The translations under genes and the position numbers were made by a program. From the NCBI GenBank assembly GCA_963662465.1, contig OY759599.1, positions 2,272,001 to 2,336,000 of the forward strand: 64,000 bases of DNA. Reading direction: 5' to 3'. A model generated the notes under the pieces. The model was not told the DNA's origin. It worked only from the letters and a program-made list of their open reading frames with translations, and ran no database searches. Positions 1 through 64,000 of the stretch are shown in pieces. The stretch's first letter is position 1. Every line of letters starts with the position of its first letter. The DNA comes from Desulfatiglandales bacterium (GTDB lineage Bacteria > Desulfobacterota > DSM-4660 > Desulfatiglandales > Desulfatiglandaceae).

Positions 1-1
1 T

Positions 2-271
2 AAAAAACCCTTTAAAAGCGACGGATGCTCTATGTGGTGCGATTCCTGGCAGGGGGTGGATTTTTATCCGGCCTGTTTTTTCCATGACTTGAAATACTGG
101 TGCGGATATCCGGATGAAACAGCCGAACGTCTGATTGCCGACGCGGAGCTGATGATCGATATTGCCAGGGCAGGCGCACCCAAAATGGCCGAAGTGATGT
201 TTGCCGGCGTTCGGATCGGCGGTCATGAGGCACTGAACCGATCCTTTAGCTGGGGCTTTGGAAGGGAGTAA
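2..271 (+). CDS. Partial (5'-truncated by window edge) small protein, prokaryotic phospholipase A2-like fold
   Basis: Frame is open from base 2 (KKPFKSDGCSMWCD...). Pattern SDGCS...C..HD..YW.G...R..AD..L...M..GVR.GG...F.WG resembles bacterial PLA2-like proteins with a C-x-x-HD dyad. Confidence 0.5.
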   Translation, partial: KKPFKSDGCSMWCDSWQGVDFYPACFFHDLKYWCGYPDETAERLIADAELMIDIARAGAPKMAEVMFAGVRIGGHEALNRSFSWGFGRE

Positions 272-276
272 CCATA

Positions 277-1089
277 TTGGCGTACAAAATGGTCAGAAAA
301 ATCATCTCGGGCGGTCAGACCGGCGCTGATCGGGCAGCACTGGATTTTGCCATCGAATGGAACATCTCTCACGGCGGCTGGATACCCAGAGGACGTAAGG
401 CGGAAGATGGAAGGCTGCCTGAAAAATATCGATTGAAAGAGATGCACACTACCGATTATGCCCGGCGTACCGAACAGAATGTGGTGGATTCGGACGGCAC
501 CCTGATTTTTTCTCACGGACCCCTAACGGGCGGTTCCAGCCTGACGCGAAAAATGGCCCTGAAGCATGGACGTCCCTGGCTTCATGTGGACCTCTTGAAA
601 ATCAACAGCTTCAGCGCCGCCCAATCCATTTATGCATGGTTAACGGAACATCGCATCAGCGTTTTGAACGTGGCGGGCCCCCGGCAAAGCCAGGATGCCA
701 AAATATACCGTGCCACTTTTGACATACTGGAGGCCGTCTATCACCTATCCACCATCAATTCCCATATGCATCATCCCCCGGCCGGGCGACGGTATCCCTT
801 GCCCAAAAGCGTTGATGACGCTGTTGGGCAACTGCTTTCTCAGTTAACATTGAAAGACAAGAGCAAAATTGCGCGAATGGGCAAAGGGGACCTGTTGGCA
901 CTGACCCTTACGCTGGGCCGTTATATTGGGGATCATTTCGGGATATGGGAGGGCAATGATGCACTCATCGCCTCCTGCCGCACCATTATGAGAAAAGAGT
1001 CCATCAAGGAGGAAGAAGCGATCGCCTTCATCATCAGAACACTGTGGGAGGAACTTCAAACATCCCACGGTTTGCGGGTCGTCCGTTGA
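277..1089 (+). CDS. Putative molybdenum-carrier / circularly permuted YpsA (SLOG superfamily) protein with an extra C-terminal helical domain (DUF6794-like)
   Basis: IISGGQTGADRAALD, HGGW.P.GR.AEDG, RT..NV.DSDGTL and LNVAGPR.S motifs; additional ~95-aa C-terminal domain (PKSVDDAV...LGRYI...FG.W.GN). Confidence 0.8.
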   Translation: MAYKMVRKIISGGQTGADRAALDFAIEWNISHGGWIPRGRKAEDGRLPEKYRLKEMHTTDYARRTEQNVVDSDGTLIFSHGPLTGGSSLTRKMALKHGRPWLHVDLLKINSFSAAQSIYAWLTEHRISVLNVAGPRQSQDAKIYRATFDILEAVYHLSTINSHMHHPPAGRRYPLPKSVDDAVGQLLSQLTLKDKSKIARMGKGDLLALTLTLGRYIGDHFGIWEGNDALIASCRTIMRKESIKEEEAIAFIIRTLWEELQTSHGLRVVR

Positions 1090-1113
1090 TATCCCTGAAA
1101 ACATGGCGCTCCC

Positions 1114-2748
1114 ATGGCTAACGGGAAGGACGTCGCGACGGGAGAAAACGCCGACACCACAGAATCCCTTTACAAAAAAGTCGGCATTGCATCCCTCATT
1201 ATGATGACCTCGGTCCTTTTGAGCCGGGTCATCGGTATACTTCGCGAGGTTGTCATCGCCTATGCGGGCGGAACCGGGGGCGATGTGGACGCCTACCAGA
1301 TGGCCTTCGTGCTGCCGGAAATTTTGAATCACGTGGCGGCCACGGGGTTTTTATCCATTACCTTCATCCCCATCTTCAACAAGTATCTGATAAAGGATAT
1401 GGAAACCGAAGGGTGGCGGATTTTCTCCCTCATCCTTTCCTCTTTCGGAAGTCTCCTGCTGCTTCTCATAACCGTGGCCTGCGTTTTCACGGACCATCTC
1501 GTGACCCTCATTGCGCCAGGCATTAATGATCCCGCCATCAAGGCGCTCACCATCCGCATGACTAGAATTGTCCTGCCCGCCCAGTTTTTTTTCTTTACAG
1601 GAGGGCTCTTCATGGCGGTTCAGTTTTCAAAGGAACATTTCCTCATTCCGGCCCTGGCCCCCCTCCTTTACAATCTGGGCATCATTACGGGCGGCATTGT
1701 GCTGGCGCCCTGGATCGGCATCGAAGGGTTTGCCTGGGGGGTCTTCGGGGGAGCGCTGGTGGGAAATTTCGCGGTTCAGTGGTTTGGGGCCAGGCGCCTG
1801 GGGCTGCGGTTTAAACCCTGTTTTAATTTGACCCATCCGGATTTGCGACACTATCTTCTCCTGACCCTTCCCCTGATGCTGGGGCTTAGCATGACCTTCT
1901 CAACGGAGTTTTTTTTCCGGTTCTTCGGTTCCTTCATGCCCCAGGGCGCCATTGCGGCCCTCAACTACGGGCTCAGAATCACCTTCATCCTCGTGGGCCT
2001 GTTCGGTCAGGCCGTTGGAACGGCATCCTATCCCTTCATGTCCAGACTGGCGACGGAGGGGCGATCGCACGAAATGAACCGATTGCTCGACAAAACGGTG
2101 CGCGCCCTGACCCTTGTCATCCCCTTTTCCGTGTTTCTCATGGTCATTCGTCATGAAGTTGTTTTCATCCTGTTCCAGCGGGGCCGCTTTGATGCCGCCG
2201 CCACGGCGCTGACCGCCCATCTCCTTCCCTATCTACTGCTGGGGGCCTTTGCTTTTTCGGCCCAGACCGTTGTGGTGCGGGGATATTACGCCATGCAGAA
2301 CACCCTATTTCCAGCCCTGCTGGGAACGGCGGCGGTCCTGCTGAGCATTCCCTTTTTTCTGGTGGGCATGGATCGAATGGGCGCATCCGGCGTAGCCCTG
2401 GGCGTTTCCATTTCCGCCTTTATGCAGGTCGCCCTGCTTTACATATGTTGGAACAAGCGAACGCAAAACAGGGACAGCGGTCTTGTCTATGGGGCGGTTT
2501 TCAAAATGGTTGCGTTAAGCATCTTCCTGGGATTCAGCCTCGAAACCCTGCGGAAAACCCTTTTCTCAACCCTTGGCGCCGGAACACTGTCCGGCGCACT
2601 GATCACCAGTGTTGCGTTGGGAATACTGTTTTCATGCCTGCTCTACCTCGCCTGCGGGATCATGAAGATGTCGGATATTTTTGATATTCTTGAAAAGCCG
2701 TTTCGGAAGCTCAAAGATAGGTTTTTCAAAAAAGCCGGGAACACATAG
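1114..2748 (+). CDS. murJ: Lipid II flippase MurJ (MviN)
   Basis: LSRVIGILREVVIA, DAYQMAF.LP, FIPIF and LFQRGRFD motifs; many transmembrane helices over 544 aa. Confidence 0.93.
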   Translation: MANGKDVATGENADTTESLYKKVGIASLIMMTSVLLSRVIGILREVVIAYAGGTGGDVDAYQMAFVLPEILNHVAATGFLSITFIPIFNKYLIKDMETEGWRIFSLILSSFGSLLLLLITVACVFTDHLVTLIAPGINDPAIKALTIRMTRIVLPAQFFFFTGGLFMAVQFSKEHFLIPALAPLLYNLGIITGGIVLAPWIGIEGFAWGVFGGALVGNFAVQWFGARRLGLRFKPCFNLTHPDLRHYLLLTLPLMLGLSMTFSTEFFFRFFGSFMPQGAIAALNYGLRITFILVGLFGQAVGTASYPFMSRLATEGRSHEMNRLLDKTVRALTLVIPFSVFLMVIRHEVVFILFQRGRFDAAATALTAHLLPYLLLGAFAFSAQTVVVRGYYAMQNTLFPALLGTAAVLLSIPFFLVGMDRMGASGVALGVSISAFMQVALLYICWNKRTQNRDSGLVYGAVFKMVALSIFLGFSLETLRKTLFSTLGAGTLSGALITSVALGILFSCLLYLACGIMKMSDIFDILEKPFRKLKDRFFKKAGNT

Positions 2749-2831
2749 ATCTTCCTTGACATTCGGGCGAAATTCAAGGGAAAATTCCACTCCAAAATCA
2801 CATACGGCGTCAGAGAGAAGGGAGTAGTAAA

Positions 2832-4574
2832 ATGTGCAAAGGCATCATTCTTCTTATAATTGTCATTGCTTTATCGGGGAATTCCACCCATGCCGGGGTG
2901 CTTGAAAATGTGCTGATAGAGGCAGCTTGCTCGGGAAACAGCGAACGGATCAATCAAATGCTTCAGCTTGATATCAAAATAGATATCGGCGCAAGAAGTA
3001 AAGATGATACCACTCCCCTTTCATGCGCGATTGCCAATGGCCATGACAAGGCTACGGAACTCCTCCTTTCTTACGGTGCAGACCCGAACATAACGGACAG
3101 ATTCGGCAGGACTGTGTTGTTTGAAGCATCCATGAAGGGTTTTCCACGGGTAGTCGAGGCGCTCCTCAAAAACGGTGCAAATCCTAACGCCTCGGACACG
3201 GAAGGATTGACCCCTCTCTTCCTTGCCGTATCCCAGGGAAACAATAAAGATGTCGTGGCACTTTTGATAAACCATGGGGCAAATGTCAATGCAGTCACGC
3301 ATCAGACAAACGAATCCGCCCTCTTTCGTGCGGTCGGCTATAACAGGAATGAAATGGTGTCACGCCTCCTCTCTAAAGGCGCCAACGCAACGATTAAATC
3401 CAAAAAAAGCGGCAACACTGCCTTTCATATGGCCGTGGAAATGCGAAATCTTTCCATTATCAAAACATTTCTACAGCACGATGTCGATATCAATGAAAAA
3501 AATGATCAAGGGGATTCGGCCCTCATCATTGCATCCAGGATGGGAAATACCGAGGTTGCCGAACTTCTACTTGAACATGGCGCTGATCCGGAAATAACGA
3601 ACAAGCATGGCCTGAATTGTCTGCTCGATGCCATCTCCGCCGGGCAGACATTAACGGTGGAGGCCCTGATAAAGAGGGGACTATCCATTTCCACCCGGGA
3701 TAAATACAACAGAACCGCCCTTATGCTTGCCGTGATAAGTGGCAACAAAAATGTTGTGTCGTCGGTTCTCAAGAGACGTGTGAATGTCAATGACAAGGAT
3801 AATGACGGAAAAACAGCCTTGATGCACGCCTCGTTGGCCGGCAATCGTGAGGCTGCGGTAATGCTGCTTAACGCAGGGGGAAATCTTGCCCTAAGGGACA
3901 GCAACGGTGATACCGCCCTTATGCTTGCCGCCGCAGAGGGGGAAAAAGAGATTGTGAGCCTGCTTTTGGATAAGGGAGCAACCGTTGATGAGGTTTCCAG
4001 GTCAGGACGGACGCCGCTTCATAGGGCATCGGAATATGGAAACCTGGAGGTCGTCAGCGAACTCCTTTCAAGAGGGGCGGACGTCAATGCCAAAGATAAG
4101 GAATCGCAGGCATCGGCTCTTCATTTGGCTTCAGCGGGAGGACATGAAGAAGTCGTAAAAAAATTACTGGAAAAGGGGGCAAATCCAAATGCACCGGACA
4201 AGCTCGGTCAAACGCCCATTCACAAAGCCGCCTTTAAGGGTTCCGGCAAGATCATCAGCATGCTTCTTGGCGCAGGCGCCGGGATCGATGCAAAAGATCA
4301 GTCAGGAAAAACACCGATCATGCTTGCCTGTGAAAGGGGATATGTCGACGCGATAAGGTGTTTCATGGAAAATAATGCTGATATTAACGCAACGGATAAT
4401 CTCCGGTGGACGCCCCTTTTCTGGGCAGTATTTTACGGCCATTATGACGCTGTGAGTCTTCTGCTCCAGAATGGCGCGGATAAAAATTATAAAGACAAAA
4501 AAGGGTTGACTGTTTTGGACTACGCAACGGAGCAAGGTCACGGATACCTGATAGAGCTTTTAAGGCCAAGATAG
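2832..4574 (+). CDS. Ankyrin-repeat protein (about 16 repeats) with N-terminal signal peptide
   Basis: Repeated ~33-aa G.TPLH.A...G...V..LL..GA..N units along almost the whole protein; MCKGIILLIIVIALSGNSTHA looks like a Sec signal. Confidence 0.92.
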   Translation: MCKGIILLIIVIALSGNSTHAGVLENVLIEAACSGNSERINQMLQLDIKIDIGARSKDDTTPLSCAIANGHDKATELLLSYGADPNITDRFGRTVLFEASMKGFPRVVEALLKNGANPNASDTEGLTPLFLAVSQGNNKDVVALLINHGANVNAVTHQTNESALFRAVGYNRNEMVSRLLSKGANATIKSKKSGNTAFHMAVEMRNLSIIKTFLQHDVDINEKNDQGDSALIIASRMGNTEVAELLLEHGADPEITNKHGLNCLLDAISAGQTLTVEALIKRGLSISTRDKYNRTALMLAVISGNKNVVSSVLKRRVNVNDKDNDGKTALMHASLAGNREAAVMLLNAGGNLALRDSNGDTALMLAAAEGEKEIVSLLLDKGATVDEVSRSGRTPLHRASEYGNLEVVSELLSRGADVNAKDKESQASALHLASAGGHEEVVKKLLEKGANPNAPDKLGQTPIHKAAFKGSGKIISMLLGAGAGIDAKDQSGKTPIMLACERGYVDAIRCFMENNADINATDNLRWTPLFWAVFYGHYDAVSLLLQNGADKNYKDKKGLTVLDYATEQGHGYLIELLRPR

Positions 4575-4662
4575 AAACAACTGTTTGTGAATAGGGTGGT
4601 GTTAAACATGAAAATGCTATTTCATGCTATTTCAAGAAATCAGATCGAAAGGAATCAAACAG

Positions 4663-4914
4663 ATGAAGGATGACCTCGGGAAATACTATTATCCCTTTCC
4701 ACAGAATAAAAAAGTACGCATGTATGTTCAGGAAATAGACGGCATGGTCCAGTTCAGGCTCTGGAATTCCGATGATGCCAAGTTATGGGACGACCATGGC
4801 TGGATCCCTTACGACGCCATACAACAAGCCGCCGCCATGTATGAACGGAAGAATGCTTTCAACCCCAACCAGGCCTACGACCTGGATATTGCAAAGGCGC
4901 TGCTGAAAGAATAG
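4663..4914 (+). CDS. Small hypothetical protein
   Basis: ORF MKDDLGKYYYPFPQNKKVRMYV... ends 7 nt before the Fic gene; ATG at 4663 is preceded by AAGGA. Confidence 0.7.
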   Translation: MKDDLGKYYYPFPQNKKVRMYVQEIDGMVQFRLWNSDDAKLWDDHGWIPYDAIQQAAAMYERKNAFNPNQAYDLDIAKALLKE

Positions 4915-4921
4915 CCCGAAC

Positions 4922-5725
4922 ATGCTTAATTTCTTAAACGGACTGGATGAAGATCTACGCAAGGCATTAATCGCCCAACTTCGAAATCTCTGGACCCACG
5001 GGTCCACGGCCATTGAAGGGAATACCCTGACACTGGGAGAGACGGCCTTTGTTATCGAGGAAGGGTTGACGGTTTCCGGCAAACCGATTAAAGACCATCA
5101 GGAGGTTTTGGGGCATGCACACGCCATCGATTTGATTTATGATATGGTGGAACGTGCATCAGCCATCGGGGAAACGGATTTATTTCTTTTGCATCAGGCC
5201 GTTCAAACCACCGTAACATTTGATGCATACAAACCCATTGGCGCATGGAAAAAGGAACCGAACGGCACTTACATGGTAGCCGGGGACAAACAGATATTTT
5301 ATGAATATGCCGACCCTTCAGATGTACCCGTTCTCATGAAAAAATGGATCGGGTTGCTCAATCAGAGTGCTGAAACGATACAGTCAAAAGAAGATGCCGC
5401 AGCCATATATGCGAAGCTTCATATGGCCTTTGTGTGGGTACATCCGTTCTTTGATGCAAATGGCAGAATGGCGAGGCTTACGGCGAACATCCCTGTTTTG
5501 CAATGCGGATTTCCGCCGATCTTGATTCCAAAAGCCAAACGGTGGGAATATATTCTCCATCTTTCGGAATATAAACTGGCGGAAGGGTCGCCCAAAGCAT
5601 CCACTGATTTGCTGCCGATAAACGCCAAGCTCAATAAATTCATCGAATTTTGTAAAGAATCATGGGCGGAATCACTGGATTTGGTGGAGACTATACGGCA
5701 AAAACAAAAGGAAAGGGATGCATGA
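4922..5725 (+). CDS. Fic-domain protein (class II, intramolecular inhibitory helix)
   Basis: Catalytic HPFFDANGRMAR motif and N-terminal inhibitory STAIEGN motif. Confidence 0.92.
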   Translation: MLNFLNGLDEDLRKALIAQLRNLWTHGSTAIEGNTLTLGETAFVIEEGLTVSGKPIKDHQEVLGHAHAIDLIYDMVERASAIGETDLFLLHQAVQTTVTFDAYKPIGAWKKEPNGTYMVAGDKQIFYEYADPSDVPVLMKKWIGLLNQSAETIQSKEDAAAIYAKLHMAFVWVHPFFDANGRMARLTANIPVLQCGFPPILIPKAKRWEYILHLSEYKLAEGSPKASTDLLPINAKLNKFIEFCKESWAESLDLVETIRQKQKERDA

Positions 5726-5736
5726 CCCAATATCCC

Positions 5737-6795
5737 CTACCGCAAATAAATGGGATTTGAAAAAATCCAGGGCCGATACCCGAAAAAGGGCGCTCGGCGG
5801 GATACTTCAACACGATAAACGCCGGGCTGCTCCACTCCCAGGGAAAAGCGGCGGCCGATCTTCCCGCCCACGGAAACGCCGTTTCTCAGCAACCGGATAC
5901 GCCCATTTTGCGGCGATTCCACAAAAAAGACACCCGGCTGGAACGATCGCTCTTCTCCCATTTCCATGGCCGGTCCCCCTTTTAAGACATAATAAAAGCT
6001 AAATCCATTGGAAGGGGTCAGGCGATCATGGGCCACATAAAGGCGACCCTCTCTCATGGCGCCATACACCTGTTCCCGCGCCTCATCCGCATGCTTGGAC
6101 AACGGTTGATCCAGCAGTATATGGATATTGATGCTCCTCAAACCGTCACGGTAAGACAGGGGAGTAAGGCAAAACGGCCCCCAGCGAAACAACGCGCCAT
6201 GGGCATCGGACCCGCCGATGGCAACCACCCGCCGATCGTTGCAGGCCCTGTCCCAGAACAAAAGGGTTTGTCGGCTGGGACCTTTCAGGGTCCAGGTTTT
6301 GAACAGCAGAAAAAACAGGCCATGCAGGGGCGTTTTGATGCGCTCTTTCCATCGGGATGAAAAATTCCAGATACAAATGCCGGAATAATCCGTTACCGAA
6401 AGATCGTTCCAGGTGTAAGCGATGGACTTTTCGTGAAACGGCATCCCCTTTTCAAAGGGATGGGCCAGAAAACCAAAACCGCCCTTTTGGTTTACGCGAT
6501 CAATGACCGACTGTGGGCCAAGACCTTTTCCGCGCACCATCTCCCTGAGACCAAAAGCCAGATAGTGGTGAAACCGCTTTCCCAATTCGAGGCCCATAAG
6601 GACCAGCACGCCGTCATGATATCCTTCATGTTCAAGATGAAGGGTTTTGGCCATGTAATCGTGATCGTTGATAATCATAAAATCCAAATTTGCCGATCCG
6701 GCGTGCCGGGCAATCTCGGCCACGGTCCCCGCGCCGTCTGAATAGCGGGTATGGATGTGTACGTTGCCGATAACTTCATAAAGATAATTCCGCAT
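5737..6795 (-). CDS. PHP-domain metallohydrolase (CehA/McbA-like)
   Basis: HIHTRYSDG, INDHD, LAHP and GGSDAH metal-binding motifs; C-terminal W..SNPIY. Confidence 0.88.
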   Translation of the reverse strand: MRNYLYEVIGNVHIHTRYSDGAGTVAEIARHAGSANLDFMIINDHDYMAKTLHLEHEGYHDGVLVLMGLELGKRFHHYLAFGLREMVRGKGLGPQSVIDRVNQKGGFGFLAHPFEKGMPFHEKSIAYTWNDLSVTDYSGICIWNFSSRWKERIKTPLHGLFFLLFKTWTLKGPSRQTLLFWDRACNDRRVVAIGGSDAHGALFRWGPFCLTPLSYRDGLRSINIHILLDQPLSKHADEAREQVYGAMREGRLYVAHDRLTPSNGFSFYYVLKGGPAMEMGEERSFQPGVFFVESPQNGRIRLLRNGVSVGGKIGRRFSLGVEQPGVYRVEVSRRAPFFGYRPWIFSNPIYLR

Positions 6796-7454
6796 GTCCT
6801 ATTTTCCTTTCCGGGCCTCATCCAGTGCTTTAAGGCCCAGTCCCATGGGTTTCAGGATGGCAGGGATCTTTCTCATTGCATCTATCGTTAAGCTCACCAG
6901 CGCCTCCTCCGGCCCCCGCTGGAACCGCCGAAGTATCAGGCGTCTGGTGCAGCTCTTGGTTCGCCATCTCCATCTTCCTTTTTCGCAAGGACGTTTTCCA
7001 TATCAATGAACATAATGGCTTTTTTTAGAACTGAAAATTATTGGTTTCCGGTTTTGATATGTGGCTCATATCAAAACATGTTGAAATATTGTAATATAAC
7101 AGGTATATCAAATTCGCCAAGGTCAATGTGCGTTGGAGATATTGCCGGTTTCGCCAAAAATATGGGAACCACAATATATGTATGGTATGACCGCCCAATA
7201 TGAGCTAATCTTGCCTTTGGCTTTAAGACTCTGTTTTTATGGAGTCATTTTTCGACAGACGCTTGATCCTTAACCAGCGGCACCCATAGGGGCACTCGTA
7301 CAATGGTTTAACCTAAAACTGCTCAAGGAACGAAAAGGGTGGCGGAATCAATGAATTAGCGATCAGAGAAATGGGCGTAGTCTAATATCTCTGAATCAGA
7401 TCGACCCGCGCACATTCAAACGCGAATTTTTTCGGAAGGAGAACCTGTAAGGGA

Positions 7455-8753
7455 GTGTCTATGTCGGAAGAAATTGAAGCAACCCACGCCATCCTGCTGG
7501 GCCATTGCCCCCTGAACGGCAACACCAATGCCAAGGACGCTTCCATGGAAGAACTTGCGCGCCTGGCGGATACAGCGGGCATCATTACCCTGGGAAAGCA
7601 CGTACAGAAAAGGGAAAAGATTCATCCCAAGACCTTCATCGGCGAAGGATTTATCGAGACCTGTATTGAAAAAGCGGCGGATAAAGCCGACCTTTTGATT
7701 TTTGATCATGACCTGACGGGCTCCCAGGCCCGCAACATCGAAAAACGGTTCTCGCTTCCCGTCATCGACCGCACGGAAGTGATTCTCAAAATCTTTCATG
7801 ACCATGCCCGAACCCGAGAAGCCCGCCTCCAGGTCAGGCTGGCGGAACTGAAATATGAACTGCCCAGGATCAAAAGCATGTGGGGACACCTGGACCGGGA
7901 GCGGTTCGCCGGCAGCGCGGGCGGCAGGGTGGCATTTCGGGGAATGGGGGAAAAGCAGAGCGAAATGGACCGGCAGAAGCTTCAACGGGAGATTTATGAG
8001 ATTGAAAAAACCCTTGAAAAACTCGTCCGACAGATCGACACCCAAAAAAAACTGCGTAAGAAACATTGCAAGAACATCGGTCTGGTGGGCTACACCAATG
8101 CGGGAAAATCGACCCTTTTTAACCGCCTGACCCACGCCGGCGTACGGGTGGAGGACAAGCTTTTCGCCACTCTCGACTCCACTTCCAGGTCCTTACATCT
8201 CGCCAATGGAAAGAAAGCGGTCATATCCGATACAGTGGGGTTCATCTCAAATCTGCCCCATCATTTGGTGGCCAGTTTCCGGGCCACACTCAAGGAAGCG
8301 GAAGAAGCGGATTTTCTGGTGCACGTGACCGATATCTCCGATGAAACCTTTCAAAAACATCTGGCGGATGTGGAAACCGTCCTCAAAACCATTCACGCCA
8401 ATGAGATTCCCCACCTCTTGGTCTTCAATAAAATCGACCGGGTTTCCGAAGCCGAGATCGCAAACGTTCGAAGATCCTATCCGGATGCACAATTCATCTC
8501 TGCCTCAACCGGCGCCGTGGACAACTTATTACTGGAAATAGGAGAACGTCTTCACCCTTCCGGAAAAATGACACTGTTAATCCCCCAGTCGGAACAAAAG
8601 CTTATTCACGACATCCATAATCTGGCAAAGGTGCTTGAAACCACCTACGAAGACGACGGTGTACACATGCGTGTGGAAATGGCCGGGGAGGACATGCACC
8701 CCTTTGAAAAATATCGGGTTGAGGATAAAATTGAGCCTTTATCAGCAAAATAA
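7455..8753 (+). CDS. hflX: Ribosome-splitting GTPase HflX
   Basis: GYTNAGKST, KLFATLD, DTVGFI and NKID motifs; IF..HA.TREA.LQV.LA.L.Y.LPR N-terminal signature. Confidence 0.95.
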   Translation: MSMSEEIEATHAILLGHCPLNGNTNAKDASMEELARLADTAGIITLGKHVQKREKIHPKTFIGEGFIETCIEKAADKADLLIFDHDLTGSQARNIEKRFSLPVIDRTEVILKIFHDHARTREARLQVRLAELKYELPRIKSMWGHLDRERFAGSAGGRVAFRGMGEKQSEMDRQKLQREIYEIEKTLEKLVRQIDTQKKLRKKHCKNIGLVGYTNAGKSTLFNRLTHAGVRVEDKLFATLDSTSRSLHLANGKKAVISDTVGFISNLPHHLVASFRATLKEAEEADFLVHVTDISDETFQKHLADVETVLKTIHANEIPHLLVFNKIDRVSEAEIANVRRSYPDAQFISASTGAVDNLLLEIGERLHPSGKMTLLIPQSEQKLIHDIHNLAKVLETTYEDDGVHMRVEMAGEDMHPFEKYRVEDKIEPLSAK

Positions 8754-8779
8754 ACCACCGAAATCGTAAGGATTGTCCC

Positions 8780-11700
8780 ATGTTTCCCATGAAATTCGAT
8801 CACAAAACCCTCGAAACTCTCCCTGTCCCGGATGCCGGACGGATCGCGGATGTCGTCAAGCTCCTCAAGGCCATTGCCATGGGACGGGTCATGGCCTATT
8901 TCAAATCCAAACGGGGAACGGATCCCGCCCTGACGGCCGGACTGGCCGACCATTTTGTCATCCGCCGACTGGAAGATGAGGAAAACCGCATTCCCATCGT
9001 AAGCCTCCTGTCCCGAAAAGAGAAGACCTGGATGATTGATATTCATGAACGGATCTTCGATTACCTGGCCTTCGTAATCCCCAGCGATCCTGAATCCAGA
9101 ATTGGCGGGCACTCCGGTGAAGAGGGAAAAATCCTGGCTTTTATCGAATTCCTACTAAGGCATCAAGTGGAACACATGCTTTATCCGGAAGAATCCGAGA
9201 GTGCGGTAATCCATTCCGATCTGGTCTTTGCCATGGACCGACGCAGGGAGGACCCCACCTATTACGCCATGCTCCGGAAGGTTCTGGACGATGAGATGAA
9301 CGGGCTCGAAGGAAAGCTGTATCAGAACATGTTTGAATCGGAAGAACAGGGCAGGCCTCACAAATATCTCATTACCCGGATGCTGACCTCTTTCATCGAC
9401 AGCCTGGTGGATATTCCGGAGTCGCTCCTTCACGCCGCGTTTCCCTTTTTAGACACCGATCTCAAGACAAGACTCATGATTGAATATTACCGGAGAAGTC
9501 GGGAAGTATCCTATTCCCTGATGCAACGGGCCTTTTACCTCCGGGAAGTACTCCGATTTTTCGCTCTCGCCATCGCACGCAATGAGAAAGAAGCCGAGAA
9601 GGTCTTTGATATGTTCAAAGATCGATGGGGCCTGCTTTACCTCTTCCATGAACTGGATCTCCCGGAAACCATTCTGGAGGAAAAAGAGCCCAATGAAATC
9701 TTCTCTTATTTCAGGAAGAGCCTGGAAGAACTCTCCCTTGACGACACGTCTTTTCGCCTGACACCCCGACCTCCGAAAAAGACGGCGCCCGACTCGTCCG
9801 AGCCGCCCGCCGCCACAAAAAGCCTCAAGGACCGCATTGAAGAGGCCCGGAATGATCCGTCATTTCCCCGCCAGGCGCTGGATGTGATCGACAAGAACAA
9901 GATCAGCGCCGTCGGCCACAGTGGCCCCAAGTACACGGAACTGATTGAAGTTCTTCTTGCCGTTCCGTGGGGCCGTGTTCAAAAAATATCGGTTGATCCC
10001 GAAGCCTTTGAGGAGGGTCTCAACAGGACGCACTATGGCCTGGCACGGCCCAAAGAGCTCGTCTGTGATTTTTTTGCCAACCTGATCTGGCGTTATCAGA
10101 ACTTCAACGGGATAGAAGATGTCAAGCACCGCAGCGGAAGCGCCTTCCTCTTTGTGGGTCCCCCCGGCGTCGGCAAGACCTCCCTGGCAATCTCCATTGC
10201 CGAAAACCTCGGGGTTCCCTACCACAAAATCTCCCTGGGCGGAATGCGCGAAGAATCGGCCCTCCGGGGCCACGGGTTCACCTTCGAAGGTTCCAAACCC
10301 GGAGCCATCGTTCAGGGTCTGATCAAAATGGGCATCATGAACGGGATGTTTATTCTCGATGAGGCGGACAAGACCGAGCCCGCAACCGTTTCAACGCTCC
10401 TGGAGATTTTGGACCCGGAGCAGAATCATCTTTTTCACGACAAGTTCACCATGACGACCGTGGACATTGACCTCTCCAACTGCCACTTTATCCTTACAGC
10501 CAATACCCTGGAAACGGTGCCGCCGCCGGTACTCAACCGCTGCGAAGTGGTTCTCCTGGATCGCTACAGCATTGAAGAAAAAATCGCCATCGGAAGCCAA
10601 TATCTGATCGGGCGGGTACGAAAACGACATAAAATCACCAAAGAGACCATCGCCATCAACCCCGACCATGAAGTTGACCTTCTGCGATACCTGATCAAAA
10701 CATACACCCATGAACCGGGGGTAAGGGAGCTGGAACGGATCATCCGGACCCTTTTCCTGAGAATCTTTCGAAAAGAAATCCTGAGCAAGGGACAGTCATC
10801 GGTTCAAATCACACGGGAGAAGATCAAGCAGTATCTGGAGACGCCCACGCCGCCAAGAGGGATCTCCGAGGAAGACCGTGTGGGGGAAATATTGGCCCTG
10901 GGGGTAAATGTGGCGTTGGGCATCGGGTCCGTGATTCCCATACAGGCCACTCCGATCTGGCTTGAAAGAAGCAACGAGGGCCGGCACGGCGCCTATCTGA
11001 GCATGGTCCACGCCACCGGAAATATTGAGAAAATCATGGATGAAAGCCGAAAGGTGGCCACCACCGCCATCTTTCACTGTGCCGATGCATTGGGGATTGA
11101 CCTAAAGCAGGCGGGAACGCCGATCCACCTTCATTTCATGGGGAGTTCTACCCGGAAAGACGGGCCTTCCGCCGGAGGCGCCATCGCACTGGCCCTGGCA
11201 TCGGCCCTCTCCGGCCGCTATATCCGGAGGGATGTGGCTATGACCGGCGAGATCGATACCAAAGGCCGCATCACCGCCGTGGGCGGTCTCGACGTTAAAA
11301 TGGAAACAGCCTGCGATGCGGGATGCAAAACCATGATCATCCCCATGGAAACGCTCCATGATGAGAAAGGCATCAAACGCCTGCCCCAGGCCCTGAAGAA
11401 GGAGCTTCAGATCCTGACCTACGAATCCTGGAAAGGGGTACATGAACCATTTGACTACCGCCGTCACGTCCTTCAGGTCGTTGCGGTAGACCATCTGGTA
11501 CAGGCAGCTGATGTGGCTTTTGTAGACCGGAACGAATTGACGACGTTGACAAGCGCCTTGACGCCCCATGCCGCGTCAATAGCCGAAACCCTTGAGGCCA
11601 CACAAAGGGAACAGCGACAGGGTTTACGCGTTCTATACCTGAAAGATCCTAAAGAACTGCAAATGGAGGGGATGGAGGGTCCGCTCACAGGCGACGATTC

Positions 11701-12313
11701 CTGCGTCTTTCTGTTCCCGGCGGGAATGGAGAAAACAGTCCGGGAAAAATTCCCCCATTTCAAGGGCCGCATTCTATTCCGCCATATGGACCGCTCCCCG
11801 GGGAAGGTTACAGCCATTATAGGGGATATCCTGAAAAAATCGGCAACAACGTCCCATAAGCCGATTTCCGTCTCCGTCATCGCCCCGTTCTTCTTCTTGC
11901 GGAAGGAAGGGATTACGCCCCAGGCTCTCTTTCCGGATGGAACACAGGGAAACCTGACGCTTTTTGCCAACAACTACACCGTTCAGGACATCAAAATCAA
12001 GAGGTGCAAAGCGGCCCTGAATCGCGTCTTCAGCCACCTTTCCAAAGAGCCCCCCGCACAATTGGAAGCCTGCCCTTTTCTGACAATGCACCACGGCATC
12101 CATGTGGTGGATATTTCGTTCATTCCCGAAAAATATCGACTCGATGTGAAGCGTGCGGAAGATATCCTTAACCGATGCCTGCGGGAGTGGCTCAACACGG
12201 TTGGGACAGGGATTAAACCCTCACGCAATCAACCCATGAACCATCAGTTTTCGGACAATGGGCGGAACCATGAGGGCGCCCAGAACCCCGAAGACGACGC
12301 CGCAGGCAGATGA
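8780..12313 (+). CDS. Atypical Lon-family (S16) ATP-dependent protease with long non-canonical N- and C-terminal regions
   Basis: AAA+ core (THYGL, GPPGVGKTS, LGGM, ILDEADK, LLEILDPEQN..F.D, GVRELER) and protease dyad region (KDGPSAG, MTGEI...G....VGGL..K). Confidence 0.88.
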   Translation: MFPMKFDHKTLETLPVPDAGRIADVVKLLKAIAMGRVMAYFKSKRGTDPALTAGLADHFVIRRLEDEENRIPIVSLLSRKEKTWMIDIHERIFDYLAFVIPSDPESRIGGHSGEEGKILAFIEFLLRHQVEHMLYPEESESAVIHSDLVFAMDRRREDPTYYAMLRKVLDDEMNGLEGKLYQNMFESEEQGRPHKYLITRMLTSFIDSLVDIPESLLHAAFPFLDTDLKTRLMIEYYRRSREVSYSLMQRAFYLREVLRFFALAIARNEKEAEKVFDMFKDRWGLLYLFHELDLPETILEEKEPNEIFSYFRKSLEELSLDDTSFRLTPRPPKKTAPDSSEPPAATKSLKDRIEEARNDPSFPRQALDVIDKNKISAVGHSGPKYTELIEVLLAVPWGRVQKISVDPEAFEEGLNRTHYGLARPKELVCDFFANLIWRYQNFNGIEDVKHRSGSAFLFVGPPGVGKTSLAISIAENLGVPYHKISLGGMREESALRGHGFTFEGSKPGAIVQGLIKMGIMNGMFILDEADKTEPATVSTLLEILDPEQNHLFHDKFTMTTVDIDLSNCHFILTANTLETVPPPVLNRCEVVLLDRYSIEEKIAIGSQYLIGRVRKRHKITKETIAINPDHEVDLLRYLIKTYTHEPGVRELERIIRTLFLRIFRKEILSKGQSSVQITREKIKQYLETPTPPRGISEEDRVGEILALGVNVALGIGSVIPIQATPIWLERSNEGRHGAYLSMVHATGNIEKIMDESRKVATTAIFHCADALGIDLKQAGTPIHLHFMGSSTRKDGPSAGGAIALALASALSGRYIRRDVAMTGEIDTKGRITAVGGLDVKMETACDAGCKTMIIPMETLHDEKGIKRLPQALKKELQILTYESWKGVHEPFDYRRHVLQVVAVDHLVQAADVAFVDRNELTTLTSALTPHAASIAETLEATQREQRQGLRVLYLKDPKELQMEGMEGPLTGDDSCVFLFPAGMEKTVREKFPHFKGRILFRHMDRSPGKVTAIIGDILKKSATTSHKPISVSVIAPFFFLRKEGITPQALFPDGTQGNLTLFANNYTVQDIKIKRCKAALNRVFSHLSKEPPAQLEACPFLTMHHGIHVVDISFIPEKYRLDVKRAEDILNRCLREWLNTVGTGIKPSRNQPMNHQFSDNGRNHEGAQNPEDDAAGR

Positions 12314-12741
12314 AATTAAAGCGTGCTGCAAGATGAGGTCCCAATCCATTCCGATGACCCATTCCACTGCAATAATGGTCAGAAAACGGCTTGCGGCGCC
12401 CAGAGCGCCGACGATGGCGCAAGCCACGTAACTACCTGCCAATCCCGAAGAAAAAAGGCCCACCAGGTCAACAATGAGGCCGGGGACCACAAACTTCAAA
12501 ATAATCAACGGACCGCCCTTGCCCATCCCCAACAAGGTGCAGAGAAGCCCCGCCAGGAGTCCCACCAGTGTAGCGGCGCCCAGCCTGGGAACGCAACCCC
12601 TTCCCAGGATCAGGAAAAACATGGTAAAAAACATGGCATGCCCGGGAATATTTAAGTGCAATCTAAATACGCCCCGTGTAATGACAATAAAGCAGGCACA
12701 GAATGCCAGACAAAGCGCTTCCTGAAGGGTGAATTTTTTCA
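12221..12741 (-). CDS. ECF transporter S (substrate-specific) component, substrate unknown
   Basis: Hydrophobic ~173-aa protein (MKKFTLQE...LHLNIPGH...) directly downstream of EcfT and EcfA genes; start at 12741 is inferred. Confidence 0.72.
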
Positions 12742-13413
12742 TGGACGCGGTCGCTCCCCAAACCCCCTGGCCTCGGCGGATAACGCCGCTGACCTTGAGG
12801 TTTTTAACGCCCTCACCATGAGAGGGATCATCAAGCACTGAAACAGGTCTTTCCAGTGAATGGGATTCCAGGCATAGCGAATTCCCACGGGCGCCCCACG
12901 AAGTTGTTGGGCCATATAGATCTCCCGGGTTTCACGGGCAAAGAAGGGAACAAACCGCAAACTGGTAAAGAGAAGAAACGACAATCGTTCCGACATGACC
13001 TTTTTCAGACTTCCCATCATCCGACTCCCTTCGGTCGTTCGAAGGAGGACCGTTCCCGGCAAAAAAAGAAGCAGAATCTGGCAACCGGTCCGCAATCCCG
13101 GCCAGAGACCTTCCGCAAACCCGTATTTAATCAGATACAGCAGCAGGATGACCGCCATCTGGACCAGGAAGAAGCGAATATCCCGCCACAGATTACGAAA
13201 GCCCAGGTGGGCTGAAAGATAATAGGCCAGGTTGACAACCAGAAGTCCCGCCAGCATCCAGGGCTCCCGGGCGGCAATAGCGCCGGCTGAAAAAGCAACG
13301 GCCAGAATAATTTTCCACCCCGCGCCCAGCCTGTGGATGGGGGAGTTCCCGGCACAATACTGAAAGGCGCCTCCCCTGAAACCGCCATTTTCAATTCGTT
13401 CCCATTTCTTCAA
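12739..13413 (-). CDS. ECF transporter T component (EcfT/CbiQ family)
   Basis: SPIHRL...WK start, LRFVP, and the two conserved Arg motifs AQQLRG and SAEARGF. Confidence 0.9.
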   Translation of the reverse strand: MKKWERIENGGFRGGAFQYCAGNSPIHRLGAGWKIILAVAFSAGAIAAREPWMLAGLLVVNLAYYLSAHLGFRNLWRDIRFFLVQMAVILLLYLIKYGFAEGLWPGLRTGCQILLLFLPGTVLLRTTEGSRMMGSLKKVMSERLSFLLFTSLRFVPFFARETREIYMAQQLRGAPVGIRYAWNPIHWKDLFQCLMIPLMVRALKTSRSAALSAEARGFGERPRP

Positions 13414-14773
13414 TGCGCCCCTCCTTTAGAAAAAGCGTTTCATCGGCCCATGCGCCATCGGGCAGGAATTCGTGAGACGCGATTACCACCGTTGTCCCCC
13501 GCGATTTACGCAAACGGGACAGGATCTTTAAAATGTTTTTTCTCCGGGCAAAATCAAGCCCCGCAAAAGGTTCATCCAGCATGAGGATTTGAGGTTGCGG
13601 CGCCATCACCGATGCCAGGGCCACCCGGTGCTGCTCCCCGAAACTGAGGGTCAGCGGTGATCGGTCTTTCAAATGGGCCACATGGCAGATTTCAAGGGCT
13701 TGGGCGACACGGGTCTTGATCTCCCGGGCTGAAACCCCCATCCGCTTAAGGGAAAACCCCACTTCATCCCGAACCGTGTCTTCAAAAAGCTGCCGTTCAG
13801 GGTTCTGGAAAAGATACCCTATTTTCCCCAGGAGCCTATCCATTCTGGGACGTCCCATTCCGTCCATTTGAATGTCGCCGGCCTCGGGCCGAATGAGCCC
13901 TGTCATGCATTTCAACAGCGTGGATTTCCCCACACCATTTTGACCATGAATGAACACCAGGCGGCCCGCAAACAAACTCAGGTTGAGGTCGTCAAACAAC
14001 AATCGCCCGTTACCACCCGAGAGACAAAGCCCCTTCACGGAGAGCAGACGCTTCACGGGTTCCCTTGCCTCGGCCGCCATCCCCCCGTGACGCTTCGGGG
14101 GAGAAAGAATAAATTCAGACGGAATTTCACGATCAATGCGCTGAATACGTCCCCGGTCCATGAAAACAAAACGATCCGCCGGCTGTTCGAAAGGGCCCAG
14201 TTCATGATCGGCAATCAGCAGGGTATGCCCCGCCGCTTTCAGACGGGTTAAAAGAGCCGTCAACCGACGCTTTCCGTCGGCATCCAGTTGGGCCGTGGGT
14301 TCATCCAGGAGCAAAATTTTCGGGGAGGTGGAGAGTACCGATGCAATGGCCAGGCGATGGGTCTGCCCGGCGGAGAGGGCTTCCACATTTCGCGTTTCAA
14401 AACCGGTCAAGGAAACCGCTTCCAGGCTTTTTCCGACTGCCGTCTCAATTTCCCGAGGACTGAACCCCCGGTTTTGGGGCCCAAAGGCCACTTCATCCGC
14501 CACCGTGGTGCAGAGGAGATGGCTTTCCGCATTTTGAAACACCAGCCCGGTGGGACAGGGTGCCCCCCCCGCAACTCGAAGGGTCCCTTTCTCTATTCCA
14601 CCTTTCAAAAGCCCCTTGAGCGCCAGAAAAAGCGTACTCTTTCCACAGCCTGATGGCCCCGTAAAACAGATACATTCGCCGGACGGTACGGACAAAGACA
14701 GATGGGATAAGGCCCAGGCCTCTCGACCTGGATACCGGTAAGCATAATCCCTTAGCTCAACAACGGGGTTCAT
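13391..14773 (-). CDS. ECF transporter fused double ATPase (EcfA-A')
   Basis: Two ABC domains: GPSGCGKST/LSAGQ/LLLDEPT and GQNGVGKST/LSFGE/LMLDEPF; FQNPE.Q.F..TV.DEV.F ECF signature. Confidence 0.92.
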   Translation of the reverse strand: MNPVVELRDYAYRYPGREAWALSHLSLSVPSGECICFTGPSGCGKSTLFLALKGLLKGGIEKGTLRVAGGAPCPTGLVFQNAESHLLCTTVADEVAFGPQNRGFSPREIETAVGKSLEAVSLTGFETRNVEALSAGQTHRLAIASVLSTSPKILLLDEPTAQLDADGKRRLTALLTRLKAAGHTLLIADHELGPFEQPADRFVFMDRGRIQRIDREIPSEFILSPPKRHGGMAAEAREPVKRLLSVKGLCLSGGNGRLLFDDLNLSLFAGRLVFIHGQNGVGKSTLLKCMTGLIRPEAGDIQMDGMGRPRMDRLLGKIGYLFQNPERQLFEDTVRDEVGFSLKRMGVSAREIKTRVAQALEICHVAHLKDRSPLTLSFGEQHRVALASVMAPQPQILMLDEPFAGLDFARRKNILKILSRLRKSRGTTVVIASHEFLPDGAWADETLFLKEGRIEEMGTN

Positions 14774-14810
14774 AGGGGGCGAACGTCGGTCTCAACAAAA
14801 GATTCAGGCA

Positions 14811-15530
14811 TTATCCTTTTTTCCGCTTTCCGCACAGGGATTCCCAAAGGCCTTCACCCTTTTTATGCACGGCGAAAACGGCCCGGTTGCCCCAGAGCCT
14901 GGGCCGCAACCAGTTCAGTGTATGAACCCGATCGTCGGGAGCCGGGGCCATCCCGTCCCGATCCAGGGAAACCACCGTAATATGGGCCTGTTCCAATTGG
15001 GACACCGCCACATCCTCGGAAAAATCCCGAAGCCCGCCAAATTCGATAAACCTGCCGTTCCACCCGGAGGCGGTCAATCCCACGGCGGCGGCTGCCCCGA
15101 TGATGCCGTCGTTGGTTCCCCCATGCCCGGAAAGGTGAAATCCAGACGCCGCAACAAGGGCATCTTTCTGTGTAACCACTTTCCGGGTGCAAAGAAGACC
15201 GAAATCAAGCAGAACCGACAAATCGGTTTCCCCGTTTGGCGCCACGCATACGCCCGGATCGCTTCCCACAAGGGAATGCCGTTCCACGTGCGCCACGGCC
15301 CTTTCAATCAATTCCCCCAGCATAGCCTGATCCGGCATGTCCACCACCATGCAGGCGGAGCTGTTATGGGACGTGTAGGGGATATCGTCATGCAACAACA
15401 GTTGCTGACGCACAACACCCCACATGCAGCAGCCTTCCGGCAGCTCTTTTTCAAACCACCGGACCAATTTTCCGGTACCGCGGCCGGCATTTATATTGTC
15501 GGTATCGTCAAAACCGATATAGACGCGCAT
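14811..15530 (-). CDS. DDTD-motif protein related to the N-terminal catalytic region of TiaS / methanogenesis marker 11; function unknown
   Basis: MRVYIGFDDTD...GTGK, RQQL....IPYTSHNSSAC, SDPGVC and GGTNDGIIGA.AA.GL resemble TiaS IGIDDTD / IP.KT.GN / GRG.IGALAA. No OB-fold or Zn-ribbon C-terminus. Confidence 0.65.
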   Translation of the reverse strand: MRVYIGFDDTDNINAGRGTGKLVRWFEKELPEGCCMWGVVRQQLLLHDDIPYTSHNSSACMVVDMPDQAMLGELIERAVAHVERHSLVGSDPGVCVAPNGETDLSVLLDFGLLCTRKVVTQKDALVAASGFHLSGHGGTNDGIIGAAAAVGLTASGWNGRFIEFGGLRDFSEDVAVSQLEQAHITVVSLDRDGMAPAPDDRVHTLNWLRPRLWGNRAVFAVHKKGEGLWESLCGKRKKG

Positions 15531-15543
15531 GGGTTGACTCCAG

Positions 15544-15566
15544 GTTTTAAGTTTTAAGTTTTAAGT
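15544..15566. repeat. Heptamer tandem repeat (GTTTTAA)x3
   Basis: gttttaa gttttaa gttttaa gt read directly. Confidence 0.8.
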
Positions 15567-15630
15567 CTTGCTACCAATGATTTTCTTGTTTTTTGAAACA
15601 GCGTTTCAGGGAATAGACACTAACCGCTTT

Positions 15631-17652
15631 CTAAAAATAAACCGCCACGCCCCCGTAAATGATCCGCCCGGCGGTCGGGAACCCGTAACTTTCTTCATAA
15701 TTTTTGTCAAAGAGGTTGTCGGCCCCCACATAAAGATCCAGGAGACCGTTAAGCAACGTCTGGTCGAATTTCAGATTGACAATGGCGAAATTGTTCAACT
15801 CCGCTTTCTCATAGGGTTCGGACCGAGAGTAGTAGACCTGGTCCGCATTATAAATGACATTCGCATAGGCGGAAAAACCGAAGTAGAAGGTATACTTTCC
15901 TTCCAGCGTCAACTTGTGCCGGGGCCGGTATTGCAGCTCGTCCCTTCCACTGTTGGGGGACTTGTCTTCCGTATCCATGAAGGTATATCCCAGACGCAGC
16001 ATGAGTCGCTCAATAAACCGGGTTTCGGCAGTGACCTCAAACCCCTGAAACCGATACTTGTCGTAGTTCTGAAAATAGTCCTCGTTATTTGGTTTTTCAA
16101 TGTAGTCATCCACATCGGACAGAAATCCGTTAAGGGCAACACGGCTGTTGAGGGGCAGGGCCTGCTCCACACCCAGTTCATAGTTATAGGAGGTTTCCGG
16201 AACCAGATCCGGATTTCCTTCTCCAACGGAGTAGAGTTGACGAAGGGACGCAAAGCGGATTTTCTTTGCATATGCCCCTCGCACCCGAGTGCCCTTCACA
16301 ATATCGTAATAGGCGCCCGCCATATAACTCCCTTTGTTTTCGTTGGCGCCCGATTCTTCCTTGTTCTGCCAGTAGTGACCATATCCCAACACCAGCCCCA
16401 GACGATCAAAAAGGGTGATTTCATACTCCAGGGAAGCGCTGTAAACCCAGAGACTCCAGGCGTTATCGAAATTCCTGAACTCGTAATCCTTTCCGACTTT
16501 CTCATCCCGAATCTTGCCTTTGGAATCATATTCCTGCTTCTGTGCATCGAGGGCCAAAGTAAAGGATCCCGCGGATGTCAAATCGAGCGCCGTCTGGATG
16601 GTTCCCCCCCAGTTCTTGGATGTGCCGTCCTCAAAGTAGGTGCCCTTTGTCAGCATGGAATTATAGTTGTCATCATCGTACCGGGTCCGGTCCTCATCAT
16701 ACTCGTTGTAATAGGCCCAGCCCCGAATGTCCACAGGCCCCGGCAAATCATAGCTGGTTGAAAACTGGGCGTTAAACCCTTCGAAATGATTGACCCGTTC
16801 ATATTTCGGATTATTGGCAAAATCGTCGGGATCGGTCTTGGTGCCTTGCTTGGTACTGGGGGGAATGCCGTAATTGCCGTTTACAAAACTGGCCACGAGT
16901 CCCAGGTCCCAGTCTTTGGTGGGGGAATATCCAATGTTGCCGAAGACGTTGTTTCTTCGATTGTCGCTGTTTTCCCGTTCTCCGCCTCCCTGCAGGGACG
17001 TGGCTTGAAAGTCGTTGGCCAGAGGATAGTCCTTCCGGGCCGACATACTACCACTCACAAAGAAGTCCGCTCCTTTGGCGGCGCCGCCCGCGTTGAATCG
17101 TCCCAGACGTTCCGACCCTTCCCCGGTCTCTCCGGAAGCCATGCCGTGAATGCCCTCTTTGCCCTTCTTGGTGATGATATTGATGACCCCGCCCATCCCC
17201 CCCTGGCCGTAGAGGACCGAATTGGCGCCGTAACTCACCTTTATTTTGGCAATGTTTTCCGTGGGAATAATGGAAGGATCAAATTGACCGTCGTAGGTTG
17301 AATTGAGCGGCACACCATCGAGCAAAAGCAACACATGACGAGATCTGAAACCGCGGATATCCACACGGGGAGTGCCTTCCGCGCCGGTCCGAATCTCCAC
17401 GCCCGGCAGCAGTTGAAGAGCCTGATCCAGGGTCCTGGCATCCTTGTTTTGAATCTCCTCAGCCGTCACCTCGCGAACAGTGCCGGCGGTTTCCACCACG
17501 TCCTGCCTGGCGGAGACCACAACCTCTCCCAGCGTATAAACGCCTGCATTCTTTTCGTCTGTTTCCGCCACACCCAAGGCCGGGAACAGCCATAAGGCCG
17601 TACCAGCAACCAAAGATAACCTCATCCAACACCACGTCGTTCTCTTTTTCAT
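15631..17652 (-). CDS. TonB-dependent outer-membrane receptor (BtuB/CirA-like)
   Basis: Signal peptide, TonB box LGEVVVSA, plug motifs IRGF/LLLLDGVP/LYG.GGMGGVINIITK, NPDL.PE, NLFDK.Y and C-terminal Phe. Confidence 0.95.
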   Translation of the reverse strand: MKKRTTWCWMRLSLVAGTALWLFPALGVAETDEKNAGVYTLGEVVVSARQDVVETAGTVREVTAEEIQNKDARTLDQALQLLPGVEIRTGAEGTPRVDIRGFRSRHVLLLLDGVPLNSTYDGQFDPSIIPTENIAKIKVSYGANSVLYGQGGMGGVINIITKKGKEGIHGMASGETGEGSERLGRFNAGGAAKGADFFVSGSMSARKDYPLANDFQATSLQGGGERENSDNRRNNVFGNIGYSPTKDWDLGLVASFVNGNYGIPPSTKQGTKTDPDDFANNPKYERVNHFEGFNAQFSTSYDLPGPVDIRGWAYYNEYDEDRTRYDDDNYNSMLTKGTYFEDGTSKNWGGTIQTALDLTSAGSFTLALDAQKQEYDSKGKIRDEKVGKDYEFRNFDNAWSLWVYSASLEYEITLFDRLGLVLGYGHYWQNKEESGANENKGSYMAGAYYDIVKGTRVRGAYAKKIRFASLRQLYSVGEGNPDLVPETSYNYELGVEQALPLNSRVALNGFLSDVDDYIEKPNNEDYFQNYDKYRFQGFEVTAETRFIERLMLRLGYTFMDTEDKSPNSGRDELQYRPRHKLTLEGKYTFYFGFSAYANVIYNADQVYYSRSEPYEKAELNNFAIVNLKFDQTLLNGLLDLYVGADNLFDKNYEESYGFPTAGRIIYGGVAVYF

Positions 17653-17959
17653 TGCACTGCTACCTTTCCGCTATCGTTATGATTAAAATTACACCCCCGC
17701 TCCTTCAGGAGCCTACCCAATGGAGGCCCGATAATATGCTTTTGAGTTTGATTTTGTCAACTGAATAGGGGGTCGGAGTTGACTTATAGAATATACAAAC
17801 CAATATAGGCGTATAGGGGTCTTAACCGAGTTTGATCAACTGTCGAATTAAGAACCATTTTAGGCTCTCAAAACGACTATTGAGCAACGCAGCATAAAAA
17901 TAATCTTTTCTATTGAATCGCTAACGTGTAGGATATTCCCACTGGTCATTGCATTTTTT

Positions 17960-17987
17960 GAAACCTTTCACCCCTGAACGGCTCTAA
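17960..17987 (+). promoter_or_regulatory. Putative ECF-sigma autoregulatory promoter (GAAACC-N16-CTCTAA)
   Basis: An AAC-containing -35 and a TCTA -10 with 16-nt spacer end about 10 nt before the sigma gene start. Confidence 0.45.
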
Positions 17988-17997
17988 ATGAGGTAAC

Positions 17998-18606
17998 GTG
18001 ACAGACATCGCGACCGACATGACGGATCACCATCTGATCGTCCAATTCAAGGAAGGGTCCATGGAAGCCATGGAAGCCATCGTGGATCGGTATGAAAATC
18101 AAATCTTCACCTTCGGTCTCAAGATGTGCGGTCAACTCCAGGATGCCGAGGATATTACACAGGACACTTTTCTGAATGCCTTCAAGTATTTAAACAGTTT
18201 CAGAGAAGAGACCAAATTGAAAAACTGGTTGTTCAAAATTGCCGCCACGGCATGCATCCGAAAACGGCGTAAGAAAAAATGCGAGCCGGATCGGGAACTA
18301 TCCCTGGAATCCTTTACAAACGAGAACGGCGCACCCGAAACATATGATATCCCCGATTGGTCCGATAACCCGTCAGATAAAGTGTTGCAGGCGGAAATGA
18401 AACAGGTCATCAATGATGCCATCAAGACGCTCCCGCACAAATACAAACTGGTATTCAACCTCCGGGACATTCAAGGGTTCAGCACCAAAGAAACCGCCGA
18501 AATCCTTGAAATCAGTATTGAATCGGTAAAAACCCGGCTCCATCGAGCGAGACTGGCCCTGAGGGAAAAAATATCCCACTCATACAGCGAAGGAAAAATC
18601 TCATGA
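17998..18606 (+). CDS. ECF RNA polymerase sigma factor
   Basis: DAEDITQDTF, WLFKIA (region 2) and LP..Y..VF.LRD.QG.S..E.A.IL.IS..SVKTRLHRAR (region 4). Confidence 0.93.
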   Translation: MTDIATDMTDHHLIVQFKEGSMEAMEAIVDRYENQIFTFGLKMCGQLQDAEDITQDTFLNAFKYLNSFREETKLKNWLFKIAATACIRKRRKKKCEPDRELSLESFTNENGAPETYDIPDWSDNPSDKVLQAEMKQVINDAIKTLPHKYKLVFNLRDIQGFSTKETAEILEISIESVKTRLHRARLALREKISHSYSEGKIS

Positions 18607-18863
18607 AGGAGGCGTGCAAAAAAAACTTCGAAAGAATTTCCGAATACCTGGATGGAGAACTCAAACCAAACGTCTGCCAACAGATCGAAAACCATCTCAA
18701 AACATGCCCGGAATGCAGGTCATGCGTTGATGCGCTGAAAAAAACCGTCGACCTCTGTAAAAAAAGCACTCGGGAAGAGATACCCCAGGATATGCGAAAT
18801 CGCCTCAGAAACAAACTGAGAGAGTGTTTCGGGAAGGAAGAACCGAACCCCCGCGCAGAATAA
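18603..18863 (+). CDS. Soluble zinc-binding anti-sigma factor (zf-HC2/ZAS)
   Basis: C...ISEYLDGEL...H.K.C..C motif; ATGA overlap with the sigma gene; no transmembrane segment. Confidence 0.9.
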   Translation: MKEACKKNFERISEYLDGELKPNVCQQIENHLKTCPECRSCVDALKKTVDLCKKSTREEIPQDMRNRLRNKLRECFGKEEPNPRAE

Positions 18864-19117
18864 ACCACCGCATGGACTCATTTTCCCCTTTCCCATGAAT
18901 CCAAAACCAATCCGTTGCGCAATTTCATCCCAGCCAAGATTGTTGACCGTAAACGCAAGGCAGGGTTTGCATGCGACCGCTCACCACCTCTGTTCCGTCA
19001 ATGTTTTCTTTTCGCTTTGAGCTTTTTCAAATACGCTTCTATCTCTTCAGGGATGTTACGGTTCTTTGGCTCATCGCGGATTAACGTGAAAATCGCTACT
19101 GACTTCGCTTTCGCACT

Positions 19118-21020
19118 ATAGGGGTAGGAAAGAGCCTCTTGGCTCTCCCCTCCCTCCGAACCGTGCATGCGGTTCTCCCGCACACGGCTCTCCGGTCGAT
19201 AGTTTCCTCATCGGGATCGGCACGCTGCTAACCGGGCCTCATGCATAGTGAAAAGCCCGATTTTCGCGAAGTAGGCATTCGGCCAGCGGCGGTGGGCTTC
19301 AAGGCTTTTGCCCCAGCCCTTGCGTTTGTTACGACGTAATAATACGGCGCGTAAGCGTCGGCGGACAAACTTATCCACCGCCGCAAACTCAGTGCGGTAG
19401 GCGTGTTTGAAGTAACCAAACCAGCCTTCGAGCATGGGGTTCAGATCATCAATGATGCTTTCCATACTTCCGCTACGTTTGCGCCGGGTCTCTTCCCGGA
19501 TTTTATCACGAAGGGCTTTACGGCTTTTACTGCGTATCCAGCGCTTTCCTGCCTCAAACCGGTATCCCAGGAATTCAAATCCCTGACCCTTTTGTCGACA
19601 GTCGCCAAGATGCGTCTTGTCCGGGTGTAAGCTCAGGTCATTAGCCTGTACCCACTCCCGTACCTTTTGCAAAGCATTCTCCGCTTCCGTTTGACTGCGG
19701 CTGAGGATAACAAAGTCGTCCGCGTAACGCACCATCCGCATACCTGATTCCGCGATCAGGCTGTCAAGAGGATGCAGGTAAATATTCGCAAGCAAGGGGC
19801 TGACTACCGCCCCTTGTGGCGAACCACCCGTCGGTGTCCATCTTTCCAAGCCGTCCATCACGTCCTGTTTCAGGAACATTTGAATCAGATTGAGCAATTT
19901 GCCGTCGCTGATGCGCATTTCGACTTGTTGCATCAGCTTATCGTGCGGAATCGTATCAAAGTAACTTTTCAGGTCGGCGTCCAGTATGAAGGTGTAGCCT
20001 TCCTTAATAAGCGCGTCTACTTCTCGCAACGCGTCCTTGCAACCTCTTTGCGGCCTGAAGCCGTAACTCATCGGCAGAAATTCATGCTCGAATATGGGCT
20101 CCATAACCATTTTAACCGCTGCCTGCACTACCCGGTCTTTGACCGTGGGTATCCCCAGCGGGCGTTGTTTGCCGTCGCTTTTCGGAATGTATACCCGTTT
20201 TACCGCTTCCGGTCGGTACGTTCCCGCTTTCAAGGTTTCATGCAGTTCGGCAAGGTATTTCTCCGCCTGCTCCTTAAAGCGCTTTATGCTGATACGGTCT
20301 ATCCCTGCCGCTCCTTTATTGGCTTTGACACGTCCCCAAGCCGCTTCCAGCGTCGACAAGGCGAACACCTTATCCATCAAACTGTACCATTTACCACCTT
20401 TCACCCCGTTACCCAGGGCTGCCAACATACGTTCCGTCCACACCGATGCTTCCACCCAATCCCATCGGGTTTCTGCCTCGCGTTTAGTTGTTTCCAACAC
20501 TGCCGAGACTGCTTGATTTAGCTGCATCTATATGACCTTTCCGTATCTATCTTCCTATCCTCCTTCCCTCGGCACGGTTTTGCTATCCGCGCTTTTCACA
20601 ACCCGGTATCCGACGCAGGCGGCGGGTACTGGTCTCACGCCGTAAGCCTTGTTAGCAGGACCGTTCTGTCGCTACGGTACTATGAGGACTCTGACTCCTG
20701 CCTCCTGTCACCCCAAGAGACAGGTCTCCCTGCTTATCTCGCTTTACCTTCCAGTCATTCCGACCCCAAACATACCATGCCGTCAAACCATCGCTTTAAC
20801 CGCCATTACAGCGTGGTCTGTGAGTTTCAGGCTTCACCATGGAACGGTAGGCTCGCCACCACATGACACCGAATCGGGTTCGTCATCCTACGGACTGACT
20901 TTTCGCCTCCGGTTGCTCTCCACCCCGCCTCGCGGCGACGCAGTTACCTTCGGCTACGGAGCTATGGCATACTCCGGTACGGACTTTCACCGCACTGATA
21001 AAGCGCCTTCACAGGCGCAC
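19118..21020 (-). mobile_element. Full-length group II intron (about 1903 nt, AGC-triad domain V, endonuclease-minus maturase)
   Basis: 5' end GTGCG at 21020 (minus strand); domain V GAGCCGTGTGCGGGAGAACCGCATGCACGGTTC at ~19158-19190; domain VI ends CCTACCCCTAT at 19118; candidate EBS1 CGTTCC (20841-20846) is complementary to the last 6 exon nucleotides GGAACG. Confidence 0.9.
19208..20527 (-). CDS. ltrA: Group II intron reverse transcriptase/maturase
   Basis: GAAGID, RPLGIPTVKDRVVQ, SYGFRP, DADLKSYFD, PQG..VSPLLANIYL, YADD and FLGY motifs, then maturase X domain (GW.GYF); no HNH domain. Confidence 0.96.
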   Translation of the reverse strand: MQLNQAVSAVLETTKREAETRWDWVEASVWTERMLAALGNGVKGGKWYSLMDKVFALSTLEAAWGRVKANKGAAGIDRISIKRFKEQAEKYLAELHETLKAGTYRPEAVKRVYIPKSDGKQRPLGIPTVKDRVVQAAVKMVMEPIFEHEFLPMSYGFRPQRGCKDALREVDALIKEGYTFILDADLKSYFDTIPHDKLMQQVEMRISDGKLLNLIQMFLKQDVMDGLERWTPTGGSPQGAVVSPLLANIYLHPLDSLIAESGMRMVRYADDFVILSRSQTEAENALQKVREWVQANDLSLHPDKTHLGDCRQKGQGFEFLGYRFEAGKRWIRSKSRKALRDKIREETRRKRSGSMESIIDDLNPMLEGWFGYFKHAYRTEFAAVDKFVRRRLRAVLLRRNKRKGWGKSLEAHRRWPNAYFAKIGLFTMHEARLAACRSR

Positions 21021-21170
21021 CGTTCCCATGCTCTGCGTGGGAACGGTTTTCGGACGCTCTGCGTCCCGGTTTGGAGCCCTAAGAAATGGGCATGTAGCGG
21101 TTCAAAAGACGAATCGTCGGACGCGGAAGCGTTCAAGGTAGGTTCCCCCGGTGGATTGTGGGGAGACGGC
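21021..21170. repeat. REP/REPIN-like nested inverted-repeat element (CGTTCCCA.GCTCTGCGTGGGAACG type)
   Basis: Hairpin cgttcccatg-ctctg-cgtgggaacg, inner hairpin ggacgctctgcgtcc, and degenerate mirror copies ggacgcggaagcgttc and ttcccc...ggggagacg. Confidence 0.7.
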
Positions 21171-21179
21171 CAAGACCTA

Positions 21180-21539
21180 TTAAGCCCATTGATTATCAAT
21201 CAGGCTTTCATATGGGATGCCCATCCCGTGGTGCAACCTGAAAATCTGTTTCAGGGAAAGGGTTCTCTTGCGGCTTAAGACATCGCTAACCCTGCTTCTG
21301 GGGCCAAGGAACGTTTCCAGATCTTTGCGTTTCAAATCCAGCTGTTCCATTCTGAACAAAATGGCGTCAACCGGATCGGATGGGGGCATGGGATAATGTT
21401 TGTCTTCGTATGCCTCCACGAGTGTCATCAACACATCCAATTCGTCGCCATCAATTGTACCCATTTCAGATCCCCAAAGGTTTTCAATGCGTTTCAGCGC
21501 TTCACGATATGATTTGTCATCCCGAATCGGTTTAATCAT
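21180..21539 (-). CDS. higA: HigA-family antitoxin (XRE HTH)
   Basis: IKPIR....Y..AL, LVEAYE..HYP...DPV.AI.FRMEQ, SRVS.VL..KR.LSL; overlaps the toxin stop codon. Confidence 0.9.
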   Translation of the reverse strand: MIKPIRDDKSYREALKRIENLWGSEMGTIDGDELDVLMTLVEAYEDKHYPMPPSDPVDAILFRMEQLDLKRKDLETFLGPRSRVSDVLSRKRTLSLKQIFRLHHGMGIPYESLIDNQWA

Positions 21540-21844
21540 GTCTGTTGCACCTCCTTTACGTTTATGGCATCGTATTCATCATAGGTGCCGACAAACTTAA
21601 TGTACATGGCTTGCCTCGGGTAATCCATTGCACATACAATGCGATAGCCATTTCCTTTCACATTAAAAACGGCCCTGTCTTTTTCTACAAAAGAGACGTG
21701 GCGGAATGTGTTCTTCACATCCTGAGGCGTTGCCCAATCCTTTTTGACGCAAAAGTGGTACCACTCATTAAGCCAGGGCTTTGACTTCTCATTGCCTGCT
21801 TTTTCCCAGTATTGTCTAAGCCTGCTTTTTGCGATGATTCTCAT
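21536..21844 (-). CDS. higB: HigB-family mRNA interferase toxin
   Basis: MRIIAKS.L..YW, W.TPQDVK..F, VFNVKGN.YR.V, KFVGT..EYD.I. Confidence 0.92.
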   Translation of the reverse strand: MRIIAKSRLRQYWEKAGNEKSKPWLNEWYHFCVKKDWATPQDVKNTFRHVSFVEKDRAVFNVKGNGYRIVCAMDYPRQAMYIKFVGTYDEYDAINVKEVQQT

Positions 21845-21850
21845 TTGGAT

Positions 21851-21879
21851 ATTATAATGTTACCAATGTGGTAACGCAA
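21851..21879 (-). promoter_or_regulatory. sigma70 promoter (TTGCGT-N17-TATAAT) with palindromic operator GTTACCA-N3-TGGTAAC
   Basis: -10 lies 6 nt upstream of the higB ATG; perfect inverted repeat at 21859-21875 occupies the spacer and overlaps the -35. Confidence 0.75.
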
Positions 21880-21897
21880 CTTTTTTCCAGCTCCAAC

Positions 21898-22040
21898 CCA
21901 GAAACCCTTTTTGATCTGATCAGCACCTCGCCCAGGCACAAAAGACATTTCATCTACAACCGCGGACATGCGCCCCTTCCCCGCGAACCCATGATGAAGG
22001 AGATTTTTGACTGGATGGATAGCTATCAAGGGCCGGTGGA
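21898..22040 (+). pseudogene. C-terminal fragment of an alpha/beta-hydrolase
   Basis: PETLFDLISTSPRHKRHFIYNRGH.P.PR...KEIFDWMDSYQGPV resembles the catalytic-His/terminal-helix end of esterase-type hydrolases; no upstream coding part present. Confidence 0.45.
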
Positions 22041-22577
22041 TTGCGGCGGAATAGCTGGGGTTGGGGTGTCGGTTGCGAGGAAGTAGAAGAGACGCCTTTC
22101 CCCGGCGGAGGAGAATGCCGGAGAAAGGGAAGCAAAATTAAGGTCTTGGGTCCTGAATCATGATGCCGGCCAGAAATTGAACCAGAACATGATGTTCCGG
22201 GTGGCTTCGGGAAGGCTCATGTAAAGGGATTGAAACAAGGTTTTTACGTCGGCGGCTGTGTATTCTTCCGTGCCCATGCTGATATTTGGGACGGTTTGCG
22301 AGGCATCCCACAAAATCCGTTTGGGTCCGTTGGATGGGGTGGCCCATTCCTCATATCCGAGTCGGTCTTTGCCATATGCGAAAGAAGGTCAGGATCTTGG
22401 CTCCGGACCGTATCATGACGCTCCGCGAGACTGGGGATAGGTTTAAAATTCCTTAGCATTTCAATTTCGAGGAATTCATACAACCCACCTCCGGGACAAG
22501 GCTGAACGCATGTTCAGGGGTATGAAGATGAAGGGGAGGGAATAAAAGAGTAATGGTATCTCAAAAATGAATATTCT

Positions 22578-22606
22578 TTGACGTTGATCTCTGATTGCGA
22601 TATAGT
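22578..22606 (+). promoter_or_regulatory. sigma70 promoter TTGACG-N17-TATAGT for the second higBA
   Basis: Canonical 17-nt spacing; -10 ends 6 nt before the ATG at 22613. Confidence 0.7.
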
Positions 22607-22612
22607 TGCGGC

Positions 22613-22900
22613 ATGCATGTGATAACACGAAGACGGTTGCTGGAATTCAGCGAGAAATATTCGGATGCCGGTGAGCCTTTAGACCGCTGGTATCGAATTG
22701 TAAAACATACTGATTTTGCATCATTCACAGAGGTACGCAATACCTTTCCACAAGCGGATCGAGTGGGAAGATTAGTTGTTTTCGATATTGGCGGGAATAA
22801 GTATAGACTAATTACCTACATCCTTTATGCTCGGAAAAGAATTTATATCAGGGATATCTTGACCCATCCTGAATACGATAAAGGAAAATGGAAGGAATAA
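22613..22900 (+). CDS. higB: HigB-family toxin (second copy)
   Basis: MHVITRRRL.EF, L..WY, VFDIGGNKYRLI, ILTH.EYDKGKWK. Confidence 0.92.
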   Translation: MHVITRRRLLEFSEKYSDAGEPLDRWYRIVKHTDFASFTEVRNTFPQADRVGRLVVFDIGGNKYRLITYILYARKRIYIRDILTHPEYDKGKWKE

Positions 22901-22903
22901 CCA

Positions 22904-23323
22904 ATGATTGCATTGGAACAAGAATTAAATGAAACCGTCAGAGTGTGGCCGGTGGCGTCAAAAGTTGTGTCGACCATCCGTACAAAAACCGATTACAATA
23001 AAATGGTCAATCTTTTGGATGTACTGATCGATTCCGTGAGTGAAAAATCAGACCCGGTCAAAGAATCATTGATTGATATACTGGGAACCTTGGTCAAGGA
23101 TTATGAGGATCGAAATATTCCAGAACCGGAAGGTGATCTAATCGGAAGTCTGAAGTATTTGATGGCTGAGCATGGGCTACAACAAAGGGATCTAAAGGAA
23201 ATTGGCAGTCAAGGCGTTGTATCGGAAATCTTAAACGGAAAACGAAAACTGAATATTAGACAAATCAAAGCATTGAGCAATCGGTTCCATGTGTCGCCTG
23301 CTGTCTTTATTGGGGAAGAGTAA
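22904..23323 (+). CDS. higA: HigA-family antitoxin (second copy)
   Basis: LV.DYE, L.YLM.EHGL.Q.DL.EIGSQGVVSEIL.GKR.LN.RQI.AL..RF.VSPAVF. Confidence 0.92.
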   Translation: MIALEQELNETVRVWPVASKVVSTIRTKTDYNKMVNLLDVLIDSVSEKSDPVKESLIDILGTLVKDYEDRNIPEPEGDLIGSLKYLMAEHGLQQRDLKEIGSQGVVSEILNGKRKLNIRQIKALSNRFHVSPAVFIGEE

Positions 23324-23359
23324 CTGATACATTCTGACATTCCCGTCCCGTAAGGACAA

Positions 23360-23467
23360 GTGAAATCGCGACTGAGCTTCAAGGCAAGAGGGAAAGATGT
23401 CATAGAAGGTGGTGACAGGTATCACCTCCGGCAGGAAGCTTACGCTTATATGGCCCTTTCCAGGGCT
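23360..23467 (+). pseudogene. Possible C-terminal remnant of an IS200/RAYT-like (Y1) transposase
   Basis: Translates VKSRLSFKARGKDVIEGGDRYHLRQEAYAYMALSRA, recalled as similar to the tail of deltaproteobacterial Y1 transposases; no HUH motif remains and the match is unverified. Confidence 0.3.
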
Positions 23468-23491
23468 ACAGTCGCAAGCCGGGACAAAATG

Positions 23492-23643
23492 TTTGAACAC
23501 GATTTGAAAGATTAAATGATGGACAGGATTGCCATTGGCCGATGAAACGCAAACAAAGGGGTGTAAAGGGGTTTAAAGGAACTTGTCCTGACGTCGGATT
23601 CTAATCCTGTTCATCGCGTTTAATCCTGTGAATCGTGTTCAAA
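23492..23643. repeat. MITE-like long imperfect inverted repeat (ACAGGATT/AATCCTGT type)
   Basis: tttgaacacgatt...gatggacaggatt (23492-23530) pairs with aatcctgttcatc...aatcgtgttcaaa (23603-23643). Confidence 0.75.
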
Positions 23644-23664
23644 ACAGGAAGGATGCCACAAAAC

Positions 23665-23706
23665 GTGATCATTTCCGTACAACAATCACAGGACCGTCAA
23701 CCGGGC
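23665..23706 (+). repeat. Left copy of a 42-bp inverted repeat (partner at 26646-26687)
   Basis: 39/42 identity to the reverse complement of 26646-26687 by manual alignment. Confidence 0.88.
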
Positions 23707-23883
23707 AGCGGACCTGCAAAGCTCTCGACGTAAAACTCACGGCTGAAGCCGTACATGGGTAGGGTTTTTCTTCGATAAAACCGTGTCCGGGGAGCTGGTG
23801 AATCCCGAGAGACATCTGTTGAAGCCAAATGGTCATGCGGCTTTGACGGCGGCGATGGATCATCGTCCGTAGACTAAAGAATA

Positions 23884-23950
23884 ATCTCGCGCAAAGACGC
23901 AAAGGCGCAAAGAAAAAGACTATGTTTTAAAAACTTTGCTTGGCGCGAGA
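23884..23950. repeat. Short inverted repeat with CGCAAAG subrepeats (MITE-like)
   Basis: tctcgcgcaaagacgcaaaggcgcaaag ... ctttgcttggcgcgaga. Confidence 0.6.
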
Positions 23951-24074
23951 AATAAAAAGAGGTCGTAAAAGGAAAAAACGACTGCGAAGAGCAAAAGGGG
24001 TGTTTGTACGGGGATTTTGGCCGGTACATTCTCATCGAACACAAAAGCAGGTTGTACAAACGCACGCAGCTGCT

Positions 24075-24100
24075 GTAGAGACAAGGCATGCCTTGTCTCT
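24075..24100. repeat. GTAG-type REP palindrome
   Basis: GT followed by the perfect palindrome AGAGACAAGGCATGCCTTGTCTCT. Confidence 0.75.
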
Positions 24101-24175
24101 GGGGGGAGTTTCATGCTTGGAAACGAATGCATGGGGACAAAAATGCCAACCCCTTCAGCTTTCACCGCCCGCATT

Positions 24176-26140
24176 TTACCCTCTCAATTTAGCTTTGAAT
24201 TCCCTCCGGGCGTCGTTAATGGCGGAAAGGATCTCCCGCTTAAACTCATCCCGGTTGACGGCTTCTTCGAGTTTTATGAGCAGTTTATCCACAGAAACAC
24301 CCACAACAATCCCTCCGATGATGCCGCCGATAATCGCACCCCCGGCAGTGCCTACAAGAGGGATCACAGATCCTATGGCAGCGCCCGCTGCTGCACCTGC
24401 TCCCACACCACCGACAGATCCGGCGGTTTTGCTAACCACAACTTTTGTCAATGCCTTCGCGGCCAGTTTAACGACGTTTTTCCCCATGATCTTCGCAATG
24501 ATCTTTTTAATGACGACAGCAGTAACAACACCTGCGGCAGCCCCTGCGCCACCTGCGGTCACCAGTCTGGCTTGTGTTCCCATGAGTACAGGTGGCTCAG
24601 TTATATCCTTCAATGATACTTTTTGAACGATTTGGAATGAAGATCCCTCGGGATTCACACGATTTCTATCCATAATCTTTCCGATGGTCTGTTGGTAAGC
24701 CTGCCACGCATTTTTGTGGTTGGAAAGGGCATGATTGAAAGAAGCCTCCACTTCCTTAAACGCATCGCCTTGCTGCAAGCACTCTTCAAGTTTTTCGACC
24801 ATATAGCCTTCCAGTTCCCCTACCAGCAGATTCGCGATGCGGGAATATTCGCCCACCAGGCTGTAATACCAATCCAGATAGGCGTCCACATTGCCTTCCA
24901 GGCGGTCAAAGGCGCGGTCTGCCTGGCCCTCCAGGTGGACCAGCGACACTTCGACGGTGTGCAGGGCTTTAACCTTGGCTTTTTCAAGCTGCAGGATGGT
25001 GCCTTCTTTGAAAAATTCATCTCCGATTTTTTCGACCTTTTGAATAACCCAGGTTTCAGCGGTCTGCCTGGCTTCGGCCATTTCCGGGCTTTGCTGGACC
25101 CACGCCTCGATGTAACAGAAAAGGGGAAGGTAAATGAAGAGGGCCAGAAATGCCGTGACGGCGGAAATAGCGGCGATGCGAGAAAGCGAAACCGCATGTG
25201 GCCGGTCGGCATCGGAAAGGGGCCCGAACACACGGCGATATTCCACACCAGGGATGAGGAAACAGGAGAGGATTGCACAGGCGTTGTAGAAAACCACCAG
25301 GTTGACGATGCCAAGAAGTGCCAACTGCCAAAGCGCATCGAGAGCGCCAAGCTGTCCAAGGGAATATGCTTTCACCCCGTCGTAAAAGGCAAGATACTGG
25401 GAGACCTCCTGAACCAGGGCGCTCCCGGTCATGTCAGCCACCGCGGCCTTCTTGGCGTTAATGGCATCCGCAAGCGAAGGGTACACGGTTGCATCCCCGA
25501 AATAACCGGTCAAAACCACGTAGGCCAACAGCATGACCACAGGACACAGCCGCCGCGACCATGCAAGCGCCATGCTGGTAATCAGATAAGGTTTGATTTC
25601 ACGAGCGATGACTTTCCGAAGCTCTGAAAAAACCAACCAGAAAATAGGGATAACAAGAAAAAAGACACCCCATTCCAAGCGGTTATAGGTATGAAATTGA
25701 ACCAGCATGAAAAATGACGTGACCAGCGCCCAGCAAATCCAAAGGATAACCCTTAAGGGGCGACCTGAAAATAACTTGAAAAGCCGACCTCGGCCGGCAA
25801 AAATGTGCAACCTTCGGATTTGACGAATGGTATTGGCGTAAATCCCACACAGAGCGATGGGTACACTAAACAAAAAAACACTGAGGACCACAACCCAAAA
25901 ATGGTTCGTGGCAAATTGTGTGGCCATTACAAGGGTGAAGGCGCACCAAGCCATTGATTTAAGACAGAATGCTGTAAAACCAAAGGACTTGGTATCGGAA
26001 TGTGGTGTTCGGCTGTTGTCGAAATTCCGGCCGCCATCAGCATCGGTTGATTCAGGATCAACGATGATATAATGGGACTTTTCTGTTGCGGTTGGAATCC
26101 CAATCGGCTTTTGCGGTTTTTTCTCCTTACATATAAACAC
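24176..26140 (-). CDS. Hypothetical multi-pass membrane protein with helical mid-region and C-terminal glycine-zipper-like segment
   Basis: 654-aa ORF with several N-terminal TM segments and GGVGAGAAAGAAIGSVIP.VGTAGGAIIGGIIGG near the C-terminus; true start may be downstream. Confidence 0.75.
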   Translation of the reverse strand: MFICKEKKPQKPIGIPTATEKSHYIIVDPESTDADGGRNFDNSRTPHSDTKSFGFTAFCLKSMAWCAFTLVMATQFATNHFWVVVLSVFLFSVPIALCGIYANTIRQIRRLHIFAGRGRLFKLFSGRPLRVILWICWALVTSFFMLVQFHTYNRLEWGVFFLVIPIFWLVFSELRKVIAREIKPYLITSMALAWSRRLCPVVMLLAYVVLTGYFGDATVYPSLADAINAKKAAVADMTGSALVQEVSQYLAFYDGVKAYSLGQLGALDALWQLALLGIVNLVVFYNACAILSCFLIPGVEYRRVFGPLSDADRPHAVSLSRIAAISAVTAFLALFIYLPLFCYIEAWVQQSPEMAEARQTAETWVIQKVEKIGDEFFKEGTILQLEKAKVKALHTVEVSLVHLEGQADRAFDRLEGNVDAYLDWYYSLVGEYSRIANLLVGELEGYMVEKLEECLQQGDAFKEVEASFNHALSNHKNAWQAYQQTIGKIMDRNRVNPEGSSFQIVQKVSLKDITEPPVLMGTQARLVTAGGAGAAAGVVTAVVIKKIIAKIMGKNVVKLAAKALTKVVVSKTAGSVGGVGAGAAAGAAIGSVIPLVGTAGGAIIGGIIGGIVVGVSVDKLLIKLEEAVNRDEFKREILSAINDARREFKAKLRG

Positions 26141-26297
26141 AGTGCCTCCTTGATTTACCCATATTCTTGTGTCACAGATAAACCCACCTTAACACAGGTC
26201 TTTGTCAAATACGGTCACACCAAAGAAAGATTTTTTATTTTTTTTCAAAAAGATATCTCTGATAGAGCTAACAGCAACACCCGTGAATAAGTGCCAC

Positions 26298-26519
26298 TCA
26301 TGCTGCTTCCCGGCATAGGATTTCAATATCCTGGATAAAATTAGTACATTCCGACACCGGTCTTTTTACCGTATAGGGCGCATGTGCGATATCGATAACG
26401 CGGCGAGGACATAGAGCCATTAGCGCAACAACTCTGATTTGAGGGAATGCGCCATAGTCTCTTCCCGAGTTGTGTTTTCCAAATTTTTGCCGATTGCTTT
26501 CAGCGACCGACATCGTCAT
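26298..26519 (-). pseudogene. IS4-family transposase fragment
   Basis: T..VA...N...FG....G...GAFPQIRVVAL.......ID....PY matches the stretch following the first DDE aspartate in IS4 transposases; only ~70 aa remain. Confidence 0.65.
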
Positions 26520-26568
26520 AACTTAGGGTGCAATAAAAAAAAGTGACGCAGGCAGACCCAAACAGAAA

Positions 26569-26649
26569 GGCGGACACATAGATCCGCCCCTACGGGCATA
26601 TCGTGAATCAAAAGATGGGGTGGGTAGGGACAGACCTGTGTGTCCGCCC
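26569..26649. repeat. Pair of inverted GTAG-type REP elements
   Basis: ggcggacacatagatccgcccctac (26569-26593) and gtagggacagacctgtgtgtccgccc (26624-26649). Confidence 0.78.
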
Positions 26650-26687
26650 GGTTGACGGTCCGGCGATTGTTGTGCGGAAATGATCAC
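26646..26687 (-). repeat. Right copy of the 42-bp inverted repeat
   Basis: Reverse complement gtgatcatttccgcacaacaatcgccggaccgtcaaccgggc matches 23665-23706. Confidence 0.88.
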
Positions 26688-26697
26688 ATTGTTCTAT

Positions 26698-27195
26698 TTA
26701 TTCGACCTCAAAAGCAATCCGTTCAGCAGTTTCCTCCTGACCCAGATTGCCGGCCTCAATGGTAATCCGAGCATATTTTTCGTACAGGCGCCGGCGCTCA
26801 TCAAACAACTCCCGAAAGGATTGCCCATCGGCTTTTGCGATTCCCCTTTGATCAAAATTCCGGATTCGCTTTTTCAAGGTTTCATAATCAACCTTTAAAA
26901 AGACCACTGTTGAGATGTCAACCAAATGCATCATGGCATCATGGCTGTAAACAGCGCTACCCCCTGTTGCAATGACATGCTTTTCCACATTTATCTTTAG
27001 GATTTCGAGGGACTCTATTAATCGCAGATTCATATGATCCGTTTCATCCATGATCCTTTGAAGCGACTTTTGTTGATTGACCTGGATTAACACGTCGGTA
27101 TCAATGAATCCATAAGACAAGACTTTAGCCAGAATGATGCCGATCGTACTTTTTCCGGCCCCGGGCATTCCGATAAGGGTTATGTTTGATTTCAT
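26698..27195 (-). CDS. aroK: Shikimate kinase
   Basis: NITLIGMPGAGKSTIG, FIDTD, VIATGGS and R..LY.KYA motifs. Confidence 0.85.
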   Translation of the reverse strand: MKSNITLIGMPGAGKSTIGIILAKVLSYGFIDTDVLIQVNQQKSLQRIMDETDHMNLRLIESLEILKINVEKHVIATGGSAVYSHDAMMHLVDISTVVFLKVDYETLKKRIRNFDQRGIAKADGQSFRELFDERRRLYEKYARITIEAGNLGQEETAERIAFEVE

Positions 27196-27641
27196 TTTTT
27201 TCCTTCCCTCAATATCGTGAACAGAAAATCACGGGTTTCATAGCATATTGCCGATATTCACAAAATGAAAAAAACCAAGTTTCAGATTTTAGCATCACAC
27301 TAAATCTACACTTAACTTTACACTCTATTTTTCAATTAACTTACTGGATAACAGATGTATTTTTCAGCGGACCCAAAATATGAATCATCATTAGAGCAAC
27401 CCATGAAAGGACAAACGTCAAACACTACCATCACAAAATTTTACTAAATGTTCGACCATTTTGATTCTCAGAAAGCGCAATTCAGATCCCATCAATCAAC
27501 CTAAAGCAATACAAAATATTGTTTTTATGGCATATATTAATCATTCGCACTTTTCTGCATCCCATGGTTAAAAAGATTCACGAAAGAGAAGATCCCCCCC
27601 CTTATCAATAAAACGTTTTCAAAGGAAATCGTCAGGCCAGG

Positions 27642-27699
27642 GTGTAAAGCAGTGTAAAGTTTCCAGAGATTAGATGTAAAAAAAACCAGACCTTTACAC
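27642..27699 (+). promoter_or_regulatory. Putative upstream activator sites (TGTAAA/TTTACA half-sites) for a sigma54 enhancer-binding protein
   Basis: TGTAAA at 27643, 27653 and 27675 and TTTACA at 27693, roughly 70-120 nt upstream of the -24 element; IHF-like TTTCAAAAGGTTA at ~27736-27748. Confidence 0.5.
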
Positions 27700-27764
27700 T
27701 TAAAAAAAATAGACACCGTCAGCCTATTCTTTTTATTTCAAAAGGTTACATAGATTCTCCAATT

Positions 27765-27781
27765 TCGGCATGTTATTTGCT
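27765..27781 (+). promoter_or_regulatory. sigma54 (-24/-12) promoter of the catabolic operon
   Basis: TCGGCATGTTATTTGCT with exact GG-N10-GC spacing, about 110 nt before the first gene. Confidence 0.75.
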
Positions 27782-27888
27782 TAAACGATAGCGGCATAAG
27801 TTTCAGTCATTTTATTTTTTATGAGTTTGAGGACCAAACCCGAAATTACAGCAAGCAACAATTTATCGAGTAGAAAGGAGAATTTTTT

Positions 27889-29241
27889 ATGCTAGGGCTA
27901 AAAATTATAAACGGGCGTGTTTTTATTCCCGGCAGTGGTTTTTTTGACCTGGATGTCGGCGTTAAAGACGGAAAAATCACCGCCCTTTCTGAAACCGGAG
28001 GACTTCCGGAAGCAGAACAAACCGTGGATGCGCAGGGGAAAATCGTGATGCCCGGCGTCATTGATCCACATATTCACCTGGGGATCTTTAACGACTTCGC
28101 ATTGGAATGCGAAACGGAAACTCGCGCAGCCCTGGCCGGCGGCGTCACCACCGTGGGTGTTTTCATGGGTGGAGATCAGTCGTATTTGCCAACGCTGCCC
28201 GACATGATCAACACCGTCGAGCAAAAGGTTTCCACGGACCTGATGTTTCATTTGAGCATTTTTACAGATGAACAGATGGCGGAAATGGACAAATACTATG
28301 AAGAATTCGGCGTCACTTCCTTTAAATTTTATATGGCGGGTGTAAAAGGCGTTTTCCCCGGCGTATCGGACGGATTCATCTTTGAGGGCTTCCAAAAAAT
28401 CGCCGGTATGGGAAACAGGGCCATCGGTTGCGTTCACTGCGAAGATCAGTCCATGCTGGATATCGCATTTGATAAAGTGGCGGCAAAAACCCCTAACGGC
28501 ACATTGACCGATTGGGCACAGACAGCGCCAAAAATGGCCGAAGAAGAAGCCATCATGCGCGCCTATTACCTTTGCGACAAAGCCGGAAGCAGGCTTTACA
28601 TCGTCCATATCTCCACGAAGCAGGGAGCAGATCGGTTTCACCTGATCAATCAAAATGGGCGGGCGTTCGGCGAAACCACATCCGCCTACCTCTCCGTCTC
28701 CAATGAAGCGGAATGCGGCATTGTGGGAAAAATGGTGCCGCCCCTGCGAGATCAGACCGATATTGACGGTCTCTGGGCCCGCGTGGCCGATGAAACCATC
28801 TCCACCTTTGGAACCGACAACGTCAGCATGAATCTTGGGGTCAAACAGGCTGAAAGCGGTATGCTGGGCGCCATGCCCGGATATCCCATCCTGCAGACGC
28901 ATCTCTCCGCCATTTTGACCGAAGGATATCACAAGAGGGGCGTTTCCCTTGAAACCATCTTGACACGGGCCACGGCCAACCCCGCCAAAATCTTCGGACT
29001 CTACCCACAAAAAGGAACCATCAGCGTAGGAAGCGACGCGGATCTGGTGGTGCTGGATCTTGATAAAGAATGGGTCGTCAACAGCAACGAGCTTTTCTCC
29101 TATGGCGATTTCTCGCTTTACGAGGGAAAAACCCTTAAAGGATTGCCGACAGTCGTCATCAAGGGGGGAAAGAAAGCCTTTGAAGACGGTAAAATTCTGG
29201 TGGAACCGGGCTCCGGCAATTATTTGAGGAGAACCCTTTAA
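27889..29241 (+). CDS. Cyclic amidohydrolase (dihydropyrimidinase/allantoinase/dihydroorotase family)
   Basis: PGVIDPHIH, AALAGGVTT, SFKFYM (carbamylated Lys), VHCED, IVHIST, PPLR, GTD and NPAKIFGLYP.KG.I.VGSDADLV motifs. Confidence 0.9.
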   Translation: MLGLKIINGRVFIPGSGFFDLDVGVKDGKITALSETGGLPEAEQTVDAQGKIVMPGVIDPHIHLGIFNDFALECETETRAALAGGVTTVGVFMGGDQSYLPTLPDMINTVEQKVSTDLMFHLSIFTDEQMAEMDKYYEEFGVTSFKFYMAGVKGVFPGVSDGFIFEGFQKIAGMGNRAIGCVHCEDQSMLDIAFDKVAAKTPNGTLTDWAQTAPKMAEEEAIMRAYYLCDKAGSRLYIVHISTKQGADRFHLINQNGRAFGETTSAYLSVSNEAECGIVGKMVPPLRDQTDIDGLWARVADETISTFGTDNVSMNLGVKQAESGMLGAMPGYPILQTHLSAILTEGYHKRGVSLETILTRATANPAKIFGLYPQKGTISVGSDADLVVLDLDKEWVVNSNELFSYGDFSLYEGKTLKGLPTVVIKGGKKAFEDGKILVEPGSGNYLRRTL

Positions 29242-29308
29242 AAGGTTTACAATTAAAGTTTGATAGTTTTCAGACGTCTATTCAATTCCCATGAATTTTG
29301 GAGACACT

Positions 29309-29884
29309 ATGTTTGAAATTCGATTCCATGGCCGGGGTGGACAGGGTGCGGTTCTCGCAGCTAAAATCCTGGCCAAGGCCCTGGTGGAAGAGGGCAAATT
29401 CGTGAAGGCCATCCCCGCGTTCGGTTTTGAACGGCGGGGCGCGCCCGTTGAAGCCTACCTCCGTTACGACGACAAGGAGTTCAGGCAACTTACCAATATC
29501 TATAACCCTGATTGCATCGTGTGTCTCGATCCCACGCTTGCACAGACCGTTAATATCTTTGCGGGAATAAACGACAACGCCACCTGGATCCAGGCCACCA
29601 AGAAGAACCTGGACCAATTGGACGTACCGGAAAAAGTCACGCGGGTCGGACTTTGCGACGGATTCGGCCTTGCCCTGGAAGTGCTGGGCCGTCCCATTAC
29701 CAATTCCATCATGTTGGGCGTTCTGGCCAAAACCACCGGCATCGTATCCCTAGAGTCCCTGAACAAAGGGATGGCAACCACCGCCTTCCGGGATGCGCTA
29801 CTGGAGAAAAATGTCGAAGCCGCCAAACGGGGTTATGAGGCAACCAAAACCTTTGATATCAAAAAGAAGGAGGCGTCGTCATGA
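29309..29884 (+). CDS. padE: Phenylglyoxylate dehydrogenase / 2-oxoacid oxidoreductase gamma subunit
   Basis: EIRFHGRGGQGAV and FG.ERRGAPV motifs; gene order gamma-delta-alpha-flavoprotein-beta. Confidence 0.8.
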   Translation: MFEIRFHGRGGQGAVLAAKILAKALVEEGKFVKAIPAFGFERRGAPVEAYLRYDDKEFRQLTNIYNPDCIVCLDPTLAQTVNIFAGINDNATWIQATKKNLDQLDVPEKVTRVGLCDGFGLALEVLGRPITNSIMLGVLAKTTGIVSLESLNKGMATTAFRDALLEKNVEAAKRGYEATKTFDIKKKEASS

Positions 29885-30174
29885 AGTTACAGGCGGTCAA
29901 GCCTTTTGATCAATCGACCATTCCCAATGACATGTGCCCCATTGCCACGGAATTCGCCGTGGTCAATACCGGGGACTGGCGGGCTGAAAGGCCGGTGGTG
30001 GACCGAAAAAAATGTGTAAAATGCGCCACCTGCTGGGCCTACTGCCCCACACAATGCATCGTGGAGAGAGCAACCTGGTTCGAAGCCAACCTTGGAATTT
30101 GTAAAGGTTGCGGCATTTGCGCAGCGGAATGCCCCCATCATGCAATCACAATGATAGAAGAATTAGAGGTTTAG
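29881..30174 (+). CDS. padF: Delta subunit, 2x[4Fe-4S] ferredoxin
   Basis: TGDWR..RPV; CxxCxxCxxxCP twice. Confidence 0.8.
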   Translation: MKLQAVKPFDQSTIPNDMCPIATEFAVVNTGDWRAERPVVDRKKCVKCATCWAYCPTQCIVERATWFEANLGICKGCGICAAECPHHAITMIEELEV

Positions 30175-30177
30175 TTT

Positions 30178-31380
30178 ATGGCAAAAACCATTGTATGCGA
30201 CGGAAACGAAGCAGCCGCGTGGGGTGTGGCCCGGTCTCGCCCGGATATGGTAGCGGTCTACCCCATTACACCCCAGTCCTCCCTGGCTGAATACATTGCC
30301 CAGTTTGTGGCGGATGGAACCATTGAAGCCGATATCATGGATGTGGAAGGGGAACACAGCGTCCTCTCCGTACTCCAGGGAGCATGCCTGGCCGGCGCCA
30401 GGACCTTTACCGCAACCTGCGGACAAGGCCTTGCCTTTATGTTTGAACCTTATTTTCGCACACCGAACCTGCGGCTGCCCATTGTCATGAGCATCGTAAC
30501 GCGGGACGGCATTACGCCCCAATGCGTATGGGGCGGTCACCAGGACGCCATGACCGTCAAAGAAGTGGGTTGGATTCAGATGTACTGTGAAAACAATCAG
30601 GAAATTCTGGATACCGTTATCATGGCCTACAAAATTGCTGAAAACAAAAAAGTCATGCTTCCGGTAAACGTATGTCATGACGGCAATTACCAGTCCTACG
30701 GCGTTGAAATCGTCGATATCCCTGACCAGGAAATTGCGGATAAATTCCTGGGAGAGAAAAATACCAACTGGCACGTGGCCCTGGATCCCGAAAGACCCAT
30801 GGGCGTGGATCCCCTGACGGGCGGCGCCACTGGAAAAGGACCTGAGCTTTTTGCCCGCTATCGCCGGGGCGAATGCAACGCCATGCAAAATGCCCTAGAG
30901 GTTATTGAAGAGGCCCATGCGGAATTTGCCGAACTGTTCGGACGTTCCTATTCTCCCCTGGTGGAGGAATACCGGCTGGATGATGCGGATTACGCCATTC
31001 TCACCATGGGCGGCATGAGCGGAACCGGCAAGGTGGCGGTTGACACAGCCAGAGAGGCCGGTGAAAAAGTGGGGCTGATCAAAATAAAGACCTTCAGACC
31101 GTTCCCTCTGAAGGCCGTTTTGAAGGCACTGAACAAAATTAAGGCACTGGGCGTCGTAGACCGTTCCGTAAGCTTCGGCTGGAACGGCGGCCCGGTATTT
31201 CAGGAAATGGCTTCCGCCATGTACCACATGAAAGAACGTATCCCCGCGGTCGATTTTGTTGCCGGCCTTGCGGGAGCGGATATTACACTGGACGATTTCA
31301 GCCGTATCATCAAAACCACGGCCAGGGCATTGAAAGGCGAGGTCCCTGAAGAACCGATCTGGCTAAGTTTAAACGACTAA
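30178..31380 (+). CDS. padG: Phenylglyoxylate dehydrogenase / 2-oxoacid oxidoreductase alpha subunit
   Basis: GNEAAA, YPITPQ, VEGEHS, RTFTAT..QGL and FRPFP motifs. Confidence 0.82.
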   Translation: MAKTIVCDGNEAAAWGVARSRPDMVAVYPITPQSSLAEYIAQFVADGTIEADIMDVEGEHSVLSVLQGACLAGARTFTATCGQGLAFMFEPYFRTPNLRLPIVMSIVTRDGITPQCVWGGHQDAMTVKEVGWIQMYCENNQEILDTVIMAYKIAENKKVMLPVNVCHDGNYQSYGVEIVDIPDQEIADKFLGEKNTNWHVALDPERPMGVDPLTGGATGKGPELFARYRRGECNAMQNALEVIEEAHAEFAELFGRSYSPLVEEYRLDDADYAILTMGGMSGTGKVAVDTAREAGEKVGLIKIKTFRPFPLKAVLKALNKIKALGVVDRSVSFGWNGGPVFQEMASAMYHMKERIPAVDFVAGLAGADITLDDFSRIIKTTARALKGEVPEEPIWLSLND

Positions 31381-31397
31381 CGTGAGAGGGAATCAAT

Positions 31398-32681
31398 ATG
31401 TCCCAGACTAAATATCTTATTATCGGTAGCAGCCACGCGGGTCTCTCGGCTCTGACGGCTATCCGTATGGTCGATGAAGAGGGGTCCATTACCCTGGTAA
31501 CCCGGGAAAAGACCCTGCCCTACTCGCCTACGGTACTGCCCTATGTACTTTCAGGGCAGGCAAACCCTGAACGTGTATTCCTGCGGGATCAGGCATATTT
31601 TGATAAAAACAACGTAAATTTTCTAAATGGCGCGGCAGTTGTAAGCCTGGATTCCGGCGCCAATACGGCAACGCTCGATTCCGGCGATAAAATCCAGTAT
31701 GAAAAGCTCCTTTTGGCCACCGGAAGCGAACCCAAGGTTCCGGATATTCCAGGACTTAAAGATGCGCAATGGCACGTCCTCAGAACCCTTGCGGACGCCC
31801 TTAAAATCAAGACGGCAGCCCAGGAGGGCCAATCGGCCATCATTCTGGGCGCCGGTCTTATCGGCATGCATGCGGCCCAGGACCTGGCCAAGGCGGGACT
31901 ACAAGTCACGGTCGTGGCCACAACACCCCAGGTCATGGGTCAGTATTTTGATACGGAAGCCGCCAGTCTGATTGAACGTGTTTTTGTCAAGAACGGCGTC
32001 AAAATCCTGACCGGCAGCCCGGTGACCCATGTCACCAAATCCAACAACGCCTGTGCCGTATCCCTGGAAAACGGGTTGGATCTATCCGCCCACTTGCTGC
32101 TGGTGGCCAAAGGCGTCAATGCCTGTAAGGAGTACCTGAATGGCTCGGGCGTTGAAACGGACGTGGGCATACTGGTGGATGACACCATGCAGACCAGCGT
32201 TAACAATGTCTGGGCCGCGGGCGATGTGGCTCAGGCCACAAATTTTTTCGATGCAGACAAAATCATGAACGGTATTTTGCCCGATGCATCGGAGCAGGGT
32301 AAAATCGCGGGGATGGCCATGGCCGATGATCCGGGCCTTGAGTCTTATGGCGGCGGTATCTCCATGAACACCTACAACTTTTTCAACAACCGCGCCTTTG
32401 CCATCGGCATGTGCGGCAGCTCAGGAAAACTGGCCTGTCTCCCCTGCGGCCTCGATAATCTGGAAATGGACAAAGTATTTTCACCCACCAGCATGCGCTA
32501 TCAAAAGATGGTCTTTCAAGACAATCGACTGATGGGAGTGGCTTCCATCAACACGGAAATCGACCCGGGCGTCATGCTTCAGATTATTCGAAAAAAACTG
32601 GATCTTACGGGCATAAAGGAAGCGCTTGCCCGCGATCCCCTTGACGCCGGGCGACTGCTCATGACCAAAACCTGGCGTTAA
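31398..32681 (+). CDS. padH: FAD/NAD-dependent oxidoreductase subunit (epsilon)
   Basis: IIGSSHAG, LLLATGS, ILGAGLIG and TS..NVWAAGDVA motifs; sits between alpha and beta as in padEFGHI. Confidence 0.8.
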   Translation: MSQTKYLIIGSSHAGLSALTAIRMVDEEGSITLVTREKTLPYSPTVLPYVLSGQANPERVFLRDQAYFDKNNVNFLNGAAVVSLDSGANTATLDSGDKIQYEKLLLATGSEPKVPDIPGLKDAQWHVLRTLADALKIKTAAQEGQSAIILGAGLIGMHAAQDLAKAGLQVTVVATTPQVMGQYFDTEAASLIERVFVKNGVKILTGSPVTHVTKSNNACAVSLENGLDLSAHLLLVAKGVNACKEYLNGSGVETDVGILVDDTMQTSVNNVWAAGDVAQATNFFDADKIMNGILPDASEQGKIAGMAMADDPGLESYGGGISMNTYNFFNNRAFAIGMCGSSGKLACLPCGLDNLEMDKVFSPTSMRYQKMVFQDNRLMGVASINTEIDPGVMLQIIRKKLDLTGIKEALARDPLDAGRLLMTKTWR

Positions 32682-32748
32682 AATTCGCCTAAAAGATTCA
32701 AACCGTAAAAAAAAATTCAATATCTTAAACATAAGAGGAGATAAGATC

Positions 32749-34077
32749 TTGGGTAAAAGTTATAAAACCATCGCCTTCCATCCGGAAAAATGCAATGGAT
32801 GTAATGATTGCATTGAGGCCTGCGCCAGGATCAAAACCGACACAACTGAGCCGCTACACTCCCGCATCAGCATCGTGAAAGAGCCGGAGGGCAGAACCTT
32901 CGGCCTTTCCCTGTGCAGACAATGCGGAGACCCGGACTGTGTCACAAACTGTCCGGCAGGGGCGTTAACCAAGAATGAGGACACCGGCGTCGTAGAATGG
33001 GACGACACAAAATGCGTGGGTTGTCTGATCTGCACCCTGTCTTGCCCCTATGCAGGCATTACCTTTAACAAATCAACCAAAGAAGTCATGAAATGCGATC
33101 AGTGCGGCGGGGATCCCCAATGCGTCAAGGTATGCAAAACCGGCGCGCTGGAATTCAAGCACGAATCTGACATCTTTAACGAATGGGGAGATGTAGAAGA
33201 TCTCTTCGTTCCCGGAATCTCAGCATGTCTGGGATGCAACTCTGAGCTTCTCATGCGCCACACCCTGCGGAAAGTGGGGCCCAACACGGTCCTGGCAACG
33301 CCTCCCGGCTGTATTGCGGGAATCGGGTCCGTGGGCGTCAACGGCTTCACAGCCACCAAAGTCCCGGTGTTTCATCCGCTCTTGACCAACACGGCCTCCA
33401 TGCTGGCCGGCGCCCGCCGATACTACAATCGCATCGGCAGGGATGTCACCATGCTGGCGCTGGCCGGGGACGGGGGCACCGCGGATGTTGGATTTCAATC
33501 CCTGTCGGGGGCTGCCGAGCGCGGCGAGCAGATCATTTATATCTGCATCGATAACGAAGGGTACATGAATACGGGCGTGCAGCGATCTTCCACCACGCCT
33601 TATGGGTCATGGACCACCACCACCCCTGTGGGCTCGGTGCTGCGAGGCAAGACACAAGATGCAAAACCCATGGCCATCCTGATGATGATGCATAACTGCG
33701 AATATGTGGCCACTGCCTCCACCGCCTTTATGGATGACTATTATGATAAACTGGAAAAGGCCATTCAGGCGGCCAAAAAAGGGATGGCATATATTCATGT
33801 GTTTTCGCCCTGCCCCACGGGATGGCGCTTTCCGCCGGCCAAATTGATCGAAGTCAGCCGAAAGGGCGTGGAAACCAATCTGGTTCCCCTGTGGGAATAC
33901 CACAAGGATGAGGGTAAACTCCATTTCACCCATAGCATCGACAACCCGCTGCCGGTTCAGGAATATCTGAAACTGGTGGGTAAATTCCGCCACATGGATC
34001 CGGAACAGATCGCTCATATCCAGGGACATGTGGATAAGACCATTAAAACCTTGAAAGGCTTTACCGGTGATAAGTGA
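32749..34077 (+). CDS. padI: Beta (TPP-binding) subunit with N-terminal polyferredoxin domain
   Basis: N-terminal multi-[4Fe-4S] domain fused to ACLGC, GDGGTADVG, DNEGYMNTG.Q.S and SPCPTGW motifs; this fusion is characteristic of PadI. Confidence 0.85.
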   Translation: MGKSYKTIAFHPEKCNGCNDCIEACARIKTDTTEPLHSRISIVKEPEGRTFGLSLCRQCGDPDCVTNCPAGALTKNEDTGVVEWDDTKCVGCLICTLSCPYAGITFNKSTKEVMKCDQCGGDPQCVKVCKTGALEFKHESDIFNEWGDVEDLFVPGISACLGCNSELLMRHTLRKVGPNTVLATPPGCIAGIGSVGVNGFTATKVPVFHPLLTNTASMLAGARRYYNRIGRDVTMLALAGDGGTADVGFQSLSGAAERGEQIIYICIDNEGYMNTGVQRSSTTPYGSWTTTTPVGSVLRGKTQDAKPMAILMMMHNCEYVATASTAFMDDYYDKLEKAIQAAKKGMAYIHVFSPCPTGWRFPPAKLIEVSRKGVETNLVPLWEYHKDEGKLHFTHSIDNPLPVQEYLKLVGKFRHMDPEQIAHIQGHVDKTIKTLKGFTGDK

Positions 34078-34108
34078 CAAGTGATAAGTAACGAGTGACA
34101 AGTGACGA
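34067..34108. repeat. Heptamer tandem repeat (GTGAYAA-like)x6
   Basis: gtgataa gtgacaa gtgataa gtaacga gtgacaa gtgacga, overlapping the padI stop codon. Confidence 0.85.
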
Positions 34109-34141
34109 GAAATGTCAAGTTTTGATAAACGGAGGTTTTCA

Positions 34142-36763
34142 ATGAACAACCAGCCAGTTCTAAATTCCATGAAACCGGGGAAGTGGATTCCCACCACCTG
34201 CAAGATGTGTTTGCATTCCTGCAACACCCTTGCCCATGTGACGACCGATGGGATCGTCAACAAGATTGAAGGCAATCCCACCAGTCCGAGCAACGGCCCC
34301 GGGCTCTGCCCCAAGGGCAACTGCTCTTTGTTGCGGCTTTACGACCCCAACCGCATCAAAACGCCCATGAAACGCACCAACCCCAAAAAAGGACCCATGG
34401 AAGACCCCAAATGGGTTCCCATCACCTGGGATGAAGCCCTTGAGACCGTGGGCAGGGAACTCAAAAAAACCTATGATGAAGATCCTCGGAAGCTCCTCAC
34501 CGCCATCAACGACTTCCAGAAACTGTACCTGTGGGCCTGGCCCGCGGCATTCGGCGGCAACGCCAACTACTTCACAGTAGTTGGCACCCTTTGCGGCGCC
34601 GGCTATCATCCCATGAACGGTATGATCCATCGCACCTTTGCGGCCGGCAATGATTATGATCATAGCAATTATTGGCTCAACGTGGGCGGCGGGGATGGTT
34701 TTTCATCCCACCTCCATGTGGCGGCGGCGGCACGCGCCATGGCCCACAATCGCGTGGAAAAAGGAACAAAAGTCAAAATTGTCGAGCCCCGTCTTTCCAT
34801 CGGCGGCGCCAAGGCGGATGAATGGATTCCCATCCGGCCTGCAACGGATCGTCAGTTCGCCCTGGGCCTGTGCCAGGTGTTGATTGAAGAAAATCTTTTT
34901 GACATCAAATCCATCAAAAAGGATACCAATGCCGTCTATTTGGTGGGCCCTGACGGACTCTTCGTGCGCAACAAGGAAGGACAGGTCCATGTCTGGGATC
35001 CGGAAGACAACAAAGCCAAAGTCTGGAATGACGAAACCATCAAAGACTTTGCACTGGAAGGGACCTATAAGGTGGAAGGCGTTACCTGCAAGCCCGCTTT
35101 CCAGCTCTTTAAGGACATCCTGAAAGACTGTACCCCGGAAAAAATATCCAAGATCACCACGATTCCCGCTGATACCATCATTCGTCTCGCCCGTGAATTG
35201 GCGGAAGCGGCCATGATCGGTTCCACCATCGATATCGACGGCCGAACCCTCCCATACCGACCCGGCGCCCTCAACTACTATCGCGGCGCTCAAGGTCGTA
35301 AAAAGTCCAGCCAGACCAATCATTCGTTCAAACTGGTGAACATGCTTTTAGGCGGTATCGACACCCCCGGCGGCCATTGCGGCATGACGCTGGATGATTT
35401 TTACGTTGATTTCAACCATGCCTATGATGAAGGTCCCTGGTGGGCAGCCAACACCAGCGAAAACGGCATGATGGATTGCGCGCCCCACCAGCTTCACCCG
35501 GAAGTGCCTTTTGCCTATCCTCCCAACACCACCCATATGATGGACTATTTTCCGCTGGGTGTGGACCCGGGGCACTTGAACAATATTACCCTGTTTGACC
35601 CGGATCATTGGGGATTTGACTTTTATCCGGACACCATGCTCATCTGTCATTCCAATCCCCTGTGGAACCTTCCCGGGGACCAGACCCGTTACTTTGAAAT
35701 CATGCGGCGCATGCGTTTCATCGTAGGCATCGACGTCCTGGTTAACGAAACCAATATCTGGGCCGACATTCTGCTGCCCGCCCATGACACCCTGGAATCC
35801 TGGAACCAGACCATGATCGAGCCCCCCAACACCGAGGGTATGTGCCTGCGCCAGCCGGTCATTCCACCGCTCTACGACAGCAAGAGCGAAGAGGAGATTT
35901 TTGCTGAAATTTCCGAGCGTGTAGGGATTCTTGAAAACTGGAATAACGTCATGAACTTTGGGCTACGATTCAACTTGAAGGAAGAGTTGATGCTGAAACC
36001 CGACGTCAAATACGGCGACAAGGAGATCGCTGAACGTCGCGGTCTGCTCTGGGACGGCCACGACCTGGAATGGTACAAGAAACACGGCCATTCCGTGACC
36101 AAACGCCGACCGGACAAATTTTACCGACCCTGGGAAGGGTTGCGCCTTATGTTTTACCTTGAGTTTATTTTGAATGAACGAAATAAGCTGAGGGCCAAAA
36201 TGGAAGAAGCCAAGGTGCCCTTTATTGACGAATGGGAATGGGACGACTATCAGGCCCTGCCCCTGCCGACCCTGGATCCCATGCATGAAGAACCGGCGGA
36301 ATACGACCTCTACGCCATCAGTTTCAAGGATGTGGCGCTCAATTTCACCGAAAACCTGAGCATCCCCTGGATTGACGATATCGTATTCAAGGACCCGGTT
36401 CACATGGGCGTTCTGATCAACCCCAAAACCGCGGCAGCGCGGGGGATTAAAAACGAAGACCTGATTCAACTCATGTCGCCCTATGGGCAAATCAAGGGGC
36501 TTGCCAAACTGACGGAAGGGGTTCACCCGGAAACCGTCGCGGTCTCCAATGCCCTGACCCGCTGGACTGCACACCATCCGGTTGTGGCGCCCGGCGGCGG
36601 CAATTTCAACCGAATGTTGCCGGCCAATCTTAAAAATACGGATGCCTGCAGCGGACAGCCCGAAACGGGGTGTAAGGTCAAAGTGACCCGGCTGCGCTCC
36701 AAACCGGATAACGTACGGGAAGTCTTTCTGAAGAATACCATGTTTAATGGTTATACCGCTTAA
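34142..36763 (+). CDS. padB: Molybdopterin (DMSO-reductase family) oxidoreductase large subunit, phenylacetyl-CoA:acceptor oxidoreductase-like
   Basis: CKMCLHSC...LCPKG Fe-S motif, RI.TPMKRTNP.KG, ADEWIPIRP.TD, ADILLPA and C-terminal INP..A..RGI; no Tat signal; GGAGG RBS precedes 34142. Confidence 0.82.
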   Translation: MNNQPVLNSMKPGKWIPTTCKMCLHSCNTLAHVTTDGIVNKIEGNPTSPSNGPGLCPKGNCSLLRLYDPNRIKTPMKRTNPKKGPMEDPKWVPITWDEALETVGRELKKTYDEDPRKLLTAINDFQKLYLWAWPAAFGGNANYFTVVGTLCGAGYHPMNGMIHRTFAAGNDYDHSNYWLNVGGGDGFSSHLHVAAAARAMAHNRVEKGTKVKIVEPRLSIGGAKADEWIPIRPATDRQFALGLCQVLIEENLFDIKSIKKDTNAVYLVGPDGLFVRNKEGQVHVWDPEDNKAKVWNDETIKDFALEGTYKVEGVTCKPAFQLFKDILKDCTPEKISKITTIPADTIIRLARELAEAAMIGSTIDIDGRTLPYRPGALNYYRGAQGRKKSSQTNHSFKLVNMLLGGIDTPGGHCGMTLDDFYVDFNHAYDEGPWWAANTSENGMMDCAPHQLHPEVPFAYPPNTTHMMDYFPLGVDPGHLNNITLFDPDHWGFDFYPDTMLICHSNPLWNLPGDQTRYFEIMRRMRFIVGIDVLVNETNIWADILLPAHDTLESWNQTMIEPPNTEGMCLRQPVIPPLYDSKSEEEIFAEISERVGILENWNNVMNFGLRFNLKEELMLKPDVKYGDKEIAERRGLLWDGHDLEWYKKHGHSVTKRRPDKFYRPWEGLRLMFYLEFILNERNKLRAKMEEAKVPFIDEWEWDDYQALPLPTLDPMHEEPAEYDLYAISFKDVALNFTENLSIPWIDDIVFKDPVHMGVLINPKTAAARGIKNEDLIQLMSPYGQIKGLAKLTEGVHPETVAVSNALTRWTAHHPVVAPGGGNFNRMLPANLKNTDACSGQPETGCKVKVTRLRSKPDNVREVFLKNTMFNGYTA

Positions 36764-36775
36764 GGAGGGAAAGAA

Positions 36776-37390
36776 ATGCCACGATGGGGAATGGTTATTG
36801 ACTTACGGCGATGCATCGGTTGCAACGCCTGTACAATCGCCTGCAAACAAGAAAACACGACACCTGACGGAATACTGTTCACAAAAACAGTCAGCGAGGA
36901 AATCGGCACCTATCCCAATGTCACGAGGGCCTATATTCCACTCATCTGCAATCACTGCGATGACGCCCCCTGCGAACGGGTTTGTCCGACCGGGGCCACT
37001 TATACGACCGATACGGGGATCGTCATGGTGGATGAAAACAAATGCATCGGATGCGGGGCCTGCCATACGGCCTGTCCGTACAAAAACCGCTATAAACTGA
37101 CACAGGAACCCCTCGACAAGGGCCTTTATCGAACCGGTGAGCTGACCCCCTTTGAGAAACAGGGTTACGGCAGGTGGGTTGTGGGAACGGCGGTGAAATG
37201 CACCTTCTGCCATGAGCGCGTGGAACAGGGACTGGATCCCGCCTGCGTCGTGACTTGCCCCACGGAAGCCAGGGTTTTTGGCGACCTGGATGATCCGGAC
37301 AGCAAACCCCGCAAACTCATTCAGGCACGAAAAGGCTATCAGCCTCTGGCCCAGTTCAACACCAAACCCAAGGTGTTCTACGTGGAATAA
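36776..37390 (+). CDS. padC: 4x[4Fe-4S] subunit (DmsB/NrfC-like)
   Basis: CIGCNACTIAC, CNHCDDAPCERVCPTGA, CIGCGACHTACPY, KCTFC...PACVVTCP. Confidence 0.82.
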   Translation: MPRWGMVIDLRRCIGCNACTIACKQENTTPDGILFTKTVSEEIGTYPNVTRAYIPLICNHCDDAPCERVCPTGATYTTDTGIVMVDENKCIGCGACHTACPYKNRYKLTQEPLDKGLYRTGELTPFEKQGYGRWVVGTAVKCTFCHERVEQGLDPACVVTCPTEARVFGDLDDPDSKPRKLIQARKGYQPLAQFNTKPKVFYVE

Positions 37391-37463
37391 ACATTCGGCT
37401 TAGAACCTTGTTTTATAAAAAAGGATACTTAGTCTATAATCTAGCGCTTAGAGAGGTAAACAA

Positions 37464-38348
37464 ATGGATTCAAAAATTTATAACCTCGTTGGAGAGGAAT
37501 TTGAGCTTGGCTACCGCCACCAGGATCTCTGGGGATGGGAAATCGCCTTTGCTTTCTTTTTCGGCGAGGTCGGAACCGGTTTTTTCTTTTTCTCCGCCAT
37601 CTACGGCTTTACCGCCGGAATGATCCTAGGTTGGCTCATGGCGGCGGTCTGCAAACCCATTGCCCTTTTCATGCATCTGGGGCAACCCAAACGATTCTGG
37701 CGCGCCATTATGGGCATCAGGCATTCATGGATCAGTCGAGGCGTGTTTTTTACGATATTTTTCACCGGTTTCGGTTTTATTCACATGATTAACCATGCCT
37801 GGCCGTTTTTGTCCCAGAATCTCACGTCATTTGTGTTTGTGGTCACCATGGTGAGTTGCCTGGGCGTTATGATTTACCTGGGATTCGTACTCTCCTATTC
37901 GCCTGCCATTCCCCTGTGGAACAGCGGCATCATGCCTATCCTCAGCGTCCTTTACGGCTGTCTCGGCGGCACCACTTTAGTGTTGTTGTTCGGTTACCAC
38001 ACATTTCTGACGCCTGAAGCGGCACAGACCGTAAAAATCATGGAACTGGTGCTTGTCTGCTTCACTTTCGTTTCGCTTCTCAGTTTTCTGCACAGCGCGA
38101 CCTATGTGAGCAGTGCGGGCAATAAGTCCGTCAAACTGCTATTAAAAGAAAAATTTGCCGTGTGGTTTATCCCCGCGGTTATCATTGTGGGAATTCTCAT
38201 GACCGCGATGCTCATGTACTATGGCTCGGTCTCCGTTGTGGTACTTTTGATCATCGCCATCGCGGAACTGATCGGGGACATCGGACTTAAAATTCTTCTT
38301 TTCAAGGCAGGCACCTTTGAGCCGACGCTGTCGCATTCTCGTTTTTGA
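37464..38348 (+). CDS. padD: Membrane anchor subunit (NrfD/DmsC-like)
   Basis: WGWEIA..FF, HLGQP.RFW, SWISRG and IPLWNS motifs; about 8 TM helices. Confidence 0.8.
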   Translation: MDSKIYNLVGEEFELGYRHQDLWGWEIAFAFFFGEVGTGFFFFSAIYGFTAGMILGWLMAAVCKPIALFMHLGQPKRFWRAIMGIRHSWISRGVFFTIFFTGFGFIHMINHAWPFLSQNLTSFVFVVTMVSCLGVMIYLGFVLSYSPAIPLWNSGIMPILSVLYGCLGGTTLVLLFGYHTFLTPEAAQTVKIMELVLVCFTFVSLLSFLHSATYVSSAGNKSVKLLLKEKFAVWFIPAVIIVGILMTAMLMYYGSVSVVVLLIIAIAELIGDIGLKILLFKAGTFEPTLSHSRF

Positions 38349-38375
38349 TAGCGCACGGCGTTATATTTAAAAAAA

Positions 38376-38460
38376 CAAGGACCTTGTCGGCCATAAACCG
38401 GCAACGGTCCTTGAATTGCGGATGCCGGGCAAAAATGGAAATTTCTTCCTTTTTTGCCCG
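38376..38460. other. Two consecutive intergenic stem-loops
   Basis: caaggacc.ttgtcgg/ccggcaa.ggtccttg (38376-38413) and cgggcaaaaa.ggaa/ttcc.tttttgcccg (~38427-38460). Confidence 0.55.
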
Positions 38461-38516
38461 ACGTCTTTGACTCATCAGCTGTGGACGGAATCTGATTCCG
38501 GTGTAAAACCCAGCGG

Positions 38517-39167
38517 ATGTTCGAGGAAAAAATGGAAGATTTTGAAACATTGCTGGCCCGGTCCGTTCAACATCACGGTCACCTGTGTTCCGGACAAGTG
38601 ATAGGGGTTCGCATGGCCATGCTGGGATGCCGCTTGATCGGCATCGATGATCCCTATAAAGATATCAAAAAAATCATCGTATTTGTGGAAATTGATCGAT
38701 GCGCCAGTGATTCCATTGCCGTGGTAACGGGATGTAAACTGGGACGTCGGTCCCTGAAATTTATCGATAACGGCATTATGGCGGCCTCTTTTCTTAACCT
38801 GGAAACCTGTGACGCCTATCGCATCAGCGCCACGGAACGATCCCGCGATCTTGCCAGAAAATATGCCCCCCACATCAAAAACATTCGGGAAAGGCAGCTT
38901 CATGCCTATCGCATTATGCCCACCTCGGAGTTGTTCAAAATAGAAGAAGTTAAAATCGACCTTCAAAAACTGGACATGCCGGGACCCACCAAACGAAAGG
39001 CGGTATGCAGCCAGTGCGGGGAAACCGTCCGAGACGGAAAAGAGATCATCAGGGACGGCAGGGTTTACTGCAAGCCCTGTGCGGGCAATTCCTACTTTCT
39101 GCCCCAAAGAACCTGCGAAATCGAATCCGAATGGGACAACATGTCCACCATGAGAGAAATCATATGA
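38517..39167 (+). CDS. FmdE-family protein with C-terminal zinc finger
   Basis: HGHLCSGQVIG.RM, EIDRC..D....TGC.LG, and C..CGE...C..C. Confidence 0.88.
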   Translation: MFEEKMEDFETLLARSVQHHGHLCSGQVIGVRMAMLGCRLIGIDDPYKDIKKIIVFVEIDRCASDSIAVVTGCKLGRRSLKFIDNGIMAASFLNLETCDAYRISATERSRDLARKYAPHIKNIRERQLHAYRIMPTSELFKIEEVKIDLQKLDMPGPTKRKAVCSQCGETVRDGKEIIRDGRVYCKPCAGNSYFLPQRTCEIESEWDNMSTMREII

Positions 39168-40195
39168 TTGAAAAAGTACCGTTTTCCGAAATTGTCGGCT
39201 CGGAATTATCCCATGATGTCACCGAAATCAGGCCCGGCCAGTTTAAAGGCGCCGCCTTTAGAAAAGGCCATATTGTCAATGAATGCGATTGCGCCCATTT
39301 TAAACGGTTAGGCAAGGAAAATTTTTACAAAATATCCCTTGAAGAAGACGAATACCATGAAAATGAAGCGGCTGAAATTATGAGCCGCGCACTGTGCGGC
39401 GAAGGAGTGTCATGGTTCGAACCGCCCCACGAGGGTAAAATCGTTCTCCGGGCCAAACATGGAGGACTGCTTAAAATCAATGTGGAAGCCCTGGCCCGTT
39501 TCAACATGATCCACTCGGTCATGTGCGCCACCATCCACAGCAACAGTGTGGTGAAAAAGGGGGAAATTGTAGCCGCAACCCGGACCATACCGCTGGTGGT
39601 CAAGAAATCCATCATCCATGACGCGGCAAGGGTGGCCGAAGCGGTGGGAGGCATTGCCCATGTGAAACCGCTTCGCCGAGCACGCACCGGAATCGTGATC
39701 ACGGGCAATGAGGTCTTCAACGGCATCATCAAAGACCAGTTCGAGCCGATTTTGCGGAAAAAACTGGAATCCCTTGGGGCAGAGGTCATTCATGTTTGTT
39801 TTGCCCCCGACGACAAGGACGCCATCGCCGCCGGCGTCAAAGAATTATTGGGGCGGGGCGCGGACCTAATCATCACTTCAGGCGGCATGTCCGTAGACCC
39901 GGACGACGTCACCAAGGAAGGGGTCCGCGAGGCCGGCGCCGACCGATTGATCTATGGTTCCGCCGTGCTTCCCGGCGCCATGTTCATGGTAGCCTACATT
40001 GATAATGTGCCGGTTCTCGGCACCCCCGCATGCGGTCTTTTCCACAAGGTCACGGTGCTGGACTTGATCCTGCCGCGTGTATTGGCGGGAGATGTTGTGA
40101 CGGAAAAGGACATTGCCCTCTTAGGTCATGGCGGCCTCTGCATGAACTGCAAAACCTGCATCTATCCACGCTGCTCCTTTGGGAAAGGAACTTGA
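39164..40195 (+). CDS. Molybdopterin-binding (MoeA-like) protein
   Basis: HD.TEI.PG..KG.AF.KGH, ITGNEV, GGMSVDPDD.T, VLPGAM and GGLC..C..C.YP.C.FGKG; ATGA overlap with the FmdE gene. Confidence 0.88.
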   Translation: MIEKVPFSEIVGSELSHDVTEIRPGQFKGAAFRKGHIVNECDCAHFKRLGKENFYKISLEEDEYHENEAAEIMSRALCGEGVSWFEPPHEGKIVLRAKHGGLLKINVEALARFNMIHSVMCATIHSNSVVKKGEIVAATRTIPLVVKKSIIHDAARVAEAVGGIAHVKPLRRARTGIVITGNEVFNGIIKDQFEPILRKKLESLGAEVIHVCFAPDDKDAIAAGVKELLGRGADLIITSGGMSVDPDDVTKEGVREAGADRLIYGSAVLPGAMFMVAYIDNVPVLGTPACGLFHKVTVLDLILPRVLAGDVVTEKDIALLGHGGLCMNCKTCIYPRCSFGKGT

Positions 40196-40226
40196 CAAAG
40201 TACCATTCCCATTTCAAAAATTTACC

Positions 40227-40256
40227 GAAAGCCCCATTCATTGGGGCTTTCTTTTT
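40227..40256 (+). terminator. Rho-independent terminator
   Basis: gaaagcccca-ttcat-tggggctttc followed by a T run. Confidence 0.75.
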
Positions 40257-40407
40257 ATTGACTCACAAGACCGAACCCATTACATTAACCCTAATTAAAA
40301 AAAATGCCATTTGATGAAGATCTTTGCGGGGAAAGGGGGTGAAAAACGCATAGGGATCTTTCCGGCGTTTAACGGTTACTTTAAATTTGAATAAGGAGTA
40401 TTTGAAA

Positions 40408-41433
40408 ATGAAGAAATCATTTTTGTCTTGTATGTGTTTTGCCTTTGTTATCGCCTTGTCTCTTTGTTTATCTCCCATTCAATCTCAAGCTAAACCCATC
40501 ACCCTCACCTATAGTAATTTTTTCCCACCTACCCATATTCAGTCAAAACTGGCGGACCAATGGTGTAAAGAAGTTGAAAAAAGAACCAGTGGCCGAATCA
40601 AGGTTCAGTACTTTCCCGGCCAGACCCTGACCAAGGCCAAACAGAATTACGACGGCGTCGTACAGGGGATGTCGGATATCGGGTTCTGCCTATTTGGCTA
40701 TACCCGAGGTCGCTTTCCGGTTATGGAAGTGATAGACCTTCCCCTGGGCTACCCATCAGGAACTGTGGCCACAAAAGTGGCCAATGATGTTTATAATGAA
40801 TTCAAACCCAAAGAACTCCAGGACGTTGAAGTTATGTATGTCCATGCTCATGGGCCCGGACTGCTGTTTACCCGTAAAAAACCCGTAAAAACCATGGAAG
40901 ATCTCAAAGGCATGAAGATCAGATCCCACGGAACATCCGCCAAAGTTGTTCAGGCTCTTGGTGGAACCGCTGTCGCCATGCCCATGCCCGAACTTTACCA
41001 GTCTTTGCAAAAAGGCGTTGTTGAAGGGGGCATCTATCCCATTGAGGTGAACAAGGGGTGGAAAATGGCCGAGGTCGTTGATTTCTGCACCCTGGATTTA
41101 CCCATTGCCAACACGTCCTCTTTTTATGTGGTCATGAACAAGGACAAATGGAATTCAATTTCCGACGAAGACAAAGCCACCATCAAACAAATCAATCAGG
41201 AATGGATCAGCAAACACGGCAAAGCCTGGGATGAAAGCGACGCCGAAGGCAAGGCATTCCTCATCCAAAAAGGGGGAAAAGTGATTCCCCTTTCACCTGA
41301 AGAAGGAGAAAAATGGAAAAAAGCCGTCTCCCCGGTTCTGGATGAGTATGCGGAAGCGGTTCAGAAAAAAGGACTGCCCGGCAAGGAAATGGTCATTTTC
41401 ACACAGGAAGCCCTTAAAAAATACACAGACTGA
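40408..41433 (+). CDS. dctP: TRAP transporter substrate-binding protein
   Basis: Signal peptide; EVEKRT.GR, DLKGMKIR, E.YQSLQKGVV and VMNKDKW motifs. Confidence 0.92.
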   Translation: MKKSFLSCMCFAFVIALSLCLSPIQSQAKPITLTYSNFFPPTHIQSKLADQWCKEVEKRTSGRIKVQYFPGQTLTKAKQNYDGVVQGMSDIGFCLFGYTRGRFPVMEVIDLPLGYPSGTVATKVANDVYNEFKPKELQDVEVMYVHAHGPGLLFTRKKPVKTMEDLKGMKIRSHGTSAKVVQALGGTAVAMPMPELYQSLQKGVVEGGIYPIEVNKGWKMAEVVDFCTLDLPIANTSSFYVVMNKDKWNSISDEDKATIKQINQEWISKHGKAWDESDAEGKAFLIQKGGKVIPLSPEEGEKWKKAVSPVLDEYAEAVQKKGLPGKEMVIFTQEALKKYTD

Positions 41434-41446
41434 TCACCCTGGTTCT

Positions 41447-41472
41447 TCCCGCCCTTTTTCACGAGGGCGGGA
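41447..41472 (+). terminator. Intergenic stem-loop after dctP (attenuating or stabilising)
   Basis: tcccgccct-N8-agggcggga. Confidence 0.55.
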
Positions 41473-41512
41473 CTTTCACCTCTAAGAACCCAATACATAG
41501 GGGAGGCAATTC

Positions 41513-42001
41513 TTGGAAACCGTAAACCGTCTGATTTATAAACTGGTGGATTGGGTCAAATATCTGGGAGGCACGGCATTGGTAGGCATGATGACCATCA
41601 CCACATTGGATGTCATCACCCGCTATTTCGGACATCCCATTTTCGGCGCCGTGGAGATTGTCAGTTTCATGGCCACCATTTTGCTGGCCTGCGCCATGCC
41701 CATGACCCATGTGGAAAACGGACACGTGGGCGTGGATCTGGTGGTTCGTTTGCTCGGCCCCCGAACCCAGGCGCTCATTGACGCCATCACCGGATTGCTG
41801 TCATTGACGTTGTTTGCTCTGATCTGCTGGCAGAGCTTACTGTATGCACAATCCATGAAAAAAACCGGCGAAGTCTCCATGAGCCTTGAGTTTCCCAGCT
41901 ACATTTTTGTTTATGTGGTTGCCGTGGCCTTTGGCGCGCTGGGGTTGGCCGTTATCCCCCAACTTTCAAACAACCTTCGAACACTTTTCGGGAAAAAATG
42001 A
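41513..42001 (+). CDS. dctQ: TRAP transporter small permease
   Basis: DVITRY, GAVEI and GHV.VD motifs; 4 TM helices. Confidence 0.9.
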   Translation: METVNRLIYKLVDWVKYLGGTALVGMMTITTLDVITRYFGHPIFGAVEIVSFMATILLACAMPMTHVENGHVGVDLVVRLLGPRTQALIDAITGLLSLTLFALICWQSLLYAQSMKKTGEVSMSLEFPSYIFVYVVAVAFGALGLAVIPQLSNNLRTLFGKK

Positions 42002-43299
42002 ATCCTACACTGGTTGGCGTTATCGGAATTTTGGTATTGATACTGGTATTCTTCACACGAATGCCGGTTGCTTATGTCATGACCATGGTGGGCTACGTGG
42101 GCTTCAGTTTTCTGGTTTCCGGTTCTGCCGGGCTGAAGCTTCTGGCCCGGGACTTCTATGAAGTCTATTCCTCCTATGGTCTCACCATTATCCCCATGTT
42201 CGTTTTCATGGGCCAGATCGCATTCAATGCCGGCATCAGTCGGAAGCTTTATGACTCGGCTTATCATTTTGTGGGCTCCTACCGCGGCGGCCTGGCCACG
42301 GCCACCGTTTGCGCCTGTACCGCCTTCGGCGCAGTCAGTGGATCAAGCCCGGCAACAGCCGCCACCATGGCAACGGTGGGACTGCCGGAAATGAAACGGT
42401 ACAAATACGCGCCCGAGCTTTCCTGCGGTTCTGTTGCCAGCGGTGGGGGCTTAGGCATGCTCATGCCCCCCAGCGTGGTCCTGATTGTCTATGGTATTCT
42501 GACGGAACAGTCCATCGGAGCGCTGTTTGTGGCCGGCATTATTCCAGCACTGTTCATCACCCTCTGTTTTGCGGTGGCCATATCCGTCTATTGCTGGAAA
42601 TATCCGCTCCAGGGTCCTGCCGGCGATAAATTTACGTGGGGAGAGAAAATCCGCTCACTAAGTAAAATCGGCGAAACCCTGGTGGTCTTCCTCCTGGTCA
42701 TGGGCGGCCTGTTTACCGGGATTTTTACCCCCACCGAAGCCGGCGGGATCGGATCGGCGGCGGTCCTGTTGGTGGCGGTCCTGCGCAAACAGCTTTCCTG
42801 GAAAGGTTTTGTCAAATCCATCAATGAAACCCTGCGCACCTCCTGTATGGTGCTGCTGCTCATTGCCGGCGCCACCATTTTCGGGCATTTTCTGGCCATC
42901 AGCCGTATTCCCTTCAATGTGGCCAGTTGGGTGGCCGGACTCAACATGCCCGCTTTTGCGGTAGTCATCGTGATCATGCTGGTGTATCTCATCGGGGGAT
43001 GCTTTATCGACGCTCTGGCCCTCATTATGCTAACCATTCCCATCTTTTATCCCATTATCATCAATCTGGGCTATGATCCCATATGGTTCGGGATCATTAT
43101 CGTTCTGGTGACCCAGATGGGCGTCATCACACCGCCGGTGGGCATCAACGTGTATGTGGTGGCGGGGATAGCCAAAGATGTTCGGCTGGAAACTATTTTC
43201 AAAGGGGTACTCCCCTTTTTGATTGCTCTAATTTTCGGAACCCTTTTCCTGATCGCGGTTCCTCAGATCACGCTCTGGTTGCCCAGAATGATGTATTAA
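41998..43299 (+). CDS. dctM: TRAP transporter large permease
   Basis: IPMF..MG, FGAVSGSS.AT, LMPPS, FTPTEAG, DPIWFG and ITPPVG motifs. Confidence 0.93.
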   Translation: MNPTLVGVIGILVLILVFFTRMPVAYVMTMVGYVGFSFLVSGSAGLKLLARDFYEVYSSYGLTIIPMFVFMGQIAFNAGISRKLYDSAYHFVGSYRGGLATATVCACTAFGAVSGSSPATAATMATVGLPEMKRYKYAPELSCGSVASGGGLGMLMPPSVVLIVYGILTEQSIGALFVAGIIPALFITLCFAVAISVYCWKYPLQGPAGDKFTWGEKIRSLSKIGETLVVFLLVMGGLFTGIFTPTEAGGIGSAAVLLVAVLRKQLSWKGFVKSINETLRTSCMVLLLIAGATIFGHFLAISRIPFNVASWVAGLNMPAFAVVIVIMLVYLIGGCFIDALALIMLTIPIFYPIIINLGYDPIWFGIIIVLVTQMGVITPPVGINVYVVAGIAKDVRLETIFKGVLPFLIALIFGTLFLIAVPQITLWLPRMMY

Positions 43300-43324
43300 C
43301 CCTGAAACCCTTTAGGAGGATTTT

Positions 43325-44662
43325 TTGATTGTGGAAACCCCTTACTGGAATCCTTATCTCGAAACCCTTGACCCGGAAGTGCTCAAGGAAATTCAACTGA
43401 AAAAATTCCAGAATATTGTCTCCTGGGCTTTTGAACGTTCACCCTATTATAGAGAAATCTACAGCCAAGCAGGACTTGAACCGGGGGACATACAGTCATG
43501 GGAGGACGTCTCAAAAGTCCCCAAAATGGACAAGGCCCGACTCAAAGAGGGACAGGCAGGCGATCCTTTTCCCTACGGCCGGCTGCTCTGCCAGCCCCTT
43601 GAAGAAATCACCGAATTTCGTCAAACTTCCGGAACCACGGGAAAGCCGGTTTACCAGGCGGATTCCTGGGCCGACTGGGAATGGTGGTCGGAATCCTGGT
43701 GCTACATTCTCTGGTCCCAGGGATACCGTGCAAGTGACCGGGTTTTCTTTCCTTTTGGATACAACGTGTTCGTGGCCTTCTGGGCGGCCCATTACGCCGC
43801 CGAGAAACTGGGGTGTGAAGTGGTGCCGGGGGGTGTTCTGGATACGGCCTCCCGAGTCCTTAAAATACAGGAGCTCCAAACCACGGCCATGATGGGCACC
43901 CCTACCTACCTGCTCAATATGGCGGATGTAGCGCTGAACCGTTTGGGCATAGATCCGGTAACCCTGCCCATTAAACGCATTACCTGCGCCGGAGAGCCGG
44001 GGGCCTCCATTCCCGCCACCAAGAAAAGGCTGGAGGATGCCTGGGGAGCCAAAGTATTCGACCATGCGGGAGCCACCGAAATCGGCGCATGGAGCTATGA
44101 ATGCAGCGAACAACCCGGCGGTCTTCACGTAAACGAAGGCCTGTTTCTCGTGGAAATTGAAGACGTGGACACGGGCGTTTTGATTACGGAACCCGGCAAA
44201 AAAGGAAAGATGATCATCAGCGCATTTGATCGATTTGCCCAACCCTGTATCCGTTTCGATTCCAAAGATATCATCGAATGGCAAAAAGAGTCCTGCCCCT
44301 GCGGGCGAACCTACCGGCTCATCAAGGGGGGGGTTCAAGGTCGCGCCGACGATATCACGAAAGTCAAAGGCGTGCTGCTGTCGCCTTCGGCCATTGAAGA
44401 GGTGGTCAGAGGATTCTCCGAGCTTTCCGATGAATATGAAGTTATTGTGGAACGGATCGGCGACAATGAGAAAATCACCCTGAAGATTGAGTTGGTTTCA
44501 GGCGCCGAATCCAGCGAAAAAGAGATCCTGGCCCGTCTGTCCAACGCCCTCAGGTTAAACACCAACCTGGGGTATATCATCGAGGTTCATCCCCAGGGCA
44601 CACTTCCACGGTATGAAGTCAAAGCCCGGAGATTCAAAGACCTGAGGAAGATTCACGGATAA
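43325..44662 (+). CDS. Phenylacetate-CoA ligase family protein (PaaK/PadJ-like)
   Basis: QTSGTTGKP, GTPTY, AGEPG, AGATE, CPCGRT...GR.DD..KVKGV and LPR.E.KARR motifs. Confidence 0.88.
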   Translation: MIVETPYWNPYLETLDPEVLKEIQLKKFQNIVSWAFERSPYYREIYSQAGLEPGDIQSWEDVSKVPKMDKARLKEGQAGDPFPYGRLLCQPLEEITEFRQTSGTTGKPVYQADSWADWEWWSESWCYILWSQGYRASDRVFFPFGYNVFVAFWAAHYAAEKLGCEVVPGGVLDTASRVLKIQELQTTAMMGTPTYLLNMADVALNRLGIDPVTLPIKRITCAGEPGASIPATKKRLEDAWGAKVFDHAGATEIGAWSYECSEQPGGLHVNEGLFLVEIEDVDTGVLITEPGKKGKMIISAFDRFAQPCIRFDSKDIIEWQKESCPCGRTYRLIKGGVQGRADDITKVKGVLLSPSAIEEVVRGFSELSDEYEVIVERIGDNEKITLKIELVSGAESSEKEILARLSNALRLNTNLGYIIEVHPQGTLPRYEVKARRFKDLRKIHG

Positions 44663-44676
44663 AAAAAGGAAATGCA

Positions 44677-44865
44677 TTGGAAACAGAAAAAGTGAACAAA
44701 ATTCGACGGAGCATGGAAAACCTCGCAAAGGATGCTGAAATTCTTGCATCCGAGGCGAATGGTTTTCCAGCGATTCTACAAAATACCCAGCGATTAAAGG
44801 CATGCATCCGCATGATGAAAATCAGTCTGGGAGAGATCAGCATGACGCCAAAAAAGATCTCTTGA
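44677..44865 (+). CDS. Small hypothetical helical protein
   Basis: 62-aa ORF directly after the ligase with an AAGGA RBS; GFPAI..N..R..A.I.M pattern. Confidence 0.5.
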   Translation: METEKVNKIRRSMENLAKDAEILASEANGFPAILQNTQRLKACIRMMKISLGEISMTPKKIS

Positions 44866-44880
44866 GTCGCAAAAAGTTGT

Positions 44881-46764
44881 TTAAAAATCCTTAAAATCAT
44901 CATCATCATCCAAGGGGAGTACTTTCATGGGATCGGGTTGGGTTGCTTTTCGGGGAAGCAACTTTCGGCTCCCCTTGGAATGGGTTGGCCTTTGCGCAGT
45001 AACCGTTCTATGGGCAGTCGCCAAAGGCGGTTCGTCATCATTTTTTCCCCCTTTTCCACTAATTAGCGTTGACAACTCACGCACCGTTGCTTTCATCTCA
45101 AGGGATTGGGCACTCATTTCTTCAGAAGCCGATGCGGATTCCTCGGCATTGGCCGCCACCTGCTGAACCACCTTATCCATTTCGGAAACCGCCCGGTTGA
45201 TCTGCTCAATCCCCTGGGCCTGTTCATCGGATGCGGCGGCAATTTCACTCACAAGCTCTCCCACTTTAACGGAACTTTGATTTAACTGAGCAAAGGCATC
45301 GCTGGTCCGGCTCACAAAACCCGAGCCGTCATGCACCTTTTTCACCGTGCCTTCAATCAACACCGCCGTATTCTTAGCCGCTTCGGCGGCACGCATGGCC
45401 AGGTTTCGCACTTCGTCGGCCACCACGGCAAATCCGGCCCCGGCCTCCCCCGCTCTTGCCGCTTCCACCGCAGCATTCAAGGCCAGCAGATTGGTTTGAA
45501 ACGCAATCTCATCAATGGTCTTGATGATCTTGGACGTTTCCTCGCTGGCATTGGAGATATCCGCCATAGATACGGTCAACTGTTCCATGGCGTCATTGGC
45601 CTGTTTTCCAAAATCACCCACTTCTTTCATCAAGCTATCCGCTTGCCGGGCATTACCCGCATTCTGCTTAGTCATGGAAGACATTTCTTCCATGGAAGAA
45701 GAGGTCTCCTCGATGGCTGCTGCCTGCTCCCCAGCCCCTTCCGCCAAAGACTGGCTTGAAGCAGACACCTGGTCGGCCCCGGCGGCCACCTGTTCCGATC
45801 CCTGCTTCAGCCCGTTCACAATTCGATTGATGGGTTTCACAATGGACTGCACCAGCAATAAAATGACGATTGCGGCAAGCAACACTACGCCCAGGGCAAC
45901 TCCCAAGTTCCAATAGCTGAGATTTCTCACCGACACCAATATTTCAGCGGTGTTGGCTGAAATACCCAGAGTCCACCCCACCTCCGGGATCGTCCTGAAA
46001 ACGACCATTTTGTCAAGGCCCTTGTCTTCATACTCGATAAGGCCATTACCCTGGGCTAACATTCTTTTTCCAAAATCAAAATCATTCATGTTGAGTTTCA
46101 GAATATTGCTTTTATCCGGGTGGCAAATCAGGAATCCGCTTTTTTCGTAGATATAGGCATAGCCCGTTTTGCCGATCTTAATGGGATCAACGAACAGATG
46201 GGTAAAGGAATTCAAATCTACAACACCGAAAAGGACCCCCGTTACCTGGTCTTTCTCCTTGATGGGAGCGGAAACAACAAAAACGGGATTGCCGGTCCCC
46301 TTGCTTTTCATAACCTTGGAAATATAGACTTTTCCTTCCATGGACGCCGTAAAATAGGCCCGATCTTTCACGTTTATTTTATTGATAATTTTTTCGTTGG
46401 AAGCTGAAACAAGCTCACCCGATGTGTCGGCAACACAAATATCCTCATAATACTGATAGTCGGCCTTAACCTTTGCCAATTCGGAGTCGGCTGATTTTCG
46501 TGCCGCCTTACCGATAAAGGAGTCTTTTACCGCCGTCATGTACATCTTCTGGCGGCTCCAGTTGGACACATTGAGTTTTTGATCTTTGATCCATGCATCG
46601 ATCACCTTCCGCGTCGAATCCGCTATCTGTTCAAGCCGCGAAACAATCTCTTGTTCAAGAGCGTTCTTTGCCTTAATGTAAGACACGACCGTGGAGGTTC
46701 CCATGCCGAGGATAATCAGCAAAAGCATGGGAAACAAAAACTTGTTTCTCAAATTCATTTTCAT
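44881..46764 (-). CDS. Methyl-accepting chemotaxis protein with periplasmic dCache domain
   Basis: TM-Cache-TM layout; [38 protein letters not shown]-terminal pentapeptide DFKDF. Confidence 0.95.
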
Positions 46765-46855
46765 TGGAATGCCTCATTTCTTTTTGTAAAGATAAAGAAA
46801 ATTATCTGTCAAACACCGTTTTTTTGACTTTTTGGGAATGGAAAAAAATAATGCC

Positions 46856-48511
46856 CTAACGCTTATCCAGATCCAGAATCCGTCTTATCTTTTGGGACAT
46901 TCGGATCAAATCAAACGGCTTCTGGATAAAATCATTACATCCTCGATCCAAAATTTCCTGCGCCTGACCTCTAAGGCCATAGCCGCTCGACAACAGCACC
47001 CTTACATCAGGGTTAATCTCCTTCAAGCTGTCATAAACAACGCCCCCTCCCATGTCCGGCATGACCATGTCAAGAATAACCAACTGAACATCCTCTTTAT
47101 TTTCCCGGTAAACCGCTATGGCATCCTTGCCGCTTGCAGCAACGAAAACATGGTATCCCAAATTCGCCAGCAGTTCTTTGGCGGTCTCAATGATCAACGC
47201 CTCATCATCCACCAAAAGAATTACCTCGTCGCCTTTCAATAACGCTTCCGCAGACTCTTTCTCTTTCGTGATTTGTTTTCCGGATGTGGGCAGATACAAA
47301 TCAAAGGTTGTCCCGTGACCTTTTTCACTGTAAACGTTGATAGCCCCCCCGTGGTTTTTGATGATGCCGTAAGCCGTCGCCAAACCCAGGCCCGAACCGC
47401 GGCCCATCCCCTTTGTGGTGAAAAACGGTTCAAAGATCCGCCTCAGTGTTGCCCTGTCCATCCCCACGCCCGTATCCGTAATGGATATTTTCACGTAACG
47501 ACCGGGGCTAATGTCATAGGGCCGTGCATAGGCCTCTTCAAGGGCGACGGTTTCAGTGCAAAGATACAAATCCCCACCATCAGGCATGGCGTGCCAGGCA
47601 TTCAAATAAATATTCAGCAACACCTGCTCAATCTGCCTTCGATCCATATCAACCGTCTGGATATTCTGCTGGTACTTTCGGTGAATTCTAATTTCCTTTC
47701 GGGTACGGCCAAACAAATCGGCGCTTTTTTCAACAATTTTATTTGCATCCTCGGGCTTCACCTCGTACTTCCCGCCTCTGGCAAAACCGAGCAGTTGTTT
47801 GGAAAGAGTGGCTGCGCTTCTCACATACCCTTCTATTTCTTTTAAATGCCCACAAAAAGGATGATCTGAGTTAATTCCCATGAGCATCAGGGAGACCCGT
47901 CCCTGAATTCCCATCAAAAGATTATTGAAATCATGCGCAACCCCACCTGCCAGAGTACCGATGGCTTTCATTTTCTGTGCCTGCCAGAACTGGGTTTCCA
48001 ATCGCTTTCTTTCGGAGATATCCCGAATGACCACCAGCATTCCCGAAGGGTTCCCTTCATGGTCGTTATAACGCGATGCACTCAGGCTGACGTCTATCAC
48101 TTCCCCATCCTTTGTGAGCCGTTTGGTCTCATAACCGTGGCACATTGTCCCTTCCTTGATGAGATCATCAATAATGACCATGGTCGTGGCCATTTCGGAT
48201 TCCGGAACAAAGGGAACCCGCTTTCCCTCCAATTCCGCTTGGCGCCATCCGAATATCTCCGTAAAGGAAGGACTTACATATTGACAGAGCCCCTTCATGT
48301 CGTAGATGACGATGGCATCCGCCGAAGAATGAATCAGGGAACGATAAACCTCTTCATTCCTTCTGGAGTTCTCGTACAGGCGTTTATACTGCTCCTTGCT
48401 CATCTTAAGGGCCTCTTCCGCCCGATCCTGGATATCCTCCAGGGTGAAGATGTATTCTTGAAGTTTTCGCCTCCCGGTCTCGTCCTGTTCCACCGTTTCG
48501 TCTCCCTCCAA
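46856..48511 (-). CDS. Cytoplasmic PAS hybrid histidine kinase / receiver
   Basis: PAS, AHDFNNLL H-box, PFFTTK..G.G.GLGL, and receiver ILLVDDE...LDMVMP...KPF. Confidence 0.93.
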   Translation of the reverse strand: MEGDETVEQDETGRRKLQEYIFTLEDIQDRAEEALKMSKEQYKRLYENSRRNEEVYRSLIHSSADAIVIYDMKGLCQYVSPSFTEIFGWRQAELEGKRVPFVPESEMATTMVIIDDLIKEGTMCHGYETKRLTKDGEVIDVSLSASRYNDHEGNPSGMLVVIRDISERKRLETQFWQAQKMKAIGTLAGGVAHDFNNLLMGIQGRVSLMLMGINSDHPFCGHLKEIEGYVRSAATLSKQLLGFARGGKYEVKPEDANKIVEKSADLFGRTRKEIRIHRKYQQNIQTVDMDRRQIEQVLLNIYLNAWHAMPDGGDLYLCTETVALEEAYARPYDISPGRYVKISITDTGVGMDRATLRRIFEPFFTTKGMGRGSGLGLATAYGIIKNHGGAINVYSEKGHGTTFDLYLPTSGKQITKEKESAEALLKGDEVILLVDDEALIIETAKELLANLGYHVFVAASGKDAIAVYRENKEDVQLVILDMVMPDMGGGVVYDSLKEINPDVRVLLSSGYGLRGQAQEILDRGCNDFIQKPFDLIRMSQKIRRILDLDKR

Positions 48512-48513
48512 AG

Positions 48514-48885
48514 TTATTTCTCGTACGCCCTTATCTCTCCTAAGATGTCGGGAAAGCTGATCGGTTTGCAGAGATACCGGTCCGCGCCTGCTTTAAGGCC
48601 CACCTTGATCTCATTGGCCTGAGCCTTTGCCGAAAGTATGATTACGGGAATATGTTTCGTTTCGGTATTTGATTTGATCCTCTTACATACTTCGATGCCA
48701 TTCAATTTGGGCAATTTTACATCCAATAAAATGATATCGGGTCGCTCTGAAGAGACCTGACTGAGCGCCTCCTCGCCATCCGCGGCGGTATACACCGAGT
48801 AGCCCAGCTTGCTTAGTTTTCGCTGCAAGTAAGCATAAATAGGCTCTTCATCATCCACCACAAGAATCTTTTTGATTCTCGCCAC
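48514..48885 (-). CDS. Single-domain response regulator
   Basis: ILVVDDE, LLDVKLP.LNG, ILSA and KP motifs. Confidence 0.92.
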   Translation of the reverse strand: MARIKKILVVDDEEPIYAYLQRKLSKLGYSVYTAADGEEALSQVSSERPDIILLDVKLPKLNGIEVCKRIKSNTETKHIPVIILSAKAQANEIKVGLKAGADRYLCKPISFPDILGEIRAYEK

Positions 48886-48932
48886 AAGTTCCTCCTTCTG
48901 AAACCCCTCATATTTAAAGCGGCAAGCCGCGG

Positions 48933-48957
48933 TTTTAAATTTTAAGTTTTAAGTTTT
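48933..48957. repeat. Heptamer tandem repeat (TTTTAAG-like), about 3.5 copies
   Basis: ttttaaa ttttaag ttttaag tttt overlapping the kinase stop codon. Confidence 0.7.
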
Positions 48958-51469
48958 CCGGGTTTAGATTCCGTTCCCGGTTAATCGGTACGTGAACAAC
49001 AAAAACCGTTCCTTTTCGGTCACCGCCAAGGGGCAGATCCGGAAACCTGCCTTCGGGGATTGGGCTTTCAAAATAGATGCTTCCGCCGTGTTCTTCCACA
49101 ATGCCCTTCGCGATGGTCAGGCCCAAACCGCTCCCTCCCACCTTTTGGCTCATAATGCTGTCTGCCTGGAAAAATCGGTCAAACACTTTTTCATGCACCG
49201 CAGGCGGAATGCCGTAGCCATTATCGGCCACTGAAAGGACGATGTCATCTCCTTTTTCTTCCGCGCCAATCAATATTTTGCCGCTTTCGGGCGTATATTT
49301 TACGGCATTGCTCAACAGGTTCACGACCACCTGAATCATCCGCTCTCCATCCACCTGAATATCGGGCAATTTGGATGAATAACGTTCAATGGCCAGATGA
49401 CCATAAGCTTCAATCAGCTGGGAAACTTCACTGACGGCGCTTTTGATAATGTGCTGGATCGATACGCACGCCATATTGAGATCAAACTTTCGGGACTCAA
49501 TTCTTGAAAGATCTAGTAGATTATCCACCAGAACCATGAGCCGGGCAATCCCGTCATTCACAATCTGAAGATCTTCCCGGGTCTCATCGTTGATCTCGCC
49601 GGCGTAACCCTCCAAAATACCGGATACGCCCAGGAGCATGGCATGAATGGGCGTTCTGAACTCGTGGGAAGCGATGGTCACGAATTCAGACTTCATTCTG
49701 TCCACCGCTGAAACAGCACCGGCCATTTCGTTGAACGACCTGGCCAGTTGCCCGATCTCATCCGTTGATTTGACCTCAATTTGCTGATCCAGATCTCCCC
49801 TGCTGATGGCCATGGCGCCCTCGGTTAACCGCTTCAGAGGTCGGGTGATATTGAGACCCAGGAAAATGGCGGCACAGATGACGGCCAAAGCCGCGGTGAC
49901 GGCGATAATCGTAATCAGGCGGCGATTTCTGTCGGCGCTGTCTTCAATGAGCGCCTTGGCCCTGTCATTGGCGCTTCTGATATCCTCTTCCTGCCGGGAA
50001 ATACTGTTTTCAATGCCTTCCCGGGTCTTGTTGGCGGCCTTATGAAAATCATCCACATTGGCCCCGATGGTAACATAGCCAAAACCCCTTTTGGAAGCAC
50101 CATAGGCCCCAGTATAGTAAGGCACCGCCGCATAGGTGGTCAATTTCCACAATCCGCTCCAAAGGATCAAAAATGATCCGGCCCCCCCATCTTCCGTTCC
50201 CCGGTGCCATCCCTCACACTGGGGGGCCGTATCGAGTATGCGGCAATCCAGTGCGATTTCGCCGGACTTCAATTGATCCTTCGAACCCCCTTTTTTTTGG
50301 GTGAACTCCCTGAAAGACGGCAACTGTTTCAGAAAATCCTTCAAACTCAAACCGCTGGTCTTGTATTCATCATAAGTATCCTGACTGATCCATCCGGGGA
50401 CCTCTTCTCCCGTTTCAGGATCGTATCCGCAAATAAAAAAATCCCGAGCGTGTGAAATACATTGGTCCTGATCGTCCCAGAGAAAGGCGTAATTGCCTGA
50501 ACCGCCATCTGACAATTCGGAAAACCGTTCTTCGGTAGGAACAATGTGGTCCGTAAACTCCATGACATGCATATGGTCCAGTGCCATGGTTAAATAACCG
50601 GTTTTCTTTCCATTTTCAAAAACAGGCGTGGCCCACCGAATAATCCCCTCAAACTTATCCCCACCGGGATTCTCCCATCCGGCATGGGCACTTCCCGGCT
50701 TTACCCTGACGCCTTCCGAACTTTTGTAGAGCCACCCCTTCCGGTAGGCCCCGATAACCCGCGAAACATAAATTTCACCCTGTTTCAGGGTCGAGAGATG
50801 AAGAAAATAGTCTTCAGCTTTACAGAAGGTGTTTTCTCTTTGGCTCACATCTTTCAACTCATTGGAAAGATGACCGTTTATGACTTTTATTGTTTCATTT
50901 CCCGACAGATCAACAAAGGTAATTTCCCTGTAAATGGGTTTCGATATTCGCTTAAAATCATCCGGGGACCTGTGGTGCCAGCTGACCCTGTTGGCGGGGT
51001 TGGACCAGAGCAATCCAATGGAATCCCCGGACACCGTCTCACGAGGCAGGTTACGGGGAACAATCACATCCTTGACGCTCGAAAGATAAACCAAACGATA
51101 TTTTTCGGGATCGGGTTTGAAAGCGGCCAGCACAAGGATATCGTTGTCTCTTTCATAGAGAAAATCCGCGATCCTGATGGCCAGTTCCAGGGTCCTTAAT
51201 TCAATGGCCTCCCTGGATTTGTCATCCAGGGCATGCACGCTGTCTTCGATGGCCACTTCCCCGATTTCCCGGGCCGCCTTCAAATTCTTCTCGCCCATCC
51301 CCGTGGCAATAACTGTAGACTCCAAACCGGTTTGGGCCATATTTTTGTTCGCCATGTACCCCAGAATAATTAGAGGGCTTATGGAGAGAACCAGAAAAAA
51401 CAGAAGAAGTTTTGGAAAAATTCCCAGGAACGGGATTTTTGCCTTTACCATTTTCTTTGTCTTCTTCAT
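48935..51469 (-). CDS. Membrane HAMP histidine kinase with large extracytoplasmic sensor domain
   Basis: TM, ~500-aa sensor, TM, HAMP (DEIGQLA.SFN.M), ASHEFRTP, NLLSNAVKY and GSGLGL; start set at MKKTKK. Confidence 0.92.
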   Translation of the reverse strand: MKKTKKMVKAKIPFLGIFPKLLLFFLVLSISPLIILGYMANKNMAQTGLESTVIATGMGEKNLKAAREIGEVAIEDSVHALDDKSREAIELRTLELAIRIADFLYERDNDILVLAAFKPDPEKYRLVYLSSVKDVIVPRNLPRETVSGDSIGLLWSNPANRVSWHHRSPDDFKRISKPIYREITFVDLSGNETIKVINGHLSNELKDVSQRENTFCKAEDYFLHLSTLKQGEIYVSRVIGAYRKGWLYKSSEGVRVKPGSAHAGWENPGGDKFEGIIRWATPVFENGKKTGYLTMALDHMHVMEFTDHIVPTEERFSELSDGGSGNYAFLWDDQDQCISHARDFFICGYDPETGEEVPGWISQDTYDEYKTSGLSLKDFLKQLPSFREFTQKKGGSKDQLKSGEIALDCRILDTAPQCEGWHRGTEDGGAGSFLILWSGLWKLTTYAAVPYYTGAYGASKRGFGYVTIGANVDDFHKAANKTREGIENSISRQEEDIRSANDRAKALIEDSADRNRRLITIIAVTAALAVICAAIFLGLNITRPLKRLTEGAMAISRGDLDQQIEVKSTDEIGQLARSFNEMAGAVSAVDRMKSEFVTIASHEFRTPIHAMLLGVSGILEGYAGEINDETREDLQIVNDGIARLMVLVDNLLDLSRIESRKFDLNMACVSIQHIIKSAVSEVSQLIEAYGHLAIERYSSKLPDIQVDGERMIQVVVNLLSNAVKYTPESGKILIGAEEKGDDIVLSVADNGYGIPPAVHEKVFDRFFQADSIMSQKVGGSGLGLTIAKGIVEEHGGSIYFESPIPEGRFPDLPLGGDRKGTVFVVHVPINRERNLNPENLKLKI

Positions 51470-54015
51470 ATCAGAATTTTTTCTAATTTTTCCGAGAGTT
51501 GTTTCATATTGAATGGCTTTTGGATAAACGCATCGCAACCACGGTTCATGATGTCGCCGGCATGACCATTCATGGTATATCCGCTTGCCAGGATGACCTT
51601 AACGCCTGGATTAATGGCTTTCAACCGGTCGAACGTATCCCCGCCGCTCATATCCGGCATGATCATATCCAGTATCACAGCATCAATCCGATCTTTTTTC
51701 CTTTCGTACAATCGGATCGCTTCTTTCCCCCCTTTGGCCGTAAAAACCTGGTAGCCAAGCGCCTTCAAAAGCGCTTCCGCCGTTTCAATGATCATCGGTT
51801 CATCATCCACAAGCAGCAGGGTCTCGGCGCCACGCCTGATATCCTTATGACCCCCTGGTTTCGGGGCAACAACATCCGATTCCGATGCGGGCAGATAAAT
51901 GGTAAACGTGGCGCCTTCGCCTTTTTCGCTGTATACATTGATAAAACCGCCATGATTCTTGATGATGCCGTAAACGGACGCCAACCCCAGACCCGTTCCT
52001 CTACCCATCTCCTTGGTTGTGAAAAACGGATCAAAAATTCTCATTTGAGTCGTCTTATCCATTCCAATGCCCGTGTCCGTAATGGATATCTTAACGTATT
52101 TGCCCGGAACAACCGAAAACGGTTTAAGGTATTCTTCATCAAGGACCACATTGTCGGTTTCAAGAAACAGGGTCCCCCCCCCGGGCATGGCCTGCCAGGC
52201 ATTGATGAAAAGATTCATCAAAACCTGATTGATCTGGCCCCGATCCACGTCCACAGTCCATATATCGGCGTGGTATTTGGGACGGATTGTGATCTCCTTG
52301 CGGGTCCTTCCAAACATCTTGGCGGTTTTTCCCACCAGGTCGTTAATGTCGGAAGGCTTCACCTCATATTTTCCTCCCCGGGCGAAACCCAACAATTGCC
52401 GCGTCAGGGTCACGGCATTCTGAATATAATCCTCGATGCCCTTAAGGTGTTCAAAATCAGGATAGGACGCGTCTTTATCCATTAGCATCAGGGAAACGCG
52501 GCCCTGAATGCCCATGAGCAGATTGTTAAAATCGTGGGCGATTCCACCGGCCAGGGTTCCCATGGATTCCATTTTCCGAGCCTGTTGGAGCTGCTTTTCA
52601 AGCCTGGCCTTTTCAGCCACGGTTCGCTTCATCCGGGTTATATCCTTGACCACCGCCACCAGACAATCCTCATTTGCGTATCCTAAATGCCGTGCCGCCA
52701 GAAGCGTATCTCTGATGATCCCGCCCTTCGAACGATATTGGATTTCAAAACCCTTCACCTCCCCTTCCTCTGCCAGTTTTCGCTCAAAAGCATCCCTGTC
52801 CTCTAATCTGATAATCAGATTCAGATCAGAAGGCGTCTTGCCGATCACCTCATCTCTTGCATAACCACTCATCTCGATGAATCCGTCGTTTACCTCAATA
52901 AACCGACCGTCTTTCCTTCGGGTGATGGTAATGGCATCGGGAGAACTCTGAAATGTCGTTCGATATTTCTCTTCACTCTCACGGAGGGCCTCTTCCGCTC
53001 GTTTCTTTTCCGTGACGTCCTCTATCGCCACAACCGACCCGGCGGAAGGATCCAACGGAGCAATATGTGCGGCCCTCAACACGATGTCGCGAACAGACCC
53101 ATCCTTACGAATATGACGCGTTTCAGCATAGGCGACCCCCTTATGGCGCAAATGGGTATAAAGTTCGACACCGATACGAGTATTTTCATCTTCATTTTCA
53201 TAGAGCATACGGGGCGTCTCACCCAGCAGATCATCTTCACCATAACCCACAATCTTGCAAAAAGATTCATTAACATCAACAAACTTGCGATCTTTAACAA
53301 TAGAAAGTCCCACCGGCGTCGCCCGGAAGGTACTCTTCAACATTGATTCACTCTCCTTCAACGCCTGATCGGAGCAATGGTGTTCTTCAATCTCTCGTTT
53401 AAGTAATGCCGTAACATCCTTTTGTCTGCGTGTGGTACGTTCAAGCCCTCTGAGCATTACGGCGACGGAAATCGCAGCGGCAATGTTCAGCATGATGAAA
53501 TTGGCAAGTGCGGCAAAAGCCCTTTCCGGACTGCTGAAAAATTGAAACCGGCCTCCGAAAACGCCATTGTTAATGGCATACCAGAACGCACTTAACGTTA
53601 CAACGTTAACAAAGATGGCAACACATGCCGTTCTAAAACCCAGCAGCAAACCTGCCAGAACCGAGAACGCAAATAGCCAGGCGGGAGTACCGCTGACGAT
53701 CCCAACATTTGTCAAAATGCTCAGGCTGACGGCATAAATAATCAACAACGTGCCGCCCGCCCGGAATCTATAGCTCAATTTACAGCTGAACAGAAGATAC
53801 AACAAAACCGCATATACGAAAAGATTAGCACCTGCCAACAACCACAGATTTTCCTTAACAATCAAAACGGTTGCGGGCAGAACCGCAACGGGAGAGAACA
53901 CAGCGCCGCAGGCCAGCATGGCAAACAGAATTCGCTCACGCCAGTAGGCCATGGCATCGTCTTCCTCATTCAAGGAAAGCCATAATTTCTCTTTTAAAAA
54001 CTTTTTCAAAACCAT
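51466..54015 (-). CDS. Membrane-bound 2xPAS hybrid histidine kinase / receiver
   Basis: N-terminal TM bundle, two PAS domains, AHDFNNLL, HATPase and receiver. Confidence 0.93.
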   Translation of the reverse strand: MVLKKFLKEKLWLSLNEEDDAMAYWRERILFAMLACGAVFSPVAVLPATVLIVKENLWLLAGANLFVYAVLLYLLFSCKLSYRFRAGGTLLIIYAVSLSILTNVGIVSGTPAWLFAFSVLAGLLLGFRTACVAIFVNVVTLSAFWYAINNGVFGGRFQFFSSPERAFAALANFIMLNIAAAISVAVMLRGLERTTRRQKDVTALLKREIEEHHCSDQALKESESMLKSTFRATPVGLSIVKDRKFVDVNESFCKIVGYGEDDLLGETPRMLYENEDENTRIGVELYTHLRHKGVAYAETRHIRKDGSVRDIVLRAAHIAPLDPSAGSVVAIEDVTEKKRAEEALRESEEKYRTTFQSSPDAITITRRKDGRFIEVNDGFIEMSGYARDEVIGKTPSDLNLIIRLEDRDAFERKLAEEGEVKGFEIQYRSKGGIIRDTLLAARHLGYANEDCLVAVVKDITRMKRTVAEKARLEKQLQQARKMESMGTLAGGIAHDFNNLLMGIQGRVSLMLMDKDASYPDFEHLKGIEDYIQNAVTLTRQLLGFARGGKYEVKPSDINDLVGKTAKMFGRTRKEITIRPKYHADIWTVDVDRGQINQVLMNLFINAWQAMPGGGTLFLETDNVVLDEEYLKPFSVVPGKYVKISITDTGIGMDKTTQMRIFDPFFTTKEMGRGTGLGLASVYGIIKNHGGFINVYSEKGEGATFTIYLPASESDVVAPKPGGHKDIRRGAETLLLVDDEPMIIETAEALLKALGYQVFTAKGGKEAIRLYERKKDRIDAVILDMIMPDMSGGDTFDRLKAINPGVKVILASGYTMNGHAGDIMNRGCDAFIQKPFNMKQLSEKLEKILI

Positions 54016-54257
54016 GAAAAAACACCATTTTGTCCAATAGGGAAATTTGGTTGTACAGGAGGAGACTGTTGATCAGCAGATTCTCCAGGGCGATGCCTTG
54101 AGCCTCAGCCGACTGAAGCACCAACGGTGTGCTTTCAAAAAAAAAAGGAGCGTCAATCGACTGCCCAAGTCATAGACTGAAGTAAGTTGTAAAACCTGAT
54201 TTGCGGTTTGTTGCTGTAATCGGAAGGCGAAATCCCGCTCTGTTTCAAGGGCCGAGA

Positions 54258-54605
54258 TCAAAAAGTGATCACGTCATAGCCCTCTTCAATATATTTGCTC
54301 ATACCGGGATGACCGGACACATCACCCAAAAGCGTCAACCCCTCAGCCACCACGGCATCCATCACCCCCATTTTATTAGAGCATGCCTTGCAAACTCCTT
54401 CAATGAGTCCCATATCACGAGTTTTTTGAAACAGTTTGAACATGGGGTTGTCCGCTTTACTCAACTCAGGCGCCAGTTTGGTGGCGGCGCCTTCGATGAC
54501 AATCTTGACGTCATACCCCCTCTCCGCCATGTCAAGGGCGTTGAGAAGCACGTGGACAAAACACATCATCTCCCCATTGAAAGCAAACAGCACTACTTTT
54601 TTCAT
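54258..54605 (-). CDS. DsrE-like protein
   Basis: FAFNGE.MCF.HVLLNALDM, EGAA, VCKACS and GHP......GY.VITF. Confidence 0.75.
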   Translation of the reverse strand: MKKVVLFAFNGEMMCFVHVLLNALDMAERGYDVKIVIEGAATKLAPELSKADNPMFKLFQKTRDMGLIEGVCKACSNKMGVMDAVVAEGLTLLGDVSGHPGMSKYIEEGYDVITF

Positions 54606-55585
54606 TGAGAACCTCCGTGACCCTCTCTTGAAACAAAATCCCTGACCCGCTCCTCCACCTCATCCCGAATATTCCGCATAAAATCCAATGATTTTCCTGA
54701 AGGATCCGGCAAATCCCATTGTGCCGCGGCGGCGCCTGGAAAACTAGGGCACACCTCTTCGCAACCCATGGACACGACCACGTCCGGCTGCAGGCCGGCG
54801 GGCAAATCCGATACGGCACAGGGCTTCAGGTAAGCCATGTCAATCCCCTTTTCCGCCATCACCGTCTCCATCATGGGATTGATTTCCCCGGCAGGATTAC
54901 TCCCCGCACTTTCAACTTCAAACCGATCTCCGGCCATTTGACGGGCAAAGGCCGCCGCTATCTGACTTCGGCAGGCATTTTCCCTGCAAACAAAAAGAAC
55001 CTTCTTACGGTTCAAAAGAGGCGTCACCAATTCCCGGGCCTTGCCCACAGCCTCTGCCAGGGCCGTAGGATGCGCTTTGATATCGCCCGCTTTTTCCAAC
55101 TGTCGATACCCAAGGGTTCCCTCAAAGCTCGCGCCTACGGCATCAAAAAAATATCTGGCCGTCAGATTGGTGCCGTCAAAAAGATTCTTCCCCTTGGTGG
55201 CGCCCACGGCCAATAGAAACCCCTGCCGCCACTTTCGGCCCGGATCCTCCAGTCCCAGCGAATACTTTCTCGACCACAGAGCCTGGGACCGATCAATAAA
55301 CGCTTTCATCTGTGCCGTCGGCCCATAAAAAAAGATGGGCGTGGCCAACACCACCAGATCCGCCTTTCGCAAAAGTGGATAAACGCCCTGCATATCATCA
55401 TCCAGGGGACAGTACCCCTTTTTCTCACAAGTGCCGCATTCCACACATGGCATAACTTTCATCTTGGCGACATCAAGAGAGCTAACGCGCCCTCCCAGTC
55501 TTTCCACCTCATCCAGAAACGCCGACAAAAGGATGCTGGTATTTCCCTTGGCGCGTGGGCTACCCTGTAAACCGAGGACAAACAT
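54602..55585 (-). CDS. Fusion: iron-sulfur flavoprotein (flavodoxin-like) plus ArsC/LMW-PTPase domain
   Basis: GSPR..GNT, C..C..C.....C...DDM and ATPIFF, followed by VLFVCRENACRSQIA, SAGS.P, MGC...CP and WDLPDP. Confidence 0.85.
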   Translation of the reverse strand: MFVLGLQGSPRAKGNTSILLSAFLDEVERLGGRVSSLDVAKMKVMPCVECGTCEKKGYCPLDDDMQGVYPLLRKADLVVLATPIFFYGPTAQMKAFIDRSQALWSRKYSLGLEDPGRKWRQGFLLAVGATKGKNLFDGTNLTARYFFDAVGASFEGTLGYRQLEKAGDIKAHPTALAEAVGKARELVTPLLNRKKVLFVCRENACRSQIAAAFARQMAGDRFEVESAGSNPAGEINPMMETVMAEKGIDMAYLKPCAVSDLPAGLQPDVVVSMGCEEVCPSFPGAAAAQWDLPDPSGKSLDFMRNIRDEVEERVRDFVSREGHGGSQ

Positions 55586-55626
55586 ATCAAGGTTCCTTTC
55601 CGGGCTAATGGTTCACTTTTCGCGTC

Positions 55627-55953
55627 TCAAAAAGAAGGGGGCCTACTCTCGGGAACATATCCGTGTTCAATTTTCCCCTCATTCCATTCCTTTGAAACAT
55701 ACAGGTTGCAATAGCAACTTCCATACTTTTTGACATCCGCTTCCCGGTAACGGCAGGGACAAATGATATCTTGATCCTTTTCCCGATCGCCGGAAGCCAG
55801 CCTGCAGGGACAGCACATGTAGCCGTAGCGGTTTTTATTATCAAGGAGTCCTTCAATCAAATCAAAAACCATTGCCTTGTTATGGCTGAAGTAAAACCCT
55901 TTCGGCTCCTGAGCCTTTTTTAAAAATGCATGGAGTTTTTCAACGTCATTCAT
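55627..55953 (-). CDS. Ferredoxin:thioredoxin reductase catalytic subunit
   Basis: CPCR, ICPC and CYC.LYV motifs. Confidence 0.9.
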   Translation of the reverse strand: MNDVEKLHAFLKKAQEPKGFYFSHNKAMVFDLIEGLLDNKNRYGYMCCPCRLASGDREKDQDIICPCRYREADVKKYGSCYCNLYVSKEWNEGKIEHGYVPESRPPSF

Positions 55954-56201
55954 AACCCCAGGGCCTCCCTGATTTCATCTTCTTTATATCCGACAATAAC
56001 CTTGTCGCCGATAATGATGGTGGGAAACGAACAATTGGGATTCCATTTCTTAACATCTTCCAGTATGGCTTCCCTTTCATCACCGTGAAACAGGTCCACA
56101 TCTGTGAAATCATATTTTACCTGACATTCGTTCAACAGCTTTTTGGTTGCCTTGCAATGACCGCAAGTACTCAGCGTATAAACTTTTACCGAATCAGCCA
56201 T
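55950..56201 (-). CDS. Glutaredoxin/NrdH-like redoxin
   Basis: YTLSTCGHC and NP..SFPT motifs; own GAGGAG RBS. The frame stays open upstream to 56429 through a Cys-rich segment. Confidence 0.88.
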   Translation of the reverse strand: MADSVKVYTLSTCGHCKATKKLLNECQVKYDFTDVDLFHGDEREAILEDVKKWNPNCSFPTIIIGDKVIVGYKEDEIREALGL

Positions 56202-56441
56202 TCCGACCCTCTCCTCCTCGTTTCGTCTTTCCTTTTGCCATGCCAGATATTCTCCGTGGGTAAATGCCGCCCCTAACCCGGAAGACAAACCCCGATGTTC
56301 GCTTTTTCTGCAGACACGGCATCTGGTCTCGCCGCACATCTGACATTGCAAGCAATCGGGGCATCTTTTTTTATCCTGTAAACACTCATGAATCACGCGG
56401 GCATTCACCCCCCCAACATGAAAATACATCTACCGCTTTTA

Positions 56442-56476
56442 AGCTAATAGCTAATAGCTAACAGCTAACGGCTAAT
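56442..56476. repeat. Heptamer tandem repeat (AGCTAAY)x5
   Basis: agctaat agctaat agctaac agctaac ggctaat, overlapping a stop codon. Confidence 0.85.
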
Positions 56477-56933
56477 CCCCTTGCTCCGCCATATAATCGT
56501 CATACAGGGTTTCAAGGGCAAGCTTATGTTTGGCTTCTTCCTGGCACAGCATCTTGAAAACATTTTTAAGGTCTTCGTTGTCCGCTTTTACCAACAGCTC
56601 ATTATACAGTGCCAGGGATTTTTCTTCCCGCTTCATGGCTAATCTGAGAAGATCCGCATAATCCATATCTTTTGGATCATCCATATCCACAAGATAGTCG
56701 CTCCGCTTTAAATCGGGGATCCATGTAAATTTATATTGCGCCAGGTCCTTTTTCTCTTTTCCCAAGTTATCCAGCAAGTCAAAATGTTTCTGTTCTTCCC
56801 CGGCAAACCCTTCCAAGGTTTCCCTGGCGCCGGAAAAAATAGCATTTTTTGCCAAATCAGAATAAAAATCAACAGCTTCTTTCTCTTTATCCTTGGCAAA
56901 CTGAATAATTTCCTCAAATGACGTAAAAGACAT
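56472..56933 (-). CDS. Ferritin-like / rubrerythrin-family diiron protein
   Basis: A...E..A..FY...EE.KH pattern present twice. Confidence 0.88.
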   Translation of the reverse strand: MSFTSFEEIIQFAKDKEKEAVDFYSDLAKNAIFSGARETLEGFAGEEQKHFDLLDNLGKEKKDLAQYKFTWIPDLKRSDYLVDMDDPKDMDYADLLRLAMKREEKSLALYNELLVKADNEDLKNVFKMLCQEEAKHKLALETLYDDYMAEQGD

Positions 56934-56962
56934 GCGTTTTCTCCAATTCCAAAAGATTAGGT

Positions 56963-57415
56963 TTAATTCAAAAGAGAATTCAAATGCGTTTCGATATCCC
57001 TTTTCGGGAGAGCGCCCACCAAGCTGTTAACAAGGTCTCCATTTTTGAATAGAAGCATGGTTGGAATGCTTCTGGTCGAATACCTGGAAGCGGTTTGTGG
57101 GTTTTCATCCACGTTCAGCTTGGCAATTTTAACTCGGCCCGCATATTCAGAGGCCAATTGTTCCATGACAGGCCCCACCGTACGACAGGGCCCACACCAT
57201 GGCGCCCAGCAATCCACCAGAACAGGGCCGGAAAAAGAGAGGACTTCAGCATGAAATGTCATGTCTGTAACGTCCACCGGCTTGTCGGTGACAATTCCCG
57301 TCGACAAAGGCGACTTGCATTTTCCGCATACCGGACTTTCCCTTAATCGACTTTTGGGAATCCGATTTTTGGCGCCGCATTGACGACATTTCACAATGAT
57401 GCTTTCTCCGCTCAT
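56963..57415 (-). CDS. trxC: Thioredoxin 2 type (N-terminal Zn finger)
   Basis: C..CG..NRIP...P.CG.C followed by WAPWCGPC and SIPT; start at MSGESII with GGAGG RBS. Confidence 0.85.
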   Translation of the reverse strand: MSGESIIVKCRQCGAKNRIPKSRLRESPVCGKCKSPLSTGIVTDKPVDVTDMTFHAEVLSFSGPVLVDCWAPWCGPCRTVGPVMEQLASEYAGRVKIAKLNVDENPQTASRYSTRSIPTMLLFKNGDLVNSLVGALPKRDIETHLNSLLN

Positions 57416-57438
57416 TTTTCCTCCCTGTTCGCTCTTAC

Positions 57439-57597
57439 CTATTCCAGCTCGAACTGATCTTTTTCCGCACCGCAAACCGGGCAGGTCCAATCGCCGGGAA
57501 CATCAGCAAATGCAGTCCCGGCAGCCACGCCGTTATCGGGATCGCCTTCTTCAGGGTCATAAACATATCCACATACGGAACAAACATATTTCTCCAT
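57439..57597 (-). CDS. Rubredoxin (52 aa, below the ORF-track size cutoff)
   Basis: Manual translation [52 protein letters not shown]. Confidence 0.95.
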
Positions 57598-57639
57598 CAA
57601 TTCTTCTCCTTATTATTTCCCATCGAGATTACATCTTAG

Positions 57640-58071
57640 TTAGAGCTTTTTGGCAACATCCTTGCCATAGCCCTGCGCCATTTCGGTTCCACCGCCCAAT
57701 AAAGCGGATTTAAGCATCAAAGGACCATTCACCATATCCATTTTGAAGATATTTTTCATAGTGTCAAAGATCCTTCCCGGGGCTTCCCCACTCCATCCAA
57801 AAGCGCCGAAAGAACCCCCTACTTTGCCTTCAAGACCGGTTTTTTCCGCTAGAAACAGCATGGTTTTCATACCCTGCATCATTTCACCGTGATAGGTTGC
57901 GGACCCGAAAACGTAGGCGTCATAGCCTTCCAAATCTTCAACCTTCTTCACCCCTGTAATATTGACGACGGATGCTTCCGAACCTTGAATTCGAATCCCT
58001 TCCGCGATCAATTCGGCAATTTTTTTTGTCTCGCCGGACCTGGTGGCATAAACAACAAGTGCTTTTCCCAT
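57640..58071 (-). CDS. Flavodoxin (FprA C-terminal-like)
   Basis: VYATRSGET..IA, GSATY and FGAFGWSGEA motifs. Confidence 0.9.
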   Translation of the reverse strand: MGKALVVYATRSGETKKIAELIAEGIRIQGSEASVVNITGVKKVEDLEGYDAYVFGSATYHGEMMQGMKTMLFLAEKTGLEGKVGGSFGAFGWSGEAPGRIFDTMKNIFKMDMVNGPLMLKSALLGGGTEMAQGYGKDVAKKL

Positions 58072-58169
58072 GAACAACCTCCTGTTTTATTCTTCTTCAA
58101 CCACGACTTTACCTTTGTGCTTCGTCCCACAAAGGGGACACAGGATATCAATTTCATTCTCAATGAGTT

Positions 58170-58322
58170 TTAAAGTCTCGGATCCTGACCGGTATTGCCG
58201 CAATCGGGAATATAGCACGTCGTATCGACAAATTCACATTTTTTGTCGCAGGACGGACATTTTTCCGGTGGCGTATCTGCTTTCACGGTATATCCACATT
58301 CCTTGCATTTCCAATCTCCCAT
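58170..58322 (-). CDS. Small rubredoxin-like protein
   Basis: MGDWKCKECGY....TPPEKCPSC..KCEF.D.TCY.PDCG. Confidence 0.8.
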   Translation of the reverse strand: MGDWKCKECGYTVKADTPPEKCPSCDKKCEFVDTTCYIPDCGNTGQDPRL

Positions 58323-58401
58323 TGTAACACCCCCTTTTCCTTGATTTTTCAATTCAAATTGATTTTCCAAACAACCCAAAGCACCTTGATCTTCTTTAAC
58401 G

Positions 58402-58911
58402 CTACCCGCCCCATGGCATTTTAGAATAGGTATCGGTCAGTTTATCACGGAATTCCTTGAAAAATTTCTCATGGGACTTTTCCCAGGAAGCCAGCATCTT
58501 CAAGGCCTTTGAAGGCGGACCCTCAACTTTTTCCGCCATTTTTTCATAGAACTCACTCAAATCCTTTTCAATCAACCAGGCCGTATTAAAAACGGTCACA
58601 TCGGGAATCATGGATTCATAAAGACATCTTTCCAAAAATTCCGATCGGCTTCGATCGTCAAAATAATTGGTCGGTTTCAAGACCTCTTTTTCCAGAGACG
58701 GCAGGTCCACATCCTGATCTAATCTTAATTTTTCCAGGATCGCTTCAATAAATACAATATGCCGCTTCTCCTCTTCAACAATCCGTTTGAACGCCGTTAC
58801 CGCGGCGCCGATATTCATCCGTTCCAGAGATGTCTCAAAAAAATTCATGCCGGTCTTTTCCTGAGCCAGTGCATACTCAAAAATTTTAATGAGATTTTGA
58901 TTACTATCCAT
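58402..58911 (-). CDS. Ferritin-like / rubrerythrin-family protein
   Basis: A..QE..G..FF, EE.RH, E.D...FY and WE..H motifs. Confidence 0.87.
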   Translation of the reverse strand: MDSNQNLIKIFEYALAQEKTGMNFFETSLERMNIGAAVTAFKRIVEEEKRHIVFIEAILEKLRLDQDVDLPSLEKEVLKPTNYFDDRSRSEFLERCLYESMIPDVTVFNTAWLIEKDLSEFYEKMAEKVEGPPSKALKMLASWEKSHEKFFKEFRDKLTDTYSKMPWGG

Positions 58912-59064
58912 ATATCTCCTCCCTTGAGCAGTTTTCCCGTGAAAAAGGCTTTCAGTCTCGATTTGTAGCGCACAGTATAAAATAATTAAAACCGTAGAGC
59001 AACCTGTTTACACACCTCGTTAATTGTTTAACCGGTTGGGCCTTGATCATCGTTTCTGCCATTT

Positions 59065-59164
59065 GCCACCAGGGGTTGAAACCCCTGGCTATTATCAACC
59101 TACAGGACGGTAAAAGCCCCATCGGGGCGACAGACAATAGCCCTGCAATTTATTGCCGGGTGGC
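59065..59164. repeat. REP/MITE-like nested inverted repeat
   Basis: ccagggg-ttgaaa-cccctgg hairpin, inner gcccc-atc-ggggc, and outer gccacc..gctatt / aatagc..ggtggc arms. Confidence 0.65.
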
Positions 59165-59209
59165 CGAAACGATGATCAAGGCCACCGGTTGATGTCTAAA
59201 ACCGTCGGA

Positions 59210-60283
59210 TCACTCCTCAAAAAACCTCACATATTCACCATACCCCTCCGTAACCAGATCTTTTTCAGGAACAAACCGAAGGGCGGCGGAATTCATGCAA
59301 TACCGTTTCCCCGTGGGCGGCGGTCCATCCGAAAACACATGACCAAGGTGGGAATCAGCATGATGGCTTCTGACCTCGGTTCTTGTGGAAAACAGGCTTC
59401 GATCCTCCTTTAAAACAATATTTTCCGGCATCAGAGGGGTTGTAAAGCTGGGCCAACCCGTTTTTGAATCATACTTATCCAGGGAACTGAAAAGGGGTTC
59501 ACCCGACACCACATCAACATAGATTCCCCGTTCCTTGTGGTTCCAGTAGGGATTGTGAAATGGCGGTTCCGTGCCATTTTCCCGGGTTACTTCGTATTGA
59601 AGCGGGGTTAGCCTCTTTCTGAGTTCCGCCTCGGATTGTTTTTGGTATGCCGCAGTCTTTGATGTTGTTGGAATTTTTTCGGGTTTTCCCGTCCATATCC
59701 GCATTAAATACAGGTCCCGCCCGGAGCCGCTTCTGTATTGCCGGTATCCCATGGGGTTTTTTTTGTGATAATCCTGATGGTATTCTTCCGCTTCATAGAA
59801 TCCGGAGAAGGCCCTGATCTCGGTTACAATCGGTTTGTCATATGTTCCGGAATGATCCAGCGCTTCCCTGGACTTCAGCGCCGCCAGTTTTTGCGTTTCC
59901 GAATGATAAAAAATGGCCGTCCCATATTGGGAGCCCCGGTCAACGAACTGCCCCCCGGAATCCGTCGGATCGATCTGTCGCCAAAACAGATCCAGGATTT
60001 CAGAATAGGTCGTTTGGGACGGGTCAAAGACAATCTGAACCGCTTCCACATGACCGGTTTCACCTGACACCACATCGCCATAGGTCGGATTTTCCGTGTG
60101 CCCCCCCGCATACCCGGCTTTAACCGCCGATACCCCTTCCAGTTGTTCAAAGGGATGCACCATGCACCAGAAACAACCGCCGGCCAGGGTCGCCGTTTCA
60201 ACAGCGGCCCGTGCATCCGAAACAGGAGGGCTCACCATAAGCGCCGGCAACAGCGAAAATAAAAGCGTTCCTTTTCCAAGCAT
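59210..60283 (-). CDS. msrAB: Bifunctional methionine sulfoxide reductase MsrA-MsrB with N-terminal export signal
   Basis: GGCFWC, GH.EAV and AEEYHQDY (MsrA); GTE.PF, GWPSF, HLGHVF.DGP and RYCMNS (MsrB). Confidence 0.95.
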
Positions 60284-60286
60284 TAT

Positions 60287-61810
60287 TTATTCCTTTCCCA
60301 TATCTCTTTTCAACATGGCTTTTACGACACCGAGCGATACCACATACAGGACCCGCGATGCCTCATTAAGGCCCAACAGGTCACGCGCCTCCCCGTCATA
60401 AAATGCACCGATACCGCAGCAACCCAGGCCCAGGGCCGAGGCAGCCAGATAAAGCCGTTCCCCCAGGCAACCGGCCGTCATCATGGCATATCGGTATCCC
60501 CTGGGTCCCCATGCACGTTCCAAAACCTTCATGTTGGTCATGAACACAACATGTACAGACGCCTGGGCCATCCAACCCTGATCCAGACAGATTTGCGACA
60601 TGGATACGGTAAAGGACCCAGGCCGAACCAAGTCGAGACCTTTCCCATTTTCATCCATCAGATAAAATCCATCCCGCAGGGATTCGACGCCATGGGTCAA
60701 AAATCCAATGCAAATACCTTGAAAGCAGGGGGCCTTTTCTCCGGAACCTGTTGCGAAAAGAACCTTCAGCAGTCGGCCAAAGCTGGAAATGGGCATGGCT
60801 TCTGCAATGAAGTTTCTGCTGGATCTTCTGCGGAAAACAGCATCCGGATACCATAAGGTCGTACCGGGAATCGATTTCGAAGGGATCGAAACCCCGACTT
60901 CAGGAGAAAACCCCAGGGCGCCGCGCATGTTAAAATCCGTTTTGTTTGATAAAACCCTTTCATATCCGGCAATGTGAACCGCCCGAACCGCCGATGTGTC
61001 GAATTCAACAGGGGATACACGGCTGGCCCCTTTAACGGTTTCAGACAAACCCTCAATCATCAGGGGGTCAAGTCTCGCGTCTTGTTCCAACACCCTCTTC
61101 ACCCGGCACACGGCAAGGGCAACTTCCAGGTTGTCATCCAGGCCCAGCAACCCATTAACGACCGGATCATCGAAATCGAATGTGATGTCAAATGCATATC
61201 CCAGCGCTTTGAGAGAGAGGGCAAGATTTTCAAGGACATGACCCGTATCCAGCAAATGGTAACGATAAGAACGATCACGGTATTTCCATGCACTTCGAAA
61301 AAAAATGGCCGTTAAAAAAAATGTAAGCGGAAAAGCCCCCTCAAATTTATCATCGATAATGTCTTTCACCGAACCCGAAAAATGTCCATCACGAAGCTTC
61401 ACCAAGCGGTGTTGGGCAATGGAAAAATGATAAAGCCCGGGGTCCAAATCCTTCATCCCCTCACTCATCACATAGATTTCCGTAGGATAAAGGGCGCCGG
61501 CGGAAGCGGCGCTTCGAAAATAAAACATACCGCCCGAGTGATCCGCCCGAGAAGTTAACGTATAGGTCAAAGACAGCATTCGGGAAAGGGTTTCCAGGTC
61601 AAAAACGTCACTTTCCCTTCGAAGTTCAGGCCCATAAAGGGCAAAAAGATCCGCCCGGGGCAGCGGCATCTCACGGGGCAGAGTGATGCATTTCAGACCG
61701 GCATATGTTTTGAAAACATCCGGCTGGTTCTGCCAGTCCAGAAGATGTCCACCCATCTGTGACCGCTTATAGCAGGTCTTTTCATGGTATGCACCGGCAG
61801 TTTGTTTCAT
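60287..61810 (-). CDS. SagB-type tandem nitroreductase/dehydrogenase
   Basis: R.A.SAGALYP.E.Y and WKY.DR.YRY..LD.GH; second domain RRS.RNF...RGYRY....AG..GE.LYL...GIGAFYD. Confidence 0.88.
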   Translation of the reverse strand: MKQTAGAYHEKTCYKRSQMGGHLLDWQNQPDVFKTYAGLKCITLPREMPLPRADLFALYGPELRRESDVFDLETLSRMLSLTYTLTSRADHSGGMFYFRSAASAGALYPTEIYVMSEGMKDLDPGLYHFSIAQHRLVKLRDGHFSGSVKDIIDDKFEGAFPLTFFLTAIFFRSAWKYRDRSYRYHLLDTGHVLENLALSLKALGYAFDITFDFDDPVVNGLLGLDDNLEVALAVCRVKRVLEQDARLDPLMIEGLSETVKGASRVSPVEFDTSAVRAVHIAGYERVLSNKTDFNMRGALGFSPEVGVSIPSKSIPGTTLWYPDAVFRRRSSRNFIAEAMPISSFGRLLKVLFATGSGEKAPCFQGICIGFLTHGVESLRDGFYLMDENGKGLDLVRPGSFTVSMSQICLDQGWMAQASVHVVFMTNMKVLERAWGPRGYRYAMMTAGCLGERLYLAASALGLGCCGIGAFYDGEARDLLGLNEASRVLYVVSLGVVKAMLKRDMGKE

Positions 61811-61923
61811 GTTTGCCTCGCTTTTTCCATTTTAAAGATTTTCCCCGCCATGGCCCCTGAACACACCATCATGCCAGGCGGGAAAAATATCTCAATCAAA
61901 CCAATGGTTCCGGTTCGAAAACC

Positions 61924-63897
61924 TTAGACCGCTGCAAGCTTCTGCCTGTCGGCCATGTCCATCAGGACTCGTTCCCTGGCCCGGTCAATACCCAGCGCCT
62001 TTCTTTTCTTGTCAATGTGGGCAATCATCATGCGGGCCATTTCATAAGGATCCGCCGTAAACCCCCATTTACCAAATCCCATCTCTTCCAGCCCATTAAA
62101 GAGAAGCTGATGGAACTTCGTTCCTTCGATGATGGGATAGGTCACGCCGAAAACCGTGTACACCCCCGACGCCACAAAATAATGCCCGATGGAAATGGCC
62201 TTTTCACTCATCCACTCCGGGGCAGCCCCGGCAACGGGAAGATCCGCCAGGCTGTTTCCCAGTCCACCGGTCCGCACCATCTCCGAACAGGCAGTGAGAA
62301 TTCGGCTGTTATCCACACAGGAACCCAGTCCCAGAACAGGCGGCATCCCCACCGTCTCACAAACTTCACTGAGCCCGGGACCCGCCAGGGACGCAGCCTC
62401 AGGCCGATACAAACCGGCCTTTGCCAGAGCGATCTGCGAACATCCGGTCTGCACCACCAGTACATCGTTTCGAATCAGCTCTTTGACCAGCTCCACGTGA
62501 ACCCAGTCATGTTTCACCCTTGGGTTGGTGCAACCCACCACACCGGCCACGCCCCTGATCCGCCCGTTGATGATATTCTCATTTAAGGGCTTGTAGGAGG
62601 ACCTAAAGGTTCCCCCCAACATGTAGTTAATGGATTCCATTGAAAAACCATGAATTCCGGGGTTCTTGATATTGGGAATCTCAACCGGCATTGTCCGATT
62701 TTTAAACCGGTCAATAGCGCTTTTGACAATGGCATCCGTACATGCTCTCGGTTCATGTTCTACAAATTCAATATGGTCTACCCCCTCTATATGGCATCTG
62801 GGGTTGGTGGTAAAGAGTTTGGTGCCGTAACAATCGGCCACCTGGGCAAGTCCCTGCTTGATGCACTGCACGTCAACGCCCATGGCATCCACAGCGCCGG
62901 TCACCAGAATCGTTTCCGTACTCATGAAATTGCCCACATGGGGGATCCCGTGGCGGGAGAGCATTTCAGCGCCTGAACAGCACATCCCCACCAAATTGAT
63001 GCCCTTGGCCCCCGCCCCTTTTGCAGCTTCAAGAAGTCCGGGATCATCCACCGAAGCCATCATGGACTCAAAGAGATTGGGCTCATGTCCGTGAATAATC
63101 ACATTTACCTCATCCTCTTTGAGGCATCCCATGTTGACATCCCCTTGGACGGGTTTGGGCGTGCCGAAGAGAATATCCGATATTTCAGTGGCCACCATGG
63201 AACCACCCCAGCCGTCCGACAAGGCGGTTCGAGTACACTGCTGGGTGATGTTCTCGTAATGCTGGTCCACCCCCATATGGGTGCGATGCATCAATTCCAT
63301 AATTTCGCGCATAGCGCCTCGGGGCACCACCCCATGTTTTCGCCATGTCTCCAGTGTTTTCTCGGGAACCCTTTTGGCAAAGGGGATCTCCCCTTCCACC
63401 TGGGTATAGGTCCGTTCCAGTTCGTGGTAAAGATCCAGGGCAATATCCTTAATCTCCCGATCCGCCACCTCAATGCCCAATCCCGAGGCCACCGCTTTCA
63501 ATTTAATAGGATCTTTTATGGAATATTCCTTAATATGACCATTCACAACCTCCCTGAAAAGACCCAGCATGCTCATGCCATGATCCGTATGGGCAGCAGC
63601 GCCTGAAGCCACCATTCTGGCAAAGTTACGAGCCTGAATCGTATCGATGGTCGCCCCGCAGACACCGACTTTTCCATAAGGGTCTTTAGAACTCAATCTA
63701 CAGGGTCCCATGGAGCAATTCTTGCAGCAGGCGGAATCGGCGCCAATCGGGCAAGCCTTCATGGCCGCCGCACGGTGAAAAGCGGTTTCAACACCATCTC
63801 GTTCAGCCTTTCGCAACATCTGAGCCGTGGCATCGCAAAGAGTTGCCTCTTTGATGTTCAAAGGTTTTATTTCTTTAATTTTCATGTCCTTTTCCAT
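61924..63897 (-). CDS. cooS: Anaerobic Ni-containing carbon monoxide dehydrogenase catalytic subunit
   Basis: D/B-cluster Cys (C.IG....CCKNCSMGPC, VCG); C-cluster ligands HGHEP, MCC, DVQC, VVGC, TGC and GSCVDN; PEWMSEKA. Confidence 0.96.
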   Translation of the reverse strand: MEKDMKIKEIKPLNIKEATLCDATAQMLRKAERDGVETAFHRAAAMKACPIGADSACCKNCSMGPCRLSSKDPYGKVGVCGATIDTIQARNFARMVASGAAAHTDHGMSMLGLFREVVNGHIKEYSIKDPIKLKAVASGLGIEVADREIKDIALDLYHELERTYTQVEGEIPFAKRVPEKTLETWRKHGVVPRGAMREIMELMHRTHMGVDQHYENITQQCTRTALSDGWGGSMVATEISDILFGTPKPVQGDVNMGCLKEDEVNVIIHGHEPNLFESMMASVDDPGLLEAAKGAGAKGINLVGMCCSGAEMLSRHGIPHVGNFMSTETILVTGAVDAMGVDVQCIKQGLAQVADCYGTKLFTTNPRCHIEGVDHIEFVEHEPRACTDAIVKSAIDRFKNRTMPVEIPNIKNPGIHGFSMESINYMLGGTFRSSYKPLNENIINGRIRGVAGVVGCTNPRVKHDWVHVELVKELIRNDVLVVQTGCSQIALAKAGLYRPEAASLAGPGLSEVCETVGMPPVLGLGSCVDNSRILTACSEMVRTGGLGNSLADLPVAGAAPEWMSEKAISIGHYFVASGVYTVFGVTYPIIEGTKFHQLLFNGLEEMGFGKWGFTADPYEMARMMIAHIDKKRKALGIDRARERVLMDMADRQKLAAV

Positions 63898-64000
63898 ATC
63901 TACCTCCTTGGTTGATATTCTCCCTTCGTGGGAAAAATTAATTTTTCAGACTTTTAATTATCATCAACACAAAACACCCCATATTGCGACATAGCAGGTT

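Follow-up and report, generated by a model that had tools for sequence, protein, structure and literature searches.

What kind of molecule would call for a TonB-dependent outer-membrane receptor, an ECF transporter and a relative of the tRNA-modifying enzyme TiaS to be encoded in a single operon? Five genes in the window, the 64,000-nucleotide stretch of DNA analysed here, raise this question. A sequence-only reading had taken them for an import and modification system of nameless substrate, and this is partly supported by our analysis, in which the neighbourhoods of homologs and the promoter point with high probability to molybdenum or tungsten (Mo/W) as the substrate class. To our knowledge, every described prokaryotic Mo/W importer (ModABC, TupABC, WtpABC or MOT-type carriers) takes up the free oxyanion; a route through a TonB receptor and an ECF transporter implies that the metal arrives in a scarce form of larger size, either organic or complexed. 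We suggest that the operon may be an undescribed bacterial route to scavenge Mo/W in organic, possibly pterin-cofactor, form. Its features are as follows.

17735..17764, minus strand: promoter/operator element (promoter matrix) in which the -35 hexamer TTGACA is followed by a conserved spacer word (ACTCAAAA-type) and by the first bases of a -10 box
15631..17652, minus strand: TonB-dependent outer-membrane receptor (TBDR), 673 aa, with Plug (PF07715, E 6.1e-26) and TonB barrel (PF00593, E 1.3e-28) domains
14811..15530, minus strand: stand-alone TiaS-kinase-fold enzyme ('DDTD protein'), 239 aa, the last 80 residues forming a C-terminal domain of their own (AlphaFold2, Foldseek and VIA-align)
13391..14773, minus strand: fused EcfA-A' ATPase, 460 aa, with two ABC_tran stretches and two each of the Walker A, signature and Walker B motifs
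12739..13413, minus strand: EcfT coupling protein, 224 aa from TTG, PF02361 (CbiQ) E 3.3e-13
12221..12742, minus strand: ECF S component of an uncurated family, 173 aa, with an R-x-x-L-x-x-P-G-H motif (six-helix model and Foldseek)

An open reading frame check confirmed the earlier observation of five co-directional, tightly packed genes, which span 12221..17652 on the minus strand with intergenic gaps of 100, 37, -23 and -4 nt in operon order from the TBDR. The same gene set was found again in other genomes, and the operon is therefore not a chance arrangement. No riboswitch had been recognised upstream, and Rfam agrees, both at gathering score and at E values up to 5; scans of the window and seven related loci likewise found no TPP, cobalamin, Moco or other riboswitch. 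A leader hairpin at 17693-17712 was dropped as a candidate since it is not kept in the leaders of relatives. The TBDR has both plug and barrel, and the genome carries four TonB_C genes at other sites; the receptor differs from BtuB and other named TonB receptors in that all 25 listed matches to named-substrate NCBIfam models fall below cut-off (B12 receptor, 129 vs 599.7).

The transporter has the composition of a Group I ECF system, with a six-helix S component, EcfT and two ATPase domains in one operon. ECF ATPase models rank top for EcfAA' in NCBIfam (TIGR04520, 315.4 bits against a cut-off of 315), and EcfT carries coupling motifs Q-L-R-G at 168 and E-A-R-G at 214, although EcfT was not found in some S-bearing genomes (G422, G043). 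The S component does contain the LHLNIPGH stretch reported earlier, but its start is most likely ATG 12742 rather than GTG 12838, because the resulting 173 aa are the form on record and close homologs measure 173-184 aa. Its predicted structure has six helices (pLDDT 90.3), and among the Foldseek matches listed the top rows are all S components, the best being 5edl (TM 0.72, E 1.5e-3), which we take to be YkoE. Among 80 homologs of several phyla the motif is conserved at G34 (79), H35 (71) and R27 (59). The six-helix fold, the two coupling motifs, the fused ATPase and an own operon are shared with Group I vitamin importers (5edl, ThiT, RibU, PanT), from which the window system differs in lacking a riboswitch, in being paired with a TonB receptor in a diderm host and in having an S component below all curated cut-offs. 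In keeping with the sequence-only reading, this protein lies outside curated families, with no Pfam or NCBIfam family match at E 0.1; it thus matches neither YkoE/ABC_cobalt (PF09819) nor MptD/Trep_Strep (PF09605).

The DDTD protein, named for an IGFDDTD motif at its beginning (residues 5-11), is 239 aa long and soluble as earlier proposed, a signal peptide or membrane helix being absent judging by its highest 19-residue hydropathy of 0.96. The expected likeness to TiaS, the tRNA(Ile2) 2-agmatinylcytidine synthetase (3amt, 4rvz, 3u02; NF040849; PF22641), was borne out for the kinase domain: the AlphaFold2 model (pLDDT 95.6) matches 4rvz in Foldseek (E 3.5e-10), aligns with 3amt by VIA-align over 148 residues (Z 21.2, rmsd 1.9), and the family profile matches TiaS with E 2e-16. 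Alignment ends at residue 158, consistent with the predicted lack of tRNA-binding domains; no other TiaS domain is matched, and searches with the whole model gave no fold match for the C-terminal domain (160-239). Likeness to methanogenesis marker 11 held only weakly: TIGR03280 matches the same kinase-like domain at profile positions 134-283 (E 0.0038; 16.4 bits vs a cut-off of 255.8), the first 133 positions have no counterpart, and the host is no methanogen. A literature search found no function for this marker protein.

The DDTD acidic motif, a loop threonine, R41 and N56 all align with TiaS. Residues D8, T10, T19, N56 and G145 are invariant across 88 DDTD homologs, while D9 and D11 are each kept in 87, and a family-specific set of invariant polar residues (R41, H/Q42, Q43, T53, H55, N56, R160 and R209) surrounds the active site. 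We take the acidic motif and loop threonine to be functional TiaS sites, the invariant threonine matching TiaS Thr18. TiaS-type chemistry converts ATP to AMP and PPi, after which a phosphoryl group is transferred to threonine or a ring oxygen. We would expect, with some confidence, that the DDTD protein carries out a kinase-type step with a small molecule as substrate. A counterpoint to the salvage reading set out below is that TiaS Arg140, presumably an ATP ligand, is not kept in this protein or its homologs.

One pointer to substrate class comes from the neighbourhoods of homologs. Counting TupA, ModA, WtpA, MoSto-like, MOT1, ModE, HTH-PBP, TOBE regulator, MoeA, MoaA, MoaC and MogA within 8 kb as Mo/W core genes, 54/71 best-hit genome loci, 13/18 loci of an even phylum sample and 10/35 distant metagenome loci have such a gene near the DDTD gene, compared with 14/488 control windows of this genome. 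Complete TBDR-ECF-DDTD operons run directly into tupABC and MoSto genes in two loci (L033 and L035). The S family travels with the DDTD enzyme across phyla, often behind ModE; in phyla far apart, DDTD homologs occur together with a TBDR and members of this S family, as the earlier reading would have it, and all seven genomes with a strong S match (of 301) are among the 24 DDTD carriers. Two weak S matches in the absence of a DDTD gene were inspected, and both adjoin MoSto-like genes, one also wtpABC. The enzyme is nevertheless not dedicated to one importer, because MoSto or tungstate ABC neighbours without TBDR or ECF genes are at least as common, so that its earlier assignment to an import system stands only in part. 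A MoSto-like gene is present in 43 of the 71 best-hit loci, an S gene in 16 and both in 3, and in the own-phylum sample of 18 the respective partners number 11 and 4. TupABC, ModABC, WtpABC and MoSto share these loci but handle the free oxyanion, and none uses a TonB receptor or ECF S component. The genome itself has matches to 6 AOR-family, about 20 DMSO-reductase-type and about 20 xanthine-oxidase-type enzymes, and the host organisms are anaerobes that have many Mo/W enzymes and live in sulfidic habitats with little oxyanion.

Regulation points the same way. A matrix built from five orthologous promoters of other genomes found only two sites above background in the 8.2-Mb genome: rank 1 (G000 7576333, score 27.9) is the promoter between the operon of HTH-PBP and wtpABC, a tungstate importer, and a second TBDR operon, and rank 2 (24.6) is the element of the window operon, followed by insertion-sequence ends (20.8). 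The element recurs at the HTH-PBP/wtpABC divergon of G009, so that in a comparison with TaoR-type (HTH_17 + PBP) regulators it is seen at this divergon in two genomes, and before the second TBDR operon of G019. Against this argument, the element overlaps a strong sigma-70 promoter (11/12 match), and in G010 and G004 the second TBDR operon lacks it. Nor does it mark HTH-PBP genes in general (0/32 others score >=12), and Gibbs sampling aimed at an HTH-PBP operator settled on coding sequence without yielding a motif. In distant loci a ModE-like gene precedes DDTD-S-TBDR genes, with 8/8 tested matching TIGR00637 (E <=1.4e-16, below its cut-off), and a palindrome of ModE type occurs in 3/7 such ModE-led operons, in one case an exact match to the published RTTATGT-N8-RCATAAY. 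Taken with the neighbourhoods, these elements make a Mo/W link of the operon very likely.

A pterin as cargo is suggested by exported sulfite-oxidase-like domains related to PF00174, which lie within 8 kb in 19/186 loci, 15 of these among the 83 with an S gene. Some related versions carry such a domain (of pterin-binding type) as an extracellular addition, PF00174 is fused to TupA in one locus (L095), and a PF00174 domain is also encoded by this genome's second, co-regulated TBDR operon (G000 7580037-7581794, protein scan E 1.5e-10). A genome-level PF00174 search of the same genome found nothing, and we trusted the protein-level scan. The small, 148-aa lipoprotein of related loci has no direct Pfam or PDB match (Atlas score 0.81, a lead only; hhalign probability 21%), and its links with PF00174-type profiles, obtained both ways (E 1.3e-7 and 1.2e-5), are weak and transitive. 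Its domain lacks cysteine in 10 aligned members, and proteins of sulfite-oxidase fold without cysteine bind pterins, for example PruR, which itself probably cannot hold Moco (PMC13259868, section 7). Unlike PruR, the domain is tied to an importer rather than a diguanylate cyclase, and it is present in only a subset of related loci, the window operon not included. This 2026 review states that how pterins cross bacterial membranes is not known (PMC13259868).

Our best explanation, put forward tentatively, is salvage of a Mo/W-pterin cofactor, with the DDTD enzyme acting as a trapping or repairing kinase; a pterin is a plausible cargo, if not an assured one, given the PF00174-related domains and the heterocyclic vitamins bound by the nearest S folds. 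The TBDR would take an organic Mo/W species into the periplasm, most likely pterin cofactor shed by dead cells, either as Moco/W-co or as a dephosphorylated or oxidised pyranopterin. The S component would hold it through the R-x-x-L-x-x-PGH loop, EcfT and EcfAA' would topple it into the cytoplasm, and the DDTD protein may phosphorylate it at the TiaS-type ATP site, a step that would both trap it and feed it back into cofactor assembly. Where the gene adjoins tungstate ABC and Mo-storage genes, the same reaction could recycle cofactor from turned-over enzymes. More doubtful is the narrower version of dedicated Moco/W-co salvage, in which receptor and new S family import the cofactor or dephosphorylated pyranopterin and the TiaS-fold enzyme is a new pterin kinase or repair enzyme. 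Vitamin modules of comparable logic exist, in which a TBDR, a membrane carrier and a trapping kinase form one operon (TBDR-PnuT-thiamine pyrophosphokinase, for example), although the carrier and enzyme folds of the present operon are unrelated and its regulation would be by Mo/W. The idea of salvage by auxotrophs failed among the carriers tested, with moaC in 15/15 and moeA in 5/5, and this genome also has moaA, moaC and moeA matches, which weighs against salvage. Further counterpoints are that the window operon contains no Mo/W or PF00174-like gene, that the enzyme often sits beside Mo-storage genes without an importer, and that only 9/16, 8/27 and 1/4 S-bearing loci (three sets) have a Mo/W core gene within 8 kb. 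If correct, cofactor salvage would place Moco/W-co beside B12 among the metabolites exchanged within communities, link the TiaS kinase fold to a small-molecule function for the first time, and assign a role to the >2,600 members of a family that currently bear the wrong name TiaS; the soluble, well-folded enzyme and the small binding protein are both directly assayable.

The ability of all tested carriers to make their own pterin instead favours as cargo a complex of Mo/W that is free of pterin (a metallophore chelate, thiomolybdate/thiotungstate or polyoxometalate), with the DDTD protein phosphorylating a metal-oxo or ligand oxygen to free the metal from the complex or the MoSto cage. Consistent with this, the neighbouring MoSto-like genes encode a MoSto-beta homolog (E 1e-69 to 2ogx_B), FecCD/periplasmic-binding-protein chelate importers take the place of ECF at L179 and haloarchaeal L173 and, by look, at L201, L202 and L204, and in a FastTree phylogeny (omitting 42 rows with neither context label and 5 duplicates) the clade of the window protein is nested among MoSto-context proteins, with at least 5 context switches on starred branches. 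We regard a pterin-free cargo as rather unlikely, however, as it leaves the exported PF00174-like domains without explanation, no metallophore synthesis genes recur in the examined loci, and S components of this fold bind organic vitamins and are not known to bind oxo-clusters. Were the Mo/W context the DDTD gene's alone, the operon could be an ordinary importer of a thiamine precursor, corrinoid or similar vitamin of the YkoE/ABC_cobalt S superfamily, for which speak the top fold match, the many S loci without a nearby Mo/W gene, and the 32 close S homologs, 9 of which match PF09819 weakly (best E 1.2e-6) and 3 PF09605. The absence of riboswitches, the DDTD-less S matches in wtp/mos operons, the ModE boxes and the shared promoter element render this improbable.

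Two further readings concern the enzyme. A title cited in PMC6313347 describes TiaS as a kinase of both protein and RNA, and the DDTD protein could accordingly regulate Mo/W homeostasis as a protein kinase or ATP sensor, leaving the cargo untouched and acting on, for example, MoSto, the transporter or the product of an unassigned 75-aa gene that follows in 40/81 loci. Movement of the gene between importer and storage contexts, and invariance of the threonine equivalent to Thr18, would fit, yet the invariant polar residues look like a small-molecule pocket and the protein has no sensor or DNA-binding domain, leaving this role with little probability. Several homologs bear the name TiaS in source annotation, and fold and motif agree, but a bacterial tRNA-modifying TiaS is very improbable: the protein has 239 vs about 420 aa, scores 21.2 bits against the TiaS NCBIfam cut-off of 600, and is bacterial and found in Mo/W loci, in which no translation genes recur, and the host has TilS, which TiaS replaces in AUA decoding, above cut-off in a profile search. 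Its range is also patchy, with carriers in 24/301 genomes of the phylum; in this genome the gene is single copy. A Pseudomonadota sample contained 4/401 carriers (centre included) and a Bacteroidota sample 1/351 (the centre itself), too few to set presence of the gene against moaC. Short contigs from two metatranscriptome runs of one study, which we do not count as evidence of expression given their small share and the lack of a DNA control, are 85-100% alike over parts of the operon.

The five minus-strand genes proposed from the sequence alone were all recovered, with successive intergenic gaps of 100, 37, -23 and -4 nt:

15631-17652, minus strand: TonB-dependent receptor (TBDR)
14811-15530, minus strand: DDTD protein, 239 aa, with an IGFDDTD motif
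13391-14773, minus strand: fused EcfAA' ATPase
12739-13413, minus strand: EcfT
12221-12742, minus strand: ECF S component

The receptor contains plug and barrel domains and reached none of the cut-offs for TonB receptors with a named substrate, while the identities of the fused ATPase and of EcfT were borne out. For the S component, ATG 12742 is the most likely start codon, giving 173 aa; its predicted model has six membrane helices, and its top Foldseek rows are ECF S components throughout (best 5edl, TM 0.72). It falls outside characterised families, with no Pfam or NCBIfam family match (PF09819 is matched weakly by 9 of 32 homologs), and an Rfam scan likewise found no riboswitch. The DDTD and S genes each occur once in the 8.16-Mb genome. 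The operon is a real, conserved and uncharacterised system of known architecture (TonB receptor, ECF transporter, cytoplasmic ATP enzyme), with an S family and an enzyme family that both lack a name; the cargo class is probably new. Searches of openly available full texts, main articles only, turned up no description of this system and none of bacterial TiaS-fold proteins at molybdenum/tungsten (Mo/W) loci. Publications on the TunR and TaoR regulons in subscription journals or supplements may include the operon genes as hypotheticals. PMC13119186 deals with CbiMNQO.

The AlphaFold2 model of the DDTD protein (pLDDT 95.6) has TiaS as its sole clear structural match (Foldseek E 3.5e-10; residues 1-158 superposed by VIA-align with Z 21.2, where the best unrelated row has Z 7.1), and the family profile reaches TiaS at E 2e-16. 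The sequence-only reading had likened the protein to both TiaS and Mmp11; the TiaS fold stands, but the protein is not Mmp11 (16 versus 256 bits). Identity with TiaS itself is ruled out by a score of 21 bits where the family cut-off is 600, a match ending at residue 158 and the presence of TilS in the genome. Among 88 diverse full-length homologs D8, T10, T19, N56 and G145 are invariant, and D9, D11, R41, Q43, T53, R160 and R209 nearly so. In TiaS the aspartates D8, D9 and D11 serve Mg-ATP and Thr18 is phosphorylated; T19 corresponds to this Thr18, allowing for a one-residue loop insertion. The title of a companion study calls TiaS a 'dual protein and RNA kinase'. The family numbers 2,627 proteins at 90% clustering and 819 at 50%, and is patchily distributed (11 of 41 relatives; 24 of 301 genomes of its own phylum; 4 of 401 in another phylum and 1 of 351 in a third), extending to haloarchaeal plasmids. 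One such plasmid homolog (L173:9950-10705), missing from the gene table of its record, is divergent from a FecCD-type ABC importer.

The gene neighbourhoods of DDTD point to molybdenum and tungsten. The survey took in 80 best-hit genome loci, 80 metagenome loci found with a distant DDTD family member as seed, and 20 of 22 further carriers in an even phylum sample, omitting one fragment at a contig end and one low-scoring match. Among loci spanning at least 8 kb, a gene of Mo/W uptake, storage, regulation or cofactor function lay no more than 8 kb away in 54 of 71 best-hit, 10 of 35 metagenome and 13 of 18 phylum-sample loci, compared with 14 of 488 windows of the host genome labelled with the same references; this reference set was drawn from the first locus set, own-locus matches being excluded, and the counts include related loci and a few duplicates that are not independent. 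Three contexts of the DDTD gene recur, namely tupABC, wtpABC or modABC with a 75-aa gene and a homolog of the molybdenum storage protein (MoSto) beta subunit (E 1e-69 to 2ogx_B), a TBDR with the S family of the operon, and FecCD-type chelate importers. The expected co-occurrence of enzyme and importer is borne out by the TBDR/S context, and the enzyme also occurs in the storage and FecCD contexts; L033 and L035 join the oxyanion-ABC/MoSto and TBDR-S contexts in one gene run. In a FastTree phylogeny of 139 labelled DDTD proteins, the window protein belongs to a clade of seven importer-linked members nested in a well-supported clade of 73, 53 of them storage-linked, and the context label requires 10 changes, at least five forced by starred branches. 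These switches indicate, at the level of gene context, that one enzyme serves both importer and storage settings.

The lone MoSto-beta-like gene and the conserved 75-aa gene, which fits into no known family (types L033:15374-16201 and L056:10744-10968) occur in more than 40 loci, and are possibly a homo-oligomeric Mo/W storage protein and its small partner. Runs of secreted DNRLRE-domain protein and metallophosphoesterase genes directly precede DDTD-orf75-MoSto in L019, L046, L091, L203 and L216; their products could dephosphorylate or capture cargo extracellularly. An Actinomycetota version (L040, L069, L074, L076, L085, L089) comprises a regulator with HTH and periplasmic-binding-protein domains (HTH-PBP), a cell-wall-binding protein, a PF00174-like membrane protein and S, then an arylsulfotransferase-like protein, MotA-like, DUF2149 and DDTD.

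Searches with an S profile made from close homologs place S genes beside DDTD in loci resembling Bacteroidota, Chloroflexota, Actinomycetota and Gammaproteobacteria, with a loop R-x-x-L-x-x-PGH common across phyla (G34 79/80, H35 71/80, R27 59/80). All seven genomes of 301 with a strong S match also carry DDTD, six within a few kb. Weak matches occur in three DDTD-less genomes, and the two of these that were inspected lie beside MoSto-like genes: an EcfT-S fusion in a small genome (L217:3629-4750), flanked by wtpABC and two MoSto-like genes, and an S gene directly ahead of two such genes. On this genomic evidence the S family is linked to the enzyme and, independently, to Mo/W. A ModE-like gene often heads the operon in distant loci (8 of 8 tested match TIGR00637, under its cut-off), and a ModE-type palindrome precedes 3 of the 7 such operons that have upstream DNA, where chance would give 0.02 per region, by a pattern partly derived from the very sites counted. 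The L158 site matches exactly the ModE box RTTATGT-N8-RCATAAY published in PMC12327845.

A 30-position promoter matrix, trained on five orthologous promoters from other genomes, has its two best sites in the host genome at 7576333 (27.9) and at window 17735-17764 (24.6), followed by insertion-sequence ends (20.8). The former is flanked by an HTH-PBP regulator with wtpABC (WtpA above both cut-offs) and by a divergent second TBDR operon:

C1:7576446-7581794 (L174:10447-15795): CcsA-like membrane protein, unknown membrane protein, TBDR, and exported fusion of PF00174 and tetrapyrrole methylase

The HTH-PBP layout is the TaoR architecture described in PMC11980592. The element recurs at the wtpABC divergon of G009, where exbB/tonB genes follow it along with the same TBDR, and ahead of the second TBDR operon in G019; it overlaps a strong sigma-70 promoter, is absent upstream of that operon in G010 and G004, and was not found ahead of 32 other HTH-PBP genes. 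As a candidate regulatory element, the promoter links the operon to tungstate uptake. A tetrapyrrole methylase domain in a signal-peptide protein is odd, and in G010 the second TBDR operon adjoins a CbiM-like operon instead. The insertion-sequence end (at least 15 copies, e.g. C1:6891319) carries an outward-reading TTGACA element scoring just under the operon promoter.

Because free molybdate or tungstate needs neither a TonB receptor nor a vitamin-type S component, the cargo should be larger than the free oxyanion. Of 186 loci, 19 encode a small exported domain no more than 8 kb away, and 15 of these 19 belong to the 83 S-bearing loci; this domain is a pointer to a pterin cargo through its apparent kinship to PF00174. 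Its profile finds a protein with three PF00174 domains at E 1.3e-7 and the reverse profile a member at E 1.2e-5, with no direct Pfam or PDB match and weak Atlas (0.81) and hhalign (21%) values. In one locus, L095:9336-14384, PF00174 is fused to TupA, and a triple PF00174 protein, DDTD, S and wtpAB are encoded there too. Cys-less proteins of sulfite-oxidase-like fold bind pterins according to PMC13259868, which considers the PruR pocket too small to take Moco.

The operon most probably scavenges an organic form of Mo/W; the leading candidate for the cargo, at somewhat less than even chances, is the pterin cofactor or its dephosphorylated core. The cargo would enter by the receptor, bind S and be released into the cell by the ECF module, whereupon the DDTD enzyme would phosphorylate and so trap it; these transport and catalysis steps are predicted. 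Vitamin kinases trap their substrates in this way, and the direct adjacency of the enzyme gene to S where EcfT was not found (G422) fits trapping. Against a need for salvage, all 15 carriers tested for moaC have it, as do all 5 tested for moeA. Import of a pterin-free Mo/W complex from which the enzyme frees the metal is the main alternative and less probable, accounting better for the storage loci and worse for the pterin-fold neighbours. An unrelated vitamin as cargo is improbable, as is a regulatory kinase role for the DDTD protein, and tRNA modification by this TiaS-fold protein is very improbable.

Around the operon, a Lon-type protease of 1177 aa (8780-12313) has long extra N- and C-terminal parts, and the 3' end of its gene shares 93 nt with the convergent S gene, an arrangement kept in G010. 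Also kept there is an ECF sigma factor and zinc-finger anti-sigma pair (17998-18863), divergent from the operon. Further along lie a group II intron at 19118-20527 (Rfam RF00029, 62.4 bits) with an ORF for a reverse-transcriptase-like protein of 439 aa, and two small gene pairs (21180-21844 and 22595-23323) that, judged by eye, resemble HigB/HigA toxin-antitoxin modules.
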